From: Lytechinus pictus
Lineage: Eukaryota
Reading direction: 5' to 3'
Assembly (NCBI RefSeq): GCF_037042905.1
Contig: NC_087245.1
Span: forward strand, 34,102,001 to 34,166,000
Length of the DNA stretch: 64,000 nucleotides
Shown here: in pieces, positions 1 to 64,000 of the stretch
How positions within the stretch are numbered: position 1 is the first letter of the stretch
Layout of the letters: every line of letters starts with the position of its first letter
Position numbers and translations under genes: made by a program
The notes under the pieces: model-generated
What the model saw: the letters and a program-made list of their open reading frames with translations, nothing else
Databases searched by the model: none
Told to the model about the DNA's origin: nothing

Positions 1-876
1 AGTTTCACTGAGATTGCACAGTGTGCACATCCCATGCTTGAGTGAACCACAAACTTCAAACCTTGTTTTCTCCTTATTTTTGAAGCTCTCGCGGAATATC
101 TTCTGCATTCAACCAAGTGCTTGTGAGGGATATTGTTGAGTTATATATCATTTCAAAGCTTAGGATATGCCTTTTCAAGCTCAATGAAAATTGCAAAATT
201 CATTTTGGGGAACTTATTGTTGGCTTTGGAGGGGCTAGTCACATATGTAACTTTTCAATTCAATGGTAACTACCATGGTATCCTTGATTTGATTGGCTTT
301 TGGGCCCTGGTATTGTATTAGTTGCCAAGGTTACCAATCGTTAATATACAATTTTATTCAGTCGTGTCCTGGACCTTACAGTGAAATGAGAAAGGACATT
401 TATGGTGTTTAAATACATCACAGGACCATTATGGCTCATATTCTCAAGATGTTTCAATTGCACCATGGTACGAAACCATGTATATATATGCAGATGTCAT
501 GTGTTATATTGCACCTCAATAGGCGCCCTTTGCTGAGAGCATGCATTTAGAAATAGTGCATGCATGCGATGAAATAAGCTTAATTATATACACAGACATG
601 CATAGTCTAGAGATTTTTATCATGGTACAAATGAAATTGAGATTTATACGGGCCATTAAGTACACAGACCGTGTAGCAATAGTAATGACTCTTGATCATA
701 CAATCATGAGATAGAGATGGAAAAATTGTGAGAGATTATATTTTTCAGAGCCCTATTCATTTTTGTATCCTCTTTATTTTGTAATTCATTCCAATTCTCA
801 ACTTCAAATGTAACCATTGATTAATGTAGTTATATTTTTCTGCTGGCTTATATTATATCAAAGACAGTGGGCACCA

Positions 877-1092
877 GGGGGGGTGTTTCACAAAGATTTA
901 AGTATGATGTAGAGTCGCACTTAAATGCCGACGCGTACATTATATGCAACATGTAATCTTATTGATCAATACGCAGTAGTGTGCGTCCTCTCGGCATGAC
1001 CTGACCAATACGGTCATGCCTTTTATAACGCACGCAACCAGGCATTTAAGTACGACTTAAGTCATACTTGAATCTTTGTGAAACACCCCCCC
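877..1092. mobile_element. Harbinger/PIF-like MITE
   Basis: Long imperfect TIRs GGGGGGTGTTTCACAAAGATT...AATCTTTGTGAAACACCCCCC; a degenerate relative lies at ~24060-24277. Confidence 0.75.
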
Positions 1093-1187
1093 TAGAAATT
1101 TTGACCGGGGGGGGGGGGGGGTTGAAATAGCCTAAAGGTGGTGAAATTTTTCTCTCAGTTCAATATCAATGGTGGGTTAGAGTTATT

Positions 1188-1460
1188 AATAATAATAATA
1201 ACAGGCATTTGTATAGCGCCATCTATCTAGAAACAACCTATTCCGAGGCGCATTGTTATTTTTATTACCCTGGCTCTAGCTCGAGCTGCCTTTCAGCGCT
1301 CGTGCATGCAAGGAATTAATCCTCCCAGGTACCCATTCACCTCACCTAGGTCCAGTGCAGTACAGTGTGGATAAATTTCTTGCTGAAGGAAAACAGGCCA
1401 TGGCTAGGATTCAAACCTACGACCCTCTGTTTGAAAGGCGAGAGTCAGAACCACTAGACA
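1188..1460 (-). mobile_element. tRNA-derived SINE with (ATT)n tail
   Basis: Minus strand begins TGTCTAGTGGTT (A box)...GGTTTGAATCC (B box), followed by a central body, a GGCGCTATACAAATG LINE-like 3' end and an (ATT)n tail. Confidence 0.8.
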
Positions 1461-2082
1461 GACCCTCTTTTTGGTATTCTTATTTATTTTTATTTCTTTT
1501 CTCTCTTATTTTCACTATTTGAAAAATCATTGGGCTGGGCTCCCCCCCCCCCCCCCGGATCAAAATTCAGGTTGAGTTTCAGCCTTGTGTGTTGTCAAGG
1601 AGAGGTGTAGTAGTGAATAGAGATTGTCCAGGGTTGAAAATTAGAATGTAGCAAAACTTGTATTTTAAAAAAAAATGTATGTATGTTCCATGTACCTGTG
1701 TAAATGAAATAAATGTTTATCTTTGTTTCAAAACAAATGATGCTAGGTGTTGCATTAGTATGTAAAAACATGTAAATATCTTATATTAATTTGTATACAT
1801 AGAAATAGTTTTCTGAGATATAATTTCAATGAAAGAGAAGGATTATTCTTGGCAAAGTATGACTAGATTTATATGCAATAAAAAAAAGGATGGTAGAATA
1901 AAATGATTTTATTTATAAAAAAAAAAGAAATAATTGATTTGTTTTTCCTGTCAGTGTTGTTGTCTATACCGGCATTGATATACATTTACATACCAATCGA
2001 TATCCTATATAGGTTACTTACAAATGAATATTTCTTTTCATAATTCCAAGATAAAATGAACCTAAACTCTTCAATATTTTAA

Positions 2083-2680
2083 AGGGGTACTCCAGGCTGA
2101 AAATACTATGATTCGAACAGATAAAGAAAAATCAAACAAAACACTGAGAATTTCATGAAAAATGGACAAGGAATTACAAAGTTATGGCATTTTAAAGAAT
2201 TCCATTATTTTGGTCAAATTGTTCGATGGATGTATGTCTTCATGAATATTAAATGAGATGATGTCATATCCCCACTTATTCCTTTGTATGTTATAACATG
2301 AAATCATATTTATTCAATATTTTTCCCTCCAAGAACTAAAACATTTGGATTCGCAACTAATTTAATGCATTAGATATTCATTGCTGCAACTTATTTTTTC
2401 ATAAGGGAGACACTTCATTTACACATGTATGAAAAAAATGAATTATGATTTAAAGTAAAAACATAAAAAACAGTTAAGTGGGGATGTGACATCATCAGCA
2501 CACATAATGAATAGGCTATTCATGATCATGACATGCACTTAACAATTTTTTTTTGCAAAATACTGCTGAACTTTGAAATTCCGCTTTGTTATCAGATTTT
2601 AATGAAATTTTCAGCGTTTTGCTCCATGAATATTACTGTATTTATTTAGATATAATTCTTTTTATTCCAGAGGATCCCGT
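2083..2680. mobile_element. Kolobok-like non-autonomous element (degenerate right end)
   Basis: ttaa-AGGGGTACTCCAGGCTGAA left end; interior homologous to the copies at 12835 and 37435. Confidence 0.65.
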
Positions 2681-2979
2681 TAATTCATTTGTAGATGTTG
2701 AAGAGAGCACAGTGCCATTGTATGATGGTGGAAAAAAGGTGATGGAGATCTTCACTTTATCTCTTCTGGCTGTAGTCTACAATCCCAATGAGAAAGCCAC
2801 CTTCACACCAATGCAACAAGGAAGCTACCTGAAGTTGGGGTCTCCATAGATACGATTCCCTTACATATTGCCCTAATTTTCTTTCCCAACCAAGACACCC
2901 CTACCCCCCCTTGCCACAATTAGATCCTTTATGACTCTTGTTCTTCACTCCGTATTGAAAATATGTATGCGAAGTTTAA

Positions 2980-3575
2980 AGGCCAAGTCCACATCAGAAA
3001 AATGTTGATTTAAATCAATAGAGAAAAATCAGACAAGCATAATGCTGAAAATTTCATCAAAATGGCATGTAAAATAAGAAAGTAATGACAATTTGAATTT
3101 TCGCTTATTTTTCACAACATAGTTATATGCACAACTTAGTTACATGCAAATGACAGAATCAATGATGTTCCTCACTCACTATTTCTTTTGTTTTTTATTG
3201 TTTGAATTACACAATATTTCAATTTTTACGGATTTGAAAATAAGGACCAACTTGACTGAACCATGAAATGTTAAACAATGGTAGTTCCACATGTTCAGAG
3301 GGGAATAAAACTTTGCTTCAAAGGACAATGAGGAGAAAATTAGAATATTTCATACAATAAAATACAAAAGAAATAGTGAGTGAGTGATGTCATCAGTTCC
3401 CTCATTTTCATACAGACCGGGGTGTGCATATAACTGTTTTGTAAAATTAGGCGAAACTTAAAAATGTCCTAACTTTCTTATTTTACATCCGATTTTGATG
3501 AACTTTTCAGTGTTGTGTTTGTTGGATTTTTCTCTTTTAATTCAAATCAACATTTTGTTGGGGTGGACTTGTCCT
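2980..3575. mobile_element. Kolobok-like non-autonomous element
   Basis: TTAA TSD on both sides; termini AGGCCAAGTCCAC...GTGGACTTGTCCT; ~100-bp imperfect TIR. Confidence 0.8.
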
Positions 3576-4559
3576 TTAAAGTGTGTTGAATATATGCTCT
3601 CTCTGATTTTAGTTTTACCTTTGAGGATATCTAGCTCCCTCTCTTGGTAATGTCTTTATTTATTTTTTCTTTCTTAAAAGATCAATTGAACAACTATCTT
3701 ATCAATTTAGTGACGTAATGTCGGGAAACTACAAAGGAAATATTTCTTCAAATTAACCAAGAAGACTTATATGCAGATTACTTTTTTTTATTAGGACCTG
3801 AACAAAAAAAGATCATGTACACTTGTAAAATGCATCCAATTAAACACATGTATTTTATTCAATTCACATTGCAACAGAAATTTTAAAAAAAAGTTTTCTT
3901 ATGGGGAGCGACTTCCTCTCTCCCTCTCATATGAACATATATCTATCAATTAAGTGACTCAATATCAGAAAAGTGAAATATATATATATATATATAATAT
4001 TTCTTTAAATTCCTTTCTTCAAATACATAAAGAACTAATTTGCAAATTACATTTTTATTAGGAACTGACCCCCCCCCCAAAAAAAAAAATATATAATATA
4101 ATAATAAATAATAATAAAACAATAAAAATGTATGCTTGTAAATTGCATCCAATAAAACATATTTTGTATTTCATTCCATTCACATTGTAAGAGTTGGGCT
4201 TGGAAGAAGACTAGATACGTACCTGCCAAGTTTCTATATTAAAGAGGGATATTCCTATTATTGGTAAATGAAAATTGCCATTTAACCCTTTTGTTCATAT
4301 TTCCTGAAGAAAAAAAAATGTAGTATTGAATACAAAAATTAAGAATGTTTTCATCGTTGGATTTTCCTTAATAAGCGGATCAAAGGCGGATGGAGAGAGC
4401 ATTGGTACGTACATGTGTTGAGAGGGGGGGGGGGGTTGATCTTGCTCCGAGAACGGGTGGTTGAGTTTCAGGTGGATGGTTAAGCGGGAAAACAAAGTAG
4501 GCATGATGGGTGGAGCACGGGACTGGGACCAACAGATGATGTACTCAATATGGTAAAGT

Positions 4560-4705
4560 AGAGACAGACAGACGGACGGACGGATGGATGGATGGACAGA
4601 CGGACAGACATACATACATCTTTATAGGTAGTTGTAGTTATCACACAGGGTGGGTGGGTGGGTGGATGGATGGTTGGTTTGATGGTTGGATAGATAGATA
4701 GAGAT
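4560..4705 (+). repeat. Compound tetranucleotide microsatellite (GACA/GACG/GATG/GGGT/GATA)
   Basis: Directly visible. Confidence 0.85.
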
Positions 4706-5283
4706 TCATGATTATTTGATCCCCCCATAAATCTGAAAAATATATTGGACCCCCCCCCCCCCCTGCGTGATGCCTACAACTACAACTAGCTATAAAGATT
4801 TTTAGGTTTTTCGTTTGCGCTGAACTTTGCGATTACGTAATGCGCACTGAGGCGACACAGGATCTAGAGCACAATGGCGGGAAAATCTGAATATCAACAG
4901 ATTGCTTTTTGTTCGACATACATGGAAAGAATGTTCGATGGAAAGGGGTCCTCCCGTTATGTATTCCGTGTGGTCAAGGGTTAGCTGATTGTTAACAAAG
5001 TATCGAATGAAAAGGAAAGAAATTGGTGTTATTGGTGTTGTCAACTCTTCCGTTTTATTTTTATTTACCAAACGTTGACGCTTGTAGCGTACATTTTCAG
5101 CATGCAAGATGCAGCCTCAAGTGGACGATATACAGGTAAGAAAAGTCATTTAAAATGTCTGTTTTTATCACTGATAACTGTATGACAAACACGTACACGT
5201 GTAGATCTAAATCGAATTAAGTCATTGCATGGAGTTACTATCTGAAGTTATATGGGGAAAAAGTGTAGCGGTCGACTGACCTG

Positions 5284-5438
5284 GGGCCCGTTTCGCAAAG
5301 AGCTACAACTTTTGTAACTTTGCCATTATGGCAACTACCATGGTAACCTTGATTTTGATTGGCTGTTGAGCCTTGTTACCATGGTGGTTGCCATAACGGC
5401 AAAGTTGCAGCAGTTGTAACTCTTCATGAAATTGGCCC
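5284..5438. mobile_element. Harbinger-like palindromic MITE
   Basis: GGGCCCGTTTC...GAAATTGGCCC termini with CTG TSD; same family at 20989-21145 and 44787-44933. Confidence 0.8.
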
Positions 5439-5728
5439 CTGAAGCAGGTAACTGGCAAGTGAAATCATTTTGCAGTACATTGTCAGGTGTTATCTCAAAT
5501 AACAAGACATCCGATAGAGATATTTTACCTGCATAGGGGAAATTTAGAATAGAAACTTCAGGGAGTGATTTCTGTCACATTAGTTTGGCGATGACCATTC
5601 ACACGTATTGCAAGGTTAGTATGTAAGTGAAATAGTTTTCTTATTGATCGGTGTTTTTTTAAAAAAATAAAAAATTAAGGAACCTTTTAAAATGCTTCAA
5701 AGTATTACACGTTTGCCGCTGCTGCATA

Positions 5729-5986
5729 CACTGTAAAAAAATCTTGGGTAATTTTTTTACCAGCACGAGGGTAATTATGTGTCCAACCAATTTGGGGCTG
5801 TATTTTAACCAATGCGGGAAGGATATTGTCCAGTAAGGTTGAAAAATAGGCAGCAATTACTTTAGAATGGGCAAAATTTTCATCACATCGGATAAATAAA
5901 AATTCCAAAAGAAATTCCCAATGTTGGTGGGACACATACATGTAATTACCCTCATGGAGCACTTTTACCCAATGTTTTTTAGAGTG
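5729..5986. mobile_element. CACT-terminus (EnSpm/CACTA-like) MITE
   Basis: ta-CACTGTAAAAAA...TTTTTTAGAGTG-ta; ~65-bp imperfect TIR. Confidence 0.7.
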
Positions 5987-8804
5987 TACCACCAAATAAA
6001 GTCAAAGCATAATAGGCCTCTCGGCATTTGCCTAAAGTGAATGTCAGTTTTGATAAGAACTTACGAAAAAAAAACTCGTTAGATTAAAATTGGCCTTTTA
6101 CTGAATAAGGTTGTTGCACAGAGCCGTAGTTAAATGGGGGTGCCGGCGATAGAGACGGAACCAGGGGGCGAAGCAGCCGCCCCCCCCCCCCCCCCCCGCG
6201 GCACAAAAAAAAAAGAAAAAAGGGGAGGAGAGGAGAGAAAAGAGGGAAAGTAAGGAGAAGAATGGGTGTCTTTAGTTTTTCTTGCAGGTCAGTACATCAA
6301 AAATTTCTGCTCGCGTTTCGCCCTTGCATAATCGTTTAATTATTAGGATACACATAAATCGTCTTTCTTTGTATCAACCAGCATACTCGACTGGAATAAA
6401 CTCCCTGTAGCTATAGTTAACTCATTATCTTTGGACTCCTTCAAAAGTAAATTAAATATCAATTAATACCTCGAGCCACTCCACACGTAGCGTGCACTTC
6501 AAGTTAGCGTGATGTGCCAATCCTGGTATTTTGCTGACTGAATGATACAGATACAGAAAAAAATGGCTGAAAAGTTTCGTTTTAGGTCGATCTAAATCTG
6601 AATAAAAAAGTATTCGCTCTTGCAATAGTTTATTGAGATACACATTTTGTTTTATTATCAATTTTGAGATTACCGCTCAAATTCTTCTGGTCGGAATTTT
6701 GAAATTATTCAGCTCATGCTTCCCATTCGCATCAATTGTTTGGCTAATATTACATCCTGTTCATGGTTACAAAAAGTTCCTATAATCTTTAGTTTTTAGG
6801 TTGGAAAGTCAAAAAATTGTTTTAGTCAAAATACCCATCCCGTTTACGGTTACAAAAACAATGCTTTGAGAGCTTCCAGTTTCCAGGTCGGAATATCAAA
6901 ACTTTTCAGGTCGCGCTTCGCGCTCGTATTATTTAAATGTTTTATGAGATGTATACCATGCACTGCAGACAGCTTATGTCAGCATGCAATAATCATTTTA
7001 GTTATATACGCCTTAGAATGAATATTAACTGCTCAGAATGTTCTATTTTCAGGTCGCAATAATGAAATATCAAACTATTGTTTGTTTAAGGCATAAGATC
7101 TAGACACCTTATCTTGTTTGTAAGAATATATAAAAGTCCAACTAATAAAGGCGTAGACTGATTGAGGCATGAGGAGGAGCAATTTTGAGGAGGACGGTGA
7201 AAGAAGTAGAATATAAGAATAGATATCACATCATAAAGAAATTATTTCAGAACGGTATTGTAGAGGTTAAGTAAGTGTTTCAAGTTGGTGCCTACATGTA
7301 TTGGCCTGGGAATTGAATAATGCAAGATAATAAACTCATGAGCGTGAATACGTTATCGATATTATAGTAGACCGGCCAAAAGTAAAAAAGTGCTCTAGAT
7401 AAGGATTCGACGGCAAAATTTGTTAATGCTTGGCATCCCAGCTAAAAGTCTTGCAAAAATACCCAGGAATAGCGTACGGCCGGATGCCAAGCGCAATTTT
7501 GCGTGAAAGTGTCATTTTAGCGTAAAAACTGAAAGAATGTCGAAAATCACGCATTTTGATATTTTGACGGATTATCATCATATTTTTGATTATCTTTCAT
7601 ATGAAATTATTTTTATTCAGAGTTTCAAATTATAAGTCTCATAAATATGCATTTCAAATTTGAATATTACACACACACATATGGCACAGGGAAACATAAA
7701 ACCGCGATTTCCTCAAAATAAAAGTTTGTGAAAACTATCAATAGTTTGAAGTTTTTTTACGCAGCTTAAATTCTTCGATTTAATTGCGTTTATCCATCAA
7801 ATGTATAGTAAATGTCCTAATGTCACAAATATTAAAAGAATTTTCAAGTAAGATGGAAGATATCTCACTTCATGTTATCCGAAAGGAGACAATGTGCATT
7901 TTACCAGGTGCGCATTTTGAAAGAAAAATTGAAAAAACCGTACATTATGTACATAATTACATGTATAAGTACATACTAAAGCGAGTTTTTAATTACATGT
8001 ATAAGTGCACTCTAAAGCGAGTTTTTAATTGGATAGCACAATTTGTCAATTCTTTGCATCCCAGCTAAAAGTCTTGCGGAAATCCTGAGAAATAACGTAC
8101 GGGCGTATACCAAGTGCACTTTTGCGTGAAAGTATCATTTTTTGCGTAAAATTTGAAAGACTGTTGAAAATCATGCATTTTGATATTTTGACGGATTATC
8201 ATCATATTTTTGGTTATCTTTGATATGGAATTATTTTTATTCAGAGTTTTAAATTATAAGTCTAGTAAATATGCATTTCAATTTGGAATATTACACACAC
8301 ATATATGGCAATATGAAATATAAAATCGTGATTTACTAAAAATAATAGTTTGTGAAAACTATCAATAGTATAATGTTTGTGTTCCTCATCTCAATTTCGT
8401 CAATTTTAGCGCTAACCGAATAAATACATAATAATTGTTGTCATGGCACATATAGTGAAAACAAATGTTGTAATAAGATGCAAGATATATCATTTTATGT
8501 TATATATGCGAAAGATAACAATGTACATTTATCGGATGCGCATTTCTGATAAAATACAAACAGCGCACAATATTACATCTATATTGCACATATACTAATA
8601 TCAATCAGTGCGATACTCGTCATGATCTTATATAGGATTATGTTTACTTTTGTAGAGTTCGATCTTCTTGCTATTTCCGCGAATTAATTGGTGCTGAACG
8701 TAAATCTACCTGTGGCGATATTCATAAATAGGTCTGATATTTAATTTGCCGTTACCATGGTAACATTAATTTTGTAGGAATATCTATATCCAAAATCATA
8801 GAAA

Positions 8805-9035
8805 CAGTAGCGTACCTATAGGATTTTCCACAGGGGGGGGGGGGGGCAAAACCGTCGGCCAAAAAATTTGACAAGCAAAAAAAAAAGGTCTTCAAGCTCG
8901 TCAGGGGGGGGGGGGCAAAAAAAGGTCTTCAAGCTCGTCGGGGGGGGGTGGGGCATGGATACGTCTTTTGCATGGGTTGGGACTCGTCAGGGGGGCAGAC
9001 TGCCCCCTCTGCTCCCCCCCGTAGGTACGCTAGTG
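8805..9035. mobile_element. hAT-like MITE
   Basis: Perfect 8-bp TSD CATAGAAA; TIR CAGTAGCGTACCTA / TAGGTACGCTAGTG. Confidence 0.85.
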
Positions 9036-9167
9036 CATAGAAAATATACATGTATGAATAAAACGATCGAATTAGCATGTTTAAACTACTCTGTCAATCT
9101 ACATTTTACTTCAATTATTGGATTATCAAAGTCTAAAGAAATATGGCCGTTACCACGGCAATACCTA

Positions 9168-9480
9168 TTTTTTGTCTCGCCTGCATGCATAGCAGAGCAG
9201 GACTAAAGGAGCCACTTTTCCGGCGGAGGCGACGGTAGTTTTGATATAACAGCGTCATATCAACCTTGAAATTTTAACCAAGGTTACGTTTTCGAAATTT
9301 CTATATAACTTTGAACGTATAGAAAAAAATTAATGACACTTATAACAGTATTCAGGTATTACTGATCGTCTTGCACAAGTTTTAGATCACATGATTAAGG
9401 TCAAAGGTCATTTAGAGTCACTGAACTTTGGCCATATGGGGATATTTGTTCTTAATGTCATCATAACTTTTGAATTCTAA
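9168..9480 (-). mobile_element. Truncated Helentron-associated (DINE-1/HINE-like) element
   Basis: Reverse complement of the 3' end (CCGGAAAAG...GCAGGCGAGACAAAA) and TGACCTTTGACCTT repeats seen at 59.5-62.4 kb. Confidence 0.6.
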
Positions 9481-10331
9481 AATTAGGTAAATGAGCTACG
9501 GACACTGACATAAGCCTTTTGAAAGAAGATGCATAGAAGTGAGGGGGAGGGGAAACTTTCCCCCCCAAAAAATCAAGAAAAGGCATAAAACAACAGAAGC
9601 AAAATAATAGAAAGCTTGTTGGGGAGGGGGTCATTTAGTTATTTATTTATTTAATTATTTATTTATTCTTTTATTTATATATCTATACATATTTATTTAT
9701 TTATTATAACCTCAATTGAATGTAAATATTGTAATTTAAATTTTTTTTTTTAATTAATAAACACAAATTCTTCCCTAAATTAAGGTTTTTGCTTAAAAGA
9801 CTTGGTCAGTCAGCTCACTCACCAGCAGCGTAGCTAGGATTTTGTCAGCAGAGGAGCACGGGGGCGGGGCTTGGTATTTTGCAGGGGGTACCAAAATAGA
9901 TTGATTCATCAAGTATTTATTATTAAGTACATATTAGCTTTATTCTCACAAGCACGATTAAGTATCTGACAAGGCCCATTTGAATAATGCGAGCGCGAAG
10001 CGCAAGCATTTTTATAATATGCAATGAAATTTAGAGCTGAAAGTTAGAAAGTTACACAATTCGTAAGTGTAATCACGAACATTATTGTAATGTTAAAAAT
10101 TTCAGAAATTCTTAATATTCTGACGTGAAAACGGAGCATTTAATACATATCTTAAAAAAATGATAGATAGGCTATTGATGCGAGTCCGAAACGCAATCTG
10201 ATTTTTATATTCCAATCCGTAAACTGGACATTTTGATGACGTTTTGAAATAAAGAATGTTATGTATCTGTTTTTAAAAATCCAGCACAAGCCGAGCTGGC
10301 TTTTTTTTATATTAGAAACGAAACATTCTAA

Positions 10332-10550
10332 GGCGCGATAGGGGCGATAGCTCAATCGGTAGTGAGGGGGTTTCGGATTCCGGTGGCCTGGGTTCGATTC
10401 CCACTTGGCGCGCTAGTGCCAAGTAAGGCATTTAAATGGTAGTAAGGCATTTTAGTCCTATAGGTCCCTCGGAGAGTACCTTAAGTCATCGGTCATCTGG
10501 TTGCTTGCTTAGAAGCATTCACGCTTTCTTAGCAAATGAGGTAAAACAAA
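10332..10550 (+). mobile_element. tRNA-derived SINE (same family as 50388)
   Basis: TAGCTCAATCGG A box, GGTTCGATTCC B box, non-tRNA body with GGTCCCTCGGAGAG...TTAAG..TCGGTC core. Confidence 0.8.
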
Positions 10551-10992
10551 AATCGTCAAATCATAAACAATGATCAGTATTTAATTATAGCATTTGATGC
10601 GAGCGCGAAGCGTGAACTGAAAATGTCGAATTAAACGAAGGATTTTAAACATGTTTTTAATGTAGAAAAAGATGAATATCTTACTAAACAAAAACGTTAG
10701 CGCAAAAGCGCGAGCTAAAATTGGGAGAGACTAAGAGCTAAAGATCGGACATACAGTATTCACATTTATTTAATAATGGACTGGATGCGACTGGATTCTG
10801 AGAAGTTGACACTTCAAGCAAGGTTTTTTTTAAACAGATAGCAAGTTGTTTATCTCATATATTAATGCCAGCGCGAAGCTCGAGTCGAAAATTTATTCGC
10901 CATCTTTTTGTAATCTCGTGTAGGGTGCCTATCTCACTAAACCACAATAAAATATACACTCGAATCGCGAGCAGAATACTTTGGGTATATTA

Positions 10993-11165
10993 CAGCGGCG
11001 TACCCAGGATTTTCCAAAGGGGGGGGGCAATTTTTTGGAGGATATTTCGTCCGCGAAAAAAAATTACAAGCAATAAAAAAGGTTTTCAACCACAAATAAA
11101 GGATTTTGTACCAATAAAAAAATCGTCAGGGGGGGGGGGCAGTCTGCCCCCCCTTTATGCTAGTG
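10993..11165. mobile_element. hAT-like MITE related to 8805-9035
   Basis: CAGCGGCGTACC...GCTAGTG termini; degenerate 8-bp TSD GTATATTA/GTATCTTG. Confidence 0.6.
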
Positions 11166-12834
11166 GTATCTTGAAAACGGGATACTTTCAGCTCCATGTA
11201 ATCCTTTCGGACACTACACATGACCTTAGGCAGCGGGGGAGGGGGGGGGGGGAGAGGCAGTTGCGGCCAGAAATTTTGTAACTCGTTTTAAGTATGTACT
11301 TATTCATGTAATTATGTTAACAATTTACAGTATCTTCAATTTTACATTCAAAAGCCCCCCCCCCCCCCTTCCCGCTAAATTTTGCATACCCCCTTTCGGA
11401 AAAGGTTTCTTCCATCTTACTTGAAAATTCTTTTAATATTTGTGACATTAGAAACGATCGATATTCAATAGATGAACCAATTTAAATCGAAGAATTTAAG
11501 TTGTAAAAAAACTTAGAACTATTGATAGTGTTCACAAACTTCTATTTTGAGTAAATCACGATTTTTATGTCGTATTGCCATATATGTGTGTGTAATATTC
11601 CAAATTGAAATGTATATTTAGTAGACTTATAATTTGAAACTCTGAATAAAAATAATTTCATATCAAAGATAACCAAAAATATGATGATAATCCGTCAAAA
11701 TATCAAAATGCGTGATTTTCGACAGTCTTTCAGATTTCACGCTAAAAATGATACTTTCACGCAAAAGTGCACTTGGCATCCGCCCGTACGTTATTCCTCA
11801 GTATTTCCGCAAGAATTTGAGCTGGGATGCAAAGAATTGACAAATTGTGCTATTCAATTAAAAACTCGCTTAAGTGTGTACATATACATGTAATTAAAAA
11901 CTCGCTTTAGTATGTACTTATACATGTAATAATGTACATAATGTACGGTTTTTTCAATTTTTCTTTCAAAATGCGCACCTGGTAAAATGCACATTGTCTC
12001 CTTTCGGATAACATAAAATGAGATATATTCCATCTTACTTGAAAATTCTTTTAATATTTGTGGCATTAGGACATTTACTATACATTTGATTGAGAAACGT
12101 ATTTAAATCGAAGAATTTAAGTTGCGTAAAAAACTTTAAACTATTGATAGTTTTCACAAACTTTTATTTTGAGGAAATCGCGGTTTTATGTTTCCCTGTG
12201 CCATATGTGTGTGTGTAATATTCAAATTTGAAATGCATATTTATGAGACTTATAATTTGAAACTCTGAATAAAAATAATTTCATATGAAAGATAATCAAA
12301 AATATGATGATAATCCGTCAAAATATCAAAATGCGTGATTTTCGACATTCTTTCAGATTTTACGCTAAAATGACACGTTCACGCAACATTGCGTTTGGCA
12401 TCCGGCCGTACGCTATTCCTGGGTATTTTTGCAAGACTGTTAGCTGGGATGCCAAACATTAGCAAGCATTAACAAATTTTGCCGTCCAAAGTATAAAAAA
12501 TCGTTTTGGCCGGTCTACTATTATGGATGTATGAAAGTTACATTTTTTTACTTTAATTTATTTTATTATTTTCATAAGCTTATCAATGACATAAAATAGT
12601 ATTGCACACAATGCGATATTGAAAACAAACATCCGGATAAAATCATAATTGATCATATAATCAAAGATACAGGGCCGCAGTATCGGGGGCAGGGAGTTTC
12701 AGCGCCCACCCCCCCCCCCCCCCCCTCCACACACACACTTTTCCAAAAACAAGCGAAATCCTTAAAACCATAATCAAAGGGGGAGACAGCCTCAATATGC
12801 ATAGCTGTACAAAAATCATGTTTTGCATAATTAA

Positions 12835-13406
12835 AGGGGTACTCCGGGCTGAAAATGTGTTTATTAGAGTAAATAGGGTAAAATTCACAAAAGCAAAATG
12901 CTGAAAATTTTGTTAAAATCTGATAACAAATAAGGATTTCAAAGTTTAGCAATATATAACAGTTACTAGTATATGCACATCGTCATGAATATGCATCAGG
13001 TGGGTTGATGATGTCACAACCCCACTTTCCTTTTTTCTTATGTTATTACATGAAATCATAATTGTTTCATTATTTCATGCATGTGTGAAAGATATATCTC
13101 TCGTATAATGAAATACTTTGCAACAATGGATGCACAATTTTTTTTTTGTTCTTGGAGGAAAAAATATAATAAAGCTGATTTCATATTACAAAATACAAAA
13201 GAACAAGTGGAGATATGACATCATCAGTTTGCTCATTGAATATTCATGAAGACATAACTAGAACTGTTTCACCGGAATAATACAAAACTTTAAAATATCA
13301 CAACTTTGTTATTCCTTGTCCGATTTTGATCAAATTTTCAGTGTTTTGTTTGTCTGAGTTTTCTTTATCTGTTCAAATCATATTATTTTCAGCCTGGAGC
13401 ACCCCT
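12835..13406. mobile_element. Kolobok-like non-autonomous element
   Basis: ttaa-AGGGGTACTCCGGGCTGAAAAT...ATTTTCAGCCTGGAGCACCCCT-ttaa. Confidence 0.85.
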
Positions 13407-13934
13407 TTAAATGTATAGCTTTACACTTGGAATATATAGGAATCACAGCTGATGTGAATATGTTAGTATCATATAAATGTTCATATAGTTTATTCTAAAG
13501 GGTATTATGTAATAATATTATGTTATATATCAAACAGGCCTGTATATGTTCGATTGTTCCTTGTCGTGATCCCATTCTCTTAGTGTTGCCGGCCGGTCTT
13601 ACTTGCCATTGTGCACCCATTGCTCATTTGCCAGAACAATTAGGGTGGTGGTGTCAAAAATCTTTGGGATCGAACAATCAGAATTTTGATAAATCACCCC
13701 GCCTAGGCAGCGCCGTGTCCCGTGGGATTGTTAACAGGAATGGCAAATACGATGGCAATGACACTGCATCAACTTTTAACCAATCAGATGAAAGGATAAG
13801 GGAAATATTCTTAAAGTGATTAACAAAAAGAATACTGAATTCATCCTTTAAAAGAAGGAATAGGTCGAGAGTTTTTTTTTATAAGGTTTTTGCTTGCTTA
13901 TATTTTCCCTCTTTCTTGTCTTCTTTTTGTTGTA

Positions 13935-14045
13935 ATTAATTTATTGATTTATATATTTATTTATTGATTGATGTATTTATTGATTGATGTATTTATTTAT
14001 TTAGATATTTATTTATTTATGTATTTAACTATTTATTTATTTATT
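13935..14045 (+). repeat. (ATTT/ATTG)n microsatellite
   Basis: Directly visible. Confidence 0.85.
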
Positions 14046-15832
14046 GCTATAAGGGTGGAACTCTTTATGAGTCTGTGGGGTGCACGTGATCCTCCCCCCC
14101 CCCCCCCGTGGCAAATAGTACGTTTATATGCATGACTGTTTCACTTTATTTTCTGTTTATTGTTTTCCATCACAGCAATAATTAACTTGGTGTCGACCAA
14201 AGCTTCTACCGACTTCTGCCTGTATACCCTGAGCCCTAAGCTCGAGTACACATCACCATCCATGCGGCCTGGACAGCGAGAAATATAGGTTTTCATCTAG
14301 AGATGATGGCGCGTGTCAGGTGGATAGCAGGTTGTCTGGCGGTGAGATGGGGTCTAACGTCAATGTGTACGCCGTTTTGCCATGAAAAGGGAGAGGGGTG
14401 TGGATCTTGAAGGGCGGTGTACTTCTACCAACGGATATATCATGATGATGGTGTAGTCCGATACCATGACTGGAAAGTTCACCCGATACAGTTCTCATCA
14501 TGGTGGAGGATGATCAAGGATCCAGTTTATATCTGCCGGTCCCCGAATCCGAGGAACTTTACACATTTTAAGGATTTAAAATAAATCCAGATATATTATG
14601 CTGTGAATAGTGACCATGCAGGCGAATATTACATTCTTAAGGGTTAATCCTTATACGTTTGAATATCAAAGGATTTGAATTCCAATTTTTTTAGCTATGT
14701 AACTGAATCACAGTCGATCTGGATTTATTTCAAATCTGATTGCTCTTTTTTAACCTGTATGGTACATTACGTCTTAGTGCTGTATTTATCTCCTTTTTTT
14801 GGGGGGCGGGTGGTGTTTATCTTCATTCACTATGCATTTGGACATGGTTAAATGAAAAAAAAAATCATAATCAGAAGTTCAAAACTTCAGGAATACCATA
14901 CATTCTATATAGCGCATACCCCCCCCCCCATAAGGTTATGTGATAAAAATAATAACTCAGTATAAGGCAAACAATCTAGGGCCATTTTAAAGTGGGTTAC
15001 ATTATTTTCTTTCCTGGGAAGTAAGAAACAGGATTTTTCATGAAACTCTTATTGATGAATTAGAAGAACAATACTGAACAAAAGTCCCGTTTGCTTAATT
15101 TCCTTTTCACTGTTTGGGAAATGGATTTGAATAATTAGAGAAAATTCAAACAGTCAAAATTTCATCAAAACCATCAGATGTAAAATAAGATTATTTTCAT
15201 ACGCACAAAAGGGATCAAATGTAAATGAGAGAGTCGACGATGTCACACACTCACTATTTCTCTTGTATTCTATTTCATGAAACATAGACCATTTCAAATT
15301 TGGCAGATTTGACCATTCAGTAGAGAGCATCTTCATTGAATAACAATAGGCCTAAATGCAAGGATGATGGCAATCTCATAAATTCATGGAAGATTCAAAC
15401 CTTGTTTCACATCATGAGGAAATGTGAAGATATCTCATAATTCACATAATGAAAAATGAAATGCAAAATGACTGAGTAGTGAGTGGGTTAACGTCATCAG
15501 TTCCCTCATTTGCATACTGACCGGAATTAAGCGAAACTTGGAAAGTCCATAACTTTCTTATTTTGCAACCGATTATGAGTAGATTTTCACCTTGGTTACA
15601 AAAGAATTGCACCACGGGAAAATCCGAAAAATAAGTTCTTCTACAAATGGCATCGTGCTAAATTTTATAATTTTATTTTGCCTGGTGTGTATTTCATAAA
15701 GCAGTTTGTAAGTTACGACTGACTCAACGCTGGATTGGCGACCCTTTCTTGTGCTAAATGATCCATGTCGCCAACTTAAACTGCATAAAGTCATGCGTAA
15801 CTTAACAAAGAACTTTATACAATAATCATCTG

Positions 15833-16112
15833 GGCCCCGTCTTATGAAGAGTTACGATTGATCCGATCAACTTTAAGTATATGGAAATCCATCAATGTCA
15901 TACTTTTTTTTATTTAGAAAATTTGCACAATGTCCTTCTTGAAAACAAAGAGAAGCACACTGAATTGTCACGGTGAGTGTATGAATATACATCGTGATTT
16001 TTTTTCATATCTAAAAATATTTAGAAAAAACGGGTATTTTAGATGTTGACGTTGCTGGCTTTCCATAGTTGTGGTTGACTGGATCAATAGTAACACTTTG
16101 AAAGATGGGGCC
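15833..16112. mobile_element. Harbinger-like MITE
   Basis: CTG TSD; GGCCCCGTCTT...AAGATGGGGCC; same family as 35451-35986. Confidence 0.8.
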
Positions 16113-17388
16113 CTGGTTAGTAAACGATTGTGTTACACATTTTGGCTACTTGTATTTATTCTTGTACTCGGCTTCATATTAAACTTGTCCCCATCACCCC
16201 CCCCCCCTCCCTTTCCCGACCTCTCCCTCGATCTCTCTCTCTTTTCTCACTCTTTCTATCCCTTTATTCTCCCTCTCTCCCTTTTCTCTCTCTCTCTCCT
16301 CTCTTCTGAAGGAACTTTCACATTTGGTCGTGCAATTTGTTACAATTTACACAACATAGGAATGCTCGCAACAGTCGCATGACCAATTTTGAAAGCTCCT
16401 TCAATATCCATTTATACAGAGCGTCCCACAGAAGAGGAAACCAGGGAGGGGGGGGTTCAACATTGGCAAACAATAATCTTTCATTGACATGGAATCAATT
16501 GTTTTGTTTTATGATCTCACTATAGGTCACACACAAATGCAACAAAATAGAGATCTATTGTCAAAACATATATAATAATGGTGATATTTATCACTAAATG
16601 TGGTTTCCTCTTTTGTATGACCTACTGTGAGAGTGAACTTCATTAAATGAATGTATTATTGAATCTACAATCACTTCAGCAAAAGATTGGAACAAACTTC
16701 CAATTCTTTTCACTTCCAATTCACCTTGTGAATGATTTAACTTTATCCAACGCCTATAACAATAACCTTTAACAATGCCAATTTGAAGCAATATTTATTC
16801 TTGGTTAGTAAATGCCATGATGCATTTTAATGTATTGCGTCTCTTAACGCATTGTTAATTATATCATTCAAGCGTACAGATGAAATGTATAAACAGCACA
16901 TTGTTAAAAAAATATGGCTTGAACAAAAGTACAATTTCTTACCAAATATCAAAATTTATTCAACAAAAATTATTTTCATTTTGTGAAGTTCACACTTCAA
17001 AATATTAACCAAGATGAAATATCCCCTAATTTTGAATAAAATCATACCTATCATGTTGCAAAGTGCATTGTTATTGAGTTATTCACAATAAATAAATACT
17101 GTGCTCTTAATTTTTCTTACAGATTATCACAATAATGGAAAACTTTGGAATTGACCATGTTTACTCTCATTTGGGTGGATATTGAAAAAAAAAATTAAAC
17201 AAAACAGAAAAAAAATAATGCAGTAGTGGATGCTATATTATAAAATAGTATATCGAAAAGAGCAAAACTACCATCAATAACAATCCATTTTGCAACATTT
17301 CCCCCAAAATAGGAACCAGGGGTGGATAATTGAGGGCTGCACATTATCTGCAAAGGTTTTTTTTTTTAGAACCACAAAATCACCAAGT

Positions 17389-17701
17389 GGACCCGTATTC
17401 TGAAATCAGGTTTAACTTGGACCATGGTCTAACTCTGTGCTAAAATTATGGGAAGCCAAAAGTGTCAAATATTTTTGTTCAGTTGTATGTTTCTCATATT
17501 CACTGTGATCTTTCTTGATTCTTCAATGATGAAGACAATCATCTATTTATACTTCCTAGACAATTATAAATTATTTGAAAGCCAAATGAGCTGAAATATG
17601 ACATCTCTACAGTTAGTGATTTATGTAACTATTGGCTATCCATACTTAAACCACAACTTTAAACCTGAGTTTAATTCAAACCCGATTTCAGAATACGGGC
17701 C
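17389..17701. mobile_element. Harbinger-like MITE
   Basis: GGACCCGTATTCTGAAATC...GATTTCAGAATACGGGCC TIRs; relative at ~38790-39080. Confidence 0.7.
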
Positions 17702-20700
17702 TAAGTGATTTTTGTGGATAATGTGCAAACCTCAAAGGGGGGATTAAACTTGACCTGCTGCAAGCCAAAGAATGACTTTATCCTTGATAAGTACTCTGTA
17801 AGGTAATCCAAATCACTGAGGGTTGATGAGAACAATAAAGCAGAAATCCCCGACTTTCTGTTGATACTGCACTTGTACCACTGAATAACTTGATGGGAAA
17901 ATCATTCGGTGAAAATTCACTTTCAAATTGAGGCATTCATAAAAGTGTTATCTTGGCTTACCTAATTAAAACTTGGAAATATGAAATATAATTTTCAAAA
18001 AAGGAAATGTTACGATAAACGTCGGCCTGACTTTGGATTACCTTCTACATACTGACATTTGCTCTGGCGACAATTGCTCTGCTATAAATTACTCACACTT
18101 ATGACCAACTTCAACTTTCCATTTAACACCACACCCTACCTTGAACCTAACAATAGACCTAACATACATTATTGCAACCCCAACCCCTACATCTTTAACA
18201 AAATTTAGCTTATAACAATTGTCGCATGAGCAAATGTCGTGTTACCTGACCAGGTGGGTGTTTCATAAAGCTGTAAGTTAATAGCGACCTAACGAACGAC
18301 TGGTGAACCTTTCTTACGCGCGAAAACAATGAAAATATCATTTACCACAAGAAAGGATAGTCGTTCTTAAAGTCGCTCTTAATTTACGAACAGCTTTATG
18401 AAAAAGGACCCCCCCCCCCCCCGAAACTTGAAACCTGGAGATTTTAGGAACATTGTCACCTTTGGCTTGCAAGATAAAGGTTTGCGACATTTCTGCCATC
18501 CATGACAAGAGGAAAGCAACTCTAAAATGGGTTTCTAAGGTCTATATTTCAGAAATTTGGGGGTTATGTAACTCCATAACAGCATGTAGAGTATACAGAA
18601 AATATCCCCCCCCCCAAAAAAAAAAAAACTAGTAGTTGCTTCCTTTTGTCATTGGACGACAGATTTGCTCCTGCGACAGTTGCTCCTACCAAAAATCAAT
18701 GCGCAACCTCAACCCTAAAAGAGAAATTGGTGGAGGAGCAATTGTCGCAGGAGCAAATGTCGCTTTACCATAAAAAGGGGTGGAGGGGGATCATAATGGA
18801 TAAAATAGGGGGCAGGGCAGATCACATCATTCAGGTGCACAAATGAGCATTACTGAAAAGCAAGAATTTTTCATTTCAAGGATATTTTATTTCTTCATTA
18901 AACACATGATTATAAAAAAAATTGATTAAAAAAAAATGACCGGCAGCCAAGAAGACTCATTCAAGTATGAAGGTTACCATCACAACTGACCTCTTGATGC
19001 AATGGGGCAGACCCTCCAACCCTCACAAAATGGCCAGCAGCCTGATCTGAGCTGGGGTCTCCTTGACAGAATCACACAATACATGACATCACTACCAATC
19101 CACCTATTTTTAAGTGTGCAGGGCGGGGCACTGGACACTGCCATGCATGATGTACCTCATCTAGGTGCTTTATTTTCAAATTCAATGATACTTTGTGTAG
19201 CCAAGAGTATGCGAGACAATGCATTGATTTTCCAACCCCCCCCCTCTTCTTCTCCTCCCCCCTTCTTCTCCTCCCCCCCCCCCTCTCCTCCCCACCCCTA
19301 CCCTTTTTTTCTTGTTTACCATATGAATCAATCTGTTAATCTCCTTTGTAGTCTCTTTATTCACCCTAGAACAAAGCCACCTAATTTCCTTTAATCTGCT
19401 CCCTCCCTCATTACCATCCCCTCCTCTTATCCCCCCCTCTTCTTTCTACAGCTTTACCAGTTAATCCACTGATTGTGGTATCTCCATACCTCCCTGTACT
19501 ATCCATCTCGGGGAGTGTTTCACAAAGATTTCTGTCAGTGATTTTCACCAACAGATGTTATAAGCTACTGAAAATTCTTGCATCTGATTGGCTGAGAGCT
19601 AATTAGTGAAAATCATTGACAAAACTCTCCATGAAATGCTCCCCATTTCTGCCAACCTACCTTCATTTCACATCCTTTCAACATTTACTTGCCATGACTG
19701 ATATTTTTAGTTGTATCTTTGAATTTTTGAAAGAGAAAGTTTGAGAACTATTAATATAATCTTTCATGTTTTTATTCATTTACAGAAAAGCATTATTTCA
19801 TATATCTTGATATTTTTTCATTAACTTTTATTTTTGCATTCATTAACAATTTCTGAAAATTTTGTATGTCCAGTTTTAATTATTTATTTACATTTTATTT
19901 TTAACAATTTTTTTTCTGGGGGGTTCTTTTTTTCTCTTCAAATGTGCAGGTGAAAATCAATTTTGCAAATATATACACCCTTTTCTGTACATGTGATTTT
20001 CTATATGAACTGAAATAAACATGGTCAAATATTTAGAAAGAAACAAGGAAACTTTTTTTTTGGGGGGGGGGGTTGTTTTGGTTTTTTTTTTTTCTTTGTC
20101 TTTGTTTTCCCATATGCATTCGTTCACCATCATACTACAGGAATCAAATGTTTGTGATTGCTACTTCTCCATCACTCCACCATGAACTCTGAGAGACAAG
20201 GCAAGGCAATGAAACGACACGTGAATCTAGATCTATTTATCGGACCCTCAACATCGGCTAATCCTGAGGAAGTGTGCTTTATTTCCCACAATGGTTTATT
20301 ATACCCCACCAATCATTACAGTACAATGTATGAACCCTAGTAATGAAGTGCAATGTCAAATTTCATAGTACGCACCCAAGATTTCATTCCAGGCTGGACG
20401 AAAAAAAATAGCCAAAGGGTCAATGAGAAGCAAAGACAACATCCAATAAAACTTCCAAAACACATTCTAGACTGGACGCAAAAACCAATTATTTAGCCAA
20501 AGGATCTAAGGAAGAAATGTCAATTTTCACAGATGGCACCCAATACAATCTTCAGAACTCATTCCAGACTGGATGTAAGAAACCTTTTCTTTCGCCAAAG
20601 GGGCAATGACAGTTTGAAAAAAATTGAACAGAAGAAGTAATCTCCACTGAAGCCTCTTTCATCAATCACCATAGTCATGATACTTGGGTCCCCTCGAAGG

Positions 20701-20988
20701 CCATGAAGAAGCTTTGGTATAAGCCCAGGAGAAGTATGTGAATTTGAAAGACAACAGGATCAACCAAATCAAATATACCACGTTCCATCCAATGCCTTCC
20801 TGAACATAGTAACCCTTCTCCAGCCAAGTGAATAAATGGACTTCTCTTCCAAAACAGGATATAACTTAAAATGTTCCAAGGGAAACCTACCAGACGATTA
20901 AATGGTTGAAAAACCTACAGAAAAATGATTGATTGGACAATTCAGAAGGCTGACAACCAGGTGGATCACTGCCCTACTCACAGACCAG

Positions 20989-21145
20989 GGGCCTGTTTCA
21001 TAAAGGACTTACAACTGTTGTAAATTTGCCATTATGGCAACTACCATGGAAAGCTTGACTCTGATTGGCTGCTGAGCCCTGTTGCAATGGTAGTTGCCAT
21101 AATTGCAAAGTTACAACAGTTGCAAGTTCTTTATGAAACAGGCCC
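20989..21145. mobile_element. Harbinger-like palindromic MITE
   Basis: GGGCCTGTTTCATAAAG...CTTTATGAAACAGGCCC TIRs. Confidence 0.8.
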
Positions 21146-24100
21146 CTCATATCAAGCTCCAGGACCTGGCTGGGAAACATCAACTTCCCTGAGACTGATC
21201 AGAGGGACCACAAAGAAGAAGGAACTGACTCTATGATGGTCTGCAAATATGCCCTGTGTGTCATTTTAAAGACAATGACAGACTTCCAAGTTCTCAGGTT
21301 AGATTTTACATGGTAGTGAAGATCCAGGAATTCCCAGGAAAAACTTCAGATGGTACAAGATACAGGGCTACGTCACCGATGAACACAGATTGTGAGGCTT
21401 GGAACAGCGAAGAACACAGAATCAGCATTGGAGAAAATTGAAAACTTGGGTCTTATTCAAATGCAACCACAAAGAAGCCAACATTCTCATAGCATATCAG
21501 ACAAAGACAATTCCGAATGGCAATAAATTTACATGACAAGGACCATGCATATCAGAGCAATGACGTCTAGCAAAATGAAGCAATGGAAATCATCATCAGA
21601 CCATCATCATGGCATCATACATTGGTAAAACAATCAAAGGCAGACACCTCAAAAGCAGACCTGCCAAGCTCTAGGAATGAGACTTTTTTATTTTTGAGCC
21701 CCAAACTGTATTCCATAATAATTTAAAGACATTTGTTCATGTCCTATGATTGATGTTTTTTTAATACTTGAAAGACGAAAGTTAACCGAAGTTACATTCA
21801 TCAAATTAACCATTCTTGTGTAAGTTTTATGAAATAGAGCCAAATACATATGATTTTTCTCAATGAAAGGTGACAATCTATATTTTTTCATTCATATTTT
21901 TATTCATTTTTTTAAAAAGAAAATTGCATTTTATGAAAAAAATGGAATGCCATATTTTGGTTGCAAAAATATACTGAATTCTACAAAAATGTATTGGTTG
22001 GCAGCTCTGCGTGAATATCAGCATTTGAATGCCCAATAATGTGCAAACTGCATGTTTTGAAGAGGTCCGGATATCGCAAACACTAATGGTTACCTAAGTC
22101 AATTTGGAGTGAAAACTGGTCCTTGAACAATGACATACAGCCTAAAAGCAGTCATAGCTAAACAGCTCCATTGATAGAATTTAACAAACATGCTGACGTC
22201 CCACTACAAATAACAATAAGGGTCAAATAGAAACACTCCAATGGCAAGGCTCTTGTAATATAGAAGTAAATGACAACTGATGGCAGGATAGAAATCAAAA
22301 TTTGACATTGCACTTCTGAAACTAGATTTCAGACTAACATGTACTGCTTTAATCGAAGGAGCATTTTTTTTTTTTGCACATTGTGGAAAAACCATTGAAG
22401 CACACAGTCCCCATAAAAATGTGTTAAAACTTGATATTTACATGTATTTTAAATTTATTAAATACAATTTTTGTTTTGGCAGACAAAAAAGGGTAAAAAC
22501 TTGAATGATATCCAAAATTGATTAAATACAATTTTCATTTTGGCAGACGAACCAATATCGAGAAGCCACATTCATCACTTTGTCTTTACAATGCAGGCCA
22601 CTAAATCTCTACACATTGCTTTGATTTCATGATGGATACACACTCAGCAAACGTCACAAACATGAATTTTATGGTGATTGGGGAAAGAACCAAGATGAAT
22701 CTTGGAATTGTTACTCAAATTGGTCTGACCAAAAATTTAACATGTACATGTACAGAAAAGGGCAATACTTATATTGCAAAATAATTTGATACTTTCTCAT
22801 AATGATATCAAATGATTTAGATACTTATCACATTATTATATCAGTCATGGCGAATGTCATGTTGCGACGATGTGAAACAAAGATGAATTTAAAGGTAGCG
22901 CAGATAGTACAGGAAGGTAAAGAGCAGACGGCAATCAATGGATCAACTGATAAAGGATGTAGAAGAGACGGGAAAGTGAAGCATAAGAGGAAGTGGGCGG
23001 AGTAATGAGAAAGAAAGAGATTATGGAATAAAAAAGGAATGGCTAGATATCAGGGAGAATAAATGACCACAATAAAGATCAACAGACTGAGACACATAGC
23101 TAACAAAATGATTTATAAATTGGAAAAGATCGATGGGATTTTTGAAAGTCCCTACAAATTTACCCAAATTGCTTTCAGGAATGGTATTGTTTTTTGAAAG
23201 ATTTTCATGAATAGACTATCGATCCAAAGGTTTGATTTTAAGAGAATATCCTGAATTCAATAAGTGCAATCAATGCAAAAACTGATTTTGAAAAAAGCCC
23301 AATGTAGGTAAAGTTGTTGCCTAATATTTCTAAATTAATTATTGCCCTCAATAATAATTGCTGGAAAATCAATTGTATTGTCTCACATACACTAGGCTAC
23401 AAAAGATATCATTAAAATTGTCAATAAAGCACTTACATTGATTAGAGAGGTTGTACAGCATGCACAGCAGCGTCCAGTGCCCTCCTCTGCACACTGAAAA
23501 ATAGATCTCTTGGTAAGTGATGCCACATATTGTGTGATTCTGGCAGGAAGATCCCAGCTCAAACCAAACCGGAAGCCATGTTTGTGAGGTCAAGGGCCTA
23601 CCCCAGCAATCAAGAAGGTCAGCTGCTCTGGTCCTCCAACTTGAATGAATCTTCTCGGCTGCCGGTCTTACATTGTTTATTTTTTCAAGAAAGAACAATT
23701 AAATCGTGAATACAAGGTAAGTATACAGTACAGACATTCATACACTACATAGATGCATAGGCTATAGGGCAGGTCCAAGCTACCAGCCATGATGAAATTA
23801 GGGACAGTGATTTTAGTTTTTTTTTTTTTTTTTTTTTCTGGAAGCCTGTAACTCTGTTTGAAACTTGATCTAGAATGGAAATTCCATTTTTCAGAAGTAA
23901 ATTCAAATCATTTTTACATAAAAAGTACAGAAAGTAAAGAACCGAAACAGATTTAACGTTTAGATTTACTGGTAAACAGAATATCACTGTCCCTAATTTA
24001 CAAGTAGAGCAGGTCCAAGCTTTATGATATAAATATGTGACATAAGAGACAAATCAAAGAGGTGTTTCACAAATATTTATAAGTGTGACTAAAAATTGCC

Positions 24101-26581
24101 CTTACATTTCCACTTGTGTGTGGAAAATAAAAGATCACCATATTGGTCGGATCAGAATCAGAGGATACACTCTACTTCATACATGTATTAATCCATGAGA
24201 CTGCAAATTATATAATGTTCATATTTATACTTGAGCATGAGTTTCAGTCAGTTTAAACTATTTGTGAAACACTTCCCAGAATTCATTTGTTAATTTCATA
24301 AACTTTTCATTCATTCAAAATGATCTGACATTTGTAAAAACTTTTCAGAAACTAATACTTCACTAAGACCCCCCCCCCCCACCACACAGACCGGAACACA
24401 TGACTGGAACCATGAATGTATATCAGTGGGACTTTGCAAAATTTGATAGAAACAGATGGGATTTTCTACTACACACTTTAAAAATGTATGCCTACGCTAT
24501 TGCCAGATCTAGAATATATTACACACCCAACTTCTAATATTTTGAATTAACGACCCCTGTGACCTATGGCCCCTGACCTTGTGACCCTAAAATCTTATTA
24601 AGATCCTCTCACATATGTGTACATGAGCCTAGATTGAAGATGTACTCAAATATTTTGTCATAGTACAACACATGCAACCCAACTCAATAATCAATAATTT
24701 GCAAGAAACCATAAGTATTCCTCTCATTTTTCAGTACTAATGACTGAAAATCAGCACTAATTGGCAGCTCTGCATAATGTTGATGTAAATCAATTTAACC
24801 CATATCTGACTCAATAACCAATACCGATTTCCAAACCTAAACAAAGCTTGATTCACCTAACGTTATACTATATGAACTAAGGCATCACTGCATCAGGTGT
24901 TTGCACAATACTGGCATATATTAATGCTTTGAAGATTGGCTCTTTGATCAGGAACAGTTTCCTTTTTTTTCTTTAATTTTGTAAATTAGTGTAAAATCTG
25001 ATATTCTACCCAAAACGTGCAGTGTTCTGCAAGTAAAGTATACATGGGGCCTTTGCTGTATATAAATACATGTAATGAAAATTTTTATTCCTCTAAAAAT
25101 AATATCTAAGACACCCCAACCCCCATTCCATCCACCCCCCTCCCCCCCCCCCCCCCCCCCCGACTAGTTCTACGACAAGTAGATCCAGGGTAAAAAACCA
25201 GAGATAAAACTCCGTAGGGAAAAACTCTGGAAAACCTTTGGATCCACTTTTGCAGAATAGTCAGCACAATATAAAAATAAATGCAAATTTCATCAAGATA
25301 AAGTTGCATTAAAGAATTAACTCCACAGACATCTCTTAAACTTATCACTGTACTATTAGAAAAGAAATAATAGCTTGGACCTGCTCCTTGGACCTACAAA
25401 AAAAATCCTGAAACAATACATATTATATGCATTCATGGAAGAAAAATCCACATAGCCGAATGCTTAACATCAAACATCATCTACACTCTATATCAGTACT
25501 ACTGATAAGAAGGAGCCCATTTGAATTAGGCTGACACCAGATATAAAGTAGATGATGACTGATGTCAAGATTCCATCCCTTTATACTACCCTTTATCAAG
25601 AATACATCATTAACACAAGATGAAGGGTGCATATGAAGAGTTTGGTGTCAAAGCCATTCTTGTGTTGAGCATACTTCACGCAAAGACCAATAACTGTTCA
25701 CATCGGACATTCCACGTAGATGAAGACTTGAAGATTGATGTCAAGTCCTTGTCTCTGGCAGACAATCTCTCTGATAAGAAGATGGTTAACACCAGATAGC
25801 AGATGGATTCATGTTGTACACTGAGCCACATAACTGCAAGTGTAAGGGGAAAGAATTTGTATTTTAATACTTTTTACAAACATTTATTTTACAGTGACAC
25901 ATGTACATTGGAAATTCATTGGGACAAATGAACTACTATTAGATGCTTTTCCTTTCCTTTTTCACTATTTGCTGTATTTACAATATTATACACAGGCAGT
26001 CTTGATATGTGTCATAAGGTTCTTCAGACATGTCAATTATTCTTCTTCCATATCATATTGGATGTAGATATGATTTATTTCATACATAGTAGGAGTGAGT
26101 AGCAGTGATGATTTGGCTTTGTTCTACAAATGACCCTCCTTCTATACTGTACACAAATAAGTCTGTGGATCTTTGTCTCTGTGCTCCCAATCTGTTATGT
26201 CCGTGTTAAATGGAATGAATAATGGTATAAAAATGCTCTGGATATGTAGGTGATATCACATTTCAGTTTTTCTTGTGAATTAACAGCAATATATTTACCA
26301 AAACACATTGTGTGATAGAAACTTGTGTAGCTGAAACATTGCGGACAGTTAGACAAAACACAGATAAAAGGTTGAAGGGATTACTTTTCAGAAGATTAAT
26401 TTCCATCAAAAAATGGGACCTCGGCTTTATAATTACATAACAATAATAACCTAGAAATCATTACATGGTGAAAATATTGACAGCTTTATGAGAAATAAAA
26501 GAATTGTTGCCTAAAGAGTTTTGATAAATGCTGGGTGATCATGCCTGCTCGCCATATAGCAGGAAGCATGAATGGTCACCA

Positions 26582-27532
26582 GGGTTCCATAACACAAAGG
26601 TTAGCGATTGATCGCACGCTTGATTTTCACGATTGATTGTACAGTGCGTCCCAGAAAAAACGAAACCGAGATTAAGCGATGATTTATCATAACTTAATCA
26701 CGAATACAATAGACAAATGACCTACCAATGTAAAGCTTAGAATCTCCTCTTTCATCTGATATTTCTTAGATTATTCCTCATTCACGCATGAGTGAGCAAA
26801 AACTATTTGAAGAAAGGATGCCAAAAACTCATTTGGCGGGGGGTATCTGAATTTCAAAAAGAAAATCACATGCCTAAAAAGTTCAATATCTGCTCTTTTA
26901 TTTGATACCTTAATCACAAAAAAAGGTCAATAAGTAAAAAAGTTATGTTCCCTCGAAACAATGCTTGTATTTCCAAAATATCATTAAATAAAGTGTTTTC
27001 ACCGGTTTCCCACAGAAGCTATCACATGGTTAACAAAAGACTTAATGCATGGCTGATCGTCAACAAAACGGAGTGTCAAGTGAGTTTGAACGCTAGCCTG
27101 AAGAACCTCTTCATTTTATGAAATTATTGAAATTCAAGCCTTATTTCAAATAACCAGAACTTTGTTATTTCTTGACCATTTTCGGTAATTGAGGTATGAA
27201 ATCAAAGAGCAGATATTGAACTTTTTAAAAATGTGGTTTTCTTTTTGAAACCCAGATACAGCCCGCCAAATGACTTTTTGGTATCCCCTCTTCAAATTGT
27301 TTTTGCTCACTCATGCGTGAATGAGAAATAATCTAAGTAATTTCAGATGAAAGAGGAGATTCTAAGCTTTACGTTGGTAGGTCATTTGTCTATTGTATTT
27401 GTGATTAAGTTATGATAAATCATCGATAAATCTCGGTTTCGTTTTTTGTGGGACGCACTGTACAGTGTGGTCAATGGAATCAATCGTAGAAAAATGTTTT
27501 ACGATCATTGCTAAGTTTTGTGTTACGGGCCC
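26582..27532. mobile_element. Harbinger-like MITE interrupted by a Tc1/mariner MITE
   Basis: GGGTTCCATAACACAAAG...TTTGTGTTACGGGCCC ends flank the nested insertion. Confidence 0.6.
26642..27460. mobile_element. Tc1/mariner-like MITE with ~270-bp TIRs
   Basis: ta-CAGTGCGTCCC...GGGACGCACTG-ta; long inverted arms. Confidence 0.85.
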
Positions 27533-28504
27533 TTGATAAAAAAATAAGGTGCATGTTCTTGACTTACGTTCAACCAGAGCATTCACAGCCTTCATCATCT
27601 CCTAATAAGCCTCCATTGAAAAGTTGACAGATTCCTTATGTTTGGCAAGATGACTAGTTGGTCAGAATCCGTTTGTCCCTCGTCTAGCATTCTCTCCCTT
27701 GGTATAATGGCTAAAGCAAAAATGACACAAAAATCAGAGAGAATTCGAGTGAAATGATCGATGATAATAAGCCGAGTGATATATGAAACGCTTTCAGAAT
27801 ATATAGTCACTTTAATCCATACAGTACAGGCCAAAAGTTTGGGGCCACCCTCAGATATAAAAGATAATCATCCATAACACTGCAGTCTGCATAAAGGCAA
27901 ATGTATTGATACTGGATGGGCTGAATGACAGTTCAATTACATTGCACAAGCATGTTTCCAATCAGTTTTGACCGCACTTCTGTGAACCCCAGTCAGTTTT
28001 CATAATATATTCAAATTTATGCAAACCTTTCAAACTGCATAAAATTTGAATGTATTTAACCCTAAAAGGACTGGGGGGCCATAATGGCCCCCCAACACTG
28101 GAAAGGACTGAGATAAAAGTGGATGGAGCAGGAAGAGAAATGAAGAGGCGAGAAAGTGGAGGTTAGAAAGTGTAGAGTAACTTTCAGAATAAGTGTAGTG
28201 AGGACTGTAAACCAGAAAGAGTGGAACGCTTGATTGTCCGCAGGTTGACATATTTCATTTGCTGCTATGTCAGACAATTCGTTGACAAGCTTTGAGATTG
28301 TCGAAACACAACCTTTGCTTTAAGTATATTTAAATTTTATGCATAGCTTTAAAGTTTAAAGGTTTGCATACTTTATGAAAACTGACTGGTGTTTGACAGA
28401 AATGCAGTCATAACAGCTTTTTTTTGCTAAAAACACAATTTGCATTGGATTTGCACATGAAATCATGTAACTTTTGAGCCATATAAGGTCTGAAATGCAC
28501 TTAA

Positions 28505-29440
28505 GGACGTTCCACAGTTAAAGTGAAATCCATGTCATTTTCACCAAACTTTGCACATAGATAATTTAGAACCTTAATATTCGAAATATGCAAAAATCAA
28601 CATAGGTCCATGTGCTTGATTTTTTGCTATAGAGCTTCAAAGTTCACCCAAATTGATGTTCTCAAGAATTGCGCATTCAAAAAAATTTGGCATTTTTAGA
28701 CCGCCCAAGATTACTACAATGAGTTTAAACCTCTATTACTCGGTCAAAATACATGAAAAAGTCATCAAATTTCGCAAGAGAGTTAATGATTGTATCGTTA
28801 GAATGGAGAAACTATTTATAGTGCTATTTGTTTGCAATTTTAAGTTGAACAGCACTGTCAGTTCTTAAAAATGGCGTAAAAGATAACAAAATCCCAATCT
28901 AAAAAACGTACAATTTCAGTAACAAACTACAAACGTACTATAAATGCTGCACTTTATTCAAAATCCATGTCATTTTCACCAAAATTTTCAGAGTTGTAGA
29001 GGAAGATATACCTAAGAGGTACAAACATTAAAAAATAGGGGTTCATGTGCTTGTTTTTAAACTATCAGCATATTTATCATAGCAAATGTGTTTTTTAAAA
29101 CACCAAAAATGCGCCGAATGCTTTGTATCTATGTGAAGAAAAAATCAAAACCACTCTACCATTTATTCAAACTCGGGGTAATATTCGTGATTCTTGGCAG
29201 CACTGCAGAGTAAAGTATTTTGAAATTGTAGAGATTTTTTTTTTTAATGGTCCATGGAATAATTAAATTTTTTAGCTTCATGATATAACGCCTCAGATCT
29301 GCAGTTAAAATGCAAAAGATGATAAAAATCAGCTCATACCCGCAGCTAATTAATCACCTGTTCATCCATTGTGACGTCAGCGCGCAGAGTGTAAACTATG
29401 CGCAGATCATAATGCGCACAAACATAACTGTGGAACGTCC
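28505..29440. mobile_element. Kolobok-like non-autonomous element
   Basis: Perfect 16-bp TIR GGACGTTCCACAGTTA and TTAA TSD. Confidence 0.85.
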
Positions 29441-31694
29441 TTAAAGTATACATCCAAAGAATCAAAAGTATTTTATAATGACTTTATGTGGTCATCATTG
29501 TAAAGGGGAAGTATTACTAATCAGATATATAACTTCACTTTTCAAAATAGTGATCAGAGATTGCAGAAATCAGCTCTCAAAAATGATTTATTTTCATGCC
29601 ATATTTCTGCCTTCCACCGGTCCTCTTGCGAGCTCCAGCTGAGTGACGTCACACAATGAGCAGTGAGCAGCTGAGCTGACAGCAGCCCATTGGAGACGAT
29701 CTTTCCAATCAGCGTTTTTTGCTCTTAGAATTGTTTATTCCTCTTAAGATTGGTCTTGTTATATAGATAAAAGTTTGAATTTACTAAACAGTGAAAAAAA
29801 GTGCACATTTAACGTATTTTGGTGACCGATATTTAGCTTATAATTTTTTTTTTTTTCAAGAAATATAGGTGAATAAACAAAGCATATTTTCACGTAGAAA
29901 TCACACTTGCGTCACATTAATGTTATAGTCAATATAAAGCATAGACATTCTTCTTTATGACTGAACAAAAATGATGAAATTTCATTAAGTAGCAAAGTCA
30001 GGAATCACAAAAAAAACACGGCAATATCCATCGCGAAATGACTGAAATTGCAGTTGAATTGCCGAAGCATTATTAGGAAACAGCGGCGAGCGGACTTTCT
30101 TTCATATATCTTAAAAATGCCTTCCTGTTAGGGCGATGGTCTGTGGCCAAATGCACTGGCCATTGTTTTGTCATGTGCGAGGACCCTGGTTCGAAACTCA
30201 GATTTTTTTTTTTCTGGGTATTTTTTTTTTATTCCTTCCCCGTCCCTACCCATCTTTTTTTTCTCTTTTTATTTTCTTGTGAAATTCTATTCAGACCTGT
30301 ATTTATCAAATCTTGCTTCTTAATTGCTGCTTTTGATTTTCAAGTTCTTGATTAGATTATTTCTACTCTTATTTGGGATGGGAGGGGTAGAGTTAAAAGT
30401 CAAGTCCACATCAACTAAAAATTATTTGAATAGAGTGATTTCCCTTGTTGTTTTTACTCAAAACAGTCATATACACAAAACAATGATATGCAAATTAGAG
30501 TTGTCACTCACATCACATTCGTTTCTATTTTTTGTGGCATTTTGTTTTTTATTCTTTGCAGATTTGACGATAGGAAACTCTTCATCTGATCACAATAGGT
30601 TATATTTACGGAACTGTTAAAATAGTAATTATATAAATTTGAATCAAAGTTTTTATGAAATTTCCTGCAATATCTTGTTATTTTTCTTTAAATTCAAATG
30701 AATTTTTGATTGCGTGGACTTCTCCTTTACTCTTAATGTAGGGAATGCATAGCAAAATTTATCCAGAAACAAAATTGTCTTAGAATATGCAAATCAGTAA
30801 TTGGACACATGTTCACTTTTCTTTCATCCAGGCCACTTCCTCACATCCACCAGGCTTTCAGTCTGATGATGAACCATCACACAACATTCACAGTGCTTCA
30901 CAATAAATATTTCACTTCTGTTCATACATGCAATAAATATTGTGGAAAACAAATAAAAGGCGTACCCATATTCAAATACCGTTTAAAAGGACAAATATAT
31001 TATACCTTTCGAGAAAAATCAGCACGTTAAATATCTGATAACAAAACATAATTATGGGGCACTGCAAGAAACTTATGTTCAATTGCAAATCAAGCGTAAG
31101 TCTTAAATTCAAATTTAAGCGTAATAAGGTCGAGTTGCAATCGCAATTCAACTACATGTTTAATCAAAGGACTTTCCCTTGATTTGGGACGTGTGATTGA
31201 GTATAACATTTCTCGCAAAATGCCCTAGTAACATTAAAATTGTTCTTTCGTTTTAAATTGTGTGTTATTATTTTTGACAAGCTGTATTCCTGTCCGAGTA
31301 AAATTTCTTAGTTCTCTCCAAAACTGTGCTCAAAATTGTTTCCAAGATTGATAAAGAAATTTTTTCTTTTGTATCATTATCATTCCACAACTTGCAAACC
31401 GTAGGTCCTGGAAAGAGTGAAGAAAAAAATGGCTATATCCAAATCATAGTAAAAGGACATGATGGAATCTCCCAGATTGAGGTAGCAAGCAGAGACCAGA
31501 AGTCACCAGAGTTAGCAATTGTGCAGATCTGTGTGTAGAAGAGAGAAAAAAAGAAATAGTTTAAATAATCAAATCAAAGTATGAATTTAATTATCGTGAT
31601 GATTGATGACGTGCGGTGGCATGTAATTCCCGGTCAACAACAAATGATAGTAGGTTTAGACACCTGAAAAGTTCCACTCAGAACACTGGTGCTC

Positions 31695-31851
31695 TACCTC
31701 AAGTGATGTTTGTGTAGGCCCCACTCCACTTCACTACCGCTACACTACCGTACATGTACGCCACACCTACCCGGGTAAGTGTGTAGCGTAGTGTAGGCTG
31801 TAGCAGTACTCCAGTAGTGAAGTGGAGACTACACGAACATCACTTGAGGTA
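31695..31851. mobile_element. Palindromic MITE with 8-bp TSD (hAT-like)
   Basis: TACCTCAAGTGATGTT...AACATCACTTGAGGTA; TSD TGGTGCTC/CGGTGCTC. Confidence 0.75.
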
Positions 31852-31975
31852 CGGTGCTCTCTGAGTCTCTGTGTCATTACAAAGATTGCATTTATCTTCA
31901 TTGTTGAAGGCATTACGCATACATATATGCAGCAACACTCTAATCAGAAAGAAACACCAGACTCTAATTTTGGCC

Positions 31976-32176
31976 CACCCAAGGGTTCATTACATGCCGC
32001 CGCGCACAGAAAATTCAAGCAATAGAAGTCGTGGACCCAAGAAGTGAGATCCCAGCACGCGCGACCCACTAGTTAGAAATCCACTGCCAAACGCGGTTCG
32101 TGGTTAGTATACTAATACTAACCTCGCAATACGTACTAGTAGTATACTAATACTAACCTCGCAATACGTGTGAGTG
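31976..32176 (-). mobile_element. ~190-bp non-autonomous element with 9-bp TSD, copy 1
   Basis: Perfect TSD ATTTTGGCC; termini CACTCA...TGGGTG on the minus strand. Confidence 0.85.
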
Positions 32177-32401
32177 ATTTTGGCCAGGAATCAGGGTAAT
32201 CACTGCTGAAAATTTGTCTGGCTTCATGACATCGGCATCATGGTGATAAAATTCTGTGTATAATAAAAACTTAAACATTCCTCTGAAACAGCAGATTTTC
32301 AGCCATGGTCCATACCACTCAGTGCTCCTAAATAATTTAATTGCCTGCCTGAGTCCTGACCAGTTTTAGAAATCTGAAGAAAAAATCTGCTGGAATTGTG
32401 C

Positions 32402-32589
32402 CACTCACACGTATTAAGTATACTAACCCCGCACCACGAACCGCGTTTGGCAGTGGATTTCTAACTAGTGGGTCGCGCGTGCTTAGCCTGGAGGCGTCTG
32501 GGATCTCACTTCTTGGGTCCACAACACACGACTTCTATGGCTTGATTTTTCTGTGCGTGGCGGCATGTAATGAACCCTTGCCTTGGGTG
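32402..32589 (+). mobile_element. ~190-bp non-autonomous element with 9-bp TSD, copy 2
   Basis: TSD GAATTGTGC/GAATTGTAC; same sequence as copy 1. Confidence 0.85.
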
Positions 32590-35450
32590 GAATTGTACAA
32601 AAACATTATTTCTAAAATAAAAACTTTTTAATTTTAATAGTAGTTATGCCAAAATGCATGATTCTAAACTTATATCAGATCTGTATCTGTCATCTGACCT
32701 GAATGCATCGTCAGAACAAGTACAGTTTCCAAACATGCTTACCTTGACTTTTGACTGGATCAAACAGCGTAGCCTGCAACATGCATCGGGAGCAAGTGAA
32801 TGGGACCGTGCAGCTTGGAGTTTTTCAATAGTTAGTAGAGCAACACAACGAAGACTGTCGAGTGGACAAAATCGATCTTTCCAGTTCACAATTCAATAAA
32901 AAACGGGCAAAATAACACAGTTCTGGTTCCCTTATAGTCTGAAGTTGTCGAAAACAGAATTCGGATGTCACATTACATGAAGAAAACGGTAAATTCGGAA
33001 GATATTGAAGAGGTCAGTAAGGTGATTCAGTGTATTATGCACAGAGGGATGATGAGCTCGATTATTGTGTGACGTCATTATTCTCGACTGTTTTCACTGC
33101 GTGAACTGTCGGTCTGGGGGGCGGCTGGGGGGCGGCTGGGGGGCTTAGAATGGTCTCTAATAATTTCATTTCTTGCATTTCCACGACATCGATAAGACTT
33201 TTTAGTGACATATTTGTGTATAAAAAGACAAGACCTTTCCATTCATATATAATTTGTCTATAATCATCACTTTCGTGAATTTTCTTTGTGTGTATACTTT
33301 AAGAAATGTCGCCTGATTTCATAAATGCTTATCAAGGGGTCGCAAATAAGGTCTCAAAAGTTGCGTGAGACTTGAATGGTAATAGCCCGTGAACGGCGTG
33401 GTCAATCCAAATTATCACGAAAACTGTTGAGGGTGGGGCTGAATCAGCCCCCCCCCCCCCATCTCATAAGGTTTTAAAAACCATGTATGTTTAGATGGCG
33501 TCTCAGTCTTCATACGCCTATAGATGGGGAAAACGATGCAAACAAAAAAATGCAGAGTGCTGCACATATATGCACAGGTAGAAAATTGTGTAGAATTATG
33601 TATTGACCATGTGACTTGCATACATGCTCACCATTGGCTACATTCTTGATCCCCTAAAAAAAACAAATAATGCACATTTTCAAATTTGTGATGTTAACGA
33701 CGATGCAGGTATTAATACAAGCACTCGGCACAAACACCTTGTGCTTGATGCATAGTGTAAATACCCTCAAGTGTGCTGCATTGCAACAACACGTTCATAA
33801 ATGTACATTATTGGTATAACATTGCACAACAGCTTGCCTACTAAGCAGTTTAAATGCACCGCTAAAACACCCTAAACACTACTCCACTTACCACTGGTTC
33901 CGGTGGCATTTTTCTGGGTATTTTCTTGACCTTTGACCCAAGGTTCTTGAGTTCATTCTCCATCATGACTCCTTATAATCTAGCTCCATGCTCCATCCTT
34001 CTTCTTGGACCACTTCTGCCAGATCAACCCTTCAGAGTACTGCTCTCATGGATAGCACTCTCTGCTTGCTGCACACAGAACATAAATTTAAGATAAAATG
34101 TAGTTCTCTGTGTCATAAATTTGAAAAATTGAAGTAATTGTCTCAAAGTGATTGTGAAATTATGCTCAAAATGCACCTAAGATCTGATGAATGCTCATAT
34201 AATTATCAAACTGATAACTACAATTCTTCAGTTCAGGGGTCACATGCATTACACATAGATAGCATGCATATGCCTACAATGAAATTGTCAACCCAACAGT
34301 TTTAGATGTTATGTGCTATAGTGTGCAGGCAAGCAGTCCTTTGCAAGTGGCTATTTTTTTCAGGACATTCTTCCAAAATATCACAAAACAGCTGACAATG
34401 AATTTCCAACTTACCTAAAAATGTCATTACCCTTATAAGGGTAATATTGAAGAAAGAAGAGAATACTTATATTCTAAAAAACAGAAAATCTCCTAATGTA
34501 CTCTATTCTCCTTTTCAATGTATGCTCAAAATAGCTATAAGAGTCAAGAGAAAATGCTACGACAATTAAACTCTATTTTTCAAGTCACTTCAGATTTGAG
34601 GTGTAAAAGAGTTACATTTTGATAGAGCAGAATGATCAAAATACTTGAATTAAAATAAGCTGATACTAAAAAAAAACAGATACTAATTCCACAAGATAGT
34701 CAATATCTGATTTTATTTGACATTTTTAATCTATGATTATTCCCTAAAATACAAAGTTGTGTACCACATTATCATGAATATAAGGAGAAACTTATTGGAA
34801 TTTCTCAATAGGCCTTACAGATTTAACATTACAAGAGATATCAGTCTGGACATACCAAAGGTGATTTTTAAATCTGTGGTTTGAAATCATACTTTATCCA
34901 GAATTCATTCATTAATTGATTTGATTTGATTTAATCAAATAATTAATTCATTCTTTCTTCAGAGGGCTCTAAATCCACAAGCTTGTTATGGTTCCAGCAT
35001 GAATCTTTCCTTCAATTCATGTCCCACTATTTATGTGAATTAATCTAAATAATAGACTCAATCATTTGATTCACAATTACTCTAGATTCTTCTTAACCCT
35101 GGTTAAAACTCACCATTCATTTGAAAATATATTCAGTTGACTTTCATTCTTGACACTCTTTATCTGATCCCCTTCATGGAGACATCCTGTAAAAAAAAAA
35201 ATGGTAGATTGATAGTTATTTATTTTCTGTCAACAAAATACAAACAAATATTATTAAGTCAGATATTTACTGAATTTTCAGTCAAACATTAGAAAATCAG
35301 GGGCTGAAATTTAAAAAAGTAGCAAATTAACAAGAAGAAATCTGACTAACCTCATAAAAAATGAAATAACAAAACTGAGGAGGCTTGCATAAAAGCAATG
35401 CTTGTTAAAGTGGTAAGCCCCATGACTTGGTTTCAACAAAAAAGAATCTG

Positions 35451-35986
35451 GGCCCGTCTTATAAAGAGTTACGATTGATCCGATCAATCTCAAGTATATG
35501 GAAATCCATCAATGTCATAATTTTTTTTCTTTAGGAACTTTGCTCAATGTCCATTGAAAACAAAGAGAAGCATACTGAATTGACAACAAAACTGAATGTA
35601 TGAATATACATCATTTCTAGAAAATATTTTGAACAAAGATTTATTTAGATGTTGACGTTGGTGGCTTTCCATAGTTGTGATTGATCGGATCAATTACAAC
35701 TCTTTGTAAGATTGGCCCCTGGGGCCCGTCTTACAAAGAGTTGCGATTGATCCGATCAATCACAACTATGGACAGCCAGCAAAGTCAACATATGAAATGC
35801 ATGATTGTTCAAAAAAAAATTCCCGATATGATGCATATTCATAGATTCAATTTCTTGACAATTTGGTGTGTTCTCCTTTGTTTTCAAAGGACATTTGGAA
35901 ATTTCCTTTTGAAAAAATTCTGACACTGATTTCCATAGAGTTACGATTGATTTGGGATCAATCGTAACTCTTGGTAAGATGGGCCC
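35451..35986. mobile_element. Two adjacent, oppositely oriented Harbinger-like MITEs (35451-35718, 35722-35986)
   Basis: CTG-element-CTG-element-CTG arrangement with GGCCCGTCTTA.AAAGAGTT TIRs. Confidence 0.8.
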
Positions 35987-36594
35987 CTGATGTCCAATAA
36001 TTGAGGGAGACAAAAAATAAAGCAAAGGAAAATAGAACAAGACATACGAAACAGAAATCAAAATAAAAAAACAAAAACAAAGGTGAGTAGAAGACACATA
36101 GAGGAGTACTAAAAAGGGAGACAAGGTGCAAGCACAAGAGAGGTTGAATAAAGGGTATACATGGGGTAAATCGTTATAGGTAAGGAAAAAGAACAAAACT
36201 AGATTTGCTTTTAGTAAATTGTTAGGTTGACTTAAGGTAGAATATTGACATATTAACACTTTTATTAAATTACATTTGAGAGATTTCCTCACTCTCACTA
36301 TCAGTGTAAAATTTGAAAATAAAAGATATTTGATAATTGTGGAATCTCAATCTTGAAACAGGTTTCCTTTCTACTGGGATGATATTCTGCCAGCACACAA
36401 TACATACATACATGTTATTCACTACCTGGGGAAATTATTGAGCTTGTCAATATCAGACCATTGTGAAGAAGAATACTTGTCTTCCACACAAATCTGGCCA
36501 AATAATACATTTCCTCTCGAGCATACTCCATAGTTAACTGAACTCCTCTTGAAATAAATGATATTCGAGAAACTGAATCTAAAATGAACCTTAC

Positions 36595-39500
36595 CTTTGC
36601 TGCTCTGTTGAGGGCCTGCTCCGTCTCATGAAGCAAACGTGAATAAGTACTGATCCTCTTTGATCTTCTCCCGTCTATCCACGATAGTTGCAATCTGTTT
36701 CCTCGATGAGTTGATGTTTATCTCGTTCTTCTGAAGGAGCGGGGTGAGGGTCTCGTTGTTCTCCTGTTCCTTCATGACAGACTTCCTGTAACCCTCGATC
36801 TCGGTGGCCAGTGACATGACCTGCTACGGCTTCTGCTGACTGTTCATGATAGCATGATATGGTTTTAATGCAATAACAACAACATTACATTCATTTTTTT
36901 TCAGCTTATTCAAAAGATTCATGACTGGTATTAAGTAGGTATCAAATGCAGATATGTCTCCTTCATTCAAAAGGGCATACATTTTCCCTAACAAAAATAT
37001 ATTCACCTAAACTTCCAAAAACTTGTGTTTCCATGCAATGACCAAGAATACTGTAGGATTTTGATCTAGTTTGCTACCTCCAGTATTGCAGTTAAAAAAG
37101 AGGTCAACTCGACGACATCATTGTGGTTTGGAAATGTCATGCAACTTAGCGAAATGCCAGATATTTATAATACATTTATCCAGTCTAGTAAGTACAGCAA
37201 CTGTTTCATGATGTGCTTACCTGAGGGCTTCCTACATAGCGGCATGTGCTTCATCTCTGCGTCTCATTCCAATCAGACTGCTGTTTCACTCCTGAACAAT
37301 TGCTTCTTCTCAAGATTGACGGACTATACCAGGAAGGAATAGGAACAAATCTATGGAGTTATACTCTCCTTCAGCATATACAATGAAATATGGTTTCTTA
37401 CAGGAGGACCAAACCCTGAGGGATCAATGTTCAAAGGGATGGTCTGGGCTAAAAATATTTATATCTGAATAAATAGAGTAAAATTCACAGAGTAAAATGC
37501 TGAAAATTTTATCCAAATCGAATAACAAATAATAAAGTTATTGAATTTGAAAGTTTATCAATATTTTGTGACAACGGTTATATGCACATCCTCATGAATA
37601 TTTATTAGGTGGGCTGATGATGTCACCTTCCCACTTTCCTTTATCTTATATTATTACATGAAATCATAATTGTTTCATTTGCTCATACATGTGTAAATGA
37701 TGTGTCTCCATTATGATGAAATAAGTTGCGGCAATAAATAACTAATGCACAAAAATCAGTTGTCAATCCAATTGTTTTAGTTCTTGGCAGAGAAATTTAG
37801 AATAAATCTAATTTCATATAATAAAATACAAAAGAACAAGTGGGGATATGACATCATCAACCCACCTATTGAATATTCATGAAGACATGCCTAGAAATGT
37901 TTCGCCGCAATAATGCAAATCTTTAAAATAACTTCATTATTTGTTATCCGATTTTGATCAAATTCTCAGCATTTTGCTCAGTGAATTTTACTCTATTTTA
38001 TATTGAGATATGAATATCTCCAGCCTGGACCATCCCTTTAATAAAAAGAGAGGACAGAGAGAAACATTTTTCCTAAAATAAAGTTCCATCAAATTCAGAT
38101 AGGAAATAAGTTATGAAAGCTTGAAAATTCTCCATTTAGTTTTCATGTAGTCCTCATAGTGGCATAGTAGGTTAAAAGTGACAGGTGAAGTAAAACAAAT
38201 CTATGTGTGTTTTAGACATAACATTTTATATTTTCTCAATTCTTTCTTTCAGCTCCATACATATCATGGAAATGCATTTGACACAACATGAGTGGCCAAT
38301 AGAAAGCAATAACTTAAGAGAAAATGGAGGAGCAAATATGAAATCAGTTATTAACCCTATCCCAAGACCCTGTAACACAATGTTTCACAATGAATTGCAA
38401 TATGATGGAAAACTCTGATTTGGTCTTGATCAGTACTGTGAACATAGTGCACATGAAAATAACAATTTTCTTGATTATCTATTTCAATATAGGGATTGAT
38501 TCTAAGCCTTTGTGTAACAGATCCCAGGACCATCTCACTGTAAATTATCAAGATATATAATTTCATTTTTCATAGCATTACCACAGAAAAAAAAAATACT
38601 TACTTCAATTTCCATTAAAACTTCTGATAGGGTCTCTTTGGCTGATTTTGTCTCCTCTACCTGAGCTGAGCTCTGGCCTTCATACAAGGCAATCTGCTCT
38701 CTCAACAGTCTCAGTCAGACAGTGAACATACAGGTCCTGTCAATAAAAGATTGATGCATGGTTTATTTGAATGTCATACTAGACTTACAGACCCGTATTC
38801 TGAAGTCAGGTTTAACTTAAATTATGGGGAGCCAAAAATTCAAAAATTCTGTTTATAATGTATATTTCACATGTTTACTATTTTGTTTGCTTTTGCTTTC
38901 ATAATGAAGAAAAATGCTTCAAAATACTTCAGTTATCATTCCCAGACAATTATGAACAATTTGAGTGTCAAATAAGTTAATAAATTGGATGTGTACTTTA
39001 AGGGATTTGTGCCCCAGTTGGCTATCCATAGTTAAACCACAACTTTAAACCACGGTTTAATTTAAACCTGAGTTCAGGCCACAGAGAAATATCTTGTACA
39101 GCGGGTAATGAATCAAGAAAAACAATCCATCCTACAGGTCATGAAAAACAAAGGTCAGACATAATCAATTTGAATAGAGGGATTGGAATTAAGTACAATC
39201 TTAGAGATTTTTTTCACAGCAGGTACAAGATTATAATAATAAATCATTGTGTACAAAAGTAAGGCACAGTCAGAGATGAACTATGGCTCAGTCTTTAAAA
39301 GAGTTACAACTGATCCAAATCAATCCCTATTCCACTCTGCATAAATAGAATCAATCTCAACTTGATTTATTTTAATCACTCACAATGTTTGTGAGACAGG
39401 CTTGTATGTAATTTTCACAGCAAGTACTCGGTCATCCTTTCAGAGCATTTGTTTCACTGAATTTGTTCACAACATACTCAAAATCCAATGAAATCAATAT

Positions 39501-39759
39501 TTCCATGGAAGTCAACATCGAAGGCAAATTAACTATCAATGCCAAGTCTTCTACAATTATGCTCAAGTTCTGTCCAGAATTCCAGACGTGAATGAACGTA
39601 CCTGTTTTTGCCTGTCTTCCTCTGGTTTGAAGACCTCTGTATCTGCCTTCTCTACTGTCCTACGCATGACAGCAATGTCCCCCCTGATGTCCTGCTTAGC
39701 ATTGGTCATGTAGAAAAAATAAAGGGCCAAGATTTCCACTCCAGTCTGGAATGCAGCCA
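36595..39759 (-). pseudogene. CCDC40: Unprocessed CCDC40 (axonemal coiled-coil ruler protein) pseudogene fragment; exons 39759-39602, 38736-38604, 37323-37221, 36839-36595
   Basis: GT-AG bounded exons translate to AAFQTGVEILALYFFYMTNAKQDIRGDIAVMRR..RQKQ / DLYV..EQIALYEGQ..LSEVLMEIE / SVNLEKKQLF..SSLIGMRRRDEAHAAM*EAL / SLATEIEGYRKSVMKEQENNETL..STYSRLLHETEQAL, colinear with the central region of CCDC40 as I recall it; frameshifts in 3 exons and in-frame stops. Confidence 0.88.
37435..38037. mobile_element. Kolobok-like non-autonomous element in a CCDC40-pseudogene intron
   Basis: AGGGATGGTCTGGGCT...AGCCTGGACCATCCCT-ttaa; homologous to 12835-13406. Confidence 0.85.
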
Positions 39760-41037
39760 CTACAAAAGACAAACAAATGAAAATCTGAAGTGACATTGGG
39801 TGTTAAATATGCAAATAATGTTTTTCACAAATAAATTTGCATATTTCATTCATAACAAATATAAAATGCTTATGTTATCAATTTCAGGATATTTTGTATA
39901 CTGGCTTGTATTTTATGCTGTAATGAATGTGCATATCAAATTTTGGCGCAATCACGCGAACAGCGGCGAATACCATGCTGAATATAAATCCTTCATTTAC
40001 ATTTGAAATATATCATCCACTTGACAAAGCTTATGATATTCACCACAAATATACTTCATCTGATTGTCATATTAATTGACTGTGCATGGGAAGGCCTATA
40101 TACAAGATTAGACATTAATTTGGAAAAAGGATCAAATTAGATGCCAACATGACACCTCACCTGACAACAAACATCATTTTACAATTTTCAAGGAGAGGTG
40201 GGAATTTTACTTCTTGTAGATGGAGCTATATATTGGTGTAATGGGTTCTTCAGTGTAAACATTTTGTTGTATTGCCCATAAACTTTTGATTCAGTACCCT
40301 AAAATTGACATCAGGCAAGATAAAAAATCTAGATATACATGTATTGTGCATATCAAATACATGATCAGAACAAATATGAGAGCTCGATACAAAATCAGTA
40401 CCGTTTTAATTAACTCTTTGTGCGCTGGACCATGAACCCATCTGTACTGAATTATTTTCAGGGAGGGAAACAATGCATTGTTTGTTGAGTGTGAAATGCG
40501 AAGTTCGCACGGCACCGAGTGTGCATTGGTGCGAAGTACGCGTGGAAAGGGTTAATAATTGCTCCCCAGTGGGTGCCAGTAATACACCTTAATATATTAA
40601 TTCTTTTTTTTTGCATCTAGTTAATAAGTCACTGATGTTGTAAATCCACGTAAGTTCAGAATCAAAAGTTAAACCTAGAAATTTGAAATTCGATACAACT
40701 TCTATTTTATTGTCTCCAATATAAATATCAGTGATCACTGAAAATGACTTTTGTTTTGGTAACGGATAATTTAAGTTTCATTTTGCTTGTACATTCTGCA
40801 ATGGAATAAATATCTGTTTGAACTTTTTTGGTTGCAATTTTAAGATTTCGACATCTATACCATAATCAGGGGTGTGAGTGGTCACAAATAAAAAGATCTG
40901 AAGAAGCTGAAGTGTTGAAAAAGTCTGAAATAGAAAGAGCTCCCATACTTTTTGTAGAGGAAGGCCAAAAATAAGCTGAAATTAAGCTGAAAAATCAAAA
41001 CAAAAAAATCTGAAATCAGATAAAAATCACACCCCTG

Positions 41038-41468
41038 CAAAATGCAATGTCATCTGCAAAAATAGCTATATTCAAATAAGTGCATGAAAGCGCCAGATCA
41101 TTGATATAAAGATTGAACAGGAATGGACTTATGACTCCCCCTTGGGGGAGCCTTTTATTTATTTCCTTTCCATGTGAAATGAAGTTATGAACCCTTACTC
41201 TGTATGTTCGATCTTTGATAAACCAAAATTTCGTAATTTCATTATCAGAATTTTATGATCAACATTGTTGATCTTCTCCAGGTCGAGGAAAGCTGCTATA
41301 ACGAAATTGTGATTCATAAATGATTTATGAACATCTGTGTAGAGTCTTGTTAAATTATTGAAAACACTTCTATTTGGAGTGAAGCCAGATTCAAGGGGTG
41401 ATATCAGATTATATTTTTTGTTTAGCCAAAATAGTCTTTAAGTTGTCATTCCTTCCACATTTTCTTGA
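41038..41468 (-). mobile_element. Degenerate non-LTR (LINE) reverse transcriptase fragment
   Basis: Minus-strand translation shows ISPLESGF..AAFLDLEK..LPQGGVISPFLFNLYINDL..IFADDIAF motifs, with indels. Confidence 0.8.
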
Positions 41469-42790
41469 CCAATCGTTTCTACCAGGGGATCACCAACCTA
41501 CAACATAGCCCGCCACCTTGCAACCATCCTACAACCACTGATGGGGAAAACAAAGCATCATGTCATGAATTCCTCCCACTTTATCAACAAGCTCAAAGAG
41601 GCCTCCATCACTCCTGAAGTCTGGTCAGCTTTGATGTAGAGTCACTGTTCACCAGTGTCCCAGTCCGAGAAGCATGTGACCTCATAAAGAAGAAACTCCA
41701 AGATGACTCCTCCCTAGCAGACCGGACCTCCATATCGCCCGACCAAATCCACGATCTACTGCTTACATGTCTTGAGTCTACCTCCTTTCAATGGCGAGGC
41801 AGCTACTACAAGCAGCAGGAGGGGGCAGCAATGGGATCACCCCTTTCACCTATAGCTGCCAACATCTACATGAAAGAATTCGAGTCGACAGCCATTCAGT
41901 CATCGCCTCTCCCACCCAAGATCTGGCTCAGATATGTAGATGATACATTCGTCATTTGGCAACATGGTAGAGACAGCTTGGAAGATTTCCTTCTTCATCT
42001 CAACTCTCAACAGCTGAAGATCACCTTCACGATGGAAAAGGAGAAGAATAACTCCATATCATTCTTGGATGTTCTAGTTACACATGAACCTAACAACCAC
42101 CTCTCATACCAAGTATACCGCAAACCAACCCATATTGACATGTATCTTCATTTTAACTCATTCCACCACCCTTCTATCCTCCAGTCTGTCCCAAGAACAT
42201 TGGTCAAGAGGGCACACTCTATCAGCGATGGCAACTACCTGCAACGGGAGCTTGAACACATCAAGTCGACACTCATAACTATCAATGATTATCCTCCACT
42301 CAAGATCAAGACCAAACCTACTATGGTTATCTTACCTTACCTAGGTTCTACTTCCCACAAACTTCAACGCATATTCAGAGCAGCCAAGATTGATGTGCGA
42401 CACCGATCTTCCAACAAATTACATGCTGCCCTCTATACTCACAAGGACGTCAAGCCCTCCGCGTCACGGCCTGGAGTATACAGGATACCATGTTCTTGTG
42501 GAAAGGTATACATCGGTGAAACTGGATGCAATTGGATTACCAGACTCAAGGAACACTAGAGCAGCTACAGCAAGGGGGAATGGGAGAAATCTGCTATAGC
42601 CAAACATGCACACCAACTACAACATAAAATTCTATGGGAGGACGCCAAGCTACTAACGTCAATCAAGCACTGGCATACCAGACGGGTACGAGAGGCCATA
42701 GAAATCACCAAGCATGACACAGCACAAGAAGACAGCGGCCTACTCATCAACAATATTAAGAACCCACTGCTAAACAAGACCACTAATCAA
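41469..42790 (+). mobile_element. Penelope-like retroelement, 5'-truncated and disrupted (RT + GIY-YIG endonuclease)
   Basis: PIVS..GSPTY, LVSFDVESLFTSVP, GAAMGSPLSP, RYVDD, VYRKPTH, GVYRIPCSCGKVYIGETG..RLKEH, SAIAKH, REAIEI; frameshift near 41620 and stop at 42557-42559. Confidence 0.93.
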
Positions 42791-42829
42791 TAGATGCCTA
42801 ATCTCAATCTACCAGCTGCGTGTAATTAA

Positions 42830-42911
42830 TATTGGGTCTCCCAGATCCGGATAAATCCCTTATCCGGATTGGTGCTGGTCCCAACCTGTCCGGATAAGAG
42901 AGGTCGGACTG
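42830..42911 (-). mobile_element. Terminal fragment of a Tc1/pogo-like MITE
   Basis: Minus strand ta-CAGTCCGACCTCTCTTATCCGGAC with repeated TATCCGG motifs; only one end seen. Confidence 0.5.
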
Positions 42912-44177
42912 TAGATACATGTATACTCCTAATACTTATAAATAGTAAATTAATTGATTTAAGAATAATGGAGGAAGAAGGAATGATAAGAAGTATTTCT
43001 CTACAACCCACCATAAGGTCAATTCTTAACGTACAGGATTATTGTACAATTCAGCTTTTTCATTGGCTCTATTTCACTTTTTCGTAGACAACAATATGCC
43101 TTTGGTCTTATTTCCTTTGCTGATGGACTAGAATAAACCCATTGTTTTGATTCGCCATCCAGATCTTTTTAAAGATGTAAGGTACAAATCCAAATTTTCA
43201 TCAAAAATAAATAAAACAAATATTTACCTCTAAAGTCCTGTTTTATGGTTGCTAAACACAATGGCATCTGCCTCTTCATAATGTTGTGGTATGTGTGCTG
43301 GTGATGTACTCCTTTCAAGAGCGCTGGATAACGTAAAAAAAAGAGGGTCTAAACTTTCAAACAAATCTAATATGAATTTCACTAATGATTACACATGACC
43401 TATATAAAGATTGACTGTCAAATGAAAGATTTACACTTGGATCAGTCCACATGAAATCACCTGGGCCCTGTTTCATAAAACTTTTTTATAACAAATTTGC
43501 AAGAACAGTCTAAACCTACAGAAATTATTCAATATGATTGGCTGATGTTAAACTTGATATAGAAAATATGCATTTTTCATTAGAACAAGTCTTAATGAGA
43601 CACAATCATGGTGGCATTGCGACATCCCCCTTTGATTTTGCTAAAATTTAAAACCGATTGTTCCCTAAAGTTTTCTCACGGAGCCATGTGAAATATCATG
43701 CCTCTGTTCAAATGGTTGCTAAGTTGCAACCTCACCTAGAAACCAATACAAAGTCAGTGAATAATTTTTCTTGAATTTCAGCATTTATAAAAGGCTCTTG
43801 AAAGCTAAAGTAAATGAGTAAAGAACTTTTTAAAGTCAGAAGAAAGAAAACTTCTTTCACATATTACGGTTTGGGGTCAAAGGTGATCAGATGTGACCTT
43901 TAAATATAAGATTTTAGAACTTAGCATTTTATATTGCATCTCATAATCAATGTTAAAGTACAGAAATCATAATAAAATGTATCATATCTTTGAGAATATT
44001 GGATAATCAAATGAATAAAAAAATGGTTTTGAGCTGATCAATAGTGCATTGTTTATCAAAGTACTCCAATGATCACAATTAAAGTCTGTAGAATTGTCTT
44101 TTGATGGTTTGGCAGAACCTTATGCGCCTACTGCTCCTGATCACGTTATTTGATGCATGCATTGCAAGTAAGCCTTA

Positions 44178-44597
44178 AGGCCACCGCACACCTTACGACC
44201 CGACTGATCTGCGCCTGGCTTGCGACTGAGTGAGGGGACATGAATCACAAGGTAGTCATAAGCCTTGACACCGCACACCTAGCGATCCGATCTGCGACTC
44301 ACGCTTGCGCTTTTTGCTTTTTGGCATAGCAACTGAGAAAGTGCGCTTACTACTGCGTATGCGCGTTGTTTATCATATACGCGTCGTGCAACTCTGCTGT
44401 CTGATTGGCTGGAAGTTGGATTGAGCTTGCGATCCAGTCATGAGGATTCGATATGTCAAATCCTTACGATTTTCCTTGCGACTTGTCTCTGACCGGTCTG
44501 CGACGCTCAAGCTGACAAGAGCTGTGATGTCACATCTCCCCTCACTCAGTCACAAGCCAGTCATAGACCAGTCGGATCGTAAGGTGTGCGGTGGCCT
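44178..44597. mobile_element. Harbinger-like MITE
   Basis: TTA TSD; TIR AGGCCACCGCACACCTTACGA, extending imperfectly for ~75 bp. Confidence 0.85.
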
Positions 44598-44786
44598 TTA
44601 CCTTAGTTGTAGGGCCACAGTTGGGACAAAGCCACGTCTAATTATTCCTAAATTGATTGGTGCCTATGTAATGTACTGTGCAAAACGGATGTAATATTTT
44701 TACATTCATAATTTTGGCGTACCTTGATGTGTTCCGATCGAAGTGGTTGCTACGCTTCCAAGCTTTGCAGGTGAGCCGATGATCCG

Positions 44787-44933
44787 GGGTCCGTTTCATA
44801 AAGACTTACAATCGTAACTTTGCCATTATTGTAACTTCCATAGAAATCTTGATTGTGATTGGCTGCTGAGCCTTGTTATCATGGTAGTTGCTATAATGGC
44901 AATGTTACTTGAAACTCTTTATGAAACGGGCCC
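44787..44933. mobile_element. Harbinger-like palindromic MITE
   Basis: GGGTCCGTTTCATAAA...TTTATGAAACGGGCCC. Confidence 0.75.
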
Positions 44934-45630
44934 TTGATCTGATGTCCGGAGCTGCCGCATTCAAGTCGGTGGGACCGTGGGTTTGGTGTAATTGATACTG
45001 GTAGTAGGGGCTTCGCAGAGGTTCAAATCTGTTGGCATCAGGCTGAATAGAGTAAAATAAATTCATAAAGTAATTACGAATTGGCCCAAATTGAACATTT
45101 CATTGAATTTTCATACTGCTTCAATTTATGATGAAATAAATTATAATTTTGTATCAATATATATAAAGAAATTGTTTGACTAGGCCGACTCTGAGCTGAA
45201 TATAAATTTATGGTAGCCCAACAATATCTTCGGCCAATCAGAACATATTACTTTTAGAGAATATATAGTATACAAATATAGCAGTGTTTGAGGAAGTATG
45301 GCAGGAATTATTTGTCTGAGGTTGGACTGGCCATTGTACCATTTTTCCTCAAAGCACAAAGCCCAGAGGGAATATTGCCAGTACAAACGAGTACAAATAC
45401 ATAGTTCTCTCTATACTACAAAAATAAAGGCCTGGTATATTTGATTTATATCCTTTATTTTAAAAAGTAAAAAGTAAGAACAAAAGCTCTTGATAATCTA
45501 GTCCTTATATGGTAGTTCATCCTTAAAATCTGAACAAAAATATAGATAATGTGCTGCGTTTGCAGAGCCATGTTGCATTACTTGCGCTTACTGACCTACT
45601 TTTCTTGAAGCCATCGCGCTCAGCAGAACC

Positions 45631-46262
45631 TACCCCATTCCACAGAGACCAAGACCTCTGAAAGACTGCTGTAAGACCATGAAACTTGCTTGATATTTCA
45701 AGGGTCTTTCAACGAACTTTCGAAGATCTCTGAGGTCTTTCACGATTCTTGATGGATCTTTCAACGGTCTTCCTTGTCCTTGTGAGTCCCAAAACTTTTT
45801 GAAACAGTTCAAAACAGTCTTTCAGCGGTCTTACAGGAAAATTGTCTTTTGATGGTCTTTCAGCAGTCTTTCAGTAGTCTTTCAATGAACTTTCAAAGTT
45901 CTTATTAGTCTATCCATGATCTTTCGGCAGTCTCTCAAGATTTTTTAGGAGATTGGAGAAAGACTCATGAGAGATCATTGAAAGATCATTGAAAGACCAG
46001 GCAAAGTCCTTGGAAAGAATTCTGAAAGATCACTTGTTGCATAAAAGATCTCTGAAAGACCATTGAAAGATCTCTATAGGACAAATCTAAGACCAGTAAG
46101 ACAAGAAATATCCATCAGTCTTTCAGAGTCCTTTGACGGGTGTTTCTGAGCCATTCCACAGAGATGACAAATTTCAGTGATCTTGGAGACTGCTGTAAGA
46201 CCTTGCCAATTTTTGGTCTTTGAAAGGTCCTTCAAAGGTCTCCCCTCTGTGGAATGGCAGTC
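45631..46262. mobile_element. TIR element rich in GTCTTTCA/TGAAAGAC subterminal motifs
   Basis: CCATTCCACAGAG at the left, CTCTGTGGAATGG at the right, plus an internal second left end at ~46151; TSD not resolved. Confidence 0.5.
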
Positions 46263-46674
46263 CCTTAACAGGACTTGCCCGGTTGAAATACATAGCTGAC
46301 CGGCGCGTCCGAGAGATTGCATGATCTGTGACGTCAATGATTGAATAGTGCACTATTCCATCATTGAGGTCACGGAATAATAAATTTCCTTCACAGGCAT
46401 TTTGTTTCAATAACACATGATGCTATTTGAACCAATCACTATACAGGATTTGACTTATGTAGGATATTATATATGGCATGCTATTTCTTCTATCTTTTTT
46501 GCTCACCTTGTTCTGATCTGTTCTAAGTTGAGATAAGCTAGTCTTCTTGATCGTCTGTTGTTTGGCCGTAAGTGAGCTGAGCTGATCTAACAGAGTTGCT
46601 GCAGTAGACAAGGGTGAAGGGGTTATTGTAAAAAGAGGAAGTTAAAACATGGTGTATAAAGGCCTGAATTAAGC

Positions 46675-48112
46675 AACTAGCACATCAATGATGTGGAGCT
46701 CATCCGGCATCTCGAAACAAAATTTAACACAATTAATAATTTCAGCCCAGTTGACACTGTAGTAAACTATGTTGGTGACATAAATTTAGGAAACAGAATT
46801 GAAATTGGTGAACCTCATGAGGCTCTCAGATGGAACCAAAAAATCAAAATCAGTCAACAAATAAATAATCATTTTTGTGAGTTTTGAAAAGTATGCATAA
46901 ATTAGCATATTTATTGAGTTTCTAAATTCTGTGTAGAAATTTAGTATCCTCACATAGAGCTATCATATAAAGCAAACAAAATTGAAATTGATCAACAAAT
47001 AAAGGAGAAAAAGTATTTTTTGTGATTTATAAATAAATTTTGCATAAAGCATAAATAACTTTCTAGTCAAAATGTCTATTAAAATTCTGTGTAGAAGTTT
47101 GGTGTACCTCATGAAGTTCTACCAGATGGAAGAAAAAAAAATCAAAATCGGTCAACAAATAAAGAGGCATTTTTTTATTATGAATAAATTTTGCATAAAT
47201 TAGCATTAATAATTTTCTTCTCAAAATTTCTAAATTATGTGTAGAAGTTTGGTGAACCTCATGAAATTCTACCAGAAGGGAGAAAAAAAATCAAAATCAG
47301 CCAACAAATAAAGAAGAAGAAGCATTTTTTTCATTATATGCATAAATAATTTTCTGGTCAAAATTTCAAAATTCAGTGTGGAAACTTGGTGACCAACATG
47401 TAGCTCTACCAGATGGATGAAAAAAAAATCAAAATTGGTCAACAAATAAAGAAGAAAAGGCATTTTTTGTGATTATGAATAAATTTTGCAAAAATTAACG
47501 TACCAATAAATAATTTTCTACTCAAAATTTCTAAATTCTGTGTAGAAGTTTGGTGAACCTCATAAAGTTCTACCACATGGAAGAAAAAAAATCAAAATCA
47601 GTCAACAAATAAAGAAGCATTTTTTTATTTTTAGAAATATGCATAAATAATTTTCTAGTCAAAATTTCAAAATTCAGTGTGGAAATTTGGTGACCCTCAT
47701 GTAGCTCTACCAGATGGATGAAAAAAAAATCAAAATTGGTCAACAAATAAAGAAGAAGAAGCATTTTTTTATCATTATAAATAAATTTCGCATGAATTAG
47801 CATACAAATTCTTCTAGTCATAATTTTAAAATTCTGTGTTGAAGTTTGGTTAAACTCATGAATCTCTACCAGAAGGAAGCATAAAAATCAAAATCGGTCA
47901 ACAAATAAAGAAGAAGCATTTTTTGTGAATTTTGAAAAATGGGCATAAATTACTAGTAGCATAATTAATGAGTTTCAAAATTCCGTGTGGCAGTTTTTAA
48001 TCCCCCACCTAGTGCTATCATATAAAGCAAACAGAATTGAAAAAAGAAGAAGCATTTTGAAATTGTGGACGGACGACAGACGACGGACGCTATGCCACGG
48101 CATAAGCTCAGC
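46675..48112 (+). repeat. ~150-bp tandem array within a probable Helentron-associated element
   Basis: AAATTCTGTGTAGAAGTTTGGTGAACCTCATG...AAAATCGGTCAACAAATAAAG recurs about 9 times; ends in a GGAC/GACG microsatellite and ATAAGCTCA. Confidence 0.8.
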
Positions 48113-48713
48113 TGAAAATTAATTCATAAATCAGTAGTAAAAATGCAGGAATTTATTCATTCTGTATTGCATTCCCATCGTGGCTTTATATGAAACTGGA
48201 ATAAAGCATGAAATAGTTTCATAAATGTAAACAAGTTCATAAAATAGAATAAAAAACGGACATACTGAAGCTTTTTGACATACACTCATCAGAGTATGAC
48301 AAAAACACTAGAGCAAAACAATATATAATAGAACCGAAACTAGACAATGGACGTAAATGGTGAGCCATGATTGGCTTTCAAGGTTAACAAGTTAGGCTTT
48401 ATTTTAGTACCAGCCGTAAATTGAACCGATAAACTAAAATAACGCAAGGGTTCTTACAAACTCTTTCTCGCGGCAGAGATATACGCTGCCTTGAGCATGC
48501 GCAAATGAGTGAAACCCCTTGCTCGGTTGAGCACCTTAAACCAAGATGAACAGTATTGTCCAGCGCATGCTTGGTTGCTCAGCAAGTGGTTGGCAATAGC
48601 CGAACTACTACCGCCATCCGTCGCAGTACTAGCAGTACGTTTTGTGCATGCGCGCGGAGGTTGTTAACGCGCACTAATTCGACAATTTCAGATAGAGGCA
48701 GGCAAGTTCTTAA

Positions 48714-49454
48714 CCCTAAACAAGTTCTTAATTATAAAAGGCCAAGGGGGGCGGATTCCGCCCCCCCCTCCCCTCTACATTTTCACGATAAATCCACCGC
48801 GCGAAAGTGTTCAACCGCGCTGCTCGCTGCCTTTTTACTTTCAAATTGCGATGTCCGGGTATGCGGTTACAAAATTACACAACATTATGTAAGTGCATGT
48901 CAGACCCAAAACTGCTCAAAAACATGAATTCATGTACAAATCCAATGCAAATTGTGTATTTAGCCAAAATTCATAAATGTATCATTATTTCTACTTTTAC
49001 TGATTAAACTTGATTTTGTCTTGTTTATGATCAGAATTAAGTCTGCAACAATTTCCATCGAAAAAACAATAAGTCAAAAAACAATGAAATACATAAGAAA
49101 TTAATAAACAATTAAATACATAAGAAAAAAATTGCGATACCAATATTTTTAAAGTACATTTGATCAGGGTCCTACAAAGAGTCTGTGAATAAAAAATTAG
49201 CAGTTTTGAGGCAGTATGATAGTTGATTAGAGCAAATGTTTTATTCCATGAATAAATTAGCATAATTAACTCATTAAATGAAAAATCTTATTATTTAAAA
49301 AAAATAACCATATAGCCTTGTAGATTATATTGCACACTACCACTTTGCAAATTTTTGCGGCGCTCACGCGATCGAAGGCCGAGATATCAGGGAAGACGGA
49401 TTCCCCACCCTCCCCGGCTGTGAGATGGGTCCAAATAACCCGGCTATGTTAGGG
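48714..49454. mobile_element. piggyBac-like MITE
   Basis: ttaa-CCCTAA...TTAGGG-ttaa; GGGGGCGGATTCCGCCCCC subterminal palindrome. Confidence 0.75.
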
Positions 49455-50091
49455 TTAAGTGGACAATATGAACTCATGAATGTATACTGGTAATTGTTAA
49501 TTTTTTTTTCATGATTTCTTCGTCAAGCAATACATGCACTTACAAGTTGGACAAAAATTCATTAGAAATATATCATTATGCATTTTTTTTGGGGGGGGTT
49601 CCTTTTCCATTATACTTTACTCACCTATTTCTGAGCTGGTTGACGTTAATTATCTTGATTGTCGGTTTATAGGTCATGGGTGAGCTGAGCTGATCAGACG
49701 AGCTACCTCGATCGCAGTACAGGAATTTCACTCAAATCTGCAGCGTAGACCTGCATGAATTAAGAATAAATAAACTGACTTTTAATTGTAATATTACCAT
49801 TTGGCTCAACATGAAGCCAAAATAAACCACAACTTACCTAAAATTTTTGAATTTTCAGCTCAATGTTTTATATACCCCCCGTCTATAGCTCTTGATTGGG
49901 GGGTGGGGGTACCATTTTTTTTAATTTTGGGGCTCAATATATTTGCTCTCACACACCCCCCCCCCCCCCCGATCGAATGAATTACGCCACTTGACCACTG
50001 ACTATTCATCTAGCTTAGCTTATATATTTAAAAAAAATGAATTTTTGACCCCCATCTCCCACACTCGATCTATTAAATATTAGACAATGAT

Positions 50092-50315
50092 ATCGTGACA
50101 CAGAATCCTGACATCGAGGCACCAACTGGATCTGGACCCTCAAAAAAAGGAAAAGTGAGACTGAGAGTGAGACCTCCATGTCGCGTTCGTCGCGTGGTAT
50201 CGATCGGCCATTTTGTTTTCAATTTAAAAAGAAGGCGAACGAACGAGACCGAACTTTTTCCTTTTTTTGAGGGTCCAGTTTGTGCTTCGATGTCACTCAG
50301 TCTCAGGATCACGAT
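50092..50315. mobile_element. Short inverted-repeat element
   Basis: TGACATCGAGGCAC..TGGACCCTCAAAAAAAGGAAAA is inverted as TTTTCCTTTTTTGAGGGTCCA..GTGCTTCGATGTCA. Confidence 0.6.
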
Positions 50316-50387
50316 AACATTAACAAGTTAGTCAGACCTTCATCCATAACTCATAAGCATATTATAAGTTCATAAAGTGCATAGGGA

Positions 50388-50614
50388 GGCGCAATAGCTC
50401 AGTCGGTAGAGCGGGGGTTTCGGATTCCGGTGACCCGGGTTCGATTCCCACGTGGTGCGCTAGTGCCCTTTGGTAAGGCATTTATCCTCATTACCAGGTC
50501 TCTCGGAGAGGACCTTAAGCCGTCGGTCCTCTGGTTGCTTGCTCACAGGCATTTGTGCTTTCTTAGCAGTCAGGTAAAAATCTCGGTATAACAACATAAC
50601 ATAACATAACATAA
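50388..50614 (+). mobile_element. tRNA-derived SINE with (CATAA)n tail
   Basis: TAGCTCAGTCGG A box, GGTTCGATTCC B box, central GGTCTCTCGGAGAGGACCTTAAGCCGTCGGTCC domain, (CATAA)4 tail. Confidence 0.88.
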
Positions 50615-53089
50615 TTTATTTTTCCCCCTCTTATTTCAGTAGAGGCGCACGGCCAATATGGGAGACTCTCTCCAATAGGGGAGACAATCTCCCATATTGG
50701 AGACTTGCTTTGCAAAAGGACAAAAGAAACAACACCAACAAAAGCATGATTTTTTCCACCCAAAATTTTGTCTCACTGAGGTCAGAAGCCCATTTGTTTT
50801 GTGTGTGATTGACAACAAAAATCGGCCAAATTCGCAATTGTGCCCAAGCGCCATTAAAACTGCTCAGCCCAGTGAAAATTCTTATCGCTAGACGTGCGTA
50901 AGAGCATGTGCGACCGGTGTCACACTTGACCGCACAATAACAAAGCTCAGTCAGCGGGATATCGGCGTTCAGTGAAGTGGCGTGTTAATGGGTATTTCAG
51001 CTGAATGCGAGAGAGGGGCGGGGATTAGGGATTGGGGGGGGTGAAGGGGCACCAAAAAATATATGAAATTGGCGGGTTATCAATAAAATACTATGTGCAT
51101 CGTATTTTCGTTTTCTTTTTGTGTTTTCTGTATGATACATGGTGGGTAGATTAATCCCTCATTCATTCATTCCATCCAATTTATTCATCATACTGTGCAT
51201 TTCATTTCATATTATATTACATAATAACACTGTTTTACTAATCTTATTTTTTCTGTCCTTGATGGGGATCGAACTCGAACCTTTTGATCTGCAGTCCAGC
51301 ATCGTAGTCAGCACGCCACATGAGATGAGCTGACAGCCGAAACTGGTTTAGCGCTCAAGTCGTACGGAGGTTTCCCCGGCGGCAGTTAGCAGGCCAGGGA
51401 ATCAACGATCCGTGATTTAATTCATTAGAAAATATATATATTTAAGGATCCAGGGGCTATAGATAATGGTACCAATAATTCCAAACAGGATTTTGTTATT
51501 TTTTTCACTTCGTTTATATTATCGCTATGTATTTTAATACGATGTGCGTTTACTATTGAGTATATTGAGTCACCTGAAATAACACCTGGAACATTTCTCT
51601 GTTTAGGCAACGGGGGCCTAAACATGGAACAAAAAACTCACGCAACTAGTTTGCACTTGATGTTCGTAGTCGGCGTGTAGGCCTAAAACTTTATTTTAAC
51701 ATATATATAGCTTCCTTTTTTTCATTCTAAACTCCCAAGTTATCCCCTCTACAGCAAACCTCATGTTGCTATCGGTCCGCCAATATACGATCTTCTCGGA
51801 TATTTTCAAATAAATCTGGCATTTTGGTAGGCACGGCAAAATTGAAAAAAAAAGTATGCACAAGAAATTGTAAATTGGTTCCTTCTCTGTTTCTAAACAT
51901 ATCGGTAATTTCATATACTCACTTTTGCGTTATCCTTCTTGGTTATATATAAATGCCCCGTTATATTGAATTTTAACCTCCTTCACTCCTTCCGCCAAAA
52001 TATTCCAAGTCAACAAATTTCCTCATTTTTTTTTCGCCCGGCAAGCTCATCAATCATCTCTCTCATTAAACCTTTCTTTCTTCACTCTAATCCTCTCAAA
52101 CAATCCTCACTCACATCCTCTGCGAAAAGTTGCGCCCTCCATGTCAATCGTGCCCCACTGACATCAAGATGTGTCTTGCCACATCTCGCACATAATGCAT
52201 AAACTTTTACTTCATGAACATTGCTTTATTGGCCGCTTTATTCTGTATTTGTTATATGTGTTATAATGATATTCATATACACTATAAGCAAACAAGTTTC
52301 CAATACTTTGCTTAGCGATATTCATTTTGGAAATTTTCTACTTAAGTCTAGTGTGGTGGTATGCTCAATAATTTAGATTCCTAATTTCCTTCATAAATTT
52401 GGTTGAAATATTTACTACGTCAATTAATGATATCATACACTTTAGTTTATATCTTACTGTTATTGTGTTGTCTAAAGGATAACTATTCTCATTTCATTGA
52501 TTCCTCAAAAATTGAATATGTTATTTTTATACAACTTTTGTACTAGTGATGATTCTGATTTTAATGTTATTGATATCGAATTGATTCACTATTTGTATAG
52601 AACCTAAGTTACACTTTTATCTTTTTATATACATGTATATTGTTATTTCATTTTAACAGGACCATGTTTAAAAACAGTGAATCTGAGCTTGTTATCCTGT
52701 ATAAAGATATTTAAATAAATAAATAAATTTGTTATGTTTGTTTATAGTCTTCATTCTTTATGATGTATATATTGCTTTATTACGTGTCTCTGTGTTTTTT
52801 TTTTCTTTCTTCATCTGTTCATGATTTTATTTATTCATGAACTTTCACTTTATGCTGTATTTTTATGTTGTTTCTCAATTTTCCTCCTTCGCGTTATTGC
52901 TTTATTCTGTAATTGTTAAACTCTATATAGGGCATTTTATTATGTCCAACATTTTTGCGTATCTTTTCTACTCTTCCATCGTTACCCTATTATAAATGGA
53001 TTTTGTCAATGTTAGCTTATTTTTATTTTCCTCAAGAAAGAGCAAGACAAACTTTTAATGGTACAGATGTATATTCCAAAGGTGATTAG

Positions 53090-54790
53090 CTACAAATACG
53101 GAATAAAGGAAAAACATATGTTAAAACGCAATTTGAATTTTTTGATGGGCAAATTGATTAAGGTGCTAGTATAGTGACAAATTTCACTAAATACGGGATA
53201 AAGCTTATAGAAAAAACTTGGTGAGCATAGGTGCGAATCAACCAAGATTCTAATAATTACTATTGACCGGAGGGCGGGAAAAGTGGTGTTCTGGGTTTGA
53301 AATGTCTGGCTGGGCGGGGGGTAGAGCGAAGGAAAGTAAGGCAACAAAAATGGGAGGCATATTAGGGTGTTAGTATAAAAACTTCAACAAAATACGTAAA
53401 AACCGATATAGTAAAGTTGAAACGCATTAATAGATTTTTTTTTTTGGGGGGGGGGCATAATTATTAAGGTGCTAATAAAGAGTGACAAGCTTTACCAAAA
53501 TGCGGAATAAAGTAATAAAGAAAAGTTTGTGGGCATAAAGTACTAAGTGATGATCGAGCCAAGATTCTTAATTCTCTATTGCTTTAGTCCGTATCAATTT
53601 GATGCAGTATAGAGTGACTGCATAAAAAATATACAGAATAAAGCAATACAGAAATATTGGCATATTAAGGTTCTGGTATAAAGTGACAAACTTATCAAAA
53701 TACGGAATAAAGCGATATAGAAAATTTTGAACACAATTTAATATTCTGTGGGTATATTAAGGTGCTAGTATATACTGATGAACAAGCCAAGATTCTAATA
53801 ATTCGTGTTGGCCCGGAGGGCGAGAAAAGGGTTTTTCTTTTGGGGGTATATACATGTAAGCAGCGGACAGGGGGATTGAAATATCTGAGGGGGGATAGAG
53901 CGAAAAGAGAAAAGTAGGAAAAGCTAATTTTATTAAAAATTATTTTGGGCATATTAAGGTGCTAGTATAGAGTGACAAGCTTCATGAAAATACGGAATAA
54001 AGCAATATTGAAGAGTTGTTGGGCATATTAAGGTGCTAGTATAGAGTGATGAACAAGCCAAGATTCTAATAATTCGTGTTGGCCCGGAGGGCGAGAAAAG
54101 GGGTTTTCTTTTGGGGGTATATAAGCAGCGGACAGGGGGGATAGAGCGAAAAAAGAAAAGTAGGAAAAGCAAATTTTATTAAAAATTCTTTTGGGCATAT
54201 TAAGGTGCTAGTATAGAGTGACAAGCTTCATGAAAATACGGAATAAAGCAATATTGAAAAGTTGTTGGGCATATTAAGGTGCTAGTATAGAGTGATGAAC
54301 AAGCCAAGATTCTAATAATTCGTGTTGGCCCGGAGGGCGAGAAAAGGGGTTTTCTTTAGGGGGTATATAAGCAGCGGACCGGGGGATTGAAATGTCTGAG
54401 GGGGGATAGAGCGAAAAGAGAAAAGTAGGAAAAGCTAATTTTATTAAAAATTATTTTGGTCATATTAAGGTGCTAGTATAGAGTGACAAGCTTCATGAAA
54501 ATACGGAATAAAGCAATATTGGAAAGTTGTTGGGCATATTAAGGTGCTAGTATAGAGTGATGAACAAGCCAAGATTCTAATAATTCGTGTTGGCCCGGAG
54601 GGCGAGAAAAGGGGTTTTCTTTTGGGGGTATATAAGCAGCAGACAGGGGGATTGAAATGTCTGAGGGGGGATAGAGCGAAAAGAGAAAAGTAGGAAAGGC
54701 ATATTTTATTCAAAATTCTTTTGGGCATATTAAGGTGCTAGTATAGAGTGACAAATTTCCTGAAAATACGGAATAAAGCAATATAGAAAA
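53090..54790 (+). repeat. ~245-270-bp tandem repeat with internal GGGCATATTAAGGTGCTAGTATAGAGTGA subrepeats
   Basis: About 4 highly similar units (53.7-54.8 kb) preceded by diverged units. Confidence 0.9.
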
Positions 54791-54992
54791 GTTGTTGAAG
54801 TTTTTGAAATACGCAATAAAAACGAATGTCAACCTTTAGAAATAGCACCGAAATACTTCACATCCCCGTTCCCCTTAACAAAAAAAAAGGATCCTTGTGG
54901 AGATTCGAACCATGAACGCTTAGATGCGTACGCATTTATGCACTGTGCCACGCTCACCTATTCATTCGACGTAGTGAAATTAAGACCTATAA

Positions 54993-55979
54993 CAAGGCTC
55001 GACATTAACTTTTTTTGGTGGTGGCCCGTTCGGGCCACCAAAACCTTCAAATAATTTTTTTTGGTGGCCCGATATTAAAGTTTGGTGGCCCGAAAAATAT
55101 AAAGAAAAACATTAAAAATGAATAAATGGGTATAAATGGTTTAACCACTGTCAAAAAAAATGAAAGAAAATAATAAAACGGCAAATAAAAGTGTGAGAAA
55201 ATTCCTTCCCTAAATTGGCCAAAATGTTGGAAAAATTCACATTTCATATTCATGAAATGCCTTCCCAAAGTATTTACTTTCTCAAGAGTTGTTTAAGAAG
55301 TCATTTATAAACAAGAAAGAAAGTAACTGTCTGTTTATTTTTGGCTAGAAAAGACCGGAAAAGACACAGCTTCGAAAGAAACCAAGTAACAACATACATA
55401 CAAATGCACATGTGGGACTGTAAAGTACTCACCTATGTGTTTTTATGTGTATTATTTTCATTTGGAAATCGGTCTTTTTGAGTCAAAAGAGAGGTCATGA
55501 TTCCTCTTTTTAATGCTTGCAAATAATCAGGATACACCAGATATTAGCAAAAAGGTCTGTAGAAGGGCATTTCATTGGTGTAAAATGTGACTTTGACTTG
55601 GATTTTCACAGTTCTGTGGAAGATTTCTTAGCAGCAACATTTCGTATTGCAGCTCCCTGAGTCTGAATAGGCTGCTAACGCACAGCTGCTTCAAGCATGC
55701 AAAGCTCACGCCAGCCTGCCGCGCTACTTAATGCTATAGCGGTAGGCCAACTTTGTGTGTGTGTTTGTGTGTAGATCAACAAAAAGGGCGCATGACGAAC
55801 TGGCTTGCAATTTGAACTGTAGAAAGTTGATAAATGCGTGCAAAATGGGGAGTAAAATTGCGCTATTCTGAAAATTATTGGTTGCCCGATTCGGGCCACC
55901 AAAACTTAATATTTTTTCAATAATGGTTGCCCGAGGTGAATTTCTGGTGGCCCCGGGCCACCGCTAATGTCGAGCCTTG
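54993..55979. mobile_element. P-element-like non-autonomous transposon
   Basis: TIR CAAGGCTCGACATTA; 7-bp TSD CCTATAA; subterminal GGTGGCCCG repeats. Confidence 0.8.
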
Positions 55980-56641
55980 CCTATAATATATATACCGCGT
56001 AAAGCTTTACCAACAAAAAAAAATCCGGGACGGGCGCAAAACGCACACATATGAACACACACAGTGCTTCGCTTTGGGCGCAAAACGCACACATATGAAC
56101 TGTGTGTGTTCATATGTGTGCGTTTTGCGCCCGTCCCGGATTTTTTACTTAAATGAGCGGTATTAATGGCGGCTGGGCATATTAGCTAATATGGCCCAAA
56201 AATCCTTATAAAAACAAAAGTAGACGGTGAAAAGGGGTAATTTTTCATGAGGAATCTGCTTATCACATTTTTATTTGCCGCCAAGGTAATCCTTTTGCAG
56301 CAAATGTAAACAAAGAAAATTGGTCTCCAAAACTGGAGACTGTCTCTGAAATTGGATACCAAAATTCTTTACAAAAGTCTCTGATATATTATTGGAGATA
56401 ATCTCCCACATTGGAGACAGTCTCCAAATATTGGCCGTGCGCCTCTAGTCTAGGCCTACTGTATTTGGGGTGCTATTGCGACACAATGCGACCCCATTCT
56501 CATGATTCTATCCCATTTTGGAGAGTACCCTCTGCCTAATCCGGCCTGCAAAAAAGGTTCAACTAAGTTAAACCTGACTTCAGAATAGGCCTACGGGCCG
56601 TAGCGTAGTGACTAGTGTAACTGTTGCCTAGAGTCTAGACC

Positions 56642-58387
56642 CACTCACACGTATTCATTGCGAGGTTACTATTAGTAAACTAACCTCGCACCACGAACCG
56701 CGTTTGGCAGTGGATTTCTAACTAGTGGGTCGCGCGTGCTGGGATCTCACTTCGGCGCTAGTGTAGTTTCGCACCTCCCCGTTTAATGGTTTTCAAACAT
56801 GTACAATCTCACCCTAAATAATTCACAACCTAAAATACTTGCATCTGAGCCTCCAAAGTCCAGTAGAAGTTGAATATTTGCCGTTTTGACACTTTTTTAC
56901 AAAGTTTTACACCTATTTCGGAATCACTCGGTCGCTTGATCAAGCTCAGCGCTGCACATAAGCAGTCGGTACGCGTACAGTACGTACCACCTAGTGAAGT
57001 GCAAGAAGAGCGAGTTTTTCTATGGTATCTTCAAAAAGATTTTTTCCCCTCTTTCAGCTTGCACCAAGTATTACGGTAGTGGTTGTGCAGAGTGGTTGAT
57101 GTTTGTTGTGTGAAGGTATGTGTGTGGGGTGTGCGTGTGTGTGATTTTTTGAATGGAATGTAGTAAATTTGCCATGTACCTGTAGGCTGTAGTACCCTAT
57201 ATGTATTAGTATGTGTATTAGTCTATGTATTGATCTATGTTCATGTATATTAAGTCTGTGTGTGTGCTGTGTGTATGCGAGGAGCGCTCTGATTGGAGCA
57301 ACCTTGATATGCTCCTACGCCTGCTACGTGTGTGCGTTGCACAGCACGTACACAAGCTGGTGCTAAGAGATGGGATCCAGACACCACACAGAGAAGACCC
57401 CGAGACGCCATCGAGTGAGGACATCCCAGTAGCTCCCCACTCGGCGCCATGGTCTGCACCTAGCTGTTATTAGAAGTCTGATATAGTATACCTGTTAGTG
57501 TTTATCTACCTTGTGGAACCGTCTGTGCAAGTGTCAGGTGAGTATAAGTTGTTGTCACTGTTCTTGTACCGTCGAAGTAACCCATATGTGTATTAGTGAG
57601 TCGTAACCCTTGTCAGTGTTGTAATTGTAAGTTTAACCCACTCGCCATCGTATAGTCTATCTCGTGCCATCACATCACATCTGTAACCCTCATTACACTT
57701 TAGTTTTCACAACAAATGTGAAAAATGTGAAAAATGTGAATACACATAGATTTAGCGATGAAATAAGAAATAATAATGTAGAGCCTTGTTTTGAACTCTA
57801 GGTCAGAGATCAAACTTTCCTTCAGTTTACAATTGTATGCTATGTTGATTGTATGCTATGTTGATTTCATGCTAGTAGATTACATTTTTCACATTTCTTA
57901 TTTCATTCAAACGAGCACACACACACACCCCACACACACCTTCACACAACAAACATCAACCACTCTGCACAACCACTACCGTAATACTTGGTGCAAGCTG
58001 AAAGAGGGGAAAAAAATCTTTTTGAAGATACCATAGAAAAACTCGCTCTTCTTGCACTTCACTAGGTGGTACGTACTGTACGCGTACCGACTGCTTACCG
58101 GTATGTGCAGCGCTGAGCTTCAAGCGACCGAGTGATTCCGAAATAGGTGTAAAACTTTGTAAAAAAAGTGTCAAAACGGCAAATATTCAACTTCTACTGG
58201 ACTTTGGAGGCTCAGATGCAAGTATTTTAGGTTGTGAATTATTTAGGGTGAGATTGTACATGTTTGAAAACCATTAAACAGGGAGGTGCGAAACTACACT
58301 AGCGCCTCTCACTTCTTGGGTCCACAACACACGACTTCTATGGCTTGAATTTTCTGTGCGCGGCGGCATGTAATGAACCCTTGGGTG
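56642..58387 (+). mobile_element. ~190-bp 9-bp-TSD element, copy 3, split by a nested insertion
   Basis: TSD GTCTAGACC/GCCTAGACC; halves 56642-56753 and 58316-58387 match 32402-32589. Confidence 0.85.
56754..58306. mobile_element. Mutator-like non-autonomous element with ~400-bp TIRs
   Basis: Perfect 9-bp TSD TCTCACTTC; GGCGCTAGTG...CACTAGCGCC termini; near-identical inverted arms. Confidence 0.9.
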
Positions 58388-58670
58388 GCCTAGACCCTAG
58401 TGTTGGGACAAAACGGTATGCGAGCCGGCTTTGTGTACAAAGTGAATTGAGGTGGAATTTGCAATGCAATGCGTGCGACTGAGAAAAAAACAGCAGCTGA
58501 ACGAATTGAACGGTTAATCCCAATTTCACAATAATGCCTCAATTTATTTCCAGAAATCTCAATGATAAGTCAGGTATACTTACCTCCAAATATATAGGAA
58601 AGAAAAAACACATCATACACGCCTATTAACGTTTAGGCCAAGACACTCCTTGAATCTCGCGCCGCTAGCG

Positions 58671-58845
58671 TGTGTGTATTTGAGTTTTGTCAGACGTGTA
58701 TCAATCAGATATGATTATTTACGTCTGGGACCGACCTTTAACGTCACCATCCGAAAGACGTGACCAGGGCTCGAACCTCGAACCTCTGCATCAATTTGTA
58801 ACTTCCCCACAGCTTGGATTACAGGCGCACGCCACAACGCCTAGA
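58671..58845 (-). mobile_element. SINE-like element with 7SL (SRP Alu-domain)-like head
   Basis: Minus strand GGCGTTGTGGCGTGCGCCTGTAATCCAAGCT head, GGTTCGAGCCC B box, GTCTTTCGGATGGTGACGTTAAAGGTCGGTCC core, (CA)n tail, possible TSD GCTAGCG/GCTGGCG. Confidence 0.7.
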
Positions 58846-59479
58846 GCTGGCGCTCTTCTCGTTGTATGGTATCGGCAATCTATCATCTGCAAATTTCAAG
58901 GTAACTCGAAACTGAAGATTTCTTGGCTTTACTAAATTGTAATAAGGATTTAGAATCTTCAGAGCCGAGAAAACACAAACTTCCTCTACATTTCAAAATA
59001 TGGAAACTTAATTTCGATGATTAAAATTTCTTCTCTCTCTCTCTCTCTCTCTCTTAAACAATTTTGATCATATATTCGGGTGAGCTTATAGGTTTGACTC
59101 TGAGCACAATCTATCACAGATAAAGAAAGTTATCATTTAAACTTTGGAAGTTTTTGATTTGTGACTTATAGGGGAGAGCGGGGTGAGTCAGCCGGCCCTA
59201 GGGGCGAAAAGAAAATTGCTTCCAATGGGACGTACAAGTTCGCCTGTTTTTACGACGGGGCAGGTCCCCCCTAATGCCTATGACAACAATTTATAAATTA
59301 CCTCCAACATAATTATGTAGCCAAAGTTCATTAAACTTTAAAATATAGGTGAAAAATATTTCCCAAGAATTGAATTTTAAGGCAAGGTACTTATTTCTAC
59401 AAGATTATTAGTCATATCAATTCTAACATGCAAAAAGCAAAAAGTGTCACAACTTACCCCTCCTTCCTCTAATATTTGA

Positions 59480-59818
59480 TAACCCTTACGGCCAATTTTG
59501 ATAAGGTCCATATATTTTCAAAGTTATGATGTCATTTCAAAAACTTAACCTCAGGTTAAGATTTCGATATTGACTCCCCGAACATGGTCTAGGTTCATTG
59601 ACCCTAAATGACCTTTACCTTGGTTATGAGACCTGAAACTCGGGCAGGATGTATACTTGATTGACCTTATGTCCAAGTTTCATGAACTAAGTCCATATAC
59701 GATCTAAGTTATGCTGTCATTTCAAAACAACCTTCGGTTAAGATCATTTGAGATTTGATACGCCGCCGCCGTCAGAAAAGCGGCGCCTATAGTCTCACTC
59801 TACTATGCAGGTGAGACA
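59480..59818 (+). mobile_element. Helentron-associated element, 3' part
   Basis: Same repeats and 3' end (GCCGCCGCCGTC..GCGGCGCCTATAGTCTC..GCAGGTGAGAC) as the two downstream copies. Confidence 0.7.
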
Positions 59819-59824
59819 ATTATC

Positions 59825-60240
59825 AAGTGAAAAATAATAAAGTTATTGAATTCAAGTTTGTGCATTATTGTAGTGTAGCAGTTGTATGTATGCCATCATG
59901 AATATGTACAAGAATAATGGGCATCTGCACTTTATTTTTAAAAAAATGTATGAAATGATTATAAAACTTATACATCAGTAGGAAATCCTTGTTTGTTAAC
60001 ATCTTTGGAACAGAAAATTGTAATATTTAATTTTTTTATATAATAAAATACACAAGAATAATCAACTTGCTTCTTGCATATCCCTGAAGACATGCATAAA
60101 TCTGTTTCACAGAAATAAACAAAAATGTAATTGTTAGGCATAACTTTGTTATGACATTTTGATGAAATTTTCAGCGTTTTGTTTATCTGATTTTACTGTA
60201 TCAGTTCAAATCATATTAATACCGGCCTGGAGTACCCCTT
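59825..60240. mobile_element. Partial Kolobok-like element
   Basis: Right end GCCTGGAGTACCCCT-ttaa; interior resembles 12835-13406. Confidence 0.6.
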
Positions 60241-60247
60241 TAAAATG

Positions 60248-61108
60248 AACAAGTTGAGCGCCTCTGACAGTCTCACCTGCATTACGCGATTCAATATAGC
60301 AGCAGTGCTGTCTTTGAAAACTACTATAAGATAATTATTCACAAAAATACCTTTCATATAATGATACGATACAACGTTCATCGACCCTAAATGACACTTG
60401 ACCTTGATCATGTAACCTAAGACTTGTCAGTGATACTTGATTACCCCTATGTCCACAATTCATAAACTATATCCATAAACTTTGAAGGTTATGACAGCAA
60501 TTTAATAATTACCTCCACGATATAGCCAAAGTTCATTGACCTTAATTACCTTTGACCTTAATCATGTGATCTGAAACTCGCACAGGATGTTCAGTGAAAC
60601 TTGATTACTCTTATGTCTAAGTTTTATGAATCATATTTATAAACTTTCAAAGTTATGATGGTAATTCAAAAAATACCCCCAACTTGGCCAAAGTTCATTG
60701 ATCTTAATGACCTTTGACCTTGTTCATGTGACTTGAAACTCATTCAGGGTGTTTAGTAATAATTGATTACCCTTATGGCCAAGTTTCATGAACTAGGTCC
60801 ATATACTTTTTAGTTTATAATGACATTTCAAAAACTTAACCTTAGGTTAAGATTTCGATATTGACTCCCCCAACATGGTCTAAGTTCATTGACCCTAAAT
60901 GACTTTTGACCTTGTTCGTGTGACCTGAAACTCAGGCAGAATGCTTAGTAATACTTGATTAATCTTATGTCCAAGTTTCATGAACTGGCTTTATAAACTT
61001 TCTAAGATATGCTTTCATTTAAAAAACTTAACCTTCGGTTAAGATTTGATGTTGACGCCGCCGCAGCCGCCGTCGGAAAAGCGGCGCCTATAGTCTACGT
61101 GAGACAAA
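60248..61108 (+). mobile_element. Helentron-associated (DINE-1/HINE-like) element with ~150-bp internal tandem repeats
   Basis: Starts AACAAG..CAGTCTCACCTGCA; several TGACCTTTGACCTT-containing units; GCC-rich 3' end. Confidence 0.75.
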
Positions 61109-61730
61109 AATTGTAAAAATGACACGGATCTTAATATTAATACACGATGTGAGCGCGACAAACTTAAATATTTTGGCGATTTATACTTCAATTCTAAGCA
61201 CTTTTTGTAATTTTGAGCAGGATGTGTATCAAACTAAGCAATTAGTGCGAATGAAAATATTCAAAGGTCAATTCCGCCCCAGAAAAAAATGTTGATTTGA
61301 ATCAATAGAGAAAACCCAAACAACGTCAAAATGTCATAACTTTCTTATTTTACTTCCTATTTTGATGAAATTGTAAATGTTACGCTTCTTGGAGTTTTCT
61401 CCTTTTTTATTCAAAATCAATATGTTGGGGTGAACTTGTCATTTAATATGCTGACCTGAAAATGGGAGATTTGAAAGACTGTTCGGCGAGATTCATGAAG
61501 AGGATATGCATCTCATTGATCATATAATACGAGAGCTGATTTTTTTTTATATTCAGCACTTTTTTGTTATCATGAACAGGATGCGTATCTCGCTCAAACA
61601 AAATAATGACTACTCGAATCGCGATTAGAACGATCTGTCCATTGACTTGATGGGGCCCCATCTTCTTGAGCAGATTATTATGTCACTGAACAGGCAATGA
61701 GCGCGAAGCACGAGCTGACTCGTTAGGATT

Positions 61731-62385
61731 AACAAGTGGAGCGCCTCCGGCAGTCTCGCCTGCATTACGCGATTTAATATAGCAGCAGTGGTGACTTTGA
61801 AGACGACCATAAAATCATTATTAACCAAATAAAAAAAACACCATTCATATAGCAATATAACACTACGTCCACTGACCCTAAATGACATGGCCTAAGACTT
61901 GTGCAAGATGATCAGTGATACTTAATTATCCCTACGTCCACATTTCATGAACTATATCCATAAGCTTTCAATTTTTGATAGTAATTCAACAAATACCCCT
62001 AAAATGGCCAAAGCTCATTCACCCTCAATGACCTTTGACCTTGATGATGTAACCTGAAACTCGGCAGGATGTTCAGTAATACTTCATTACCCTTATGCCC
62101 AAGTTTCATGAACTAGGTCCACATAGTATTATTTTACTTTCTAAGTTATGATTTCATTTGAAAAACTTCATTGTAATTGACGCCACCGCCGCCGTCGGAA
62201 AAGCGGCGCCTTTAGTCTCGCTCTGCTACCCCTATGCCCAAGTTTCATGAACTAGGTCCACATAGTATTATTTTACTTTCTAAGTTATGATTTTATTTGA
62301 AAAACTTCATTGTAATTGACGCCGCCGCCGCCGTCGTCGGAAAAGCGGCGCCTTTAGTCTCGCTCTGCTACCCAGGCGAGAAAAA
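61731..62385 (+). mobile_element. Helentron-associated element with duplicated 3' end
   Basis: 5' GTCTCGCCTG is inverted to 3' CAGGCGAGA; 3' hairpin; ~140-bp terminal tandem duplication. Confidence 0.75.
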
Positions 62386-63174
62386 ACAAGGATTTAATCG
62401 AGTACGATTATCATTACACATTAAATCAGATTAGCTAACGCTTACATAAATTCCAAGAATTACATACTTCTAGTGAGATATTTTTCAAATGCCATTGGAT
62501 GATCTTGATGATTGAATTGTAACATCACAAGAGAAAATGAGAAATTAAATGGAAATAAAAGTAGGACATCGTCGTGTTAATGGCTGCTTTAGTTGTGCAA
62601 GTGCGTTACCAGATTTTGTGTACCAAGTTAACAACTGAATATTTTTTCCACTGGTAAATATTTCACCTAGGATTCTTTTTTTATCATATGTAAACAATTT
62701 TTTTTCCGGAAGTCTGTGGGCGCATTAAAATTTCGGCAGAGTTATCTGTATCTCGCACCCGCCTGGCTAGTGACGCCCTTGCACGTAACAGAGTCACCGC
62801 GTGAAGGTAGCAGCATGACCCCGGGTTAGTATAAATAAAAGATGATTACACGTATAACAAAAAGTGAAATAACTAAATTATGCGATGCTTAATATGATTA
62901 GTTTAAAATCCCCGTGAATAATGGATGGTGTATGATGATAGGATAAATAATAACAAAGTTCACATACCTGCACAATACATAGGCACAACTAATACAAATA
63001 TACACAAATATAGGAACATATATATATACATAGTCACTTTATTACAGGCCTACATTGAAACACAAAATAGTCATGTAAGCACAAATAGGAACTTAAACAT
63101 GTAGGCACAAAAATAGGCACAATTAGGTAAAAATGTGCACAAACGGGTTAAATTGTGCAAAAACATGGTTTGCT

Positions 63175-63480
63175 CAAAATAACACGAGCAACGAACAAAA
63201 TAAAGATCCATTTAAATGTCTAATAATGATCAAAACGACTCAAAATTCAATCAGATCAGAACAAATCAAAAACAGAAAAGATTTTTGATCGAAATAACAA
63301 GAGCATCAAACAAAATCAAGATCCATTTAAACGTATAGTAATGATCAAAACGAGAAATCAACATCAGAACAAATTAAAAACAGGAAAAACTTTCGATCGA
63401 AATAACAAGAACAACGAACAAAATAAAGATCCAAGTAAATTATGATAATGAAACGAGAAATCAAATCAGAAAAAAAAAAT
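63175..63480 (+). repeat. ~110-bp A-rich tandem repeat, about 3 units
   Basis: AAATAACAAGA..AACAAAATAAAGATCCA recurs at ~63178, 63292 and 63400. Confidence 0.8.
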
Positions 63481-64000
63481 TAAGAAAAAAACTTAAACAA
63501 AATTATAACCCAGGCCCTAGGTCATATCCAAGGGCGTAGGCTGGTTTGAGCATGGGGAGGTAGAACTGAAGTGGTATTGGGGGTGCATCTTAGGGAGGTG
63601 GAACTACAGTTTGGAAAATCAGCTGTTGAAAGCAGAAGAAGGGGTACAAATTTCGTTTGGCCTGCCAGTGTCGGAACTCCTCTACCTCAGCGGGAGGGTG
63701 CACGTGCACCCAGAGCACCCCCAGTCTACCGGATGTGATGCCCAAGCGGTCACCTTCGGTAAATTAGGCCTATAAGGGAAATAATCACTTACAATCTTGA
63801 GCAAAGTCACCGATAAAAATTTCATGGGTTACTTTAAGGGTAGTATAACATCATAACATCACAAGTCTTGAGATTCGCTTTGATTACAGAAAACAAGCGA
63901 TAAACCATAATTATGAATATGTTAAAATGCATCCATAAGGCTGAAGAGTGTGTGATTTATCAGTAGTCATAAAATCAGATAAGTAATGTTAAGGGTCATA

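Follow-up and report, generated by a model that had tools for sequence, protein, structure and literature searches.

Whether the Alu domain helps SINEs to spread by way of SRP9/14 and ribosomes, or does no more than give them a promoter, is an open question. It is raised anew by a 175-base element on the minus strand (58845–58671) of the 64-kb stretch of DNA analysed here (the window), in which a 46-base 7SL-like piece is joined to the body of a sea-urchin SINE. Below we ask how far the 7SL likeness of the head holds, where the body comes from, and what the head might do for the element. The parts of the element are listed in Table 1.

Table 1. Parts of the 7SL-headed element and its candidate target-site duplication, in 5′ to 3′ order along the minus strand.
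Feature	Position	Strand	Basis
Candidate target-site duplication, 5′ copy (CGCCAGC)	58846..58852	-	6/7 against the 3′ copy
7SL-like head, corresponding to helices 2–4 and the UGUNR U-turn in the 5′ part of the SRP Alu domain	58800..58845	-	Rfam Metazoa_SRP positions 1–45
Linker with a 7-base tandem duplication (58786–58780, 58779–58773) running into the B box	58778..58799	-	sequence
tRNA-type Pol III B box GGTTCGAGCCC	58767..58777	-	motif scan; equal position in L002–L004
38-nt core like the 5′ block of the Deu/Nin SINE domain; small hairpin	58727..58764	-	near-invariant in L001–L004
3′ stem-loop, 7-bp outer stem and inner hairpin	58691..58727	-	single fold and four-sequence consensus fold
A-rich end and short CA-repeat tail	58671..58690	-	sequence; CA about 3–4 units
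Candidate target-site duplication, 3′ copy (CGCTAGC)	58664..58670	-	6/7 against the 5′ copy

Ends of the element and its 7SL-like head

The element occurs once in the 64-kb window, and its flanks have no repeats elsewhere in it. The element is flanked by direct repeats of 7 bases that differ at one position, placed exactly at the 7SL start and just past the CA run. Over 20,000 trials with random intervals or shuffled flanks, chance produced such a duplication in 0.2–0.3% of cases with the ends fixed and in 2.5–3.0% with three bases of slack per end, about 3% being the fair figure. A candidate target-site duplication and a simple-repeat tail, general features of SINEs, are both present. The first-pass annotation had proposed each of them; its possible 7-bp duplication is retained in an imperfect form, and its (CA)n tail is real but short. 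It had also read the strand correctly, although the 31 letters that it aligned begin at 58841, four bases inside the end of the element. The element body contains no run of four T, the first such run lying about 62 bases into the flank.

The Rfam metazoan SRP model bears out the proposed 7SL-like start. In a 2.5-kb search, Metazoa_SRP matched positions 58845–58753 of the minus strand with 25.1 bits and an E-value of 0.00059, model position 1 falling on 58845; the sole other match was to a microRNA model (E 6.9). When the whole window was searched, the same match had an E-value of 0.015 and was one of nine up to E 1, the others being mostly to microRNA models, several of them on inverted repeats. 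The score is far under the family gathering score of 70, as is expected because a fragment is forced into an alignment with the whole model. Counted on the printed alignment, where the head is compared with the Rfam consensus and not with a human 7SL string, 34 of the first 45 positions are identical, with one inserted base, and at model positions 11–34 the agreement reaches 23 of 24. The likeness fades past model position 45 (58800). The earlier count of 25 matches over 31 positions refers to the human 7SL 5′ end as given in the first-pass annotation.

No tRNA was found in the head by Rfam up to E 10 or by ARAGORN, and Rfam reported no 5S match up to E 10. The head does not, then, read better as tRNA than as 7SL, and its derivation from 7SL rather than from tRNA is supported by these sequence comparisons.

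On the Metazoa_SRP alignment, the SRP9/14-binding UGUNR motif (TGTAA), which the first-pass annotation had described as kept, is intact, and G24 is unchanged. Helix 4 and most of helix 3 of the SRP Alu 5′ domain are paired on this alignment: model pair 3–42 is kept via a two-sided change and pairs 4–23 and 9–18 via one-sided changes, while pairs 1–44 and 10–17 are broken. Two loop–loop Watson–Crick pairs remain possible by eye in what we presume to be the correct pairing register. Helix 3 is present in both folds, but the head folds no better than its shuffled versions, of which 83 in 200 did equally well (z −0.11), and helices 2 and 4 of the Alu domain are missing from its minimum-energy fold. 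Loop 4 departs from the model at positions 35–37 and appears somewhat decayed in this copy, which may now bind SRP9/14 poorly. The element has no counterpart of the 3′ half of the Alu domain; the 3′ end of the model aligns with many broken pairs, onto bases explained by the parent SINE.

The SINE body and its relatives with other heads

Downstream of the head, both the B box and the SINE core of the first annotation were recovered, the former by motif scan at 58777–58767 and the latter as a 38-nt block that is nearly invariant in four metagenome loci. The element has both internal boxes of a SINE, an A box within the 7SL-like head and a B box in the body, the latter about 64 nt past the point where the A-box region starts; in human 7SL, the Pol III A box is placed at 7SL positions 6–15 (PMC7245038). 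The linker between head and B box, perhaps inherited from the parent SINE, is weakly like the stretch preceding the B box in loci L003 and L004, a likeness not established by the 71 and 134 of 2000 shuffles that were as good.

The core resembles the first (5′) block only of the Deu/Nin domain. Aligned by eye with the BivaMD-SINE1 sequence printed in a supplement, it agrees in about 32 of 42 columns, and it is also like the Nin homology depicted in figures S7–S9 of PMC4758252. Assignment of the core to the V (Vhc) domain was considered and dropped, as no likeness to the printed Vhc SINE consensus sequences could be seen by eye. Against another SINE of the window, the core matched at 25 of 36 positions in one copy (8 of 2000 shuffles as good), and the second copy gave no signal. 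This other SINE is present in two plus-strand copies that are 78% alike (10340–10546 and 50387–50579); it carries a Deu-like block homologous to the core and a tRNA-Arg-like head, called by ARAGORN at 50389–50460. We take it to resemble the known sea-urchin SURF-1 group.

The body folds better than most of its shuffled versions (58700–58800, 2 of 200 shuffles as good). Two outer pairs of the stem are broken in L001, and among the four close sequences none of the 28 pairs of the fold shows a double-sided change. The predicted 3′ stem-loop is likely the site that a LINE reverse transcriptase reads. No LINE with the tail of the element was found in the window or in the bacterial and viral collections, the latter being an unlikely place for one.

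A search of metagenome contigs with a 19-base core pattern returned four loci (L001–L004). Over the part that starts at the B box or core and ends with the tail, the element is identical to L002 at 97 of 107 positions, to L004 at 83 of 94, to L001 at 78 of 90 and to L003 at 62 of 67, a range of 87–93%. All four lack an SRP match at a cut-off of E 10, and neither ARAGORN nor Rfam calls a tRNA in any of them. L003 and L004 have mutually alike heads with an A-box motif and a B box of tRNA type; because of the missing tRNA calls, we name these heads tRNA-type by their promoter motifs alone. In L001 the motif scan finds neither box, and the front of L002 is apparently cut by another element. The tails also vary, with a longer CA run in L002 and CAAC runs in L003 and L004. 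L003 lies downstream of a coding stretch 92% identical to the carboxypeptidase B of S. purpuratus and 89% to that of L. pictus.

This comparison identifies the body as an existing sea-urchin SINE body that is also found with another head. Since the body is common to loci without SRP matches, and a tRNA-type A box is present in two of them, the element likely arose by a head swap, in which the 5′ domain of 7SL was placed onto an older sea-urchin SINE instead of its tRNA-type front. Template switching or recombination is very likely to have produced it.

The tRNA-type head of the sister SINE (L003:291–486, L004:171–360) is unusually long, spanning about 67 nt between A box and B box, and escapes tRNA finders. 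In L003 this SINE starts just past the carboxypeptidase B stop codon and contains a 20-base internal duplication. The core pattern returned no loci from viral contigs, and the core and tail patterns returned none from bacterial and archaeal genomes. Loci L005–L016, collected from viral contigs with looser patterns (2 and 10 loci), were rejected as chance matches that hardly extend past the pattern.

The neighbourhood is in keeping with the invertebrate host that had been annotated. A Penelope-type reverse transcriptase frame at 41618–42559 (+), with a GIY-YIG-like motif at its end, has its best match in Lytechinus pictus (82%; 82–83% to proteins of this species), and most of its top named matches are from echinoderms. 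A sea-urchin host is likely on this sequence evidence, mobile elements being an imperfect marker. Among 197 open frames of at least 62 aa, a Pfam scan found only two reverse-transcriptase pieces above the cut-off and no host gene by which the species could be fixed. A separate LINE-type reverse transcriptase fragment lies at 41019–41252 (−).

The window also holds inverted and tandem repeats. A 1.55-kb element at 56754–58306 has inverted arms of about 410 bases (95%) and is flanked, like Mutator-type elements, by a target-site duplication of 9 bases without mismatch; it sits inside a smaller inverted-repeat element related to 31975–32580. A fold-back-like stretch of 5 kb (7406–12489) lies between inverted arms of about 970 bases with 94% identity. 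Large tandem or satellite-like arrays with units of about 137–300 bases occupy 46800–48040, 53460–54800 and 59470–62370.

Probable spread of the element and possible role of its head

As to family size, 31-mer words of the 621-base stretch 58400–59020 were compared with sequencing runs. In 14 of the 24 runs listed, belonging to two coded organisms and five studies, 0.22–0.34 of the words were found, and no run reached half; the element alone makes up 0.245 of the words of the stretch. These shares fit near-identical copies elsewhere, and a diverged allele of the whole stretch could also be their source. Six RNA runs with shares of 0.05–0.06, two of them labelled sea urchin or echinoderm metagenome, were left out of the argument. 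A second 7SL-headed copy was not met among the four body-bearing metagenome loci. A dispersed family spread by target-primed reverse transcription is, in our judgement, highly probable.

For its transcription, Pol III would probably start from the 7SL A box and the borrowed B box and stop at the T run in the flank, producing an RNA of about 240 nt. The head of this RNA would bind SRP9/14 and settle on ribosomes making the reverse transcriptase of the partner LINE, and a LINE enzyme of CR1/L2 or similar type would grip the 3′ stem-loop and copy from the CA tail. The binding step has precedents. SRP9/14 is described as binding the first ~50 nt of 7SL, with G24 critical, and G24 or its Alu equivalent as needed both for binding and for most retrotransposition (PMC11581171); the fold of the SRP Alu domain is described in PMC8137916. 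In HeLa cells, a 5′ domain of 46 nt reached by itself about 86% of the retrotransposition of Alu, and it is said there to be unable to propagate solely for want of a B box (PMC11760393, preprint, Moldovan et al.). This result concerns L1 and poly(A) in human cells (PMC11760393). By analogy with Alu, and given the other steps, it is moderately probable that SRP9/14 binding to the head raises mobility. The ribosome route may be unnecessary for a LINE that recognises the 3′ stem-loop. To the complete chain, a chimeric 7SL-headed sea-urchin SINE whose RNA binds SRP9/14 to reach LINE-translating ribosomes, we assign slightly better than an even chance.

The main rival holds that the head was retained only because it offers Pol III a good A box and gives a stable 5′ end. 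SRP9/14 binding would then be incidental, the LINE finding the RNA by its 3′ stem-loop. In its favour, 3′ stem-loops of LINE-like form serve for the recognition of the SINEs that carry them (PMC4824008), and the parent body already moves with tRNA-type heads in L003 and L004. A young head, moreover, would resemble 7SL even without selection, and loop 4 is altered in this copy. We nevertheless consider this reading unlikely, if by no means negligible. An A box needs just the first 15 nt, whereas the captured piece continues to model position 45 and stops at the boundary of the SRP9/14 domain. The SINE1 of hagfish, moved by RTE and not by L1, likewise retains the Alu fold (PMC7245038).

A chimeric retrocopy that arose once, or stayed at low copy number, when a LINE enzyme on an ordinary SINE switched template to 7SL RNA, is improbable. 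Small-RNA chimeras of this kind are known (PMC7245038), and both the single copy in the window and the absence of the head from all four related loci agree with such an event. Against it, exact 31-mers amounting to an element-sized share occur in the runs of two organisms, and a template switch would usually be expected to run from a 3′ or internal 7SL point to the 5′ end, without a precise domain boundary.

A chance likeness to 7SL, the head being a drifted tRNA derivative or an unrelated sequence, we regard as very improbable. The 23 of 24 identities of the head at positions 11–34, and the coincidence of model position 1 with the end that the duplication sets, argue otherwise, as do the lack of a tRNA match in the head and the lack of an SRP match in the tRNA-type heads of L003 and L004. 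These points have to be weighed against a score well under the gathering threshold, a window-wide E-value of 0.015 amid spurious microRNA-model matches of similar or better E-value, and a tRNA-type B box downstream.

An assembly artefact fusing a human Alu fragment to sea-urchin DNA would agree with the presumed likeness of the head to the start of human 7SL or Alu, but is extremely improbable given a match that ends at position 45, changes of non-human type that preserve pairing, and fusion of the head to a sea-urchin SINE body bracketed by the duplication.

Returning to the proposed 7SL-headed SINE that would exploit SRP9/14, the most specific form of this reading is that a minimal 46-nt SRP9/14-binding domain, grafted onto a stem-loop SINE, boosts copying by a non-L1 LINE and makes the element the first invertebrate SINE derived from 7SL. 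We advance this tentatively, at somewhat less than an even chance. If true, the SRP9/14-to-ribosome route would be a module that can be transferred, rather than something peculiar to mammalian L1 and poly(A).

Comparison with known 7SL-derived and Deu/Nin SINEs

The head of the element derives from 7SL rather than from tRNA or 5S, as in SINE1 elements, on the evidence given above. The SINE1 families described in PMC13023118 (Alu, B1, Tu, Urop and SINE1-1_EBu) keep both ends of 7SL around a central deletion, which the element does not. The poly(A) tail of Alu, B1 and Urop is absent too, its place being taken by a stem-loop and CA repeats. SINEBase (PMC3531059) defines a SINE family by at least 100 interspersed copies per genome and by an identity of 60% or more with tRNA, 5S or 7SL across 60 nt or more, and admits exceptions given shown Pol III transcription; here the 7SL overlap is about 46 nt, short of the 60-nt rule. 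With the whole Alu domain and poly(A) missing and an overlap below 60 nt, the element is therefore not a member of Alu, B1, Urop or SINE1-1_EBu. Its origin is independent of Alu because its body is sea-urchin SINE sequence. The initial description as an independently evolved Alu analogue accordingly stands as to separate origin, but "analogue" needs a qualifier, as the element has the 5′ 7SL domain alone and a stem-loop and CA end.

The rarity of such elements outside a few chordates, also asserted in the first-pass annotation, agrees with the literature covered, which names supraprimates, shrew moles and hagfish only; in the relevant part of a 2026 paper, all are attributed to the same central deletion (PMC13023118). 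Among the matches listed, in which few subscription papers were covered, the text sections concerned (including those of PMC10886601, PMC3747384 and PMC6887750) name no invertebrate 7SL-derived SINE, and those of 2024 and 2026 give vertebrates only. Repbase or Dfam may hold an entry for the 7SL-headed family, and the parent SINE may already have a Repbase name (SINE2-x_SP). If the element belongs to an echinoderm family, 7SL SINEs would have one more independent origin, outside vertebrates, and the deletion rule would be broken.

The closest parallel is SINE1-1_EBu of the hagfish Eptatretus burgeri (Kojima 2020, PMC7245038), which, in the account given there, likewise combines a 7SL head with the 3′ portion of a pre-existing SINE of tRNA origin, ends in a microsatellite and not in poly(A), and originated independently of Alu. 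It retains 7SL positions 1–96 and the 3′ end, i.e., the whole Alu domain and 7SL's own B box, where the element has only about 46 nt; its tail is derived from RTE and its duplications are about 17 bp long, compared with a stem-loop tail and a 7-bp duplication here. The element described here further differs in its tRNA-type B box, its Deu/Nin-like block and its invertebrate host.

Alu, B1 and Tu of supraprimates and Urop of shrew moles also start with the 5′ SRP Alu domain and an A box (PMC13023118). As characterised in that source, they have a central 7SL deletion of about 183 nt, retain the 3′ Alu strand, carry a terminal poly(A) and depend on L1, none of which is seen here. The engineered SA46/AY46 minimal Alu domain (PMC11760393) is the equivalent ~46-nt 5′ domain, reported to bind SRP9/14 and to drive one round of retrotransposition. 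That construct relies on an external promoter, poly(A) and L1 ORF2p in human cells and has no B box, whereas the element borrows the B box of a SINE.

On the side of the body, the Deu/Nin-domain SINEs SINE2-3_SP, BivaMD-SINE1 and Nin-DC (PMC4824008, PMC4758252) have a 5′ block like the core of the element, and a sea-urchin Deu SINE is listed with a CR1 partner (PMC3747384). The rest of their domain is missing from the element, and all sea-urchin SINEs in the lists given by these sources are tRNA-headed. Because a sister with the same body exists in sea urchins, the 7SL-headed and tRNA-headed pair forms a natural experiment on the role of the Alu domain.
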